Source: Eledone cirrhosa (lineage: Eukaryota). From it: a DNA stretch of 64,000 bases. Each line of letters starts with the position of its first letter. The first letter of the stretch is position 1. Positions 1 to 64,000 of this stretch are shown in pieces. The stretch is taken from the NCBI GenBank assembly GCA_964016885.1, contig OZ024743.1, positions 338,830,001 through 338,894,000 on the forward strand, given 5' to 3'. The notes beneath the pieces were generated by a model. That model ran no database searches, was not told the origin of the DNA, and saw only the letters and a list, made by a program, of their open reading frames with translations. A program made the translations under genes and the position numbers.

Positions 1-3000
1 ACTACATCTTTTATGCACCCATACTTTGCATTTGGGACATAAAATGGAGTTTCTACCTACGCCTTTCCTACACACTGAGCATGGCCATTTCCCAGATGAG
101 ACTGCCGCCTTATTTTCTTTCCTACAAACTAGAACTTTAGTCTTAGCCAGGTTAATTTTAAGGCCTTTTGATTCTAGGCCGTGCTTCCATGTTTGGAATT
201 TCTTCTCTAGTTCGGTCATTGATTCAGCTATGAGCGTTAGATTATCTGCGTATAGGAGTTCCCATGGGCAGCCGGTCTTGAACTCCTCTGTTATAGCCTG
301 AAGGCTGAAGGGCAATAATAAATAGTAGGGGGCTAAGAACAGAGCCCTGATGGACACCAACTTTTACGCTAAACTCTTCACTATATTCGTTGTTAATTCT
401 AACCTTACTGACTGTTTCTTTATACATGGCTTGTATAGCTCTCACAAGCCATTCGTCAACACCTAGTTTTCTAAGAGACCACCAGATAATGGAACGGGGG
501 ACTCTGTCGAAGGCTTTCTCCAAGTCGACGAAAGCTAGGTATAGGGGTTTACTTTTAGCTAGGTACTTCTCCTGTAGTTGTCGTACAATGAAAAGAGCGT
601 CTGTGGTACTTTTGCCTGACACAAACCCGAACTGCATTTCATCTAGATCAATTCTCTCTCTGATTAGTTGCGCTATTACTTTTTCCGTGACCTTCATGAC
701 CTGGTCGATTAATTTAATGCCTCTATAGTTACTCCTATCTAGGGCATCTCCTTTTCCCTTATAGCAGTTAACGATGATGCTGCTACGCCAGTCCTTCGGA
801 ACAACCCCATTCTGTACGACTTGGTTAACTATCCGAGTGACCATGGTGTGTCCCACCGAACCAGATGCCTTCAGCATCTCAGCAACTATTTCCGAAGGAC
901 CAGCCGCCTTACCCGTCTTCATATCTTTGATTGCCTTGCTTATTGTACTACCCTGGACTAACACTGCTGGTCCCTCTATTGGGTCGATGTGGGGGAGACT
1001 GTCTTTCTCCCATTTGTTCTCCTCATTTAGAAGCCTTTCGTAGTGACACTTCCAAGCTACCTTCTTATCAGCGTCGGTGATGGCAAGTATGCCATCATCG
1101 TTAAGTACACACTTCTCCCCGACAATATCACGGTTTTCCTTGACACATTGCCTGGCAATCCTGAACACCTCACGTTTTTGGTCCTCACGTTGTAGAACAT
1201 GCTTGAACTTTCTTTCCTCTGCTTCCCTTCTTGCGAAGTACACTTGTCTCCTAGCTTCCCTCCTGGCCACTTGATAGTCTTCTCTACTTCCCCCATCCCG
1301 CCATGCTTTCCAAGCCTGCTTTTTGGCCTTAATTGACTCCTCCACCTTACTGTTCCACCACCATGTTACTCTCCTCCTACCTACAGGCCTGCTCCAGCCA
1401 CAGACTTCGTCTGCCGCCGTCAGCAGGTTTGCTCTCAGGAATTCCCACTGTTCCTCTATATTATACGACTCTAATTGCTCTTCCTTACTGTCGAAAGCGT
1501 CAAGTAATATGCTTTGAAATTTATTTCTGGCTATGGGGTCCTTTAGCTTCCATATTTTTCTCCTGAGGATAGTCCTCTTCCGCTGTCTTGTACGTCTCGT
1601 CCTGACTATGAGGTCGCTAATTATCAGTCTATGTTGGGAGGTGAATTCTTCATGGGGGAGGGATTTAGTGTTAACAACAGACACTCTGTCACGTCTTCTG
1701 GTAAGGATATAATCTACCTGGCTTGTGTGTTCCCCCGATCTATAGGTGATCAAGTGATTGTCTCGTTTTTTGAAGTTAGTGTTACAGATAGTTAAGTTAT
1801 TTGCGTCGCAGAATTCCAGGATTCTGGAGCCTTCCTCATTTCTAGTACCGAACCCATAGCCTCCATGGATTCCGTCATAGCCGTCACAATGTTGTCCAAC
1901 GTGACCATTTAGGTCGCCTGTAATAACTATATAGTCACTGTCGGTTATTTGGGAGGTAGCGAGCATCAGTGTCTCGTAGAATCTGTCTTTTATAGCGCCG
2001 GGCAGTCCGGATTGTGGTGCGTACGCAGATATTACTGTCACCGTAGTTTTATTGAGGACAAGTCTTATTTTAATTATTCTGTCGTTCACTCTATTTACGT
2101 CTATTATCTTATCTGCCCACTTTTCTGCTACCATGATTCCTACCCCACCCAACCCATTGTCATTTCCCACCCAGAAAAGCTTATAGCATCGTTCTTTACC
2201 CACGATGAATCTAGCCGACCCTCCCCGCCACCTGGTCTCTTGAATACAACAAACATCGACCTCCTTACGTTCAAGCATTTCTACAACCTCGTTAGAGCGA
2301 CCCTTTAAGGTGCCTACATTCATGGTACCAACTCTGAAGTTTTGGATTGCGTTTGGAGGGTGGGCGCGGGGGGGGGGGGTATGTTAGCCATCGTGGGCCG
2401 AAACAAGGCGGAGTGCTTGCATTCTCGTCCACGAGGTGAATTTGTCTTTATCTTTGGCATTGTCGCTGAGCGTCCACATTTTTCTCTCTTCAACTCTCCA
2501 GAATTCCGTAGTCCATCCATCATATCGAAAAGCAACCAGTTAAGCGATAGTATGGGCCTCTGACTTATGATTGGTCCATGTAATAATGGTGGTGCGTGGG
2601 GGCGGGTGGGGGGGATGATGGGTTGTTAGCGAGAATGTAAGGTTTAAGATAAGATCGCCGTATTTTGGCCATAATTTAACAATAAACGAAAATACAAGAT
2701 TTGTTTTGTTTAAGAAAATACGATAGAGAAAATGCGATGATAGGGAAAATATGATTTTTAGAGAAAAAATATGATATAGAATGGTGAAAATATGATATAG
2801 TGTGAAATTAGGACATAGAATAGTGATTGAATGAATGGATTCGAATGGAGAGAAGAATCAAGAAAAATATTTGAACGTTACTTTATACCGCAGGAACAGC
2901 CATCCCAGAAATAGCGAGTTGGCGATTGTGATTAATTTTGGTAGGGTTTATCTTATATGTATAGAGAGGGAGGGGGGGGGGGCAGGAACCAGCATGATGT

Positions 3001-3239
3001 ATGGGTAGGGGGTAGAAGATGGGATGGAGCAGAGGTTAAGAGTTTAAATAGGTACTTTTTGCGTAAAACTTAGCAAGTTTAACAAAATATATTTCAAGGA
3101 ATATATAATAGTGATTTGTTTTGTTATGAAAATATGACAGAATTAAGCGAGAATGTAAGGTTTAAGATAAGATCGCCGTATTTTGGGCATAATTTAACAG
3201 TAAACGAAAATACAAGATTTGTTTTGTTTAAGAAAATAC
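1..3239 (-). mobile_element. RTE-clade LINE, subfamily A: 5' UTR, APE endonuclease and RT; runs off the left edge; frameshifted
   Basis: ORF 242..2323 has APE motifs (GTMNVGTL, CIQETRW, GDLNGHVG, QVDYIL) and RT motifs (FVDLEKAFDRVP, QGSVLSPLLF). A 7-nt duplication (gcctgaaggctgaag, ~296-310), absent in the sister copy at ~23091, shifts the frame just before YADD. The 5' boundary is approximate. Confidence 0.93.
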
Positions 3240-3287
3240 TTAATGTTTCATACATCTAATGATCTCTCTCTTTCTTTCACCCCGCAG

Positions 3288-3403
3288 ATTCCAGCAGGTA
3301 CACAGTCACATGACTATATCAGACTCCCAAGGAAAGGGATATCAAAAGTAAACAGTTCAGGATTTGGTGACCATATTGTACATGTACACATTTCTATACC
3401 AAA
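3288..3403 (+). CDS. DNAJA3: DNAJA3/Tid1 mitochondrial Hsp40, internal exon (C-terminal domain)
   Basis: cag|ATT...CCAAA|gtaagt; encodes IPAGTQSHDYIRLPRKGISKVNSSGFGDHIVHVHISIPK, matching human IPPGTQTDQKIRMGGKGIPRINSYGYGDHYIHIKIRVPK. Confidence 0.92.
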
Positions 3404-4555
3404 GTAAGTAGATCACATTTATTGTTGGTTTTAAAGACCCCCCCCCCCTCCTTCAGTCATGAATGACCATGGGATTTGCACCTAGAAAGTTCCCCCTCCA
3501 AGATAGAAGTTCAGGCAAAGTTTATGGAAGGTCAGCAGTCACCCACACATACCAGCCTCCCCTCCTCTACACCACTGATGTTGTCCAAGTGAAAGGCAAT
3601 GGCCGATACTGCTTGGCACCAGTGACATTGCAACTCATTTCTACAGCTGAGTGAACTGGAGCAATATGAAATAAAGTGTCTTGCTCAAGGACACAATGCA
3701 TCACCTGGTTCAAGAATAAAACTCACAATTTCCTGATTGCAAGCCCAGTGCTTTAACCATTAAGCCATGCACATTCACTATTATTAGTATTATTGTTGTT
3801 ATTGGTAGTGGTGTGAAGGCACTGGATTGACAGAATCTTTAAAGCATTGAACCAAATGTTTTGTGGTATTTAGTTATGAGTTCAAATCCTGCTGAGGTCA
3901 CCTTTGCCTTCATTTTTCCACGATCAATAAAATAATCTAATAATTGTTTCTACTTTTGGCACAAGGCTAGCAATTATCCCAGTGTATTACTGGTATTTTA
4001 TTTTATCGACCCCGTAATGATGAAAGGCAAAGTTAACCTCGCCGGGATTTGAACTCAGAATGGCAAGGGCCGTAACTCTTTGCTGCAAAGCATGGCGTCA
4101 GACCCTCTACCGATTCTGCCATCCACAAAGAACTGTTGGTGATATAATCAACTTCCCTTTCACCCAAAAGTATTAATGCTGTAAAATATATATTGTCAAT
4201 TGTATTGTATTTATTTTATTGTGTATGGAGATTGTTCTATTTGAGTTTTACTTTATTATAATTACTGTGGATTGGCCGAGTCAGTAGAGCGTCAGGCAAC
4301 ATGCTTAGCAGCATATAGTTTTGGCCCTTTATGTTCTGAGATCAAATCCCACTGAGGTTAACTTTTTGCCTTTCATCCTTATGGGGTCGATAAAATAAAG
4401 CACCAGTAATGCACTGGGGTAATTGCTGGCCTTGTGCCAAAAGTAAAAACAATTATTATTATTATTAGTTTGCTAAATGTGTAAAACATTTAATTAATTA
4501 ACCAACCAACAGTGTCTATAACTCCATGAAATATATTGTCTGTTGTCTTTGACAG

Positions 4556-4653
4556 ATCTTTAAATACATCACAAAAGTCTCTCCTATTGGCCTATGCTGA
4601 AAATGAGCAGGGTGTTGATGGTACTGTAAATGAAGTGGTGAAAACTACCTCTG
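4556..4653 (+). CDS. DNAJA3: DNAJA3/Tid1 exon
   Basis: gacag|A...TCTG|gtaagt; phase 2 in, phase 1 out; SLNTSQKSLLLAYAENEQGVDGTVNEVVKTTS matches human RLTSRQQSLILSYAEDETDVEGTVNGVTLTSS. Confidence 0.92.
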
Positions 4654-5000
4654 GTAAGTAGTCTAGTTGTTTGTTGTCTTCTGAATAAATAAAACTTGTG
4701 GACTGTACCATTTAATTGGGCAGGTGTAACGTGGACTGTACCATTTAATTAAGCAAGGTGGAACATATGAGGACTGTACCAATTAATTAGTAATGTCCGT
4801 TATCAATATACCATTCAGTTAAACATGTCTGTGGCCTTCATACTTTCATTGGGGTCGTCATTTAATTCATTTGTCTATTGAGAAAGGAGAGAGAGGAGAG
4901 GGAGAGAAAGGTGGGGTGAGTTCATAATCATTTTCATACCTTTGTATCCAGGTGTGTAGTAAATAATTGAGACATGAATGTTTGGCTTAATGTTGAGATT

Positions 5001-7688
5001 CATCATCATCACCGTTTTACGTCCGTTCTTCCACGCTAGCATGGGTTAGACGGGTTGTCCTGTTGTGGGCAGTGTCTGGTCGGCTGGCCATGCCTTGCTC
5101 ATACAGGAACTGATCTGGCTTGATTTCTACAGCTGGATGCCCTTCCTAACACCAACCTCATTTACAGTGAGTGCTGGGTGCTTTTTCGTGGCGCCTACAC
5201 GTCCACTTTACAGTGTGGGCTGGGTGCTTTTTTTGCCGTGGGACCTCCACGACCACCTTGCGGTGGGGGGTGTGGGGGCATATTGTTTATATGCTTCAGC
5301 ATGTACCCATGGGAGGTCGGGTACCCTGTATTACTGCGTGACGCCAGAAGTCACGGTCGTGTGTCATTGACTTTGAGAGGTGTAGTTGGGTAAGGTCGGC
5401 TTTTATCACCTCATCCCAAGTCATCTTGGGTCTCCCCACTCCGCGGTTTCCATCAACTTCTAGTGCTCTGCACCTTTTTATGCAGCTGTCATCCTTCATA
5501 CGCATCACATGTCCATACCAGCGTAACCGCCTCTCCTGCACGCAGCATTTGATTCCTCTTATGCTCAGTCTCTCTCTCAATTCCTTTATGCTTTGTCGTT
5601 CACGTATATTACTGTTACACATCCATCGGAGCATGCAGGCTTCGTTTCTCTCTAATCTACGTAAGTCTTCCACCTTCAGCGCCCAGGTCTCACTACCATG
5701 CAACATCGCTGTTCGGATACACGCATCATACAGTCTGCCTTTCATTCTGAGGGAGAAGCCTTTTGCAGCTAGCAGTGGTAGTAGTTCCCTAAACTTCTTC
5801 CATCCCGTTCTTACCCTAGTTATTGTACTTTCTGAGCACCCACCTCCGTTGCTAATTCGGTCACCTAGGTAGCAGAAGCTGTCTACTGTTTCTACAGGGC
5901 CCTCCCAGAGATTGGTGGTACTTGTTTCCTGTGGCTGTTTGCTTGCTGTTTCAGCACAGCTGCTGCATGTGAATCCTACATTCTTAATTAAGCTTCCTGA
6001 GATCCCGCTACATCTCTTGTGTACCCATTGTTTGCATTTGGGGCAGAGAATGGAGTTCCTACCTACACCTTTCCTACATACTGAGCAAGGCCATTTCCCT
6101 GAGGGGATCTGGGTTCTGTTTTCTCGTCTACTTATAAGGACCTTAGTCTTTGTCATGTTGACTTTGAGGCCCTTTCTCTCTAGTCCCTGCTTCCAGGTTT
6201 GGAATTTATTCTCTAGTTCTACCATAGATTCAGCTATGAGTGCGAGGTCATCAGCATACAGGAGTTCCCATGGGCATCCGGTCTTAAACTCCTCCGTTAT
6301 TGCCTGCAGGACTATGATGAACAGGAGAGGGCTAAGAACAGAGCCCTGGTGGACCCCAACCTGTACGCTAAATTCCTCGCTATACTCATTGCCAATCCTA
6401 ACTTTGCTGACTGCTCCCCTATACATGGCTTGTACCGCTTTCACAAGCCATTCATCTACTCCTAGTTTTCTAAGAGCCCACCAGATTACTGCACGTGGAA
6501 CTCTGTCAAAGGCTTTCTCAAGGTCGACAAATGCCAAGTAGAGTGGCTTACTTTTAGCTAGGTACTTTTCCTGTAATTGCCTCACAAGGAAGAGGGCATC
6601 AGTGGTGCCTTTCCCTGGTACAAACCCAAATTGCATCTCGTCTATATTCACCCGGTCCCTAATCAGCTGTGCTATAACTCTTTCTGTTACTTTCATGACC
6701 TGGTCCATCAACTTTATACCTCTATAGTTTCCTCTATCTAGTGCATCGCCTTTACCTTTGTAGCAGTTGACAATGATGCTACTGCACCAATCTTTTGGTA
6801 TGGCCCCCTCTAGTATTACCTGGTTAACGATACGTGTGGTTATAGTGTGACCTACAGACCCAGATGCCTTCAGCATCTCGGCAGCTATACCCGTTGGACC
6901 GGTTGCCTTCCCTATCTTCATATCTCTGATTGCCTTACTTACTACGCTGCCGCTGACTTGTACTGCTGGTCCCTCTATAGGGTCTACGTGGGGTAGGGTC
7001 TCTTCTTCCCATGCATTCTCCTCATTTAGTAATCTATCATAATGACTCTTCCATGCATCTTTCTTCTCAGCACTTGTGAGGGCAAGCTCACCTTTATCAT
7101 TCCGGATACACTTCTCTCCAATGACATCACAACTATCTCTGACACACTGCCTCGCAATCTTGAATACCTCCTGTTTCTGGTCCTCACGTTGTAAAACATG
7201 CTTGAATTTTCTATCCTCTGCTTCCCTCCTAGCTAAGTATACTTGTCGCCTAGCTTCCCTCTTGGTCTCTATGTAATGTACCCTGCTCCCCCCGTTCTTC
7301 CATTCTTTCCATGCCTGTCTCTTGGCCTTGACTGCTTCATCTACCTTATTGTTCCACCACCAAGTCACTCGCCTCCTGCTTGAGGTCTTACTCCAGCCAC
7401 AAACCTCATCCGTCGCCTCTAGTAAGTTATTTTTTAGGAATTCCCAGTTCTCTTCTACGTTAAATGTCTCTATCTGTTCTTCTTTACTGTCGTAGGCGTT
7501 GAGTAAAATATCTTTAAATCTGTTACTGGTTGAGGGGACTTTCAGCTTCCAGATCTTTCTTCTCCAGGTTGGCCTCTGTTTCAGGGCTCGTCTAGTTCTG
7601 ACCGTGAGGTCGCTGACAACTAAGCTATGTTGGGATGTACATTCCTCACTAGGGAAGGCTTTTGTGTTTACGACCGTCCATCTGTCAC
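5001..7688 (-). mobile_element. RTE LINE subfamily B, 5'-truncated, RT frame intact (copy 1)
   Basis: ORF 5296..7368 with RT motifs (LLYADDL), a Cys/His insert, and a 3' UTR ending in a (GAT)n tail. Confidence 0.95.
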
Positions 7689-7881
7689 ATTATTTCAGTT
7701 AAATTTTAGTTTGGTTCAGTGTATGTAGACGTGTGTGTGTGTATGTATGTATGTATATATATATGTATGTATGTATATTTATATATATATATGTGGCAAC
7801 ATGAATAGACCTGTTATTTTTCTCTAAAAACATTTTTTCCGATTCCGTTCCGCCCGTCCTTTCAACCTTTCTAATTTCTCA

Positions 7882-7925
7882 TTCTTTCTTCTGATGAAGG
7901 ACTAGCATCCGAAACGTTAAGACCC
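7882..7925 (+). ncRNA. Minimal Penelope-type hammerhead ribozyme motif
   Basis: UCUU-CUGAUGA-a-GGA(cuagca)UCC-GAAACGUU-AAGA: core, stem II, palindromic ACGU stem III, 4-bp stem I. Confidence 0.55.
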
Positions 7926-8046
7926 TCTTCATGCTATTTCAAGTGTCAAGCTAAATTATTCCTTCCATATACTTACATACATACATTATATATATATATA
8001 TATATAAACTTCATATGGATTTCCAGAGTCATTAGAGCATCAGATA

Positions 8047-8748
8047 ACGTTGGTATGGTCACGTGATGCGCATGAAAGACGATAGCTGTATAACAAAGTG
8101 CAGGGCAATAAAGATAGACGGTAGCCACGGAATAGGCAGACCCAGAAAAACCTGGGACGAGCTGATAAATTCCGACCTCACACACTTACACCTCTCCAAG
8201 ACAATGTCACTGGACCGAGACCTTTGGCGGTACTCAGTAATAGAGAAGACCCGCCTTACCTAAATACAAAATAAAACCTACTACAGTCAGTAGGCATCTC
8301 TAACAAAATACACCCCCGTCCCACCACCCCCACCCCATCCACACCGCCCCTTTCAATGTAAAGTTATGTTGGTGCCACAACATCCAGGCCGAAACAAATG
8401 AGATCGTGTAGGTGTCACGACAAAAAAACACACAGTCCACGCTGTAATGTGGCCGTGTAGGCAACACGGTAAAAACCTCCCAGCTCCACACTGTAAATGT
8501 AGTTGGTGTTAGGAAGGGCATCCAGCTGTAGAAAACCCGCCAGACAGTCCATGCTGAGGCAACACGGTAAAAACCTCCCAGCCCCACACTGTAAATGTGG
8601 TTGGTATTAGGAAGGGCATCCAGCTGAAGAAAACCCGCCAGACAGTCCTATGCGAGCAAGACAATCACTCTTGCCTCAAGTGGGAAAACCCCCGTCCAAA
8701 CCCATGCAAGCGTGGAACACGGACATTAAACGTTGATGATGATGATGA
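8047..8748 (+). mobile_element. RTE subfamily A 3' fragment
   Basis: RWYGHVMRMKDDS...GRPRKTW C-terminus plus 3' UTR with (GAT)n tail. Confidence 0.9.
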
Positions 8749-9610
8749 TAAATACTTTGCAGTATTTGTACTGGCTCTCTATGTTCAGTTCCCACCAAGG
8801 TCAATTTTGTTTTTCATTCTTCTGGAGTCGATTTAAAGTACCAGCGATGTACTTGGGTCGATTTATTTGACTTTCCCATCCCCCAAAATTGTTGGCCTTG
8901 TGCCAAAATTAGAAACCATTATATGATTGAGATTACTCTTTGTTGCTATTCTGAGTTTCAAAATTGCTGGTCTGGCAAGCACCACGATCGTTGGTGGCCC
9001 ACGGGGCTACAGAAGACATACCTCGGTGTTGGAGAAGATATACCCACAGGTATAAAGAAGACTCACCCACTGTTCCATGTAAACGGTGGCACTTGGCTTG
9101 ACTACCTCACTTTCACCATCACTTTTGTCCTCCATTCCCACCAACCTTGTCTTCGTTAGTATCAGTATTATCATCACAAACCCCACCACACTCCACCCAT
9201 ATTACTATCCTCTCCCCCAGCCCTCCCCACACTTCTGTATGCATGGCATCACTATTTACCTTACCCTCTTGGTAGGTGCCATGATCAAGGCACTCAGGTC
9301 ACTCTGGAAACTTGTAGAGATTTTGAAAGTAAATTATATGGAATACAGAAGACTCTCCAGGTATCTTAAGAATATGACAATCTCTCTAGAGTTAGTGCCA
9401 TGTTAAAATACACCCTGTACACTGTAAATTGGAAGTGCTGGTGCTACGATAAAATGCACTGATTACACTCAGTTAGTGTTAGTGGTGCAACAATAAAATA
9501 CTCTCAGTGCACTCTGTTAGTGCTGGTGTCACAATAAAGTGCACTCAGTACACTCTGTAAAGAGATAGTGCATGCAAAATGGACATAAAATAATGATATG
9601 AATTATATAT

Positions 9611-9943
9611 CATCATCATCATCATTGTAGGTCCACTTTTCCATGCTTGCAAGGGATGAGAACTGATTCTGGCTTGATTTCTACAGCTGGATGCCCTTCC
9701 TAACACCAACCTCATTTACAGTGTGTGCTGGGAGCTTTTTTGCCATGGCACCACCACGATCACTTTGCAGTGGAATGATATGGACCCCAGTCCCTATCAT
9801 CTCATTTCTACAGCTGAGTTAACTGGAGCAATGTGAAATAAAGTGTCTTGCTCAAGGAAACAACATATCACCCGGTCTGAGAATTGAACTCACAACCTTT
9901 TGATTGCAAGGCCAATGCTCTAACCACCAGGCCATGTGCCTCC
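9611..9943 (-). mobile_element. tRNA-derived CORE-type SINE with RTE-like 3' tail
   Basis: tRNA-like head with A/B boxes; central CCTTGAGCAAGACACTT...CTCAGCTGTAGAAATGAG resembles the MIR CORE domain; 3' part shared with the RTE 3' UTR. Confidence 0.8.
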
Positions 9944-10459
9944 ATATATATATAAATATGAAAACATGGCGTGCTGCGTGGTTGCAAATGGGTTACATAT
10001 GAATAAATTTAGTCCTTCATCAGTGATCTTCCAACCTTCATTGGTATTTCATCGCTTTAAAGACCATATACCTCTGGTTGGTGCGAGCAACAGCTAAAGA
10101 AAGTCGAAGGGACACGTAAATAGGGGGAACGAGTGAGACAATAAACAAACAAAGATGGTAATGCAACGAAAAGTGAGGAAGAAGGAGTCAAGTCCCTGAA
10201 ATCGATGAACATAAGTTCTGTGAAATCGTGGACGAGAGAGAATAAAGACCATCAAACCTGGGGTCCATATCATTCCACTGCAAAGTGGTCGTGCAGGTGC
10301 CATGGCAAAAAAGCACCCAGCACTTACTGTAAATGAGGTTGGTGTTAGGAAGGGCATCCAGCTGTATAAATCAAGCCAGAATCAGTTCCCGTTCCACCCT
10401 TGCAAGCAGGGAAAAAGCAGACGTAAAATGAAATGATGATGATGATGATGATATATATT

Positions 10460-12140
10460 TATAAGGAACACGGCCGCAACGTTAATTACACTGGTGATGG
10501 TATAGGTAACTTACCACGCAATAAAGATCATGACCCCGGTGACAGTGACCACTGTAGCTTACTCGAATTATCCCCCTACCATAAAATCAACAAAGGCGGC
10601 AGCCTACTACCAACGCCTTCCAACCAACATCTTCCTGTACATAAATATGGAAGAAGGAAGAGTGCACCTGAGCATAAAGTGAAAGGGGCACATAACGGGC
10701 TACAGCGCATTAACATGCATAAGAACGGTCACCTTGATGGAACCACCCGTAGCAAACGTACAAGGACACGTAATCGCCACCGTAACGTCCTATGGTTCCC
10801 CCCCCCCCCCCCCTACTCTCGGAGTGTGGCCTCCAACATACCTTGGATATTCTTCGAAGCCTTAGAGAAGAACTTTCCGCCCAACCATAGGTATAGAAAA
10901 ATTCTTAATAGGAACAATATAAAAATATCCTTCTCTACTACTCCTAACCTAGCAGACATCATGGGAACAACGAACCACAGTAAGATCACCAAGACACACC
11001 ACTTTGACACAGATGCACCTACACCTGACAATAACTATATCGGCCTTAACAACTCCCTAGCAGCATCCAATAGTGCTGGCAACGGCCTCTTCAGACACAA
11101 CCAGCATAACTGCGACATGACTGGGGAACATGCAGGACATGGCAGGTGGAATAATAATCGTACCACCCCGCGCACTGTGGGTTGTAATGGTGCTAACGAC
11201 AGCTGTGGGAGCGTAGATAACAACGTAGACAGCAACAATGATAGCCTTACCGGGGGAAGTGGAAGGAACCGCAACAGGGGACACTGCCCCCTTAGAGGAT
11301 ACTGCTTGACTGATAGGGTTATATATAGGTGCACTGTAACTAGCCACAATAGCGTTAAACATTATATAGGGGTTATCTCCGGCCCGTTCAAAATTAGATT
11401 TCGAACACATCTCCACTCTTTCACAAATAAGAAACTAAGACACTCCACTTCGCTCGCGGACTACATCACATCATTAAAAGACTTAAACATCAGCTTCTCC
11501 ACGCACTGGGATATTGTCGGCAGGGCTGCACCGTACAACTTCAAGAGGAAGTGCGACCTTTGCCTCATGGAGCTCTACCACATCATAACCATCCCACGAG
11601 CTCATCAACAGCAAAGCTGAAACGACGATAAGTTGTACACATCACTTAAAAATATCCTTCTTCAGATGGGTTAAGGATGAGGAGTGAAACCATGTACTGG
11701 GTCTCCCTGCAACAAGCTTTAACACCCCGGCGAGCAGGCGCTGCAAAAACACCCAGGAAACTAACCATGCATCCTAGACCCAGGCAAGCAGATGTGGCAA
11801 ACACACGTCTCAAAATAAGCGTTCATTACATGACCCTGTGCGTATCGACAATGGTAAGGTTGTAACCACATCTTGTAACGGATAAAAAATTTGTCCGGGA
11901 AAGACTGCCCTAACACCGCCCAGAGTTACCTACCTTGACCTACTGCAAAATCAAAACATGCTTTTTTTGCGAAGAATGAATCTTGACGTGAACTTAACCC
12001 CAAAAACTCTTTCCAAGCAATGTAAGGAACACTTTTGGTTATTTATGCCCTTCACAAGCCCAACTGGGCGAAACGTACGTAGGAGCTGTTTTAAATAAAC
12101 ATGTTTTAACGGTCTATTCTCCGATTTCTTACTTTTCCAT
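10460..12140 (+). mobile_element. Penelope-like element 3' fragment (GIY-YIG endonuclease)
   Basis: ORF 10433..11620: VLWFPPP..YS, CPLRGYCL..VIY...YIG...FKIRFRTHLHSF...CDLCLME; degenerate hammerhead-like GCCCA-AC-TGGGC-GAAACGTACGTA at ~12058-12081; no RT present. Confidence 0.85.
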
Positions 12141-12171
12141 GTATATTTATATATATATATATATATATGAT

Positions 12172-12494
12172 GGAGGCACATGGCTTAGTGGTTAGAGCAT
12201 TGGCCTTGCAATCAGTTCAATTCTCAGACCGGGTGATGTGTTGTTTCCTTGAGCAAGACACTTTATTTCACATTGCTCCAGTTTACTCAGCTGTAGAAAT
12301 GAGATGATAGGGACTGGGTTCCATATCATTCCACTGCAAAGTGGTCGTGGAGGTGCCACGGCAAAAAAGCACCCAGCACTCACTGTAAATTAGGTTGGTG
12401 TTAGGAAGGGCATCCAACTGTAGAAATCAAGTCAGAATCAGTTCTCGTCCCACCCTTGCAAGCAAGGAAAAGGGGACGTAAAGTGATGATGATG
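12172..12494 (+). mobile_element. CORE-type tRNA-SINE copy
   Basis: GGAGGCACATGGCTTAGTGGTTAGAGC head; same body as 9611-9943. Confidence 0.8.
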
Positions 12495-12688
12495 AGATAT
12501 ATATATATATATATTTATATCTATATTTAAAAGGAAAAAATGAAACGAAATTTCATTTCCCACTCTTAGTACGGCTGTACTAGTTTCAAGCGTTAACCCA
12601 CTCGATATGCAAATTGGGCTACTCAGCCGTTAATATGCATAAGGAAAGTATATACTTTCAGACGTTCAACAATCTGGCAGGAAGGTAT

Positions 12689-12731
12689 ACGTTGCTGACG
12701 ATAGCTAATAAGCTTGAAACTAGTACAGCGT
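12689..12731 (+). ncRNA. Minimal hammerhead ribozyme in a Penelope-like terminal repeat unit
   Basis: ACGUUG-CUGACGA-uAGCU(aaua)AGCUu-GAAACUAGUA-CAGCGU: 6-bp stem I, palindromic ACUAGU stem III, GUA cleavage triplet. Confidence 0.7.
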
Positions 12732-13440
12732 TCCTTTGTCAGTGTTGAATAAACGAGCAACGATGGTTGCTAGACCCAACGGCTTAATACGGGATGTTTG
12801 TTTACAAACACACCGAGCATTATAATGGATGTTCGGTGAATCCATGCGTGCATATATATATGTGTGCATGTATGTATATATATATACATACTACTGTACG
12901 TCTGTATACATATATGTATGTACGTGTACTTACTTATATTTATATATATTTATATATATATATATATATTTAGTATAAAAGAGAAAACACAGGTAAGCAT
13001 TAAGAGAAGGATTTTATCCAGGTATTTACGACCGTTTCATTGGTAAGTGCAACCTTATATTGCTATACTGCAAATAGCAGCCACTCAATTATAATTGTTG
13101 TTCACAGTCCAAATTTTCAAAATAGTGAGTAAGTTACTCTTGAAATAATTCTTAATATATAGAGAAAAACATTTATTTGGAATTGTATTTACTAGTATAG
13201 AGAGAGAGGAATCAGAAGGTGAGGGGACAAATGGAATAGTATAGAGAAAGAGGAAGGGAGAAGAGGTAGGAAGTAGAGTGACAAACTGAGATGGAGGGAG
13301 GGGTTGAGGTGGAAGGATTCCTTGGTCAGTTTTGATAGCAGACCTCATGTCTTGGAATGTAGTGAGTTAAAGAGAATTAAATTGATCATAGTGGGATGGA
13401 TGGATAGAGAAAGAGAGAGAGAGGGGAGAGATATAAAGAG

Positions 13441-13473
<33 letters not shown>

Positions 13474-13476
<3 letters not shown>

Positions 13477-13747
13477 TCATCATCATCATCATTTCATTTT
13501 ACGTCCACTTTTCCCTGCTTGCAAGGGTGGGACGGGAACTGATTCTGGCTTGATTTCTACAGCTGGATGCCCTTCCTAACACCAACCTCATTTACAGTGA
13601 GTGCTGGGTGCTTTTTTTTTTGCCGTGGCACCTCCACGACCACTTTGCAGTGGAATGATAGTGACCCCAGTCCCTATCATCTCATTTCTACAGCTGAGTA
13701 AACTGGAGCAATGTGAAATAAAGTGCCTTGCTCAAGGAAACAACACA
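13474..13747 (-). mobile_element. CORE-type SINE, head truncated
   Basis: Near-identical to the 9611-9943 body. Confidence 0.75.
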
Positions 13748-14404
13748 TATATATATATATAAAATAAAGATAAAGCTAATAATGACAAAAATAAAAGCAA
13801 AGATGGGTGAGAAAGAAGAAAAGAAAAGATAGCCAAGAAAGAGAGGGAAGGAAGGAAGAAAACAAAGAAATAGAAGAGGAATGAGGAAGAGGGGGATATA
13901 TGTATTGGTTTTGTGGGTAATTAACAGGGTTTAGATACAACAAGAGGGTATAAAGTCCTAGTATATGCAGTTTGTCAGTTGGTAGTAAGAGGTTAAGGGT
14001 TCGATTTGTAGTGCGAAAACTTCTCTCTGAGTCTATGGTTACAACAAATTGATCTTTCAATTTTATTGTTGAGTAATTTATTCTTCGAACTCAAAGTCAA
14101 TAAAAATTTGAAAAACAGCAAGAACTTTCTGTCCAACCTCATACATATATTTATAGAAACCAATGAAGTTGGTGCCCCAGTATGGTTAGTTCAATGACTG
14201 AAAGCAGTAATGTAAAAAAAGAATGTGTGCTAATCTCATTCAGTCAACAACTAGGTGTTCACCCTCCTCCTCTCCCCAGCATGGTTAACATTTGCCTGTT
14301 TTTGTGGGAGTCTTCCACATGTGGCCTGCTTCCTTTACTAAACCCCAACTTGTTCTCATAATACCAGTAATATAAATAATTCTGTGCACTTCCTCTCTTT
14401 TCAG

Positions 14405-14541
14405 ATAAGAAGGAAAACACAGAAAATATATCAGGAAAGGGATCAACCCCTAAATCTAATACCTCATCTAGTAATGTTGATGATGAGGATCATGATAATA
14501 ATGGTTTTCTAGGCAAATTGAAACGTAAAATATTTGGTTAA
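14405..14541 (+). CDS. DNAJA3: DNAJA3 stop-containing exon, Tid1-L-like C-terminus
   Basis: Polypyrimidine tract + ttcag acceptor, phase 1; DKKENTENISGKG...DEDHDNNGFLGKLKRKIFG*, similar to the human Tid1-L end EDEEGFLSKLKKMFTS. Confidence 0.85.
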
Positions 14542-15530
14542 CGAGATGTTACCTAACTTGACCTCCACTACTTGGGTTAGTTTTTAACTTTAACCTTCAA
14601 CCTCTCTTTGTCTGTCTCTCCTTTTCTCTTGTTATCTGTTAATGGTCTCACCTGATTCTGCAGTGTGTCATCTATCATTCCACATTAATTCCCACCTCCG
14701 TTGTAATGAAGATATGTGGCCTAGTGTTTAGGGTGTTTGGCTCGCAACAATAATGTAGTATGTTTAATTCTTGGATCAGGCAGCATGTGTTGTTGTTGAG
14801 CAAACCACTTCATTTCAGTTGCTTCAGTCAACCCAACTGAAAATGTATACCACCAACAATAGCTGTGGTGGACTGGCATCTTGTCCAGTACTCTGTCAGG
14901 ATAAGATCCAGCTTCAAGTATCTGAGCCAGGTCTGTGATAGGCTGGAGTCCTATCCCAAGGAGGTGGGGTCTTGTTTCTAGTCACTTAACACCAATGAAA
15001 TTGGGATAAGTTCTAGCCTGGTGAGACTCCAGGCTTGGGACAAACTTTAGCTAACGTTTAACTCAGTTTTGAGTCTTTGAGCCAGGTCTGTTGTAGGCTG
15101 GGGTCCTATCCCAGGCGGGAGGGGATTCTTGTTCTCTCAATCACTTAATGTCAATGAAACTGGGATAAGCTACAGCCTGATGAGCCTCCGAGTTTGCGAC
15201 AGACTTTAACATAACTGAACCCCTTTGTAGCACTTGATATTATTAAATCTTCTCCTCCAGACAACTCAGAACAGTTGTGATATTGTAAAACAGGAATATG
15301 GGTAGTTGTAGAATAAATTTGTGCATATAAAGAGACGGGTGTAGCTGGATAGATGGGTGTGTTAAAAGATAATTTTCTTTAATTATTGGAAACCTTTATT
15401 TAGAAAAGAGAATACCAAGTTCTTAGAGTGAAGGTTGCTACTTAGCAGTGAATTTGGACTCTGTTTCATATCACAATCACAGCTATTCTGCTTCATCTAC
15501 AGACATAACTAATGCCTTTGGAAGAAGCAT

Positions 15531-15882
15531 GAAGGCACATGGCTTAGTGGTTAGAGCATTAGTGGCCTTGCAATCGAAAGGTTGTGAGTTCAATTCTCAG
15601 ACCGGGTGATGTGTTGTTTCCTTGAGCAAGACACTTTATTTCACATTGCTCCAGTTTACTCAGCTGTAGAAATGAGATGATAGGGACTGGGGTCCCTATC
15701 ATTCCACTGTAAATTGGTCGTGGAGGTGCCACGGCAAAAAAGCACCCAGCACTCACTGTAAATGAGGTTGGTGTTAGGAAGGGCATCCAGCTGTAGAAAT
15801 CAAGCCAGCATCAGTTCCCGTCCCACCCTTGCAAGCAGGGAAAAAGCGGACGTAAAATGAAATGATGATGATGATGATGATG
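15531..15882 (+). mobile_element. CORE-type tRNA-SINE copy
   Basis: Full head-body-(GAT)n structure. Confidence 0.8.
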
Positions 15883-15951
15883 AAGTCCACATTATCCAAA
15901 CATAGTATATCATATATATGGCAGTGGATTAGCAGTCATTAGAACAGTTAA

Positions 15952-18631
15952 TCATCATCATCATCATCACCGTTTTACGTCCGTTCTTCCACGCTAGCAT
16001 GGGTTAGACGGGTTGTCCTGTTGTGGGCAGTGTCTGGTCGGCTGGCCATGCCTTGCTCATACAGGAACTGATCTGGCTTGATTTCTACAGCTGGATGCCC
16101 TTCCTAACACCAACCTCATTTACAGTGAGTGCTGGGTGCTTTTTCGTGGCGCCTACACGTCCACTTTACAGTGTGGGCTGGGTGCTTTTTTTGCCGTGGG
16201 ACCTCCACGACCACCTTGCGGTGGGGGGTGTGGGGGCATATTGTTTATATGCTTCAGCATGTACCCATGGGAGGTCGGGTACCCTGTATTACTGCGTGAC
16301 GCCAGAAGTCACGGTCGTGTGTCATTGACTTTGAGAGGTGTAGTTGGGTAAGGTCGGCTTTTATCACCTCATCCCAAGTCATCTTGGGTCTCCCCACTCC
16401 GCGGTTTCCATCAACTTCTAGTGCTCTGCACCTTTTTATGCAGCTGTCATCCTTCATACGCATCACATGTCCATACCAGCGTAACCGCCTCTCCTGCACG
16501 CAGCATTTGATTCCTCTTATGCTCAGTCTCTCTCTCAATTCCTTTATGCTTTGTCGTTCACGTATATTACTGTTACACATCCATCGGAGCATGCAGGCTT
16601 CGTTTCTCTCTAATCTACGTAAGTCTTCCACCTTCAGCGCCCAGGTCTCACTACCATGCAACATCGCTGTTCGGATACACGCATCATACAGTCTGCCTTT
16701 CATTCTGAGGGAGAAGCCTTTTGCAGCTAGCAGTGGTAGTAGTTCCCTAAACTTCTTCCATCCCGTTCTTACCCTAGTTATTGTACTTTCTGAGCACCCA
16801 CCTCCGTTGCTAATTCGGTCACCTAGGTAGCAGAAGCTGTCTACTGTTTCTACAGGGCCCTCCCAGAGATTGGTGGTACTTGTTTCCTGTGGCTGTTTGC
16901 TTGCTGTTTCAGCACAGCTGCTGCATGTGAATCCTACATTCTTAATTAAGCTTCCTGAGATCCCGCTACATCTCTTGTGTACCCATTGTTTGCATTTGGG
17001 GCAGAGAATGGAGTTCCTACATACTGAGCAAGGCCATTTCCCTGAGGGGATCTGGGTTCTGTTTTCTCGTCTACTTATAAGGACCTTAGTCTTTGTCATG
17101 TTGACTTTGAGGCCCTTTCTCTCTAGTCCCTGCTTCCAGGTTTGGAATTTATTCTCTAGTTCTACCATAGATTCAGCTATGAGTGCGAGGTCATCAGCAT
17201 ACAGGAGTTCCCATGGGCATCCGGTCTTAAACTCCTCCGTTATTGCCTGCAGGACTATGATGAACAGGAGAGGGCTAAGAACAGAGCCCTGGTGGACCCC
17301 AACCTGTACGCTAAATTCCTCGCTATACTCATTGCCAATCCTAACTTTGCTGACTGCTCCCCTATACATGGCTTGTACCGCTTTCACAAGCCATTCATCT
17401 ACTCCTAGTTTTCTAAGAGCCCACCAGATTACTGCACGTGGAACTCTGTCAAAGGCTTTCTCAAGGTCGACAAATGCCAAGTAGAGTGGCTTACTTTTAG
17501 CTAGGTACTTTTCCTGTAATTGCCTCACAAGGAAGAGGGCATCAGTGGTGCCTTTCCCTGGTACAAACCCAAATTGCATCTCGTCTATATTCACCCGGTC
17601 CCTAATCAGCTGTGCTATAACTCTTTCTGTTACTTTCATGACCTGGTCCATCAACTTTATACCTCTATAGTTTCCTCTATCTAGTGCATCGCCTTTACCT
17701 TTGTAGCAGTTGACAATGATGCTACTGCACCAATCTTTTGGTATGGCCCCCTCTAGTATTACCTGGTTAACGATACGTGTGGTTATAGTGTGACCTACAG
17801 ACCCAGATGCCTTCAGCATCTCGGCAGCTATACCCGATGGACCGGTTGCCTTCCCTATCTTCATATCTCTGATTGCCTTACTTACTACGCTGCCGCTGAC
17901 TTGTACTGCTGGTCCCTCTATAGGGTCTACGTGGGGTAGGGTCTCTTCTTCCCATGCATTCTCCTCATTTAGTAATCTATCATAATGACTCTTCCATGCA
18001 TCTTTCTTCTCAGCACTTGTGAGGGCAAGCTCACCTTTATCATTCCGGATACACTTCTCTCCAATGACATCACAACTATCTCTGACACACTGCCTCGCAA
18101 TCTTGAATACCTCCTGTTTCTGGTCCTCACGTTGTAAAACATGCTTGAATTTTCTATCCTCTGCTTCCCTCCTAGCTAAGTATACTTGTCGCCTAGCTTC
18201 CCTCTTGGTCTCTATGTAATGTACCCTGCTCCCCCCGTTCTTCCATTCTTTCCATGCCTGTCTCTTGGCCTTGACTGCTTCATCTACCTTATTGTTCCAC
18301 CACCAAGTCACTCTCCTCCTGCTTGAGGTCTTACTCCAGCCACAAACCTCATCCGTCGCCTCTAGTAAGTTATTTTTTAGGAATTCCCAGTTCTCTTCTA
18401 CGTTAAATGTCTCTATCTGTTCTTCTTTACTGTCGTAGGCGTTGAGTAAAATATCTTTAAATCTGTTACTGGTTGAGGGGACTTTCAGCTTCCAGATCTT
18501 TCTTCTCCAGGTTGGCCTCTGTTTCAGGGCTCGTCTAGTTCTGACCGTGAGGTCGCTGACAACTAAGCTATGTTGGGATGTACATTCCTCACTAGGGAAG
18601 GCTTTTGTGTTTACGACCGTCCATCTGTCAC
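15952..18631 (-). mobile_element. RTE LINE subfamily B, 5'-truncated (copy 2)
   Basis: ORF 16254..18311 almost identical to copy 1, with an in-frame 15-nt deletion (KGVGR) near 17015. Confidence 0.95.
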
Positions 18632-18844
18632 ATTATTTCAGTTAAATTTTAGTTTGGTTCAGTGTATGTAGACGTGTGTGTGTGTATGTATGTATGTATA
18701 TATGTATGTATGTATGTATATATATATGTATGTATGTATATTTATATATATATATGTGGCAACATGAATAGACCTGTTATTTTTCTCTAAAAACATTTTT
18801 TCCGATTCCGTTCCGCCTGTCCTTTCAACCTTTCTAATTTCTCA

Positions 18845-18888
18845 TTCTTTCTTCTGATGAAGGACTAGCATCCGAAACGTTAAGACCC
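18845..18888 (+). ncRNA. Minimal hammerhead motif, duplicate of 7882-7925
   Basis: Identical CTGATGAAGGACTAGCATCCGAAACGTTAAGA. Confidence 0.55.
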
Positions 18889-19489
18889 TCTTCATGCTAT
18901 TTCAAGTGTCAAGCTAAATTATTCCTTCCATATACTTACATACATACATTATATATATATATATATATAAACTTCATATGGATTTCCAGAGTCATTAGAG
19001 CATCAGATAACGTTGGTATGGTCACGTGATGCGCATGAAAGACGATAGCTGTATAACAAAGTGCAGGGCAATAAAGATAGACGGTAGCCACGGAATAGGC
19101 AGACCCAGAAAAACCTGGGACGAGCTGATAAATTCCGACCTCACACACTTACACCTCTCCAAGACAATGTCACTGGACCGAGACCTTTGGCGGTACTCAG
19201 TAATAGAGAAGACCCGCCTTACCTAAATACAAAGTAAAACCTACTACAGTCAGTAGGCATCTCTAACAAAATACACCCCCGTCCCACCACCCCTCACTAT
19301 GGCACCTCTCAACTCTATTGTGAGTTATGGGTCTATATATACATAAAGTATATGTAAGATTCTGAGGTTCATTCCTTGTTATTTAGCCCCAGATATGCCG
19401 TGATCCAGATCTATGATCGTAAATTGAGGAAGGTGTGGCTGCTATTTCTAACTGTTGTAGAGATTTGCTCATGGACTCCTCTTTTATTG

Positions 19490-19806
19490 TAACTAGTCGT
19501 GTCTGATGTAATAGACTTTGGTATGGGAGTAGTTATGTATGGTGACATTGGTGAAGGAGTAGTATGTTTGATGATTTTGGTATGGGACTAGTTATGTCTG
19601 GTGACTTTGGTGTTGTGTAGTTGTTTGGTGACATTGGTGTTGTGTAGTTATGTTTGGTGACTTTGGTATGGGGTAGTTATGTCTGATGACCAGTATGGAG
19701 TAGTTATGTCTGATGTAATAGACTTTGGTATGGAGTAGTTATGTCTGGTGACTTTGATATGGAGTAGTTATGTCTGGTGACTTTGGTATGGGCTAGTTAT
19801 GCCTGA
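19490..19806. repeat. Degenerate ~29-30 bp minisatellite
   Basis: Repeated gactttggtatggagtagttatgtctggt. Confidence 0.8.
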
Positions 19807-20654
19807 TCAAGTACATATTGGTACAAAAGAAACTTAATATATAATCTGACCAGAGAATCAACTTTCTCGACCTCTCTCTCTGGCCTGGCTTCTCTTCTTG
19901 TTGTAATATGGTGTTTCCAGGGGTCAATAAAGTAAATGGCTAAATCTGACCTTTCTGGTAGTAGAGATACTGTTATGTATTGGACATCTGCTGTCATTAG
20001 ACTACAATATTATTTTCTGGACATCTGTTTGACATCTGTTGTTAAATTGCTATCGGTTCGACATCTGATGTTGCTAAACTGCAATATTATTGAACATCTG
20101 GTGTCCTTAGACTGCTATATTATTTATTGAACATCTGGTGTTAGACAGATTTCTGTTGGTCATCTTGCTCACATTTAGTATTACTAGTCTGCTATACTAA
20201 GTTCTTAAGGTGGCTACTGTGAGAGCAAAATATAGCAGTTGTCTCTCTCCAGACAGTGAACATGTAGCACAGAGGTACAGGCTACCGTAACTGTTGATGG
20301 TAATTATGTTTGAGTATATCATGACTCTTACAATGTTCACTTTCCTGACATTTGTACATTATTTTAGAGTTACTGCCCTTTACAGTCTAAGTTCAAATCC
20401 TGCCAAGGTTAACTTTGCCTTTCATCTTTACGGGGTTGATAAAATAAAGCTCCAATGATGCACTGGGATAATTGCTGGCCTTGTGCCAAAAGTAGAAACA
20501 ATTATTTTATGTACTATACATGCACCTGAGCACTGTACACAATAATTTTTATTATTATAATAGTTGTAGTGGAGGGCAGCAAGGGTGGTGTTTTTTATGG
20601 ACATTTTCTTTTAAACTTTTTAATTTATTTTGCTTTTTATTATTTTTCATGTAG

Positions 20655-20779
20655 GATCACAATCAATGTATGATGACGATGGTGTGGTTAAGCGCATCAG
20701 AGAGGTTCTCAAGATCCAACATGGGGACGACAGCGAACCTGTGAACAAGAAAGATGCTGTAGGAGGAGGAAGAAGATGA
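20655..20779 (+). CDS. DNAJA3: DNAJA3 alternative terminal exon
   Basis: Long T-rich tract + tag acceptor, phase 1 compatible with exon 4556-4653; GSQSMYDDDGVVKRIREVLKIQHGDDSEPVNKKDAVGGGRR*; AATAAA at 21035-21040. Confidence 0.65.
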
Positions 20780-20784
20780 TGATG

Positions 20785-20818
<34 letters not shown>

Positions 20819-21724
20819 AGATGACTATTAATGGTAATTTCATTTTTGGAGAGAGAAAAAAAGCAAACAAACAAAAAGAACAATACAAACAAACTCTTCA
20901 AACATCTCTCGTGTACCCTATTAATTAGTATTTTGTCAGGGGCAACGAGGAGCATCAGCAGGAGCAGCTGATGGTGGTGGAGGAAATGTAGTCATACAGA
21001 AGATGACTTAGTAGGGGAGCTGTAATATTATGTTAATAAAACATCAAACATTATTATGGCTTCTATTGAAGGAGGGAAAATGATAATTGTTTCTACTTTT
21101 GATGGGGAGAGGAAAGTCAATTATATCGACCCCAGTACTTGACTGGTACTTTATTTCATCAATCCCAGAGGGGGGAAAGACAAAGTTAACTTCAGTGTGA
21201 TTGGGATTTGAACTCAGAATTTGGCTTCCTTAGAGATGGACAGGCACATTGGTTATGACCTAACTATTTCAGCCACACTGACAACTAGTTCTGCTGGTAA
21301 GTTAAACTTAGTAAAGGACTAGACTCTAGGAAAAGAGATAGCCACTGTTAAGCATTTCTAAGGCCGATTGAAAATACCATGATGGACAGTCAAACATCTA
21401 GAATGGCACCCTAATGACTGGCTGTATCATTTACAGAACTTCATTGATTGGTTTTGTACATTTCTGGAGAGATTATCTACCCATGTCTTTGGTGTTATGG
21501 TAGTGCAACCACTTGACATAGGACAAGTGTGAGTTCAAGTCTCCGTAGTTATACTGTTCCCTTTTTTCTGTCTCTAGGATCATATATGTCCAACTTATTC
21601 AACCATTTTTCAAAGTCAAAAAACATGCACTGAATCAGCTTACTTTAAGCTAACATACATTCAAAATTCATAATTTGCTTAATGCTTCAGGGAAAAGCGG
21701 ACGTAAAATGATGATGATTATATA

Positions 21725-23258
21725 TCATCATCATCATCATCATCAACGTTTAACGTCCGTGTTCCACGCTTGCATGGGTTTGGACGGGGGTAGTCCCACT
21801 TGAGGCAAGAGTGATTGTCTTGCTCGCATAGGACTGTCTGGCAGGTTTTCTACAGTTGGATGCCCTTCCTAACACCAACCACATTTACAGTGTGGGTCTG
21901 GGAGGTTTTTACCGTGTTGCCTACACGGCCACATTACAGCGTGGACTGTGTGTTTTTTTGTCGTGACACCTACACGATCTCATTTGTTTCGGCCTGGATG
22001 GCGCGGCACCAACATAACTTTACATAGAACGGGGTGGTGTGGATGGGGTGGGGGTGGCGGCGGGAGGGGTGTATTTTGTTAGAGATGCCTACTGGCAAGG
22101 CGGGTCTTCTCTGTTACTGAGTACCGCCAAAGGTCACGGTCCAGTGACATTGTCTTGGAGAGGTGTAAGTGTGTGAGGTCGGAGTTTATCAGCTCATCCC
22201 ATGTTTTTCTAGGTCTGCCTATTCCGTGGCTACCGTCTATCTTTATTGCCCTGCACTTTGTAATACAGCTATCGACTTTCATGCGCATCACGTGTCCATA
22301 CCAACGCAGCCTTCTCTCGAGTAAACAACATCTGATCCCTCTTATCTCTAATTTTTTCCTTAGTTCGTTTATGCTTTGCCGTTCACGTATATTACTGTTA
22401 CACATCCAGCGGAGCATGCAAGCTTCGTTCCTCTCTAGTCTGCGTATATCCTCTGCACACAATGCCCAGGTCTCACTACCATGCAACATTGCTGTTCGTA
22501 TGCAGGCATCGTACAACCTGCCTTTCATTTTTAGGGAGAACCCTTTAGCAGCTAATAGTGGTATAAGCTCTCTGAACTTTTTCCAACCAGTTCTGACTCT
22601 AGCTACAGTACTTTCAGAGCACCCTCCCCCACTGCTGATTTTATCGCCCAGGTAACGGAAGCTGTCCACTATTTCTATAAAACCCTCTGCGCAATTGAAA
22701 GAGCTAGTATTTTGTGGGCACTTGCTGCTACTTATTGCACCAGAACACCGGCCACATGTAAAATCTACGTTCTTAGTTAGCTTACCTGTGATCCCACTAC
22801 ATCTTTTATGCACCCATACTTTGCATTTAGGACATAAGATGGAGTTTCTACCTACGCCTTTCCTACATACCGAGCACGACCATTTCCCAGAAGGGACCGC
22901 CGCCTTGTTTTCTTTCCTACAAACTAGAACTTTGGTCTTAGCCAGGTTAATTTTAAGTCCTTTTGACTCTAGGCCGTGCTTCCATGTTTGGAATTTCTTC
23001 TCTAGCTCGGCCATTGATTCCGCTATGAGTGTCAGGTCGTCTGCGTATAGGAGTTCCCATGGGCAGCCTGTCTTGAACTCCTCTGTTATAGCCTGAAGGG
23101 CAATAATAAATAGTAGGGGGCTGAGAACAGAGCCCTGATGGACGCCAACTTTTACGCTAAACTCTTCACTATATTCGTTGTTAATTCTAACCTTGCTGAC
23201 TGTTTCTTTATACATGGCTTGTATAGCCCTCACAAGCCATTCGTCAACGCCTAGTTTT
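21725..23258 (-). mobile_element. RTE subfamily A, 5'-truncated
   Basis: ORF 22079..23233 (RT C-terminal half, YADD), 3' UTR and (GAT)n tail. Confidence 0.93.
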
Positions 23259-23299
23259 CATATATATTTATATATATATATATATTTATATATAAGTAT

Positions 23300-24260
23300 G
23301 TACATTTCCCACTCTTAGTACGGCTGTTACTTAAATATAAGTATGTACATGTACTAAGAGTGGGAAATGAAATTTCGTTTCATTTTTTCTGTTTATCGTT
23401 TTCGGTGCACCCGGCCGATTAACCCACTCGATATGCAAATTGGGCTACTCAGCCGTTAATATGAATAAGGTAAGTATATACGTTCAACAATCTGGCAGGA
23501 AGGTATACATTGCTGACAATAGCTAATAAGCTTGAAACTAGTACAGCGTTCCTTTGTCAGTGTTGAACAAACGAGCAACGATGGTTGCTAGACACTACGG
23601 CTTAATACGGGATGTTTGTTTACAAACACACCGAGCATTACAATAAATGTTCGGTGAATCCATACGTACATATATATATGTGTGCATGTATGTATGTATA
23701 TATATATATATACATACTACTGTACGTCTGTATACATATATGTATGTACGTGTACATACTTATATTTAAGTAACAGCCGTACTAAGAGTGGGAAATGAAT
23801 TTTCGTTTCATTTTTTCCGTTTATCGTTTTCGGTGCACCCGGCCGATTAACCCACTCGATATGCAAATTGGGCTACTCAGCCGTTAATATGAATAAGGTA
23901 AGTATATACGTTCAACAATCTGGTAGGAAGGTATACGTTGCTGACGATAGCTAATAAGCTTGAAACTAGTACAGCGTTCCTTTGTCAGTGTTGAACAAAC
24001 GAGCAACGATGGTTGCTAGACACTACGGCTTAATACGGGATGTTTGTTTACAAACACAGCGAGCATTACAATAAATGTTCGGTGAATCCATACGTACATA
24101 TATATATGTGTGCATGTATGTATATATATATATATATATATATACATACATACTACTGTACGTCTGTATACATATGTGTATGTACGTGTACATACTTATA
24201 TTTAAGTAACAGCCGTACTAAGAGTGGGAAATAAAATTTCGTTTCATTTTTTCCGTTTAT
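23300..24260 (+). mobile_element. Tandem ~430-bp non-coding units carrying hammerhead motifs (Penelope pseudo-LTR/retrozyme-like)
   Basis: Unit start gtactaagagtgggaaat at 23351, 23779 and 24215; hammerhead at 23513 (core mutated to CTGACAA) and 23941 (intact); short inverted copy of the unit end at ~23303; homologous to ~12540-12940. Confidence 0.75.
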
Positions 24261-24277
24261 ATATTTATATATATATA

Positions 24278-26232
24278 TCGATCCAATAGAGGGACCAGCA
24301 GTGCAAGTTGAAGGTAGTATAATAAGTAAGGCAATCAAAGATATGAAGTCGGGTAAGGCAGCTGGGCCTTCGGAGATAGTTGCTGAAATGTTGAAAGCAT
24401 CTGGAACGGTGGGACACCCGGATAGTAAACCAAGTCCTACAGAACGGGGTCATACCAAATGACTGGTGTAGCAGCATCATCATTAACTGCTACAAGGGTA
24501 AAAGAGATGCCCTAGATAAGGGAAACTATAGAGGCATTAAATTAATTGACCAGGTCATGAAGGTCACAGAAAAAGTTATAGCGAATTGATCTAGATGAAA
24601 TGCAGTTTGGGTTTGTGTCAGGTAAAAGTACCACAGACGCCCTTTTCCTACAGGAGAAGTACCTAGCTAAAAGTAAACCCCTATACTTAGCTTTTGTTGA
24701 CTTGGAGAAAGGCTTTGACAGAGTCCCCTGCACCATTATCTGGTGGGCCCTTAGAAAACTAGGTGTTGATGAATGGCTTCTGAGAGCTATAAAGAAACAG
24801 CAAGGTTAGAATTAACAATGAATATAGTGAAGAATTTAGCGTAAAAGTTGTTCATCAGGGCTCTGTCCTTAGCCCCCTCCTATTTATTATTGCCCTTCAG
24901 GCTATAACAGGAATTCAAGACTGACTGCCCATGGGAACTTCTATGTGCAGATCTAATGCTCATAGATGAATCAATGGCTGTACTAGAGAAGAAATTCCAA
25001 ACATGGGAGCATGGCCTAGAATCAAAAGGCCTTAAAGTTAACTTGTCTAAGACTAAAGTTCTAGTATGTAGAAAGGAAAATAGGGCACAGGTCCCCTCTG
25101 GGAAATGGCCATGCTCAGTGTGTAGGAAAGGAGTAGTAGACAGAAATTCCATTTTATGTCCCAAATGCAAAGTATGGGTGCATAAAAGATGTAGTGGGAT
25201 CACAGGTAAGCTATCTAAGAACGTAGATTTTATATGTGGCCGGTGCTCAGGTGCAATAAGTAGCAAGTGTCCACAGGATACTAGCTCCTTCTATTGCCCA
25301 GATGGTTCTAGAGAAATAGTGGACACCATCCGTTACCTGGGTGACAAAATCAGCAGTGGTGGAGGGTGCTCTGAAAGTACAGTAGCTAGAGTCAGAACGA
25401 GATGGAAAAAGTTCAGAGAGCTTATACCACTATTGGTCACTAAAGGTTTCTCTCTAAAAATGAAAGGCAGAATGTATGATGCCTGCATACGAACTGCAAT
25501 GTTACATGGCAGTGAGACTTGGGCATTGTGTGCAGAGGATCTACGCAGACTGGAGAAGAACGAAGCTTGCATGCTCCGTTGGATGTGTAATAGTAATATA
25601 CGTGAACGGCAAAGCATAAATGAACTAAGTGAGAAATTAGGAATAAGAGGGATCAGATGCTGTTTACTTGAGAGAAGACTACGTTGGTATGGTCACGTGA
25701 TGCGCATGAAAGACGACAGCTGTATAAAAAAGTGCAGGGCGATCAAAATTGATGTAAGTTACGGAGTAGGCAGACCCAGAAAAACCTGGGACGATTTGAT
25801 AAATTTCGACCTTACACACACCTCTCCAAGACAATGTCACTGGACCGAGATCTTTGGCGCTACGCAGTAATACAGAAGACCGCCTTGCCTAAGTACAAAG
25901 CGAAACCTACAGTCAGTAGGCACCTCTTAACCAAATATACACGCTACTCCCCACCCCTTTCTCTGTAAAGTTATGTTGGTACCACAACATCCAGTATAAA
26001 TAAATGAGGTCGTGTAGGTGTCACGACAAAAAAACACACAGTCCATGCTGTAATGTGGCCGTGTAGGTAACACGGTAAAAATCTCCCAGTCCACTCTGTA
26101 AATGTGGTTGGTGTTAGGAATGGCATCCAGACAGTCCTATACGAGCAAGATGACCAATCTTGCCTCAAGTGGGACAATTCCTGTCTAAACCCATGCTAGT
26201 GTGGAAGATAGACGGTAAACAATGATGATGAT
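24278..26232 (+). mobile_element. RTE subfamily A, degenerate, 5'-truncated
   Basis: Fragmented RT ORFs 24600..24809 and 24956..25870; 3' UTR and tail. Confidence 0.9.
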
Positions 26233-26251
26233 ATTTATATATATAATTGAT

Positions 26252-26583
26252 GGAGGCACATGGCTTAGTGGTTAGGGCATTGGCCTTGCAATCGAAAGGT
26301 TGTAAGTTCAATTCTCAGACCGGGTGATGTGTTGTTTCCTTGAGCAAGGGACTTTATTTCACATTGCTCCAGTTTACTCAGCTGTAGAAATGAGATTGGG
26401 GTCCCTATCATTCCACTGCAAAGTGGTCGTGGAGGTGCCACGGCAAAAAAGCAGCCAGCACTCACTGTAAATGAGGTTGGTGTTAGGAAGGGCATCCAGC
26501 TGTAGAAATCAAGCCAGAATCAGTTCCCGTCCCACCCTTGCAAGCAGGGAAAACGCGGACGTAAAATGAAATGATGATGATGA
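26252..26583 (+). mobile_element. CORE-type tRNA-SINE copy
   Basis: Same head and body as other copies. Confidence 0.8.
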
Positions 26584-26889
26584 TAAACAAAATTAACTCA
26601 AATGAAAATGGAAAAACTCGGCATAAGGAAGTTGTTAAAACAACAAAATGGCATCGAAACGGCATTGGGTAAACATTACGTCAAATGATAGAAATCAGCG
26701 GCTCGGAGTTGACTCGAAGAATTAATACGAAGTTAGAAATAGAATAGATGAGAAGAGATTACAAACATTAAAATACGCTCACGAAGTTAGAAATAGAATG
26801 GATGAGAAGAGATTACAAACATTAAAATACGCTCGTCAGATTTCAGACCACCTGCAGTTTCAATATATATATATATATATATATATCTA

Positions 26890-27826
26890 ATAATATAATA
26901 ATAATAATGAAATTATTGTGTCAAGTGCTCAGGTGCACTACAACTTGTCAAAGGTGCATGTATAGTACATAGAATAATATACAACTGTCAGGGAAGTGAA
27001 TAGTGTATGAGTCATGATATACATGTGTGTATGTGTATGGAGGAGGAACATTAGATGTAGTGTTGGCGAATCTCGGGAAGCATGGAGGCCTTAAAGGATG
27101 CAGTGTCTCGACAGCTAACAACTGATGCAGGTAGTTTGTTCCATGATTCAGCAACTCTGAGCGTGAAAAATTGTTTCCGAAAGTCATGGGAACTGTGCTG
27201 TTTTCTGACTTTGTGGGCATGCCCACGTGTGTTAGACACATGGAAATCAAAAAGGTACTCAGGGTTATTGTTGGCAAGATGGTTAACAATATCGTGGGTG
27301 TTTACCAAGTCAATTGCCAGGCATCGGAGCTTCAATGTATACATGCCCAGGGAAGCAAGGCGTTCAGAGTATGGTAGATGCCTGATGGAGGGTATTCGCT
27401 TGGTTGCACGTCTGAACAGTTTCCAGGCGGTCAAAGTTCTGAGCAAGAAAGGGGTTCCAGACTGGTGATGCAAATTCTAAGTGTGGCCGCACCATAGCCA
27501 TGTACAGCCTTAAATAGATAGCTGGAGAGCGGCTAACAAGGGTCTTGCTGAGTGATGCTAAGACACCCTCAGCCCTCTTGACAATTTTAGAGATGTGCTT
27601 CGTCCAACGCAAATCGCTGCTGACCGTAATGCCCAGGTCACATTCACAAGAAGACTTCTTGATATTAGTGCTGTGTAGGGAGTATGTGGACGCTGGGGTT
27701 TTACTCCCAAAATGCAAGGTGGTGCACTTGTCCACAGCTAGCTTGAGTTACCAGTCTGAGATCCATTGTTGCATTGTGTCCAGGTCAGATTGCAAGCAAG
27801 ATCTATAGTGTTCAGGATCTGTCCTG
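26890..27826 (-). mobile_element. CR1/L2-group LINE 3' fragment
   Basis: DKCTTLHFG...DLGITVSSDLRWTKHI...MVRPHLEFASPVWNP...RRATK..LPYSERL...FFTLRVAESWNKLP; frameshifted; ATT-rich tail. Confidence 0.85.
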
Positions 27827-28084
27827 AGGGAATGTAATGTCCAATTACTGTAGGTTCACCAGAGTGAGCATTCGATGCATAGTTTCCAGTAAGTATAGAG
27901 GTGTAGTACTAAGCAGAGTGTAATAATAATAATAATGCTGGGTGCTTTTTTTCTGTGGTGCCTGCACGTCAACTTTACAGTGTGGTCTGGATGCTTTTTT
28001 TTGTCGTGACACCTTCATGACCACTTTGCAGTGGGAGGGAGTGGGGGTATATTGCCATTCTATATATATATATTAACCAATTAC

Positions 28085-28461
28085 ACCTCTCAAAGGCGGT
28101 GACATGACCGTGACCACTGGCGTCACGCAGTAATACAGAGTACCCGACCTCCCATGGGTACAAGCTGAAGCATATAGACAATATGCCCCCACACCCCCCA
28201 CCGCAAGGTGGTCGTGGAGGTGCCACAGCAAAAAAAGCACCCAGCCCACAATGTAAAGTGGACGTGTAGGCGCCACGAAAAAGCACCCAGCACTCACTGT
28301 AAATGAGGTTGGTGTTAGGAAGGGCATCCAGCTGTAGAAATCAAGCCAAATCAGTTCCTGTATGAGCAAGGCATGGTCAGCCGATCAGACACTGCCCACA
28401 ACAGGACAACCCGTCTAACCCATGCTAGCGTGGAAGAACGGACGTAAAACGGTGATGATGA
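28085..28461 (+). mobile_element. RTE subfamily B 3' end
   Basis: Reverse complement of ~5001-5385. Confidence 0.85.
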
Positions 28462-28869
28462 TTATCATCATCTCCGTTTAACATCCATTTTTCCACGCTG
28501 GCATAGGTTAGACAAGTTATCCTAACGTGAGCAATGCCGGGTCAGGTGACCATGTCTTGCTTGTACAGAACCGATATACACACACGTGTGTGAAGGCGCA
28601 TGTGTGGCTTAGTGGTTAGAGCATTGAGCTCACAATCGTAAGGTATGAGTTTAAATCCAGCAACATTGCTTCAGTTCACTCAGCTGTAGAAATGAGTTGT
28701 AATGTCACTGATGCCAAGATGTATCAGCCATTGCCTTTCATTGCATAGTCGATTGCTGGCCTTCCACAAACACGCCTTGCCCAGACTTGTGCCTCAGAGG
28801 AAATTTTCTAGGTGCATCATTCTTCACTGATTTTACGTCCGCTTTTCCCTGCTTGCAAGGGTGGGGCGG

Positions 28870-29450
28870 GTCCTCTTCAGCACAGCATCTCTCCATTTGT
28901 CACAGTCCCTCGTCATCTCCTCTGTGAGCTTCAATGATCTGAGGTCAGCTCTTACCACCTCCGCCCATGATTTTCATGGTCTTCCTTTCACCGGGATTTC
29001 TTGGCACTTCTTCACCCAGCAGTCATCCTCCTTCCACATCACATGACCATACCAAGTCTTTTCTCCCACACACTACAGTTTATCCCTCTTATACACAGTT
29101 TCATTCTCAACTCATCCATGCTTGCTTCATTTCTTTCCAGCCTCCGCATATCCTCCACAGTTGCTGCCCATGTCTCACTACCATGCAGCATCACACATCT
29201 CACACAGGCATCATACAACCGACCTTTCGTTATCAACAGAGGAAGCAGCTTCCTAAATTTCTTCCATCTGTCCTTATTCTAGATACTATGGCTCGGAGCA
29301 TCCTCTTCCCTTGCTAATATGATCACCTAGATATCGGAAGCTATCAACCACCTCTATAGATCCTACCTGTATTTGAAAAATGTGCCTATCACTGACACTT
29401 TTATCAATTTTCCCTGAACATCTACTACATATGAAGTTTTCCCTTCCTGT
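28870..29450 (-). mobile_element. Old degenerate RTE fragment
   Basis: KGRLYDACVRCVMLHGSETWA...RLERNEASM. Confidence 0.75.
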
Positions 29451-29523
29451 GTCCAAAAGGAGATGGTTGAATTTGTCAAGGAGTATGTAAATAAGAAAGC
29501 AGCAAATACACTATTAGGCTTAA

Positions 29524-29717
29524 CCCTTTAGTATTTAAACCGGCTGTATCTGGCCAGAATTCTCTCACCTCTCTGTTCAAACCGGCTGCTCATCCAACAT
29601 TAAGGTATCGTTCTCAAAATAAATTATATCAAAATCTCATAGATTTGATATTATGTGAGATAAAGCCTTTATGCTAATATACAATAGTAAATATAGAGTG
29701 ATGTAAATGCTAAAGGG
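29524..29717. mobile_element. piggyBac-type MITE (other copies 38196-38403, 39884-40081, 60167-60380, 60867-61087)
   Basis: TTAA flanks with CCCTTTAG(C/T)ATTTA...TAAATGCTAAAGGG terminal inverted repeats and a shared ~200-bp body. Confidence 0.8.
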
Positions 29718-31228
29718 TTAAGTGAGCAGAAGAATGAGCATAATTATGTCAGTTGTTATGATCAAGATTTGGGTTGATGTCTACTCAAGCATGACATTAG
29801 TGGTGGTCAATAGGATGATGAAAGCAGTAGAATGATAAGTGGTCATGAAGGTATTGATGGTGGCAACCACATTGATGTTAACTATACATTGTCTTTGGTA
29901 CCAAACTACTTGTAATTTTACAATATAAAGCTATTTTAAAGTGGTTATATTTATCTAGATAATTCCCATCATGATTTTATGTAAGAACCTTTTTTAAATT
30001 ATGTCCCACCAGCTAAATAATGAGGAAGTTAGTTATATTACTAAAAAGGATAAGAATAAAGATCCCATAACTCCTTGTAGAGTCATGGAGGCACTGTCAA
30101 ATGGAGCCCAATCCTCTGAATAAAGTCTATAGAGGAAGAATCAACCCCAGTACTGGATAGGTACTTTTTTTATCGACCTCAAAAGGATGATAGGCAAAGT
30201 TGACATGGCAGGATTTGAACTCAGAATGCACGAGGTGGGACAAATACTGTAAAGCATTATACCCAACATCTTAACGACTGGGCCAATTCACTGCCTGGTT
30301 ATATCACTACATCTTTCCAAATTCTTGATTATCTTCAAAACTATTTGAAAATCATAAGTTGTGTCATTTATTATAAATATGGTAATGAGAGGGTTAATAT
30401 CACTGTATTTGGGCACAATAGGCAGTATATTTCATTAGAAATATGGTAACAAAAGGGTTAATGGAAACATAGCAGAAGAAATACATTTGTAATGAACAAT
30501 AATATATTTATTAGACAGGAATGTGATGACTTGTGGTCAGTTTTATGTAATCAAAACAATGGGCTAAAGCCCTCAACACCCAACTGTGTCTTATGGTCAG
30601 TTTTATGGAATCAAAACAATGGATTCAAGCCCTCCACACCCAACTGTGTATCTCAACAATACCCTACTGTGTAGCTCCACAAATTAACACTTTCTTCCCA
30701 AACAGCCGCTACTCCTTACCATGTCACCGTGATATTTCCAATATACAAGAACTTCAAAATCACCCAGTTTCAATTTCCACTGATCCCCTTGTTCCTTCCA
30801 GCTGTCTATCTCACTGGGAATATTCCATTATTGTTGGTCACATTCGATATTTGGTCAGACCATTATTTTCTTTCACTCTCTCCAGCTTGCTCATCCCCAT
30901 CTCGCAGGAACAATAACTTAGTCTGTAAATGCTCTCTCTACCCTCTTGGTAACAATGGACCAGCCTGATGATACACTCAATGCCCTGAGACAATGGAACT
31001 TTCCATTATATCATCAAAGTTCTGTCTGACCATCTGCCATTCTCTTTCCTCTCCCCTCTCGGTAACAATGGACCAGCCAGATATACTCTCTCTCCCTTCT
31101 CAAAGACAATGGTCCAGTCCGTTATATGATCACAGTTCTGTCAGCCAGTCTGCAATATCCTCTCTCCCCTCTCAAAGACAATGAACCAGTCCATTATATT
31201 GCCACAGTTCTGTCTCGCTGTCAGTCCG

Positions 31229-34200
31229 TCATCTTGAACTGGTATTATTTGGTGTTTCAGCTGGAATCATCCTCAATTTCCGTGAAATTTCTTTCTGATT
31301 TGAGAAAAACTCATTCCAGTACCTGTTTCAAGGAAACGGAAATAGCAAATTAAAAGAAAAATAAGTTTTTACCTATGACATAGATAAATATTTTACTAAA
31401 TCATAACATTACTTACGACCTAGGTCAGTATTTTACTGAATAATGACATTACTTATGACATAAGTCAGTATTTTACTGAATTATGATTCTGCATGACAAT
31501 AAAACTTAAATAACTTATGGTTGACAACAAAAGGTTTTACCCTACATACAAAAGGATGACTGTATGATGCCTGTGTGTGAAGTGCAATGCTGCACGGTAG
31601 TGAAACATGGGCAGTGACTGCAGAGAAATGAAGCAGCCATGCATAGTTAGATGTGCAATGAAAAAGGCAGAGATTGGATGAACTGAGGACGAAACTGGAT
31701 TTAAGAGGAATCTGAAGTGGTATGCAGAAGAGAAGACTGCATTGGTACAGATGTGATGTGCATGGATGATGATCGCTGGGTGAAGAAATGCCAGCGGAAA
31801 GAAGCTACAATAGAGGTAGACCCAGGAAGACTTTGGCAGAGGAGATGAGAGCTGATCTAAAATCACTGAGACTCACAGGGAGAGGACAAAGGAAAGCAGC
31901 GTGTGGAGAGATGCTGTGCTGAGAAAGACCCATCCAACCGCAAGTGTGGAAAAACAGACATAAAAACAATGATGATTTTGATTTTCAAACAACACTAATT
32001 AGAGTTTAACTGTGATTTCACAAACCTGTCTGAACTGAACAGAGTTGTGACATAAAGTATATTAGTTATGATAATGCATATGACAATTGTTGGAATTTAA
32101 GCAAGAATTTACAATACCATACAATAACTTCCCAAATACAGTTTTCTCATTAGGGAAGAGTGGAAGTGAAACTAATCTCTCTGTAGGACAAGGGAAGAGC
32201 CGAAAGTTGAGATTGATCCGTTGAAGGATAAGGGGGAGGGGGGGAATTCAGATTAACCTCTGTTGTATGACAAGAGAAGCAAAGCACAGATGATTGAGAG
32301 GGACACACCAGCTCTCCCAATCCTGCCAATGTAGGGCTTCTATTTGTTTTAGTAATGCTGTAGTACTGTTACCATGATTAAATGCACCAGGTACATTCTG
32401 TAAAGTAGTAGTGTTGGTACCATGATAAAATGTACCTGGTACACTCTGTAAAGTGGTAGTGCTGGTGCTATGAAAAAATACACCTTGTACACTCTGTAAA
32501 GTGATAGTACTGGTGCTAAGATAAAATGTATCCTGTACAATCTGTAAAGTGATAGTACTGGTACCATGATTAAATGCACCAGGTACACTCCGTAAAGCAG
32601 TAGTGCTGGTGCTATGATAAAATGCACCCAGTACATTCTGTAAAGCGGTAGTGCCGGTGCTATGATAAAATGTGCCCAGTACACTCTGTAAAGTAGTAGT
32701 GCTGGTGCTATGATAAAATGCACCCAGTACACTCTGGAAAGTGGTAGTGCTGGTGCTATGATAAAATGCGCCTACTACTATCTGTAAAGTGGTAGTGCTG
32801 GTGCTATGATAAAATGCGCCTACTACTATCTGTAAAGTGGTAGTGCTGGTGCTATGATAAAATGCGCCTACTACTATCTGTAAAGTGGTAGTGCTGGTGC
32901 TATGATAAAATGTGCCCAGTACTCTCTGTAAAGTGGTAGTGGTGGTGCTATGATAAAATGCACCCATGCTCTAAGATGGTTAGTATTTAGAACGGCATCC
33001 AACCATATAAACCATGCTAAATATGGAACATATGAGCAAGACGTGGTCATCTGACTTTGTCTGGTCTCAGAATGTGACAATCCACCCAACCAATCCCAAC
33101 ATGAAAAATGGAGACACAAAATGAAGTGTGTGTTTGTGTGTGTGTGGGGGGGGGGGGATCAATTAAATTTATATCGGTACATGCAGGTACTTTGGTAGGA
33201 TTTGAACTCAGAATATAAAAGGACTAGGAGCCACAAGGAGCTCTAGCTTATTGCTCTAGCCTCTCTGCCACTACACAGCCATATAATCATCAATGGATCT
33301 TTTTGAAGACCACTTATTCACCTCCTTTTGTACAAGATTTCCATCCAATGAGAGAACCTCTATGGGAGCCTTAGACTTATATGAAAAAGCATAACCAACT
33401 GATTTAATAAAGGATGGATGCATTGGATATGTAATACAGTTGGTCTGAATAAAAAAAAAAATCAGGATGTTCCCAGCTAAAATCTAATTTAGTTTGACTT
33501 TCAAATTCAAAAATGGCAGCTAAATAGCAACAAAATATCCTGCTCTGATCTGAATTATTTTCTTCAATTATTCTTTTGAAGAAATGTTATCCCAAAATAT
33601 AAGGACCAATAAACAACCACAAGGTAACATCCCAACATCTTGGTTATCATTATATTTTTAACAATTAATGTTCCATTTGTATTATGGTAGCCTTCTAATA
33701 AAACACTATTTTTTAAATGCCAGTGGAAGGAAGCCTCAGTAGAGGTAGACCAAGAAAGACCTGGGCAGAAGTTGTGAGAGCTGACCTCAAATCACTGAGA
33801 CTAACAGAAGAGATGACAAAAGAACACGATGAGTGCAGAGATGTGCTGAGAAAGACCAGTTCAACCCATACAAGCATGGAAAAACGGATATAAAAATGTT
33901 GATGATGATGATGATGAAATATTAATATTGGTGTTTAATAAAAAAAAATTGATATTTGTTAGGTATAAAAATAAACTAAACTAGACTTTAGCAGAGACCA
34001 ACTTGATTTTACATCAGCTGGATGAGAGCTGACCTAGGGCTCAACAATATAAACTAAATGCGTTTTGTTCCTTACTTATAATTCATTGTTTCCGTAAGGA
34101 TATCAGTCAGTTCCAAGGAAAAAGCAGACTCTGGCATCAAGTGCTGCATATTCAACGCCTTTTTAGAGGCAATATCCTCTAGGACTTTATCAATTTCTTC

Positions 34201-37200
34201 ATCTTTTGAATCTGTAAATATATAAGTATATATGAAAAGCAAGCATTAAATGATGATGATGGCTAGATGTCATTCCAAACAGCAACCACTTTACAGAGTG
34301 TACTGGGTACATTTTATTGTGGCATCAACACTAAAGGGTCATCATGACTTTACATTGTCTCTGATCATTCACCTATAAAACCACTATTACTGGGAGCTTA
34401 ATTAAATCGAATCAACTAATATACAAATATTAGCCCTCTTTGTAAAACAATAGTGCTGGTGTTACAATAAAATGCACCTAGCCCATTCTGTAAAATGGTA
34501 GCACTGGTGCTACAATAAAAATGCACCTGGCCCACTCTGTAAAATAGTAGTCCCAGTTCTACGATAAAACCAATCTAGCCCATACTCTAAAGTGGTAGTG
34601 CCGGTACCATGATAAAAAAATACCCAGTCCATCCTGTCAAGTGGTAGTGGTAATGTCACAATAAAATGCATCAGGTACATGCTGTGAAGTGGCTGGTGTG
34701 AGGAAGGACATTCAGCTATAGAAACCATGACAGAATGGAATATATGAGTGAGACAATAATCTAATCTGTCTAGTTTTAGAATGTAGTTATCTATCATAAA
34801 ACCATGGCAAGTTTCAGGTGAGTTGGTACAAAAAGTGTTAAATGTTTTGTTTCAATTTTATACTGTACTACAGAATTGGGTGTCACAGGAAAAGGTGCCC
34901 AGTCCACACTGTAAAGTAGTCATGTAGGTGTCACAACAAAAACACCCAGTACACACTGTAAATGTGGTTGGCATTAGGAAGGACATCCAGCCATAGAAAC
35001 CAAGCCAAATCAGTTCTGTATGAGCAAGACATGGTCATCCGACCTGGCTCGTCTCACAATGGGACTGCTCATCTTCTTCACCCACTTATTTCTGAGAGGG
35101 TTGCTGGGGCAGAGTCCTCAGACATGACTTCCAGTGAGTCCTATCAGAAGCAGCCACTTCCAAATAAACAATCCGGCTGGATCCCCAAGTGAGACAAATG
35201 AGTTATGGATGTTATCTAAACATTTTGCCTGTGGTCTACCTCTGGATCTCCTGCCAATTGGTTTTGCCCATAAAATCTGTCCAGCAATTCTTTCCTTGAC
35301 ATTCTAACCTCATGACCAGAAGACTGAAACTGTGAATTCTTGATATGGAAAAGAAATGATTCTACCTGGAGTGACTTCATTCAATTTATTATTTTGAAAT
35401 TCAAGTTTAACTTGGCTGAAACTGCCCCTGGCTCTACAATACAAAGCTATGTATTTAAATCTTTTAATAGCAAACTGGCTGAAACTGCCCCTGACTCTAC
35501 AATACAAAGCTATGTATTTAAATCTTTTAATAGCAAACTGGCTGAAACTGCCCCTGGCTCTACAATACAAAGCTATGTATTTAAATCTTTTAATAGCAAA
35601 CTGGCTGAAACTGCCCCTGACTCTATAATACAAAGCTATGTATTTAAATCTTTTAATAGCAAACTGGCTGAAACTGCCCCTGGCTCTACAATACAAAGCT
35701 ATATATTTTTCAAGTATTTATATTTATCTAAAATCTTCCATCATAATTTTATGCAAAAACATCAAATTCTTTTGTTACCTAACTATCTAAAACCAACCTT
35801 ACTCCTACAAAATTGTTTCATTTAAAGTGTTTATACTTATATAAAACCCTTCCAACATAATTTAATGTAAGAAACATTTAAGTTCCATAATTATAGTACC
35901 ATATCCCTTCAACTTCTTGATTATTTAAAAAATTATTTGAAATATATAGGCAGTGTCTTATTAGAAATATAGTAATGAAACGAGAAAAAGACCTGCTTAC
36001 CAAACTCTTTTTGAAGTTGTTTTCTGAAGTTGATGGTCAATAACTCGGACGACACAGAGTTTGTCACGACTGTTAAAATGAAAAAAAAAAACGTTTTCAC
36101 TGAACAACATTTATGACAGTCATCATATTTTGATGTCCAATTTTTCCCATGTTGGCATGGGTTGGACAAGACATTTCTTAAGGCAGTTGTCCCATGGCTT
36201 GATACCAACCTATATTTTATTTTTAAGTATGGTTCACACAGCTTATCTTCGACAAACTGGTTATCTGCTGGACGTATTGTTTTTGTGGGCATAAATATAC
36301 ATCACCATTTGCTGTAACCAATGTCAATAAGAAGCACAGACAGACACATACATCATCATCATTCTTTGTCTGCTTTCCAGGCTTACAAGGATTAGACAGG
36401 TTACCAAGGTTCAAAACTAGACAGGTTGGTGGGTACGATGTGTTTTTCTTACATTCCACTTCGCACTTGATTTCGAAAGCTGGATACTCTACCTAATGTC
36501 AACCACTTTACAGAGTGTACTGGGTGCATTCTACTATAGCATCAGCATTTGGAAGGTTGCCATGTCCTTTAGACAACTGAAGTGACTTTTCACCTCAGAA
36601 AAGGCAGATGGATACAGACAGAGAGTTAGACAAATAGAGACAGAGAATCACAGACAGACAGATATACATAGGTAGACAGAGATGTTAAAGATGTTGAAAT
36701 ATTTACCTGAAGGTTTGGCATGAGAGACAACTAGTTTGTGTCCATTCACAATTTTACCTGTAACATACTTGACAGCATGGTTGGCTGATTGCAAAGTCCG
36801 AAATCTCACAAACCTGTCAAATAGAACAATCAGAAAAAGTTTGCTCTTAAGCTTATCTTAAGAAACCGCCTGAAACTACTCAGGGCTTCTACAATAAAAA
36901 AACTACAGTGGGATGAAAAATTTAAGGGAGCCCGACCTACTTGGGTATGGATCTATATTTGTTCTTAATCTTTTCCAACCAAACCACCTGAAACCACTCA
37001 TGGTTTCTACAAGGAATGTAGTGGAGTGAAAATTTTAAGTGTCAGAGGGGGATTGAAACACCTGAAAGCCTAGGGGCCTAGATGCAGGTTAATATGGCCC
37101 TGTATACAGGCAAATGAAGAAGCAGAGAAACATGGAGAAAGACACAAACAGATAGCTACACCATAGTGCCCATCACCAGGGGGAGTAGTGGCACTCCCCC

Positions 37201-39756
37201 CACTCTCTTCTTTTCAATGGTGTATCCTGAGATTTAGAAAATTTAAGGTGATATGCTTATTCTGAATCTCTGCCTAAAAATCATTCCAACTCAGAGTGCC
37301 CACCTAGAATGTTCTGGATCAGCCAATCCCCTCAACAAGAACCAAAGCCTGGGTATTGTAATACAGAATATATGTAGAGATATTTAGCCAACACTATATG
37401 TAAACATCTCGTCTTCATAAAGAATATCTTAGTGGACAGAAAAAGGATCAATCAGACTAGTTTCAATTTTGTGTTGGGATTTCAGCAACAGCTGAGTGCT
37501 TTCTTTAACCCTTTAAATAGCAACCTGCCCAAAACCAACTCTATTGAAGTATATTCAAATTTGAATTTAAACCATGAGCTGAAATCTTATTATTACATAC
37601 CAGATAATATTAGATTTCAATAGTTAAATATTTGTGTTTTATTGTAAGCAGGGAAAAGCGGACATAAAATGATGATGATGATGTTAAGTTGAAAGTTAGT
37701 TATTTCACTAAATCTCTCATATCATCACCATTTAACATCCATTTTCCATGCTTGCATGGGTTAGATGGGTCTTTCTAATCTACGCAAGTCTTCTGCACAC
37801 TTATGTCTGGTTTACATGCTAAGTCTTGAAACAAAAAATGTTTTTCTCACCCAAATGTGTAATCCTGATTCATGTTTTTTGCACAGATATAGATTTGAAC
37901 AAGATCATCGTAACTAGAGAAGATCTTAGCCACATCTTTCTGAAATAAAGGAAAAAATTCTGTTACTATATTTCTCACAAAAGGCACTGACTATGATTTT
38001 CAAAGTTTAAATGCCTAAGATAGCACTACAACTCCATCAGACATTTAGAACCCATGGATGGATGGCAATACAATATATCAATGCTAAAGCAGTCTAATAT
38101 GAATATTTTCATAGTTTTAATCTCCTCCCATTCAGTGGAATTTTTGTAAATTGTTGACAACAAACAGATCCTTTCATCTGTAAACATTAGTTTAACCCTT
38201 TAGCATTTAAACTGGCAGTATCCGGCTAGAATTCTCTCACCTCTTTCTGTTCAAACCAGCTGTAACTGGCTGCTCATATTTATGCTGAGGTGTTGTTCTC
38301 AAAATAAATAATATCAAAATCTCGTAGATTTAATATTATATGAAATAAAGTGTTTACCATAAAAATACAGTAGTAAATATAGAGTAATGTAAATGTTAAA
38401 GGGTTAATAGAGTGATGTCTTACTACTCTGGGACATTTAACCATTTTATCTCCATATTTCCAATGAATAACACTGCCTATGATCTTCAAATAATTGGGGG
38501 GGGGGGGGGGGGGGGGGTAATTAAAAATTTATAAGGATTCAGTAAAATAATTAACTTTCTCATTATTTAGCTGGTCTTTGCAACATAACATAAAAAGTCA
38601 TACATCATACATAAAATTATGCAGGATGGCTTTTAGATAAATCTTTTGCTTGTCAACCATTCCCCCAAACTCTACTGAATGAGTGGAGATCAGGAACTTT
38701 GAAAATATTCATATTAGAATGGTTCAGCATTGATACACTCTAGGCTTATCCATCCATGGACCTTAAACTCCCGGTGGAGATGCAGGGGTACCGTTATGGA
38801 TATTTAAACTTTGAAAAGTCCATCCTCCTCTGAGTTTAAACACAACCATCAAAATGGTAGCAATAGATATTCGATAAACGAAGATTAATAAAATAAATAT
38901 TGTGAGTGGATATGATCACCTTGAGCAGAGGTTCTCAAAGTAGGTGCTACCGCACCCCAGGAGGCAGTGAGAAGGGGGTGCTGGAGCCTGCGGGGAGAGG
39001 GGGGGGGAGATGACATAATAGTATATTGAATATCAAATGATACATATTATATATAAACATAGTAAAATAAAAAATATATATTATTTGTTATATATAAATT
39101 AACGATTTTATTTATTATATCATCATCACCGTTTTACGTCCGTTCTTCCACGCTAGCATGGGTTAGACGGGTTGTCCTGTTGTGGGCAGTGTCTGGTCGG
39201 CTGACCATGCCTTGCTCATACAGGAACTGATCTGGCTTGATTTCTACAGCTGGATGCCCTTCCTAACACCAACCTCATTTACAGTGAGTGCTGGGTGCTT
39301 TTTCGTGGCGCCTACACGTCCACTTTACAGTGTGGGCTGGGTGCTTTTTTGCCGTGGCACCTCCACGACCACCTTGCGGTGGGGGGGGACATATTGTTTA
39401 TATGCTTCAGCATGTAATATATATATTATTTAGCATGTAATATATATATTACATGCTTCAGCATGTAATATATATATTATTTACAATATGCATGTAGGCA
39501 GGTCTCTCTGGAAATAGGGTTGGGGGCAGTTGAGGGTATTACGTGGCCATGAATGGGGAGGCAGTGCCCAAAAAGTTTCAGAACCTCTGACTTAGAGACT
39601 CACAGTGCCCCAGCATGGCCACAATCTAATAAATGCAACCAGTAAAATAAAAAATAAATATATATAAAACAAATGTACAAACATAAATACCTTTGATACA
39701 CAAAGTGGTAGATATTTAACATGGCAGGAGAACACCTCATCAGGTTTAGAAGACAT
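31229..39756 (-). CDS. Small single-RRM RNA-binding protein, about 164 aa (exons 39756-39691, 37939-37851, 36813-36707, 34211-34076, probable last exon 31322-31229)
   Basis: Phase-consistent GT-AG exons give MSSKPDEVFSCHVKYLPLCVSK-KDVAKIFSSYDDLVQIYICAKNMNQDYTFG-FVRFRTLQSANHAVKYVTGKIVNGHKLVVSHAKPS-DSKDEEIDK...; RNP2-like CHVKYL and RNP1-like YTFGFVRF. The last exon is less certain. Confidence 0.78.
31535..31975 (+). mobile_element. Old degenerate RTE 3' fragment
   Basis: ctgtatgatgcctgtgtgtgaagtgcaatgctgcacggtagtgaaacatgggc (LYDACV..AMLHGSETWA) through to a GAT tail. Confidence 0.7.
32360..32968. repeat. 45-bp minisatellite, about 13 copies
   Basis: Unit ctgtaaagtggtagtgctggtgctatgataaaatgcacccagtacact; related arrays at ~9420-9560 and ~34450-34690. 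Confidence 0.9.
35412..35703. repeat. 66-bp tandem repeat, about 4.4 copies
   Basis: tggctgaaactgcccctggctctacaatacaaagctatgtatttaaatcttttaatagcaaac repeated. Confidence 0.92.
38926..39589. mobile_element. hAT-like MITE containing a nested RTE-B 3' end (39121-39415)
   Basis: TIRs CAGAGGTTCT...AGAACCTCTG; 8-bp flanks accttgag / acttagag (6/8 match). Confidence 0.65.
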
Positions 39757-40744
39757 TGTTGTTTTGTTTTTTACTGACAATTACCACACTACAAACAGAG
39801 TTACGGAAACATGAGAAATAGTTAAACTTGTAAAGTTGCCAAAACAGTTCTATGAAAAGCTATAACATCATCACCAGATTTAACCCTTTGGCATTTACAT
39901 TACTCTATATTTACTATTATATTTTCATGGTAAAGTCTCTACCTCACATAATATTGAGTCTATGAGATTTTGATATTACTTATTTTGAGAACAATACTTT
40001 AACATCAATATGAACAGCCAGTTACAGCTGGTTTGAACAGAAAGAGGTGAGAGAATTCTGGCCAGTTTAAATGCTAAAGGGTTAACCCTTTAGTTACAAA
40101 CCCGGCCAAAACCAGTTCTGGTTCTATGAAATAAAACCACCCATTTTAAAGGTTTCCAATTTAAATTAAAATATTCCAACATATTTTTATATAAGAACTT
40201 TACATTAATTTACTATCTTAGAAATAAAATAATTAATAATTTTAGTAATTCTCCTGAAATTCTTCATTAATTAAAATAGAGTATATTTCATTAGAAATGC
40301 AGTCATGAAAAGGTTAACATCTGTTTTCCATGTTTTTAGACTGGCTGTCATGTACTAACACTAGACAGGTCAGGTAAGCCGGTCTTACTCCTATACTCCG
40401 TTTCTTTGTCTTGGTACCTATGGCTGGATGCTCTTCTTAATGCCAGCCACTTTACAGGATGGACTGGGAACCTTTTATGTCTCTGACTACTACCACCTTT
40501 CTGAAGTAGGCATAAGAGTAAGGAAGCACTACCATACACTTTAAGTTTAGCCTGTAGGTGAAATATAGTATTCATACTCTATAATTCTCTTTCATCATCA
40601 TCATCATCATTTTACATCCGCTTTTCCTTGCTTGCCAGGGTGGGATGGGTCCTTTGCAGCACAGCATCTCTCCATTCGTCATGTTTATTATATATCTCCA
40701 GTTTTTGGTAATAGGGGATAAACATATATATTTAGATGTCAGAA

Positions 40745-42280
40745 GCAACTATCTGCAATTAATCCAAGTGGATCTCTAAGTGAGACCAGCTGAGCCCATG
40801 GATGTTATCCAACCATCTTGCTCGGGGTCTATCCCTGGGTCTCCTGACAGTTAGTTTTTGCCTGTAAAATCTGTTCACTGATTCTTTCCTGGGACTTTCT
40901 AACCACATGTCTGTAATTTCTCAATTCAGAGAAGTAGCAGCTCAGTTGAGCACATAGCTCAGAGGAACCCCATTTCAGCTACTTGTATTCACTATCATTT
41001 TTGTTCGGTCATTACCCAAGATTCATGACCAAAAGTAACACAAATACCGAATTGAAGATAACTAGTTTGGATTTTACACCTACCTTCTTTCTTCTGATGA
41101 CTAAATGCTGCAGCTGTTGCATTACTGCACCAGCTCCTGCAATTCTTGCAGTTAATTCAGCCACCTGTCTTTTATCACTCGTGAAAAAAACCCAAGATAC
41201 TTGAACTTTTCCACCTGCCTCAGTGATATTCCACTCATATAGAGTGCACTGTGCAGACTTCTTTGAGAGGATGAATGTCTAAGTATTCACAACACTGATT
41301 CCTGCTGTGGAGCACTCGGCAGCAAACCTATCAAGTGCATGTTGGAGATCACTTTGTGATAAAGTACCATGTTGTCTGCAATTCCATCCTACTGACCCTA
41401 CACCCACCAGTCTTGATACCACTTCCTAACTAGCGACACATGTCAATCCTGCCTATTAAGAATAGGAGAGATGACAGAGCGCACTGTTGGCAGAGTTCAA
41501 CACCCACACTGAATTGTTTTGACTTAGCACCATTTATCTGAATACTAGATATTCATAGAGACAGCAAAAAGCTGTCTATCGATCAGATACTCCTACAGAA
41601 CCTTCCACAGCAGGTCCCGTGAAACTCGGTCATATGCCTTTTCAAAGTCTACAAAAACAAGAATACACTTCTTGGCAATACTTCCACAATTGCTCAGACC
41701 TGGCGCAGTGTTACTTGATCAGGTGTGCTGCATTCAAGGCAAAAACCAGTGATCATCAGCTAGCTTGGACTGGACTCAACAATCTCCCTACATCTCTTTA
41801 CCGGGGAGGCTTAACAAGGAGATCCCTCTATATTTGAATGAATCTCTGATCTCCTTTTTTGAAAATTGGGGTTATCACTCCCAATTACCATTGCTTATGT
41901 GCCTTTCCAGAGTTCCAAGCCACCTGGCATACAAGAGTTAGTCAGAAAATAATTTCTCTATTTAAGGCGAAATTTCATCCTCCACAGCAGCCTTGCTACA
42001 TTTGAGCTCTTTAATTGTTCTTGTGACTACAGCCTCCAAGAGGTTAGTCATCACTCCCTGATGCACCTCGTGTACATCAGAAGATGCTGTTGTGACCAGG
42101 CTTAGGAAATCAGCAAAATATTCTCTCTATCTTGCAAAGATGCACCTCTCTGAAGAGAGAACCCCAGATGCATTCCTGATAGCAGGCATGGAGGAGGACT
42201 CCTTATTATGAAATCAGCAGATGGTCTGTCAAAACACTTTATTTGCTGATCTAAAGTCTGATTCCAGCTCAACCTCAAAG
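40745..42280 (-). mobile_element. Degenerate LINE of a third RTE-like family
   Basis: Minus strand reads FVDFEKAYDRV and GVELCQQCALSSLL-like RT remnants; similar to 54030-55610 and 46590-46990. Confidence 0.7.
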
Positions 42281-43434
42281 AGCTAAGAGTGTCACCCGTT
42301 GTTCCATCTCCCCTGGCAGTTTATCACTGTTGCTTATTCGTCCGGCAGGAGCCCACTTATATCGCAACTAACCATCATATTTGGTAGCTATATTGCTATC
42401 CACCACCTGCGACCCGTTCTCAGGCAGAACAGCTCTGCCAAGAACAGTTAATGTTTGAATGTTTCAAATACTACGGTATTTCAAACATATTTATTAGAAA
42501 TGTTGAAATCCAAACACAGATTCGCTACAATGATAATAACATTAGAAATTGTGTAAAATACTCTTAGGAACAGAAAATAAAGATAACGCACACGGCCGAA
42601 ATTCAAGATATACACATCTCAATTCTGTGTAGTGGCTGCTGTGCACTTCTTTTCTGTCTCTAAGGGTATTTTACCCGAATTTCTAACGCTATGATCATTG
42701 TAACGAATGTGTTAGGGTTTCAACTTTTCTACTTTCAAATCATCCAAACGCCTCGATAAGGAAGTTATATATAAACAAGTCAAACATTTCCGTTGACCCT
42801 TGTGGTGTGCGACTGATTGACGCACTTGGTGGTGAATTGAAGTTTTTTTTCCCCTCTCACTATTTTTTTGAATTATATTTATAAGGTTCCTAGCAATAAT
42901 TAATTGTATTTATTATATATATATTTATATTTTCATTCTGTAAACATTATACTATTATATTAATAGAAAAGTAATAATCTTGATATTTTTGGTGATAAAT
43001 GATTATATTTATAAACATGTACATATATATATGATATGTTTCCAAATATAATGAGATACTCTCATATTTTGTTTGTTGTTATAAGTGTAAAGAAGTACCA
43101 CCGTTTCGTTAACATACTCGTCATGACCGCCGAAAAACTAGAAAAAAAATCAATGAAACAATCATTTTATTTGTTTCGTAACTAAGATAGAGTTTGAAAT
43201 TTAACCTTACAAAAAGTTAGATTTTATTTTAAATAGGAACCTTTTAAAATGAGTGGTTTTGTTTCATTGAAGCTGAACGAGTTTTGTATGAAAAAGGATG
43301 AAGCCTAGGCAAAATATCTTTTTCACTTACCTTAGTGCCAACGTGGGTTCTATATATATATTGTATATGTATAATGTGTATGTATACAAATAGAGTTAGA
43401 TATATGGGTATCTGTTGACTACGGAAGTTACTGT

Positions 43435-43487
<53 letters not shown>

Positions 43488-44539
43488 GAAAGGTATAGAA
43501 AGTATTTATCGTGACGTCACTGTTTAATTCTTAGTTTGTTATTGCTTACATACATATATACACACGTGTTGCATATTGTTGTTTGTATAGTCTTAGTATA
43601 ATATTAGTTATAGTATGTTTCTGAGTTGACGCACCAGGAGATAAAAGGAAACCTGCTACATATCTTAGAAATATGAAGAATAGACAAATAAACTTTCAGT
43701 TTCATTTTATAGGTGATGTTTCTATTTCATTTTCATGAAACTCCCGCGAACCTGTTGCATTCGGCGACAGACCCAAGTTTCGTTGTCTGACAAGCTGTTG
43801 AAGTATCGGCTGTTCGCATAAGGTTTGTCGTTAAATTTCCTGTTTTGGTGGAGACTGATGCTGTCCTAGACCCCCGAACTTATAGCGGTGGAGACTTCTG
43901 GAATTCTTGATCCCCAAACTACCCCTCTATACGCTGCTATCGGGATGGATTTAGCCACCAGCAGGAGTGAGTTCTGTGAGATGGAATGGCTATTTCAATG
44001 CACCCCTCTTCGCTATATTCCAGGGTAACACTTCTCTATTCTGTTCGATGAGACCACGAGACAGCCTTTGCTAAGGATTCTGCACGTCGGAGAGCATTCT
44101 CCCACACTTCGGGCGTATATCCAGCAATTTAAGGAAGGGACGATTCGATTAGATCGAGACGAGTATGTGTCTGGTACATTATCTTATCGACCCCAGAAAG
44201 ATGAAAGGCAAAGTTGACATCGGTGGGATTTTGACTCTGAATGTAAAGAGATGTAACTAAATACCACAAGACATTTTCTCTCTCTTTTCTTTTTTTGTTT
44301 GCTTTTTTATTACAATAATAAAACCATTCACTATCTCGATTATTTCTCTGATGTCCTTCCATACTTACATATTATGAACGCTAATTTTTAAGATGAGTGT
44401 TTGGCAGTTATGCCTAATAATTTACAAATATAACTCACAAATGAAATAATTTAGGAATAAAAAAAATATTCACGAACATAGAAAATAATTTTCAAATAAA
44501 AAAAATAGAAAAAGTATATTTTACGAACAAAAATCAATA

Positions 44540-44640
44540 ACACAAAATGAAATCACCCGGTTATGTCGAGTCGTGAACGGACCGGAAGTAAGTGTGCGAT
44601 AACTCTTGTTTCTCTTCAATGGTTTTGACAGTCACTTTCC
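44540..44640. promoter_or_regulatory. Putative promoter with ETS/GABP-type motif, between divergent genes
   Basis: ACCGGAAGT at 44581-44589 in a locally CpG-rich stretch just upstream of the 44760 ATG; CRE palindrome GTGACGTCAC at 43511-43520. Confidence 0.4.
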
Positions 44641-44759
44641 ATCTATGTTGAACACCGGTTGATCATCGGAAGAATATAATATACAGGCCATATATTCACA
44701 GTTTGTCTACAAACATTACCACCCCAGGGCTCTTTTTCCTGGACAATGGCCAGGTAAAA

Positions 44760-47700
44760 ATGGCAACGACAGGTGATCAAGATATAGTAGCTGAGGATAT
44801 TAGCCTCCTCGCCACTGAACAGTCGACGGCGACTCCAACAGCTGTAACCGAACTGGTGGTTATACCTCAACAACAGTTGTCAACCGCCTCGTCCACTGAT
44901 GTCCTGGCAGCCTCGGCTACTGTCATCTCTACAGGCACACTTGAACAACAACATGAGCAGAGCTCGGACAAAATTAGCGAAGATTTACTGGTGAGTAAGG
45001 CTCTTATTGAAATTGGTGCCAACGAAGCTTGTCGAGATTTACTCAATGCCGGTGACGAATTCGAAGATTTCTCTGCTCTGTCTTCAGCTATAGCGGCTGT
45101 CTGTAAGCTGACAAATGCTGTCTTCACCATTCATGACTGCCAAACAATTGCCAAAGCTAATAGATCGCGATGTGTCAAAGTCGAACCATTAGACGAGAAA
45201 TTCAAATACAAATATGTCAAATATGTTTGTAAACAGTTTGGTTATTCAAGACGACGGAGTGTGCCAGGCATACGACCCAACCAACGGTATTTCGACCCAC
45301 TTCTTTACAATCTCTTCTTCTTTTACTAATTTCAGTGTCATATCCAACCCAGCACTTTATTTTATCAATATATGTTTATAGAACGAAATCTAAAACCGTT
45401 GTAAACATAAATGCAAACGCACGTACACACAATAGTAGTAGTAGTAGTAGTAGCAGGGTGATTTAAGAACTGGAAAGGGGGACGGGAAAAGCTTCATTAT
45501 GAATATGACAAAAGTATTTAAGTGAAAGATCAACGCCGAGAGCAGAGGGCAAAACATCAGCATTCCTGAGTGATGGCAGTGAAGTTGTTACAACATCACG
45601 ATTCTGATGATGGCTGTATGGATAATGCGAAAAATTGCTGCTTGGCGCTGCCTGAAGGAGTGATGCCATTAGAAGTTGCTGAAGTCGTTGAGATCTCCAG
45701 TCGACAGAAGAGGTTATGACCTGTTGTCCATGCAAACTTGTGTGTTGATGACCTAGTTTTTATAGCTGAATTTGTGGAAAAGCTAGAGAAGGAATTTCTG
45801 GAGTGTTAACAGAACCTAGAATAAAAAACGGTGGAGACTTCCGCTCTTCTTAGCCCCCGGAACCACATCCCCACTCACTGTTGTCGGAACGGAGTTGGTC
45901 TTCCGCAAGTTCGAGCCCCACGAAGTGGAGTGGTTGTTCCAGCGCGTTTCCCTCGCCGTCCACCGGGGCAATGTATTTTCCATTCTGTCAGCCGGATGCG
46001 GAGGTTGAGGATATTAGTTTGGACATCATTTTCTCTCTATTTATTTAAAAATCTCTTCAAAGGCAGTGCTCACATTCTATTACTGAACCAAAAGTGCCAA
46101 GAGTAAACTTAGCAAAGACCAAAGTTTTAGTAAGTTGGAAGAAAGATAATGTGTTCAATATATAGAGAATTAGTTAGGAACTCTATACGAATTACACTGT
46201 AAAATAACATACAAATACACACACACACACAACTGGGTGCATTTTACCAGCACTACCACTTACAGTGTGTACTGGCACTATCACATAATAATTGTTTCTA
46301 CTTTTGGCACAAGGCCAGCAACTACCCAGTGTATTACTGGTACTTTATTTTATCGACCCCGTAAGGATGAAAGGCAAAGTTAACCTTGGCGCAATTTTGG
46401 TGAAAAGTGAAAGTAGATTATATCGATCCCAGTAATTGACTGGTACTTTATTTTATTGACCTTGGAAGGATGAAAGGCAAAGTTAACCACAGCAGGATTC
46501 GAACTCAGAATGTAAAGAGCCAGAACAAAGATCTCAAGTCATTTTTTCCAACACTCTAATGACTCTGCCAATCTACTGTCTTTATAGTTCTTATTCTTGA
46601 GAGTGTTGTGGGGGCAGAGTCCTCAAACACTCCTTCCGCTGGGTCCTGTCAGAAGCAACCGTCCCCAACTGATACGGCTGGATTCCCAAGTGAGACCAGC
46701 CAAGCTCACGGATGTTATCCAACCATCTTCCTTGGGGTCTACCCCTGGGTCTCTTTTTGAGTTGGTTTTGCCTGTGAAATCTGTCCAGCGATTCTTTCCT
46801 GAGATATTCTAACCACATGTCCATAGTATCAGAGCTGTGATCTCTCAATTCAGAGAAGTAATGGCTCTACCTGAAGCAACTCTCTGATCTCTGAGCTACA
46901 CACAGTCAAGTAGTCAAGTAACGTTACTCCAAAGACATTTTGGAGGAACCCCATTTCAGCCGTTTGTATTTGCGATTATATTCTTTCTGTCAGTATAGTT
47001 CTAATAATAATAATCTGTTTTCTCTTTGACTTGTAGAACCTACAAAACTGGCTGTCCTGCACTGATTGCTGCGTCTGTGGATCGAGAGAAACAGAGGATG
47101 GTGATACGTACCATCAACTTGAACCACTCACACCAGATGTTAGGCCACATGTACCCTGAGAACCGGCGGCAGTCATTGACACCCAACGTCCTCACTGAGA
47201 CCTATCGGCTCATCGATATTGGCATGAAAACTAAGAACATCCGCGAGTACATCTGTAATGTGACCGGCAAACAGCTGACCACAAGGGACATTAATAATAT
47301 GAAAGCCAAACGAAAAAAAGAACTCACACCTCCTCTAAATCACAACACCAGCAACATTGTCAACAACAACATTCATAATAATAATAATAATAATAACAAC
47401 AGCATAGTCAGTCGTAATGACGGACACCACACAAAGAAAAGGAAACGAGGGACACATGATATAGTAAATTATTATTTTTTGTGGAATTTCATTTTTACTC
47501 CTGTGTGTACCCAGTTTACAAAGACACTGTATCCCTGCATGTATCTGGTTTAGAATAGGTATACTGTATCCCTGTCTGTATTTGGTTTAGAATAGGTACA
47601 CTGTATCCCTGTCTGTATTTGGTTTAGAATAGGTACACTGTATCCCTGTCTGTATCTGATTTAGAATAGGTACACTGTATCCCTGTCTGTATCTGGTTTA

Positions 47701-50700
47701 GAATAGGTACACTGTATCCCTGTCTGTATTTGGTTTAGAATAGGTACACTGTATCCCTGACTGTATTTGGTTTAGAATAGGTACACTGTATCCCTGTCTG
47801 TATCTGGTTTAGAATAGGTACACTGTATCCCTGTCTGAATCAAGTTTAGAATAGGTACACTGTATCCCTGCATGTATCTCGTTTAGAATAGGTACACTGT
47901 ATCCCAGTGTATCTGGTTTAGAATAGGTACACTGTATCTCTGTGTGTATTTGGTTGAGAATAGGTACACTGTATCCCTGTGTATCTGGTTTAGTATAGGT
48001 ACACCATATCCTTGAGTCTGTCTGGTTTAGAATAGGTACACCATATCCCTGTGTGTAGCTAGTTTAGAATTAGTACACTATATCCCTGTTTCTATCAGGT
48101 ATACCTACTATATAGAAGTCAAACTCATTGGCTTATACATACATCTATAAGACTAGAGTTTGATTTTAGGGATATTTGGCTGGTATTTCTATCAAGTCTA
48201 ACAACCATGTAGAGGTCTTCTTCATTGACTTATATATACATAAGACAGAAAGGTGACATTTGAGGAAAATTTGGTAGCTATTTCTATAAAGTTTAACTAA
48301 CATGTAGATGTCTCCTTTGTTGTCTCATACATACATAGACAATAGGGTGTGATTTGAGAGGGATTAGGCTTCTATTTCTAGTATAATAACCATATAGAGG
48401 ACTCTCTTATTGTCTCATTCCAACAGTGTTTCTCTTTCCTCTCTCTCCCCTCACTTCAAATATTCACTGATTCCCTGACATAACATTATTTTGCAGGAAG
48501 TAACATCTCCAATATCTAGCCATGTGTTTGATATTTCCAAAGGTCTACCAGCAATTGGTGTTCCTGTTTTACTATTTATTCAGATAGAGAAACGATCCTG
48601 GAAACTGCTTCAGAAAAGGTAAGAAACTTTCTTGAGTCTTTTGTTGAACTTTTCTGTTGAAACTACTCATTGCTTTGTTTAGTTTTAAGTTTGTACTGGT
48701 TCATACCGGTTTGGTTTAGTTCGAACTTGTCCGTACTGGTCTGATTTTGTGTGGACAATTTAATACTGGTCTTGACTGGTCCATACTGGTTTGGTTTAAT
48801 TTGACAGGTCATACTGGTCTGGACTGGTCTATACATGCTTGGACTAGTTCATACAGGTTTAGTTTGTCTGATTCATACTTATCTGAACCAGTTCATACTC
48901 GTTTTGTTTAGATTCATCCATACTGAACTGATTTTGTCTTGACTGGTTCATACTGATCTGGTTTAGTTTGGGCTCAAATTGCTGGCCTTGTGCCTAAATT
49001 AAAAACCATTATTATAATAATAATTTACTGATCCGTGGATCAGACCAAGGAAACTATATTCCCATTGGTCTTTTCCACTGCTGATACTATCTGACATATG
49101 GAGGTGAGATTGCACTGAAAACACACTGAGCCTATTCAGATACCACAAAGTACCCTAACTAACTTTTTTTTAATCCTGCCGATCCACTGCTTCTAGATTT
49201 TATTGATCCCTAAAGAATGAAAGGTAAAGTTGACCTTGGTTTATATTTGAACATAGAGTGCAAGAACAAATACCAAAAGCTCTAATAACTCTGCCAATTA
49301 TTATTATTAATAATTTCAGACAGAATGCAAACTATTCGCCTTTTGCCTAAATTAAAATTCTTATCATTATAAGGATGAGTAGAGCATCGGACAATAGGAT
49401 GTATAGTATTTGTTTCAGCCATTTACATTCTGAGTTCAAATCTTGCTGAGGTTAGCTTTGCCTTTCATCCTTGCGGGGTTGATTTAATTGACTGCCTCCC
49501 CTTCCTTCAAAATTGTTGGCCTTGTGGCAAAAGTAGAAACAATTCATCATCATCATTTTACATCTGCTTTTCCCTGCTTGCAAGTGTGCGACGGCAACTG
49601 ATTTTGGCTTATTGATTTTTATTCATTATTATTCCATTGTTGCCTCTCTTTTATTTTCATTAAACCTGTTTCTACGCACACACATATACACACTCGCACT
49701 CAATGTTTTGTTCTATGCTGTCCTTAATGTTTCCTTCATGTAAATCCTTTGTGGTTAATAATGATGAAATCATCATTATTATTGTTAGGAAGAAGGGTGG
49801 TGAATTGGCAGAATCGGTAGAGCGTTGTACAAAGGATTAGCTGTATTTGTTCGGCTCATTACATTCTGAGTTCAAAGCCTGCTGAGGTTAGCTTTGCATT
49901 TCATCCTTTCAGGGTCGATAAAATAAAGTACCAGTAATGCACTGGGGTCAATTTAATCGACTTTCCTCTCCCTGAAAATTGTTGGCTTTGTGCTCAAATC
50001 GGAAACCGTGGATTGGCAGTATTGGTAGCGGGTTGAACGCCATGCTTTGACTCGTAGAGTTACGACACTTGCCATTCTGAGTTCAAATCCCGCCAAGATT
50101 AACTTTGCCTTTCATCCTTACGGGGTCGATAAAATAAAGTACCAGTAATGTACTGGGTAATTGCTGGCCTTGTGCCAAAAGTAGAAACAATTATTATTGT
50201 TAAGGGCAGTGGACTTGCAGTATTGGTAGAGCATCGGACGCCATGCTTTGCAGCATAGTTACGCCCCTTTACGGTCTGAGTTCAAATCCCGCTGAGGTTA
50301 ACTTTGCCTTTCATCCTTACGAGGTCGATAAAATAAAGCACCAATAATGCACTGGGATAATTGCTGGCCTTGTGCTAAAAGTAGAAACTGTTATTATTGT
50401 TAGGAAGACAATGGATTTTCAGAGTCGTTAAAGTATTGTAAAAGCTGCCTTATGCATAAATTATATCTTATTAATTATTTCTGTATTTCCTCTGTATTTC
50501 TCACAGTGCCAGCAGCATTGATGGCCACGTTACATTCCTTGCTGGACAGAAAATTGTTAAGACAACTGTGTATAAGCTACTCTTTGATACAGAATCTTAT
50601 TTCAAAATCACTGACCAGTCAGCTTTTTATCCTTACATTGAGGTAAGGAAATCTTTGTTTATTGTCTGTGTGTGTGTGTGTGTGTGTGGCTGTCTCTGTG

Positions 50701-51143
50701 TCTGTGTGTGTGTGTATCTGAGTCTCAGTGTGTTTGAGTTTGTATGTGTGTGTGAGTATATCTGTGTTATATGTGTGTGTGTGTTTTTGTGTGATTATTG
50801 AAGTAATGGTGTGGGGATTGGTTCATTGGTAGGGGTAGTGGTTACAGTGGTGTAATACTGTAGTGTAGATAGTAGAACAGTGGTGTAGTAAGGGTAGTGG
50901 TGAAATAATTAGGTGAGGTTTACCTATTACTAATAAAGTCTATTGATTAATAAAATATATTTATTTACTTTGCAGCTGGTATTCCAGGTAATGGACCCAA
51001 CATTGATACATCATATTCCCATTCAGATCAGCCCTCACAGCTATTCCTGCCACAGGGAACTCCTCCAGCCACACCTCGGTGTAACCTCATCTTTTTCCCA
51101 GATGTCACCATCACCCATATCTCCCGTGCCACTGATATCGTGA
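44760..51143 (+). CDS. MULE-derived zinc DNA-binding domain (ZSWIM3_N/FAR1-like) fused to a degenerate HIU hydrolase/transthyretin domain, 459 aa (exons 44760-45286, 47037-47463, 48497-48618, 50507-50642, 50976-51143)
   Basis: All introns GT-AG and phase-consistent (1380 nt total). N-part: GDEFEDFSAL...YKYVKYVCKQFG...RPNQR-TYKTGCPA...NHSH...YPENRR...TGKQLTTRDINN. C-part: SPISSHVFDISKGLPAIGVPV...DGH...YKLLFDTESYF...FYPYIE-LVFQV...HHIPIQISPHSYS. Confidence 0.8.
47525..48090. repeat. 37-bp minisatellite, about 15 copies, in intron 2 of the fusion gene
   Basis: Unit ggtacactgtatccctgtctgtatttggtttagaata. Confidence 0.92.
48497..51060 (+). CDS. 5-hydroxyisourate hydrolase/transthyretin-like domain (three exons)
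   Basis: TTR/HIUase signature segments HVFD.SKGLPA.GV.V, YKLLFDT.SYF, FYPYIE.VF, HIPI.ISP.SYS; phase-2 and phase-0 introns at the canonical TTR/HIUase positions. Confidence 0.9.
49795..50390 (+). mobile_element. Three tandem Meta-domain-like SINEs (family also at ~3825-4450, 20385-20500, 46290-46575, 52890-53105)
   Basis: ggattggcag..ggtagagc head, GAGTTCAAATCC B box, GCCTTTCATCCTT.CGGGGTCGATAAAATAAAGTACCAG core. Confidence 0.75.
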
Positions 51144-51735
51144 GAATGTCACAACTGTTACACCTCCAGATACAACACAGATGGTCCTCACTCTTAACTT
51201 AACTGTTCCCCAGATGTCACCATCACCAACATCTGCTCTGTTGTTGCTCTCATGAGTGTATTGCTACTGTTACACCTCCAGATACAACACAGTCCTCACT
51301 TTCACTCAAATGTTCCTGCAGATGTCACATCTCCTGCATTGCTGATACTATGAGAATGTCACAATTGTTACACTGTCAGATACAACACAGTCCTCACTTT
51401 CACTCAAGTGTTCTTGCAGATGTCACATCTCCTGCATTGCTGATATTATAAGAATGTCACAATTTTTACACTTCCAGATACAACACAGATATTCCTCACT
51501 CACTCATCTGTTCCCCAGATGTCACCATCACCAACATCTGCTGCATTGTTACCACTGTTATACCCCCAGATACAATACAGTCCTCACTCCCACTCAGCTA
51601 TTACCACATCACTTGCGTCTCTGATATAACGAGAGTGTCGCTATTGTTAAACCTCCAGATACATCACAATCCTCACTTTCACTCGAGTGTTTTCCAGATG
51701 TCACATCACTTGCGTCTCTGATATTATTACACCTG
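51095..51735. repeat. Degenerate ~110-120 bp tandem repeat overlapping the end of the fusion CDS
   Basis: cagatgtcac...gagaatgtcacaa.tgttacacctccagatacaacacagtcctcact repeated about 6 times. Confidence 0.85.
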
Positions 51736-54029
51736 TGTGGCACCTTGGGTAAGTGTCCTCTAATAGCCATACATTGTAAAATTTGGTTGACAGAAACTGC
51801 AGAAGCCCATTGTGTGTATATATATATATGTGTGTGTATACACATATACATGCACACACACGTGTGTAGTTATATTTGTGTTTATATCCTGTAACTTGCA
51901 GTTTGACAAATACAGATTGATAAAATAAATACCAGCCTTCAAAAAATATGTACTGGGTCGAAATGAGTGACTAAATCTATTTATGGTAGTTGCCCCAGCA
52001 TGGCCGCAGTCTAATGACTGAAACCAGTAAAAGAAATAAATAGGTACCTGAGAAAAATCTGCCACATCTTCTGACCTAACAAAGTATCAAATAAGGAAGT
52101 GTATCACATGGTTGATTGCAATATTGTGGCCTTTGGATATAAAACCCCAATATGCTGAGGTAGTTAGGCCACACACAGACAGAAAAAGTGAGGATACTCT
52201 AGGACAGAATGCTAATGGTAGTATTAACTTTAACACCCTGTAATGATTTAGCAGAAAATATTTTAAAATGGATTTATTTATTCAAATATTTATAGTATCT
52301 TTACTAGTGGACAAACACATACACAAACACACTCTCTACTTCCACATAAAATAAAGAAATTGAGGTTTATTTAAATTATTCTTCCACTGCAAAGACAAAT
52401 GAGAAAAGAAAAAAGAAATAAGAGAAGTTCTTTTGTGTGAATTTCCTTAACCCTTTAGCATTACTTTATATTTACTATTATATTTTCACGGTAAAGGCTT
52501 TACCTTACATAATTATCTCACATAATATCGAATCTATGAGATTTTGAGAACAATACCTTAACATCAGTATAAGTGGTCAGTTAAAGCTGGTGTGAACAGA
52601 AAGAGATGAAAGAGTTCTGGCTGTTATGACCCTTACACTAATTTCTTGCCAAAATGACCCCTCTCCATCTCTCTTTAATACTCATTCAACTTTTTGAAGC
52701 TGGAGGTCAATAACTCTGATTAAATACTGATGTTCTCTTTGACACTCTGTCCAACCCTTATTTGCAAGGAAAATGGATATTAAATGATGATGATGCACAA
52801 ATCCCAAAACAATTTCAATCAGGATGACTGAATTTTGTTGTTATTGTAATCCTTGATATCTGCTGATATTAATAAACCTATTATTTAGGGCAGTGGGTTG
52901 GCAGAATCGGTAGAGCATCAACAAAATGCCTTGCAGTATTTAGTTAGAGCTTTTTATGTTCTGCATTCAAATCCCACCAAAGTTAACTTTATCTTTCATC
53001 CTTCCGGTGTTGATGAAATAAAGTACCAGTCATGTACTGGGGTTGATTTACTTGACTGACTCCCCTTCCCCAAAAAATGTGTGGCCCTGTGCCTATGTTA
53101 AAAACAATTCATGATCCTATTAACCTGAAATATATACAGAAAAAATTTATTTTACTTTCTCAAAGAAATTGAAGAAGAAAGAGAAAATGTGTTATTGTTT
53201 TTGTTGTTTAAATATATTTTATATATAAAAATTGAAGAAAAAAAAAACAAATGGTTCATTTCTTTATATATATAAACACTTTCACACATAAATGTAATAT
53301 ATATTTATAGATAATAGTGTTTTACTAGAAAGCTACATCAATGCAAGTGGGACATTAAATATTAAAAATAATGGTAACAAAGGTAAAGGATTATTAAATA
53401 TCTGCAAATATTAAGGACTGTTAAACAAATTCAAGATAACATTCCAACATCTTTTTAACATGTAATGTCCTATTTGCATTGCTCTAAGCTTCTAATAAAA
53501 CACACTATTCTTTCTCTATATATATACTCACACACATATTTATATTATGTTATATTATTTATTTATGTTCATACATGGAACACAGACACTACCCAAGGTT
53601 TCAAGGCTCTGAATTGGCAAAGTCATTAGAACGTCAGATATACATACAGATAGAGCCTCACTGTCTGAATAAGATGCACCTATTCTAAACCAAGATACAC
53701 AGGAATTCAGTGTACCTATTCTAAACCAGATACACATAGAAATAGTACCAACTCTTCTAGTCACCTCTTACAACACACAGAGATGTGGTGTACTGATTCT
53801 AGACTAGATACAGAGATTGTAACGACTCTTTCAGTCACTTATGACATGGGAATAATAGCTCTGATTAAGTACTGACTTCATCTGTGACAACCCAACTAAC
53901 CCTTGTCAACATGGAAAAATAAGCACACATTTGATGATGATGTTGCAGCTGAAGTACATTTTGATCACAAGTTCACTGGATCTGAGCTGACCTGGGGATT
54001 AAACAACTATGAAAAAAGGCTTCATCATC

Positions 54030-55610
54030 TTCTTCACCCACTTATTCATGGGTGTAGGGTCTTCAAGCATGCCTTCCAGCAATTCCTGTCTTAAGCAACT
54101 GTCTCCAATTGATCCGGCTGGAGTTCATGGATGTTATCCAAACATCTTGCTCAGAGCCTACCCCCTGGATCTCCTGCTGGTTGGTTTTTCCCATAAAATC
54201 GGTCCAGCGATTCTTTCCTGAGGCATGCCTTTAATATCGGAGATGTGATCTCTCAATTTGGAGAAGTAGTGGCTTTAACTGGAGTGACACTCTGATCTCC
54301 AAGTTATGCTCTTTATCGAGTTACATTACTCCCAAAACCCTTCAGAGGAAAAACCCATTTTGGCCACTTGTATTTGCAATCATATTCTCTTGGTCATTAC
54401 CCAAGACTCATGACCATAGGTAAGAGTTGGCATGAATACTGTATTGAAGATAGCAAGTTTGAATTTTACACCTACCTCCCTTCTGATTACCGAATGCTGA
54501 AACTGGTGCATTACTGCACCAGCACCTGCAATTCTTGCACTTAATACAGCCTACTGCCTTCCATCACTGACGAACATAGCCCCAAAATACTTAAACTTCT
54601 CCACCAGCTTCAGTGGCACTCCATTCACATGTAGAGTGCACTCCACAAGCTTCCTGAAGAGAACAAGTGACTCGGTCTTCACTACACTGATTTTTCATTC
54701 CTGCCATATAGCACTCAACAGAAAACCTATCAAGTGCATTTTGGAAATCACCTTCTCACGAGTTAAGTAGTACCATGTGTCTGCAAATTCCAACCAGCTG
54801 ATCCTACACTTCCCAGTCTTGATATCTCTTCCAACCTGACTACGCATGTCAATCCCCTATGAAGATTACGAACAGGAGAGGTGACTGTACACACCCTTAT
54901 CTGAGTCTGAAACCCACATTAAATAGTACCATTTATCTGAACACAAATACTATGGCATTCATATAGACATCAGGTTCCCCTCTCTTCTGAGAGGTGCATC
55001 CTCATGAGGTGGAGAGTATACTTTTCAGATCTCCTAAACCCAGTCACAACAGCAGCATCTGATTTACATGAGGCGCATCTGGGAGCAATAACTAACCTCA
55101 TGGAGGATGAGGTCACAAGAGCAATTAAAGAGCTCAAATGTAGCAAGGCCTCTGAAGAGGATGGAATGTGGCCTGAGATGATAAAAGCCTTAAATAGAGA
55201 AGGTATTCTCTGGCTGACCCGTGTCCTGGGTGGCCTGAATCTCTGCAAAAACAATGGCAATTGGAAGTGATAATTCCAATTTTCATAAAGGGAGACAAGA
55301 GATTACTCCAGTTACAGAGGGATCTCCTTGTAAGCCTCCCTGGTAAAGTTTATGCTAAGTCTCTGACAAAGAGATGTAAGGAAATTGTCAAGTCCAAGCT
55401 AGATAATGAACTGTGCTAGATAATGAATCATGGACGCAGCAAAGCTGACCAAATACTGCAGCAGGACTTCCAGAAATCGTGGGAGTATTACCAAGAGGTA
55501 TATAGGTATATGCCTATTTCGTAGACCTTGAAAAGGCATATGACCGCTTTCCAAGAGACCTGTTGTGGGAGGTTCTGCTGGAGTATGGGAGCAATGGACA
55601 GCTATGAACA
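54030..55610 (-). mobile_element. Degenerate RTE-like LINE with an inverted 5' segment (54970-55610 on +)
   Basis: The minus part carries the RT C-terminal half; the plus part reads RWRVYFSDLLNP...YRGISL...FVDLEKAYDR...LLEYG. Confidence 0.7.
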
Positions 55611-56239
55611 AGGTAACTGATGAAATTAAAATTTCTTGTGGTTGACATGAGGAAGTGCATCTTATCATAGAAACTAATCATGGAAAGACAAATAGATGAT
55701 GATGATGATGGTGGTGTCCAAGCCAGCTGGCAACCACAAAGAGTATGAGAATTGTAAGACAAAAAAAAATGAGAAGAAATTAGAATTTATAAATTTCTGA
55801 ATATGATAAAAATGTTTATTAAATAATTACAAGTGTTTGTGTGTATTAAACTGTACAGGTGAGCTTAGACAATTATATTCTCTTCACTTTCTGGGATGGG
55901 GTCAGGGAGGGGTTATTTGTCTTTAAGTGTGTGTTTTCAGTTAATTTGATTCTTTTTAAAATATTTATATATCACATAGTCGAGGGGCTGGAGCAGGCAG
56001 AGGATCAAAGAGGAAAAGATGAGGAAGAAGAAGACAAAATAGAGGAAAGAAATGATGAAGAAGAGGAAAAAAAGAAGACATAGTTAGAAAGAAAAAGGAT
56101 AAGAAGGAAGGGAGAGCCATGGAATGAAGGTAAGGATGAAGAAGATGAGGGAATGTAAGAAGGAGAAAGAAAAGGAAAAAGAGGAGGAAAGAAAAAAGAA
56201 GAAGAAAGTTATGCCGGGAAAAATAAATTTACGAAAGCA

Positions 56240-59200
56240 TTAGATTAATCGGAAATCACAGACAAGAGAAAGATGGTCAGATGGATAAGAATGTGAAGGT
56301 AGACGGTTCTGTCCGATATCTTTGTCTGTGGGTAGGTCTAGCAATGAAATAACTTCCAGAGAGCCCTGACTGCACCAGATATAGTCAATTGTCCGACATA
56401 TTTCCACTTGTCCTGTTGGTGTGTCTCTCACTTTCCATGTTGTGTATGATGGCTCGCTGCCTTCTTCAGACAACTTTGTGTATGCACTAAACAGCTTAAG
56501 ATCATCATTTATGTAAGACTGGTAGACCTTCTCCATCGGGTCAGCATTGAAGTCTCCGCAGATGATAACTGGCCACGTTAGAGCTTTCTCCCGAACGTAA
56601 TCCAAGATGAACATACCTTCTTCGTGCCGTAAATTGTCGAAGCCGAGTTTTGCTTTCAAATGGGTGACAATGACTGAGAATTTATCTTTGCCTTCTTCAG
56701 CACCAGAGTTAATCTTAAACAAGCAGTGTATAGCTACTTGGTTTGTCAATTGTCCATTCATTGTTTTCAGACCAAGTTTCTGGTAATCCAACAGTTTTAA
56801 GCAATCTTTTCGATAAAAGAGAGCACAGCCATCAGGTCCTATACAGTTGCTGTAATATAGACAAGGGGAATTTGGTTTGGGCTGGAAAATACCAGAATAA
56901 CCAACAGATGTCAGCTGTGAAGAGAGGAAGTCATAGTGATCAACTTCTTGTAAACAAATAAGGTCTGGATTGTTCTTTATAATTCCTTCTAAGATGCGAA
57001 ATTTGCGTGTGTCCCATGAGAGGGCACTCAGAGGACACAGGATAAAATTGTCTGTTCCTGTTGACAATGCTGTAATAGATAGAAATCATTTCAATATAGA
57101 AATAAGAGAATTATAGTGAACACAGGCAATTCTATCTTTTTCACTTTTCTATCTATCTACGAAATGTCAATCTACCTGTCTATCTGCCTATCTACCTATC
57201 TACCTGTCTATCTATCTGTCTACCTACCTATCTACCTACATACCTATCTATCTGCCTACCTATCTATCTACCTACATACCTATCTATCTGTCTACCGACC
57301 TACATACCTATCTATCTGCCTACCTACCTATCTGCCTGTCTATCTGCCTACCTACCTACCTATCTATCTGCCTACATACCTATCTATCTGCCTATCTACC
57401 TATCTATCTGTCTACCTACCTATCTATCTGCCTACATACCTATCTATCTGCCTACCTACCTATCTATCTGTCTACCTACCTATCTACCTACCTATCTATC
57501 TGCCTACCTACCTATCTACCTACCTATCTACCTACCTATCTATCTGTCTACCTATCCCTCAATTTATATATATGTGTGTGTGTATTATAAAGAGTCGGGG
57601 CCATACTCTACTATCCTAAGTATTGAGTTCTCTGTTGAGTAATGGTCTAACTAGTTTTAAACTGGTTCTGTCTTGATATATGTGTGTGTGTGTCTGTCTA
57701 TAAAGCTATCTACACACGCTGAGGCTACGCCATCCCCAGGTATTCCTGACCGGTGTGGCTGTCGTTTGTGAGACAAGCTCTTCCAAAACTCGTCTCACTA
57801 ACAGAGCTGCAGTCCTAGGTCATGCGAAGACTGAAAATGGGTGCCTGGCACCTCGAGTGCCTTCATGCACTCACAGCCCTCTACCAAGCGGAAACGGCAA
57901 TCAGCAGAAACTCCACTTCGACATTCTATAGGGGATTAGTGGAGGATAAGTGCGACAACGTTCTTGGGGAAACACCAGGCATCGAGGAGGATGAACTGAC
58001 CAATCTGTTCGTGAGGACTTTCTGTCCAGGGCCTCTGGATAACTTCCAGAGGTCTCTGGCCTGGCAGTGCTACCAAGGAGCTCTACCAGTTCGATACAAA
58101 ATCTACAGGCACGGACGCCCTGGCAGAGATTCTGCCAAAAGGACCTGTCCAACATGCGAGCAAGACATCGAAACCATTCTGCACGCAATTGTTCAGTGCC
58201 CACGGGTAACCAACCTGTGAAATTATTTTGAACAGTTACTGTCACGTGTGGAACGCATCCAGTTGACAGCCAAGTCCATCGTGAGGTTTACCACGCCGCC
58301 TTCATTTAAGAACGAAGGAGAGGCGGTTTCCTCTGTCTGGTGGCTATGGCGACAGAGGTATTATGGTGGACGAGGTTAGAAGGACTGAGAACAAATACCT
58401 TTCTGTCCGGACAACAACTTATCCCCTTCTTTAAGTACCACTTCAGAAGGAAGGTGAGAGTGGAGAGAGAGGTGCTACACCCCAGTAAATTCGCTGAAAG
58501 GTGGGTGAATGTGGCGAAAATGGCCCGAGTGAATGGGCCTTCTCTGTATATAAACCTGTAGGTTGAGGAAGATAAACAGAGGGAAGACAGGAACACCTAC
58601 AAAATGTGTTCCTGGTGTTGAGGGTAGTTCTATCCACGGGGTGTAAAACAACCCTGCAGTAACGTTCTCCCCTATTGGGGATTTCAATTGTTATTTTATT
58701 ATATATAGTTTATTGTTATTTATTAATGTTAAAGTTATATGATTTTTATGTAAAACCCCCACCGTCACATCTTGTAATGTCCCATTTTTGTACGGCCCTG
58801 TGGCAAATAAAGAAAGATATCTATAAAGCTATCTGTCTACCTATCTCTATACCCTCATACACATGCTTTATCTATAAATCTCACACAGAAGGCTTTGCCA
58901 TGCCTAATCCAACTCTATGCATTCTCAGTTCAAATCAGGCCTCATCCTTGCCAAAAGTTGTAACCAAAAGGAAGTATCAGCAATGGAACAAAATATCAAT
59001 GAAAACATACTTTCCTTGGTTTAATCTGATGATTAGCTCATTTAAGAAACTTTGAATAATGTCCCAACCACTTAATGAGATCATCACCATCATCATCATT
59101 TAACATCTGTCTTCCCTGCTAGCAAGGGTTGGATAGGTCTTCACAGACCAAGTCAGTATTCAAGTGGAGCTGTTGACTTCTCAGATGTGCCAGGGACCTA

Positions 59201-59702
59201 CATCTTGTTTACATACATTCTGGTGCTCTACCAAGAGCATTTTATCATGACCCCAGCACTAGGGAGGTTGTCATGTCTTTGACACAGCTGAAGAGTACTT
59301 CTGACTTTGTTTGGTACAGCTGAAGAGCAGAAGATTCAACACATGAAACAGATGGAAGCAACACTTACATACATACTTGTGCTCTAGCAAGAGCATTTTA
59401 TCATAACCCCAGCACTAAGGAGTTTGTCATGTCTTTGACACAGCTGAAGAGTACTTCTGACCCTTTGTTTGGTACAGTTGAAGAGCAACACTTACTAATA
59501 CAGAAAGTTTATAGAGAAATTTACCATAAGCTAGGACATTCCATTGTAGCAGCCGTATTTTGGTAGCATTTTTATTCCTTTCTGTGGCAATTAGTGGCAA
59601 CTCGGTGAACTCTCTATTCATAAAATCAGGAAGACCCTTCTTCTTAGATTCATCTTCGATTTTCTTCAGTAGTTCTTTACATTTTTCATTGGCGTAAGGC
59701 AT
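56240..59702 (-). CDS. NOCT: Nocturnin (CCR4-like EEP NADP(H) phosphatase); exons 59702-59525 and 57069-56240, 335 aa, further upstream exons possible
   Basis: QWNVLAY-A-LS, DLICLQEVDH, PKPNSPCLY, GPDGCALFY, THLKA, ICGDFNA, EPSYTTWKVR, TIDYIW, RLPSHSYPSDHLSL; phase-1 GT-AG intron. Confidence 0.93.
57150..57556. repeat. (CTAT/CTAC)n compound microsatellite
   Basis: Direct inspection. Confidence 0.95.
57715..58815 (+). mobile_element. Tx1/L1-clade LINE 3' fragment in the nocturnin intron
   Basis: zf-RVT-like WQCYQGALPVR...TCPTCEQDIETILHAIVQCP; AATAAA near the 3' end. Confidence 0.75.
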
Positions 59703-61224
59703 GTTTGGGACCTGTGGATGGTAACATGAATACAGAAAAGAAATGGAAGCGTGAACACATATATACATACGTCTAACCCATACCAGCATTGGAAATAGAC
59801 ATAATGGGAAATAGGCACAAAGCCAACAATTTTGGGAGTAAGGGAAAAGTTGATTACATTGACTCCAGTATGTGACTGGTACCATATTTTCTTAATCCCA
59901 GAAGTATGAAAAGCAAAGTTGACCTCAGCAGGATATTAACTCCAAACTTAGATAGTAAAGAGGGGAAGAAAAGGTAAAGATGAGGAAATAGGAAGGAGGG
60001 GGGGGGGGGCATGAAGGGGAGAAATAGAAGGAATAGTGGAAAAGAGGTGGCAGAAGAGGTAAAGAGGGGGACAGATGAAGAAAGAGGGGGTGGAGAAACG
60101 AGGTAAATGGGGGAGAGGGAAAGAGAGAGAAGAGGGGGAAGAAGGGGTATGTTGGGATTTTATTAACCCTTTAGCATTTACATTATATATAGTATTATAT
60201 TTTCACAGTAAAAACTTTATCTCATATAATTATCTCACATAATATTGAATCTGAGATTCTGATATTATTTATTTTGAGAACAATACCTTAACATCAGTAT
60301 GAGTGGCCTGTTATGGCCAGTTTTAACAGAAAGAGGTGACAGAATTCTGGCCGGATATGGCCGATTTAAATGCTAAAGAGTTAATGACTAACTGTTCATA
60401 GAGACACTGCTTGTAAACCTACTAAAATCAATTTGTCCTGTGGTGTTCGAGACATTTAGAGTAGCTGGGCCGCAAACAATGAAGTTCTTGTCATCTTTGG
60501 CAGCTTACCTTACCAAGGTATCATGTGATGCCAGTGAAGGTACTTGTTGTTCCAGAGCATTAGCCTCATTATCACATCCAGCCAGTGTGTTAGATTGCCT
60601 CAGAAAGTATTAGTGACAGGCTCCGATATCCCTTGTGGTATGTGACTGATTGACAGACACACTTAGTGTTGAATCTATATTACTATGTAAAATATTTACG
60701 TAATGAAGTAATAAAGGTATATGTGTTGAATTTTAACAGCTATGACATTTGTGTTTGTAATTTCAAACTATTAAGAAATAACAGAAAAGAAAATTCCCAC
60801 CGAAGAAAATTGCGAGGCTGGGAAAATCTTTGTGAAGTTATAGTTATGTTCCAAATACCAGCTTAACCCTTTAGCATTTAAACCAGTCATAACCGGCCAG
60901 AATTTTCTCACCTCTTTCTGTTCAAACCGGCTAAAACTGGGTGCTCATACTTCTGTTAAGATATTGTTCTCAAAATAGATAATATCAAAATCGCATAGAT
61001 TCAATATTATGTGAGATAATTATGTCAGATAAAGGCTTTACCATGAAAATACAATAGTAAATATTGAGTAATGTAAATACTAAAGGGTTAATAATAAAAT
61101 AATTATATTACCATAACCTTTCAACTTCTTGATTATTTTCGAAATTATTTGTAAATTAGAAGCACGGTCTTTTATCAGAAATATTATAAGGAAAGAATTA
61201 TAAAGTTAGTTCCATTGATACATT

Positions 61225-62495
61225 ACTGGTGCAGGGTCCTCCAGATAAGGTCCTTGCAACCACGAAGATGATGATTGAGAAACTGAGTCGTAGGGGTCTT
61301 TATGTCAACAATTCCAAATGCAAGCTCCAGCCCCTCAACTATGCAGCTTCACATGAGCAGACTGTAAATCTGTCCTCCTCCTCTATCGTGGTCCTCCCTC
61401 ATCAGCGTGGTGCTCCCTTAAAGCCCCAATTACTGACCACCTTTCGTCTCTGTCTCTACCTTGCTTTCTCTCCTCCATCCACGCTTGCTCCTTTACAAGT
61501 GATATCCTCTCCTTTACAACAGACTAGTTCCACCAGGGAGATGGATGAAGCTTTACTACAGTGGAGAGCTGGGTTTATCAGTTCTTGATACTGATGAGGC
61601 TAGACGAAAGCAGAGAGTACAGGGCAATCTGTATTTGAGCGACACCTTCAACTCTCTCTTTGATCAAACTGATCAATTTTCAAGGTGTCACTTACTTTCT
61701 GCAAGGGCAAAGTTCTGGGTTGGTGCCCTGCCTGTGGCCAACAGGTGGACTTCTCAGTCAGGATGAGCTCCACATCTCTATTGCACTCCGAGCGGGAGCC
61801 AATGTCTGTGGGGGTCTGAGATGTCACTGTGGTAGGCCTCTCGATTCTACAGGCCTCCATGGTTTGTCTTGCTACCAGAATGCTGGTCGCTTCAAGCTAA
61901 ACCTTATCATTAAACAGGCCCTAGCTCATGTAAATATCCCCTCATTCCTGGAGCCAGCTGGACTATCCAGAATTGATGGGAAGAGACCAGATGGTCTTAG
62001 CCTTTGTCCCTGGGTAAGAGGCAGATGTCTTATCTGGGATGGCACAGTCGGTGACTCTTTTGCTCCCTCCAACATCATGGATGTCGTGGTAAATGTAAGG
62101 GTCATTGCTTCCGTTGCCAAACAGAATAAAATACTAAAATACTGGGATCTATCAAATAACAATTTTTTCGAGACGTTTGATGGAGCTGGGCTGCTGACAG
62201 CAAAGTTCTTGTCACCGTTAACGGCTCGCCTTACTGATGATGCCCGTGCGGGTGCTTGGTTGTTTCAGTACCTTAGCCACGGCATCACCTGCGGTAATGC
62301 TGCGAGCGTTGTTGGATTGCCTCAAATATTTTCGTTGATCCTTGTAGTGTGCGACCAATTGTCGCACTTGGTGGTGAATTGATGGTTGTTTTTGTTTTTT
62401 ACTTTTCTCACTTTAATCATATATTTTTGGCCATTATATTTGTGACGTTCATAGCAATAGTTAATTGTATTTATTAAATGTTTATATTTTCATTC
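61225..62495 (+). mobile_element. CRE-clade (restriction-like endonuclease) LINE 3' fragment
   Basis: CHCGRPLDSTGLHGLSC zinc knuckle, EPAGLSRIDGKRPDG..PW..G..LIWD RLE motif; its 3' UTR motif (gcacttggtggtgaattga) recurs at ~42820, 60660 and 63330. Confidence 0.8.
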
Positions 62496-62967
62496 TCAAA
62501 GAATTGTTAAACAATTTGTAATGTTACCTATACAACTGTGAATAAAACACTCCCTGTAAAGAGCATAAAATTGAAACAAAACATTGTTCACACACGCCAG
62601 TAACCTACAGATAGAGAGACAAACAGAGCAGGGAAAACATATACATAGACGACCAGAGCACATATATATTTTTTCTATTTCTATTTCGGTGTTCCAGCCG
62701 ATAGGTTGAGGCACCATATATACACATATATATATTGAAAAATTTGGTCCTCCAAGCCAACGAAACGTTACGTTCCTGGCATGGCTCCGCTGCAGTAACT
62801 GGCCTTAATAATTATATATATATATATATACGCACGCGCGTGTGTGTGGTTGACGGACGTGGGAATGAGTACTCAAAAAAGAATATATGAAGAAAACGAA
62901 GATGCAGTGACATAAAGTATTGTTTTCACGCTTAAAAGAGAGCGAGTTACAGTTACAAACACACACA

Positions 62968-63010
<43 letters not shown>

Positions 63011-64000
63011 GGGGGGGGGGTTAACTAATCTTATCGTTTAGCCCCAGGTCAACCCTTGATGGAATAGACCTATGATTGAGCGCATTGATTCCAGCCGTTA
63101 CTTTCCTTTTCATTCGTGTAAGTAACCCAGAATCACATTATCCTATGTGTTCTTTTCTAAGACGTTAGTTGTGATACGAGGGCGATTTGGCTGCTATTTC
63201 TAGCAAGGAGAACGATTGCATAGAGACTCATATTATAAAACTCCGTGTATACAGAATACTGCAATTACCATTATTTATTCGTAAATCTCCTCGTTCAAAA
63301 CGTAGAATTGGTGATGTGAGGCAGATTGTCGTACTTGGTGGTGAATTGATGGTCGCTTTTGTTTTTGTTTACTTTTTTGTCTCTCTGGCCATATATTTTG
63401 GTGTGTTATATTTGTAAGCTTCATAGTAATAGTTAATTGTATTTATTATATGTGTTTATATTTAAGTTTAAATTTTCATCTGCAAGAATTGTGAACAATT
63501 TGTAATGTTATTTATACAACTGTGAATAAAAACAAAAATTGCTGGTAAAAAAAAGAAGAAAAATGATAGATAAAAAAGTTTTGGCCATTTACGTGGGATA
63601 CTTATTCCGAAATTCCGCTTATATTTTCTTTTCTTTTTTGTTGTTGTTGTAAATACTGACGGAGGAGCCAGCCTCCTGGTAACTACTGTGTCTGATATTC
63701 TGTCTGACACTGTAGACAAACTGAAGATGAAGGAGCGACTGACAGACATACTACATATAAGAGATATTAAAAAGAAAAAGAACAAACCTTTGAAGAAGTT
63801 TCTGTTGTCGCCCAGCCTACTCAGCAATAACAACTATAGTTTCCTCAGTATATACCCCAATCCATGAAAAGCACTATGAAACCACAAACAATATGTTTAT
63901 GTATTATATGACCACATCTTAAGATACAGCGAAAATGTATTGTGTTCGGTGTGATTGATTTCCACTACTACCAAAGTGTTGGCTTTGTGTCTAAATTAGA

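Follow-up and report, generated by a model that had tools for sequence, protein, structure and literature searches.

The window, the whole stretch of 64,000 nucleotides of Eledone cirrhosa DNA analysed here, contains a gene whose five exons join into a single open frame of 459 amino acids followed by a stop codon. Its first two exons encode a region of Mutator-like type and its last three an HIUase/TTR fold, arranged as follows:

44760..45286, + strand: exon 1 (coding part), with the start codon, the N-terminus, a conserved helix and the first two-thirds of ZSWIM3_N, including C157
45287..47036, + strand: intron 1, phase 2, interrupting the zinc module
47037..47133, + strand: start of exon 2, the remainder of the WRKY-GCM1-type zinc module (C182, H206, H208)
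47134..47319, + strand: middle of exon 2, a helix-turn-helix unit of three helices with KAKRKK at its end
47320..47463, + strand: end of exon 2, an Asn-rich linker and the basic cluster KKRKR (47434-47448), a candidate nuclear localisation signal
47464..48496, + strand: intron 2, phase 0, the fusion junction, containing a 37-nt tandem repeat
48497..48618, + strand: exon 3, the first third of the HIUase/TTR fold, with H327 as the kept equivalent of His12
50507..50642, + strand: exon 4, the middle of the HIUase/TTR fold, with Asp50 kept and Arg52 replaced by His366
50976..51143, + strand: exon 5, the end of the HIUase/TTR fold (H417 is the kept His103), a 26-residue Ser/Pro-rich tail and the stop codon

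The exons measure 527, 427, 122, 136 and 168 nt, the four introns are all of the GT-AG type (phases 2, 0, 2 and 0) and the splice acceptor tracts contain 59-77% pyrimidines; the coordinates, lengths and splice sites proposed in a first-pass annotation of this DNA were all reproduced. Residues 1-72, encoded by exon 1, are of low complexity and weakly conserved. Pfam searches, which that annotation had suggested as a check, recovered both domains in the one protein. Exon 1 matched ZSWIM3_N above the cut-off (E 5e-7) and exon 2 only DUF5575_N (E 0.08), while exons 3, 4 and 5 matched Transthyretin (E 1e-3, 2e-5 and 0.02) and covered, in that order, positions 1-34, 41-82 and 84-108 of the profile. 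The O. bimaculoides orthologue, searched as a whole (P0005), matched Transthyretin (PF00576) at E 6e-24 and ZSWIM3_N at E 1e-12.

The proposed fusion is spliced in reality, as seen in exon-joining cuttlefish frames, and has been kept across octopods and cuttlefish. A search for cephalopod orthologs turned up NCBI models with both domains joined for O. bimaculoides, Argonauta and Sepia; the two models of O. vulgaris run from exon 2 into exon 3 and break off there, without exons 4-5. Among cuttlefish run assemblies, a cluster of seven members includes two full-length frames that lack introns (422 aa on 2264 nt and 398 aa on 1860 nt), one member spliced from exon 2 to exon 5 and four that end at the end of exon 1. 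The intronless frames P0010, P0012 and P0006 join transposase-derived and HIUase exons and, because P0013 runs into intron 2, the cuttlefish lineage must have introns and remove them; P0018 ends at the intron 1 point. Splicing across all four introns thus takes place in cuttlefish, full forms being fewer in the records than unspliced or partly spliced ones. Run X4 contains 0.25 of the window's words, which is about the exon share of the stretch and was not counted as evidence of expression. A metagenome scan found no cephalopod locus of the gene, and the ESM Atlas gave no usable match for P0010, a result that speaks for neither novelty nor absence. The initial impression that this architecture is undescribed stands for the literature, in which a search that reached few subscription journals found no publication on the fusion; it does not stand for automatic records, which hold the architecture in three other coleoids, in a fourth where it is cut short, and in Capitella.

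Identity to cuttlefish amounts to 101/113 residues in the zinc module, 54/62 in the helix-turn-helix and 97/115 in the TTR fold, against 12/48 in the linker and 22/72 at the N-terminus, that is, 84-89% for the domains versus 25-31% for the linker and ends. This protein-level difference between domains and linker indicates that the orthologues are probably under purifying selection. In the TTR tree, the coleoid stem measures 2.09 changes per site and branches within the clade 0-0.16, which suggests a burst of change followed by stasis.

In the front half, the zinc ligands C157, C182, H206 and H208 are all present, and the C, C, H and H positions are invariant in 27 of 27 aligned rows; together with the ZSWIM3_N match, they bear out the claim of a C-C-HxH zinc module of Mutator type. 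The two basic motifs were also found where they had been placed, KAKRKK at residues 265-270 and KKRKR at 309-313, and each of the six coleoid sequences examined keeps a basic cluster in spite of a linker with 25% identity to cuttlefish. The reported lack of a DDE catalytic domain held as well: Pfam detected no RNase H-like DDE domain in P0005 or P0010, and tblastn of nine MULE transposases against the window gave no match under E 0.5. In an AlphaFold model, the front half of cuttlefish P0010 takes the form of a zinc fold of Aft2/WRKY type together with a helix-turn-helix; the TTR half is poorly modelled (pLDDT mostly under 60) because the alignment was deep for the front half only. The best fold match, Aft2 on DNA (Z 8.0, rmsd 2.5, 75 residues aligned), is at a level that unrelated models attain as well, their best Z typically being 7-8. 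Foldseek also ranks Aft2 first, at E 0.013, with no match at E 0.001 or better. Residues of about 197-266 in the model resemble homeodomain, Myb and transposase helix-turn-helix folds (Z 5-7). This helix-turn-helix of exon 2, absent from the first-pass annotation, is a second candidate DNA-binding unit and may form, with the zinc module, a putative bipartite DNA-binding region. The same DNA-binding family is on record fused to KRAB, BTB and nucleoplasmin domains.

The back half had been described as a complete TTR/HIUase domain, which is right for the fold but not for the enzyme. By sequence it is closer to HIUase than to TTR, with matches to the HIUase-TTR ancestor (2e-19), zebrafish HIUase 2h1x (7e-16) and TTRs (4e-9 or weaker), and its best BLAST matches include oyster HIUases. 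Five of the ten conserved HIUase active-site residues are replaced, R52H in exon 4 and L107Q, Y116H, G118E and S119L in exon 5, and the C-terminal YRGS is absent, with HREL and the 26-residue tail in its place; His12, Asp50, His103, Pro105 and Arg117 are kept, as is Ile16. H12, H52, H103, Q107, H111, C115, H116, R117, E118 and L119 are identical in six of six coleoid sequences, while among 118 other domains R52 occurs in 112, L107 in 101, Y116 in 115 and G118 in 114. According to the accessible part of PMC13751858, changing Tyr116 alone removes about 99% of HIUase activity, and the TTR route away from HIUase consisted of Y116T plus I16A. Judging from the residues lost, the back half is likely to be a catalytically dead HIUase fold. 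The supposed disappearance of the peroxisomal first exon was corroborated: a PTS2-like motif is present in four of five stand-alone HIUases and in none of 17 long or fused forms, and no PTS2 pattern lies upstream of the domain in any of the six coleoid sequences.

That the TTR fold could tetramerise the protein is plausible from modelling. The O. bimaculoides TTR domain, modelled as a tetramer, scored 0.92 against 0.00 for the best of three controls, a value that may echo solved HIUase/TTR structures, with a contact agreement of at least 98% and a pLDDT of at least 89. The mark used was calibrated on two copies, not four; among microbes, 21 of 30 solved pairs but none of 23 single chains attain it, and among eukaryotes 17 of 29 and 0 of 30, respectively. 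Q107 and H116-L119 fall within the modelled dimer-dimer interface.

Related multicopy Mutator-like sequences (L012, L013) have an intron at the position and in the phase of intron 1, which was thus probably inherited from the transposon; the records P0037 and P0038 begin at the intron 1 point. Searched against this genome, a related transposase found only the gene's own locus and one decayed stretch (a stricter search, which sets a floor), and PF21599 matched three further sites, of which the two strongest share about 27% identity with the cuttlefish orthologue, so that neither search revealed a close parent Mutator element. No HIUase homologue besides this gene was found in the E. cirrhosa genome, in which exon 4 has one match; its neighbour there is nocturnin. 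Uricase and OHCU decarboxylase were not found, and the allantoicase match is one short, partly duplicated stretch; since the same type of search also missed the gene's own exons, as well as xanthine dehydrogenase and guanine deaminase, the absence of the two enzymes is not shown and loss of the uricolytic pathway is not established.

Several known systems share parts of this organisation. As described in the available part of bioRxiv 10.1101/2020.05.07.082677, the host-transposase fusions of tetrapods (KRAB-transposase, SETMAR) likewise combine, by splicing, the DNA-binding exons of a transposase with a host gene, the product being conserved thereafter as a probable transcription factor; their host domain is regulatory, such as KRAB, whereas the coleoid gene, from a molluscan lineage and with the transposon part N-terminal, uses an enzyme fold without catalytic residues. 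Aft1/Aft2, Rbf1, FAR1/FHY3 and ZSWIM3, in the accessible portions of PMC1702500 and PMC10027918, have the same zinc fold, C-C-HxH ligands and transposon superfamily, but an RNase H-like/MULE or SWIM domain where the coleoid protein has its HIUase fold. The five supplement files of PMC10027918, whose long cells are partly searchable and may conceal a match, returned none for the protein's accession and two motifs. Compared with HIUase (Urah), the protein is alike in fold and sequence and, besides the substitutions, differs in lacking YRGS/PTS2 and in being fused to a DNA-binding region. Transthyretin likewise descends from HIUase, having lost catalysis and kept the tetramer, but it was born by duplication, is secreted and has a channel opened by Y116T and I16A, whereas the coleoid protein, of which no second copy was found, looks nuclear, keeps I16 and has a pocket filled with His. 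In Urad-Urah fusions (plant TTL, allantoin synthase), an HIUase tetramer also forms the C-terminal core behind an N-terminal domain; unlike the coleoid fusion, they combine two active enzymes of one pathway. They are the only fusions described in the accessible text of PMC13751858, which gave no match for mollusc or cephalopod.

The best explanation, to which we assign a probability of roughly 0.6, is a domesticated transcription factor multimerised by the fold of a dead enzyme, HIUase. A coleoid urah (HIUase) gene would have captured, from a Mutator-like transposase, the two exons at its 5' end, which may have replaced the first exon responsible for peroxisomal targeting. The protein would enter the nucleus through its basic clusters, and its zinc module and helix-turn-helix would bind DNA, initially probably the terminal repeats of the parent element. 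If the dead HIUase fold retains the homotetramer, four DNA-binding heads would be held on flexible linkers, with a higher avidity for repeated sites or the capacity to bridge distant ones, a job done by BTB domains in other factors. The fusion protein would regulate transcription or organise chromatin in a sequence-specific manner. Counting against this explanation, a pure scaffold would not obviously require invariant new pocket residues, though several of these fall within the modelled dimer-dimer interface.

A ligand- or metal-gated transcription factor is a reading compatible with the multimerised factor but in itself unlikely; in it, the active site would have been rebuilt rather than given up and would tune tetramer assembly and DNA binding. 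Two subunits would contribute His12, His52, His103 and His116 to the lining of each pocket, along with Gln107 and Cys115, and a metal ion or small anion would bind there; E. coli HIUase presumably has a zinc site at these pocket histidines. Gating is favoured by the identity, in six of six coleoids, of the ten residues from H12 to L119 named above, against the prevalence of R52, L107, Y116 and G118 in the 118 other domains, and by the closest fold, Aft2, which the available part of PMC1702500 presents as an iron-regulated factor of transposon origin. However, the domain is about 84% conserved throughout, which makes an invariant pocket unexceptional, and the Capitella pocket has degenerated otherwise (H12L, D50Q, R52Q, L107H), leaving no His set in common with coleoids. 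The purine- or hormone-like sensing first envisaged, or a purine or thyroxine version of gating, is not supported: the protein lacks Arg52 and Tyr116, both of which contact the substrate, and, unlike in the TTR route, it retains Ile16 and has His at position 116.

It is improbable that the protein silences transposons by binding the terminal repeats of the parent Mutator family and blocking or repressing them. A bipartite transposase-derived DNA-binding region without a catalytic domain would suit such a role, and KRAB-transposase fusions bind cognate elements, according to the part of bioRxiv 10.1101/2020.05.07.082677 at hand; yet no close parent element was found in the genome and an arms race predicts fast change, whereas the module is 89% identical between octopods and cuttlefish. 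That the protein is still a hydrolase, tethered to chromatin and with either a remnant of HIUase activity or a new one, strikes us as more improbable still: His12, Asp50, His103 and Arg117 are kept in what is the sole HIUase homologue found in the genome, and some arthropod long forms retain a full active site, but half of the ten active-site residues are replaced, including the Tyr116 whose change is so costly, and the free C-terminus is lengthened by 26 residues. That predictors merged two adjacent genes, or that the frame results from neutral read-through, is very hard to believe. Five cadherin-HIUase database records, probably mis-joined, lend this idea some credit, but intronless cuttlefish frames cross the junction, no in-frame Met occurs between residues 264 and 410, and neither a phase-0 mini-exon (ATG to donor) nor another alternative first exon was found in intron 2; moreover, the Met with which exon 2 closes in other octopods corresponds to Ile in E. 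cirrhosa and to Thr in some cuttlefish records.

The Capitella database record (ELU04385.1) combines, like the coleoid gene, a Mutator-type DNA-binding region with an HIUase fold. A search with the TTR domain from the window places Capitella 126th, and one with Capitella's DNA-binding region places coleoids 14th or lower. A clade of coleoids and Capitella was rejected by an AU test using 39 rows of the DNA-binding region (p 0.022; two sister rows covering exon 2 only), run after the free tree had been seen; the test using 40 hand-picked rows of the TTR domain did not reject it (p 0.335). Five near-duplicate or partial rows were dropped before the DNA-binding tree, and five before the 121-row TTR tree, for which only a quick method was used. 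On these ranks and tests, a single origin is not favoured, and the Capitella fusion is probably independent of the coleoid one. Arthropod HIUases bear other putative DNA-binding modules, and all ten active-site residues are kept in some of the arthropod long forms (P0039, P0042, P0129, P0134). The putative modules comprise a C2H2-like finger in insects, with Brinker-type and Psq-type helix-turn-helix and integrase zinc domains in single other records; a Drosophila gene is among these forms. A wider proposal, which is speculative and unlikely, would make the HIUase tetramer a module repeatedly captured by animal DNA-binding domains, fusion coming first and catalysis decaying later, with the coleoid end point being a His-lined pocket through which a metal or metabolite controls a transcription factor of transposon origin. 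If this were true, early fusions, often with an intact active site, would be DNA-tethered enzymes or purine sensors, and the HIUase fold would have escaped from metabolism a second time, in parallel to transthyretin.

Known transposase captures mostly join a DNA-binding domain to a regulatory domain. The partner here is a housekeeping enzyme fold, which appears to have lost catalysis and whose sequence was then frozen across octopods and cuttlefish, making the gene a candidate coleoid-specific regulator and a second natural experiment on the HIUase fold changing its job. The 'uraH' annotations of cephalopods are probably no mark of a working enzyme and, should the arthropod and annelid cases be borne out, the HIUase fold would have a widespread nuclear role that is, by our literature search, undescribed.

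On contig C4 of the 3.0 Gb genome searched, which protein identities assign to an octopod, the fusion gene has the five-exon layout proposed in the first-pass annotation (window 44760–51143, plus strand), with the same coordinates, GT-AG borders at every intron, and a joined frame of 459 aa that contains the claimed zinc ligands and the two basic motifs. The proposed domain pairing was also recovered by profile searches, exon 1 matching ZSWIM3_N and exons 3, 4, and 5 matching successive thirds of the HIUase/Transthyretin profile. Nine MULE transposases compared with the window matched exons 1–2 alone and revealed no MULE catalytic domain, in agreement with the claimed absence of a DDE domain.

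Both domains occur together in three NCBI models (Octopus bimaculoides XP_014779890.1, Argonauta GAB1601753.1, and Sepia CAE1234312.1, which bears the name uraH), and two O. vulgaris models contain the exon 2–exon 3 junction, after which they stop. Because predictors can repeat one error, stronger evidence comes from a cuttlefish cluster of seven members derived from assemblies of sequencing runs: two are intronless full-length frames (422 aa on 2264 nt; 398 aa on 1860 nt), one starts inside intron 1, its exons being joined without introns from exon 2 onward, and four end where exon 1 ends. One cuttlefish record, P0013, runs on into intron 2. The presence of both intron-containing and intronless records indicates that the two introns exist in the cuttlefish lineage and are spliced out; had the runs been of DNA and not RNA, a retrocopy would likewise have needed a spliced message. 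Mis-joined HIUase models probably do occur, as indicated by five cadherin-HIUase records among the 28 longer records matching TTR or ZSWIM3_N that we scanned. However, given the intronless frames across the join, and a window with neither an in-frame Met between residues 264 and 410 nor a candidate alternative first exon for the HIUase part in intron 2, an artefactual join is very improbable.

In a search of 1.84 billion representatives, the nearest relatives of the front half were Mutator transposases and their derivatives. Related multicopy sequences lie on three metagenome contigs, two of which have an intron that matches intron 1 in codon and phase, the third being split at the same place; intron 1 was therefore probably inherited from the transposon along with exons 1–2. 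The predicted structure of the cuttlefish orthologue is confident across residues 80–260. DNA-bound Aft2 was the top match in both structure searches (Z 8.0, rmsd 2.5, 75 residues; Foldseek E 0.013), followed by WRKY domains, and residues 197–266 resemble three-helix DNA-binding folds (Z 5–7). The scores are middling, but the predicted Aft2/WRKY-type fold fits both the sequence evidence and published work that ties WRKY-GCM1 domains to MULE transposases and Aft2 (PMC1702500). Elsewhere, two loci on contig C3 (L006 and L007, about 219.18 and 219.20 Mb), 14 kb apart, carry 378-aa frames of equal score with an intronless ZSWIM3_N module. In L006, the frame that was read, no catalytic domain is evident, and the pair is possibly another domesticated or deleted Mutator derivative.

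The back half is nearer to HIUase than to TTR in sequence comparison. Among the ten HIUase active-site residues listed in PMC13751858 (HIUase/TTR numbering), five are retained (His12, Asp50, His103, Pro105, and Arg117) and the other five have changed (R52H, L107Q, Y116H, G118E, and S119L), a 26-residue tail following. The five replacements are identical in 6/6 coleoid sequences examined; in 118 other domains, R52 is found in 112, Y116 in 115, and G118 in 114. Because the replaced residues include Tyr116, whose substitution by itself is reported to remove ~99% of activity (PMC13751858), the coleoid domain is unlikely to have HIUase activity. It did not take the route described there for TTR (Y116T plus I16A). 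Modelled as four copies, the O. bimaculoides domain formed a tetramer at 0.92 (0.00 for the best of three controls), with contact agreement of at least 98% and pLDDT of at least 89. The tetramer mark was reached by 21/30 solved pairs and 0/23 single chains from microbes, and by 17/29 and 0/30 from eukaryotes. The tetramer proposed at first pass is plausible, but the model's pass may reflect memory of solved relatives.

In weak searches of the genome, oyster and Owenia HIUases hit the fusion locus and, at E 8.6, one other place. Exon 4 is single-copy as well; the fusion gene therefore looks like urah itself, co-opted without a spare copy. Searches of this kind found no uricase, and no xanthine dehydrogenase or guanine deaminase either. 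At window 58945–58995 (minus strand), 17 codons between stops resemble the last residues of canonical HIUase (E 0.006 with a custom profile; 0/40 shuffles scored as high). No partner exons were found for this stretch, which is either chance or the relic of a second copy since lost. The 3' end of exon 5 passes into a 98-nt tandem repeat region (51144–51720; array called at 51268–51488) whose units look like the frame's final codons, and the poorly conserved C-terminal tail may derive from it. Several long LINE-type reverse-transcriptase frames occupy 242–25870, two of them (5296–7689 and 16254–18632) almost identical, which suggests recent LINE activity. Downstream, translation gave:

Window 56240–57085 and 59427–59891, minus strand: nocturnin-like open frames

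Judged by their translation, these resemble a gene of the nocturnin type (EEP family). They face the fusion gene tail to tail and make a useful synteny marker.

Octopods and cuttlefish split ~270 million years ago. The window protein is identical to that of cuttlefish at 101/113 positions of the zinc module, 54/62 of the helical unit, and 97/115 of the TTR fold, and at 12/48 of the linker, 22/72 of the N-terminus, and 8/26 of the C-terminal tail. The coleoid stem of the TTR tree measures 2.09 changes per site (1.5 in a larger, quick tree) and within-clade branches 0–0.16, which reads as fast change once fused and strong constraint afterwards.

Capitella teleta ELU04385.1, a single gene model, has the same two domains at ~30% identity, its pocket ruined in a different way. 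The protein search found no close relatives of it, and neither domain gives a reciprocal best match with coleoids. In AU tests, a coleoid-Capitella clade was rejected on the front half (p 0.022) but not on the back half (p 0.335); convergence is favored. Other HIUase partners in the scan, one record each, were a Brinker DNA-binding domain, HTH_psq, and an integrase zinc domain, and five more records carry an N-terminal C-x2-C...H-x4-H finger (weak Pfam match), presumably from hAT transposases. The active site is intact in several of these longer records and decaying in others. For one finger record, 28/30 ESM Atlas hits were clusters labelled Transthyretin-only; the top three are arthropod (51–81 members, 264–538 aa). 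In view of the cadherin-HIUase records, single fusion records are leads only. Long N-terminal additions occur in P0039, P0040, P0042, P0061, P0087, P0101, P0129, P0131, P0133, and P0134; in several, the addition includes a putative DNA-binding module of Brinker, Psq, integrase zinc, or C2H2-like finger type. P0108, a short PTS2-bearing HIUase, clusters with long finger forms in the TTR tree.

The first-pass annotation knew of no described protein with this architecture. Our literature search found no published account of a ZSWIM3_N-HIUase fusion, but databases already hold it under automatic names. PMC10027918 lists one Octopus FHY3-type factor; "transthyretin" is absent from the text covered, and the fusion protein has no match in five supplement files. 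The main text of PMC12062965 has no match for transthyretin or ZSWIM3; the 12,803 fusion proteins tabulated in its supplement may bear on this. Metazoan HIUases are described as PTS2-bearing in PMC4324301, whose searched text has no match for invertebrate, insect, or mollusc.

Several functions may be considered. A residual enzyme, with five active-site residues replaced, Tyr116 among them, is improbable, slightly more so than a role in transposon silencing, itself a doubtful proposition. Both readings, like the artefact, are weaker than that of a nuclear factor, to which a histidine-lined pocket binding a metal or metabolite would be the main addition, possible though unlikely. We favor the nuclear factor, with a probability of roughly 0.6. 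Transposase capture is an established path to transcription factors (10.1101/2020.05.07.082677), and ZSWIM3_N is recorded with nucleoplasmin, KRAB (two records), and BTB (crayfish XP_069960572.1) in protein records P0017, P0019, P0045, and P0088, pairings that fit a DNA-binding family needing a multimerising or repressing partner. In such a factor, the dead-enzyme tetramer would hold together and present four transposon-derived DNA-binding heads.

Follow-up and report, generated by a model that had tools for sequence, protein, structure and literature searches.

The systems closest to the protein described here are the 5-hydroxyisourate hydrolases (HIUase or Urah; PF00576) and, derived from them, the vertebrate transthyretins (TTR). 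According to the passages cited here, the switch from HIUase to TTR consisted of the replacement of Tyr116 by Thr and of Ile16 by Ala, which opened the channel (PMC13751858; PMC4324301), two leucines (TTR Leu17 and Leu110) being conserved across HIUases and TTRs and a monomer-monomer contact of the E. coli HIUase being made by the equivalents of Arg117 and of the Phe of the FYP motif (PMC11348317). Allantoin synthase, the Urah-Urad fusion found in plants, diatoms and bacteria, shares with the present protein a HIUase core that carries N-terminal domains, the core of the present protein being predicted to be tetrameric as well; unlike this protein, the Urah-Urad fusions are catalytically intact bifunctional enzymes.

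A second group of related systems is provided by the WRKY-GCM1 family of the MULE transposons, which, in the part of PMC1702500 drawn on here, is reported to have been recruited repeatedly as transcription factors: in the yeast Aft1/Aft2 and in the plant FAR1/FHY3 type a Cys-Cys-His-His domain has been freed from the transposase core, and other captures of transposase DNA-binding domains (POZ/BTB with mod(mdg4), Pipsqueak and BED, in the same source; ZSWIM3_N with KRAB, BTB or nucleoplasmin) follow the same logic, by which a DNA-binder is joined to a host oligomerisation or effector domain. A freed domain of this kind is also present in our protein; unlike in Aft1/Aft2 and FAR1/FHY3, its partner is an apparently disabled metabolic enzyme, and unlike in the POZ/BTB-type captures, the host module is predicted to be an enzyme-derived tetramer with a remodelled ligand channel.

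The window, a stretch of 64,000 nucleotides from Eledone cirrhosa, contains a five-exon, in-frame gene (44760-51143, + strand) encoding a protein of 459 residues. The first-pass annotation had described three HIUase-like exons and treated the domain alone; these are exons 3-5, the end of the gene, and the domain is in fact joined, as the C-terminal portion of the protein, to a DNA-binding domain of transposase origin. The features are as follows.

Exon 1, 44760..45286, + strand: starts with the ATG at 44760; low-complexity leader, conserved helix and first two-thirds of ZSWIM3_N, with Cys157 at 45228-45230; ends in phase 2 with a GT donor (PF21599 at E 5e-7; orthologues).
Exon 2, 47037..47463, + strand: rest of ZSWIM3_N (Cys182, His206, His208), three-helix bundle, KRKK and KKRKR, Asn-rich linker; ends in phase 0, at the fusion junction.
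Tandem array, 47524..48100, no strand: 37-bp unit in 15.7 copies, inside the fusion intron.
Exon 3, 48497..48618, + strand: start of the HIUase-like domain; His12 kept (48521-48523), Leu14 changed to Phe (48527-48529), Ile16 kept (48533-48535); phases 0 to 2.
Exon 4, 50507..50642, + strand: 136 nt; Asp50 kept, Arg52 changed to His (50526-50528), FYP motif kept; phases 2 to 0.
Exon 5, 50976..51143, + strand: His103 and Pro105 kept, Leu107 changed to Gln (51024-51026), TYRGS changed to CHREL (51048-51062), Ser/Pro-rich tail of 26 residues, TGA stop.

The last three exons (48497-48618, 50507-50642 and 50976-51143) have GT/AG ends and join in frame, each of them matching PF00576 (HIUase/Transthyretin) on its own, at E 0.001, 2e-5 and 0.02, respectively. 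Exons 3 and 4 are joined contiguously in a contig of run X1, which comes from another organism and is, by our guess, an RNA run, so that splicing of this pair is seen in a relative; the contigs of run X4 match the same two exons with zero coding differences, and run X7 covers the exons yet contains no unique intron bins. Within the 64-kb window neither a second HIUase copy nor an alternative last exon was found, tblastn with the core of five MULE proteins detected no remnant of the transposase core, and no remnants of terminal inverted repeats were found around exons 1-2. Nocturnin is the downstream neighbour. A search of shorter proteins with the HIUase region yielded three candidates and no match, but its word filter passed over all ordinary HIUases too, and the outcome carries no weight for or against an intact paralog.

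The N-terminal half, with its DNA-binding domain, comprises 318 residues. Exons 1-2 encode ZSWIM3_N (PF21599, a WRKY-GCM1 zinc domain of Mutator-transposase type) and a small helical bundle, without the transposase core; in the full orthologues PF21599 is matched at E about 1e-12 (48 bits, against a cut-off of 27.8), and the Cys-Cys-His-His set of putative zinc ligands (C157, C182, H206, H208) is invariant or nearly so. Neither the RNase H-like core nor the SWIM finger has a Pfam match in the orthologues, and the protein is not an active MULE transposase; among 25 non-cephalopod relatives sharing the N-domain only, a MULE-type RNase H core accompanies it in 12, KRAB in 2, BTB in 1 and nucleoplasmin in 1. 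In a Foldseek search with a model of the N-terminal half from O. vulgaris, AFT2 and WRKY fill the top six rows, none of them at E <= 0.001, and the best match is yeast AFT2 bound to DNA (E 0.007); the N-domain model superposes on AFT2 and WRKY with Z 7.7-8.0 and rmsd 2.5-3.0 over 74-76 aligned residues, a middling match that is consistent with the four-stranded fold of these proteins. Basic stretches occur in all five coleoid proteins checked, and KRKK and KKRKR in exon 2 are possible nuclear signals. Judged from sequence, the N-terminal half would bind DNA in a sequence-specific manner, and a nuclear location and a regulatory role may be presumed.

Concerning the origin of the gene, the introns at the HIUase exons are in phases 0, 2 and 0, and the middle exon is 136 nt long. 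The introns of human TTR are placed at c.69/70, c.200 and c.336 in the section of PMC2945965 cited here; their phases, and the 136-nt exon (human exon 3), equal those of the HIUase exons of the window. A PTS2-like motif is present in three of the five intact HIUases checked and in none of the six fusions; the window protein lacks it. We propose a DNA-level fusion in which HIUase exon 1 was replaced by transposon exons: two MULE transposase exons, encoding the zinc-binding WRKY-GCM1 domain and the helical bundle without the catalytic core, would have been captured and would have supplanted exon 1 of a gene for 5-hydroxyisourate hydrolase, the junction falling in that gene's first intron (phase 0), after which the HIUase domain would have evolved fast, losing Arg52, Tyr116 and the free C-terminal Ser, and then become fixed.

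Annotated proteins of Octopus bimaculoides (XP_014779890), Argonauta hians (GAB1601753) and Sepia pharaonis (CAE1234312) have the same two domains, and the full-length fusion, free of introns, was called on Logan contigs of 1.9-2.3 kb. Other Logan proteins (P0007, P0008, P0011, P0013, P0159) terminate at positions corresponding to exons 1 and 2, which suggests that the intron positions are shared; two O. vulgaris gene models (P0001, P0002) stop after exon 3. Among the best 150 of 1818 matches, from 1.84 billion representatives, the two domains are combined in no proteins other than those of coleoids and Capitella teleta ELU04385; feature searches of the ESM Atlas gave no usable match. The Capitella protein has the same architecture with other substitutions (Leu12, Gln52, no YRGS), and it stands apart from the coleoids, on long branches, in both domain trees (score ranks 43/49 and 150/157), the N-domain tree comprising 30 rows, with short matches filtered and six near-duplicates or fragments marked for removal. 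A single clade of coleoids and Capitella was not rejected by AU tests (p-AU 0.23 and 0.098); one or two origins of the fusion are both compatible with the data.

The residues of the active site and of the channel were numbered as in zebrafish HIUase, by alignment with 2h1x. The first-pass annotation had claimed that both active-site His are kept, that the Arg of the DGR motif has become His and that the YRGS signature reads CHREL, and on all three points it was right: His12 (in SSHV) and His103 (in HHIP, 51012-51014) are present, position 52 is encoded by CAC, and Tyr116, Gly118 and Ser119 are replaced by His, Glu and Leu. In addition, Leu14 and Leu107, the two leucines shared by HIUases and TTRs, are Phe and Gln, and the chain is extended by 26 residues; like the N-terminal fusion, these changes lay beyond the earlier description. 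With respect to an active HIUase, His12 and His103 are present, while Arg52 and a YRGS with a free terminal Ser are absent. Of ten channel residues, taken from the list in section 7 of PMC13751858, the window protein keeps five (H12, D50, H103, P105, R117), whereas at least eight are kept in 104 of 120 other HIUase-like domains drawn from the best 150 of the 1818 matches; of 123 other domain rows, 112 retain Arg52, 117 Tyr116, 117 Gly118 and 118 Leu14. An assembly error as the source of the substitutions is rejected, because His52 and CHREL are found in all six full-domain cephalopod database proteins (P0003, P0004, P0005, P0006, P0010, P0012) and the X4 contigs, covering exons 3 and 4, agree. 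The earlier wording that the site was "selectively" dismantled was too strong, the whole domain being just 25-43% identical to intact HIUases.

In the C-domain tree (50 rows hand-picked from about 157, without TTR, unrooted) the coleoid HIUase-like domains form one clade (100/100, in a bootstrap that had not settled), with a stem of 1.78 substitutions per site and a crown depth of up to about 0.3. The split between octopuses and cuttlefishes is some 270-300 million years old. The HIUase domain of the window is 97% identical to that of O. bimaculoides and 84-85% identical to those of the other coleoids compared; between the cuttlefish-like P0010 and O. bimaculoides identity is 84% in the HIUase domain and 88% in ZSWIM3_N, against 40% in the linker and 38% in the tail. 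A comparison of run X1 with the window shows 13 changed codons, of which 11 are synonymous (15 of the 24 differing letters being listed). The history of the HIUase domain is thus one of fast change followed by fixation, not of decay.

The fold is predicted to be that of the family, the transthyretin beta-sandwich: PF00576 scores 85-88 bits in P0006 and P0010 (cut-off 25.3), the monomer model of the HIUase domain superposes on zebrafish HIUase 2h1x with a TM of 0.89, and the fold comparison gives Z 18.4 with E. coli HIUase and 17.3 with human TTR. The model of a homotetramer, built from four copies of the cuttlefish-like orthologue P0010, reached 0.93 against 0.02 for the best control, a score that may reflect memory of the solved HIUase and TTR tetramers, with 100% contact agreement between runs and a pLDDT of 91; the mark was attained by 21 of 30 microbial pairs of solved structure and by 0 of 23 monomers, the corresponding figures for eukaryotes being 17 of 29 (animals 7 of 16) and 0 of 30. 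Both residues of the monomer-monomer contact in the E. coli enzyme, onto which they were mapped by alignment, namely Arg117 and the Phe of the FYP motif, are kept in the window protein. In the first-pass annotation the domain had been called a pseudoenzyme that may serve as a binding or oligomerisation module; the former part stands as probable, for a domain under purifying selection, and, of the latter, the oligomerisation role stands as possible, on the strength of models that may owe their score to likeness to known tetramers.

The explanation that we favour, with moderate confidence, is that of a coleoid host gene born by exon shuffling, whose product is a domesticated nuclear DNA-binding protein in which a probably inactive HIUase tetramer acts as scaffold. 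The disabled homotetramer would present four transposase-derived DNA-binding heads in the nucleus, in a role comparable to that of the BTB, nucleoplasmin or KRAB partners of ZSWIM3_N in other animals. It counts against this explanation that a bare scaffold leaves the fixed, His-rich pocket unexplained.

A function for that pocket is offered by a second reading, which we regard as unlikely though worth weighing and which is compatible with a scaffold role: a ligand- or metal-sensing transcription factor, whose pocket would have been rebuilt to bind Zn, Cu or a purine metabolite and would tune DNA binding. The sensor pocket would be formed by four His (12, 52, 103 and 116), each present twice because of the two-fold axis, and Cys115 and Glu118 would be close to them. 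Coleoid domains contain 6-7 His each, the mean of 45 other domains being 3.9 and their maximum 6; the predicted dimer-dimer interface includes Phe14, Gln107 and His116; the E. coli HIUase structure 2g2n has bound Zn, as its entry title states; and fusions of DNA-binding modules in insects and copepods often have an intact site. Three divergent coleoid proteins show no variation at any of the seven changed positions of the pocket, but 82 of the 113 positions of the domain are invariant as well, so that conservation at the changed sites does not exceed the background (p about 0.11). Moreover, Capitella, with the same architecture, differs at these positions (Leu12, Gln52), and allosteric coupling through a long and poorly conserved linker is not obvious.

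Less probable still is that the protein has remained an enzyme, now attached to chromatin, with either weak HIUase activity or a new hydrolytic specificity. Some HIUase activity may persist, because both catalytic His are kept, along with Asp50, Pro105 and Arg117, and the replacement of the Arg by Lys in the Klebsiella enzyme costs only about fivefold (PMC8272043, in the part cited); in addition, no stand-alone cephalopod HIUase occurs among the 19 different matches identified by name. Catalysis has nevertheless probably been lost, because, according to the passages available, substitution of Tyr116 alone removes about 99% of the activity (PMC13751858) and deletion of the C-terminal tetrapeptide, whose terminal Ser carboxylate is modelled as holding the substrate and the Arg, strongly suppresses catalysis (PMC8272043); in the present protein none of Tyr, Arg52, Gly and Ser is retained, and a further 26 residues follow.

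The parallel with TTR drawn in the first-pass annotation survives in part. Like the vertebrate protein, the coleoid one is derived from HIUase and has the same fold, an altered central channel and a long stem with a short crown, that is, the same site and the same burst-then-freeze tempo. The chemistry is different: TTR replaces nine of the ten channel residues and opens its pocket with Thr116 and Ala16, whereas the window protein keeps five, retains Ile16 and carries His116, so that neither of the two published replacements is seen, while both pocket leucines are changed, with Phe14 touching His116 across the interface in the model; a TTR-like pocket chemistry was rejected on these grounds. 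As read from sequence and models, the TRANSTHYRETIN parallel holds for site and tempo only, not for chemistry. TTR is secreted. The window protein, unlike TTR, carries a DNA-binding domain and basic stretches, and the coleoid N-termini have no clear hydrophobic leader by a crude hydropathy measure (maximum 1.2-2.0, against 2.8 for the Owenia model); sequence scores, furthermore, favour HIUases (72 bits) over TTRs (38-50 bits). An independent transthyretin, with thyroid hormone or some comparable hydrophobic molecule bound in the pocket, is accordingly very improbable.

Least credible of all is an annotation artefact or decaying copy, in which gene finders would have joined a transposon relic to a neighbouring HIUase pseudogene: the truncated O. 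vulgaris models and similar single-record fusions elsewhere (HTH_psq in Pinctada, integrase-H2C2 in Lytechinus), which may be artefacts, speak for it, but the reading frame has no stops or frameshifts, cuttlefish-like and octopus proteins are 84-88% identical in both domains, the full-length products on Logan contigs lack introns, and change between the window and run X1 is mostly synonymous.

Other modules of DNA-binding type are joined to HIUase among the best 150 of the 1818 matches. In eleven representatives, of which the four identified are insects, the module is a Cys2-His2 motif, BED-like by our own label (Pfam named none), and the channel residues kept range from all ten (in four proteins) down to six; 51 arthropod proteins of some 523 residues, which form one cluster in the atlas, may be of the same type. 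A further cluster, with 28 members and with copepod transcriptome proteins among them, combines a Brinker domain with an intact HIUase, while the single-record Pinctada and Lytechinus fusions may be annotation joins. It can be proposed, as a speculation that we rate as rather doubtful, that eukaryotes have repeatedly made the HIUase tetramer a transcription-factor module by means of transposon-type DNA-binders (WRKY-GCM1 in cephalopods and Capitella, the BED-like finger in insects, Brinker in copepods), giving an unrecognised class of purine- or metal-sensing factors, of which the cephalopod case would be a second, non-vertebrate birth of a "transthyretin-style" pocket, His-rich and nuclear.

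Databases already list both domains for the cephalopod fusion proteins. A search of titles and abstract beginnings, of limited coverage and excluding supplements, found no paper on the fusion or on a cephalopod HIUase; the review PMC13751858 does not contain the words "cephalopod", "octopus" or "mollusc", nor PMC1702500 the words "transthyretin" or "isourate". The capture of transposase domains is already known, and what appears to be undescribed is a remodelled HIUase as the partner.

The passage from HIUase to transthyretin is a textbook transition from enzyme to binder and is regarded as a vertebrate event. In the cephalopod protein the same pocket has been remodelled separately, with other chemistry and with strong conservation, which provides a natural replicate for the study of how a scaffold gains functions; the protein may, in addition, be a transcription factor of transposon origin in cephalopods, with a small and easily assayed domain. 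If the wider set of fusions between DNA-binding domains and HIUase is real, it would suggest that invertebrates sense metals or the products of purine breakdown in the nucleus.

The architecture of the fusion gene of the window, an HIUase domain preceded by ZSWIM3_N, recurs in a single gene model of Capitella teleta (P0014, ELU04385), where the active-site loss is different and more complete than in the fusion gene. In Octopus vulgaris both gene models retrieved, P0001 and P0002, stop at the end of exon 3, being either mis-annotated or truncated in a lineage-specific manner.

Other modules, some of them of DNA-binding type, are also found joined to HIUase. The insect-type BED-like family is composed of eleven proteins (P0037, P0050, P0060, P0066, P0086, P0089, P0101, P0116, P0123, P0124 and P0157), in which an N-terminal Cys2-His2 motif that looks BED-like precedes the HIUase at the C-terminus, intact in some members and degenerate to varying degrees in others; in the unrooted tree of 50 chosen HIUase rows, one supported branch holds ten of the eleven, together with one other row. 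In the P0032 cluster (Neocalanus, Calanus), whose members include transcriptome proteins, an intact HIUase is fused to a Brinker DNA-binding domain. The HIUase of P0061 (a JGI record of 256 aa) is strongly degenerate, with 4/10 channel residues kept, and is preceded by a short helical N-terminal region which looks LEM-like and for which the Pfam search named no domain. Cadherin is combined with HIUase in P0067, P0080, P0094, P0100 and P0131, in an atlas cluster of 73, mostly from chordates; these proteins may be read-through models joining adjacent genes. As for ZSWIM3_N, it has been captured by nucleoplasmin (paddlefish), KRAB (two) and BTB (one) domains in P0016, P0026, P0077 and P0149.

The following features lie around the fusion gene:

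5000-8333 and 15958-19297: two 3.3-kb copies, by their ORFs apparently a LINE-type reverse transcriptase element
51268-51488: 98-bp tandem repeat, shortly past the fusion gene stop codon
56240-57085 and about 59427-59891, minus strand: Nocturnin gene, its large exon matching human nocturnin (E 6e-74)

The 98.8% identity of the LINE-like copies and their 11-kb spacing point to either a recent insertion or a local duplication. The variable C-terminal tail of the fusion protein seems to run into the 98-bp repeat family. The Nocturnin gene, the 3' neighbour in convergent orientation, provides a handy synteny marker for the fusion gene locus.
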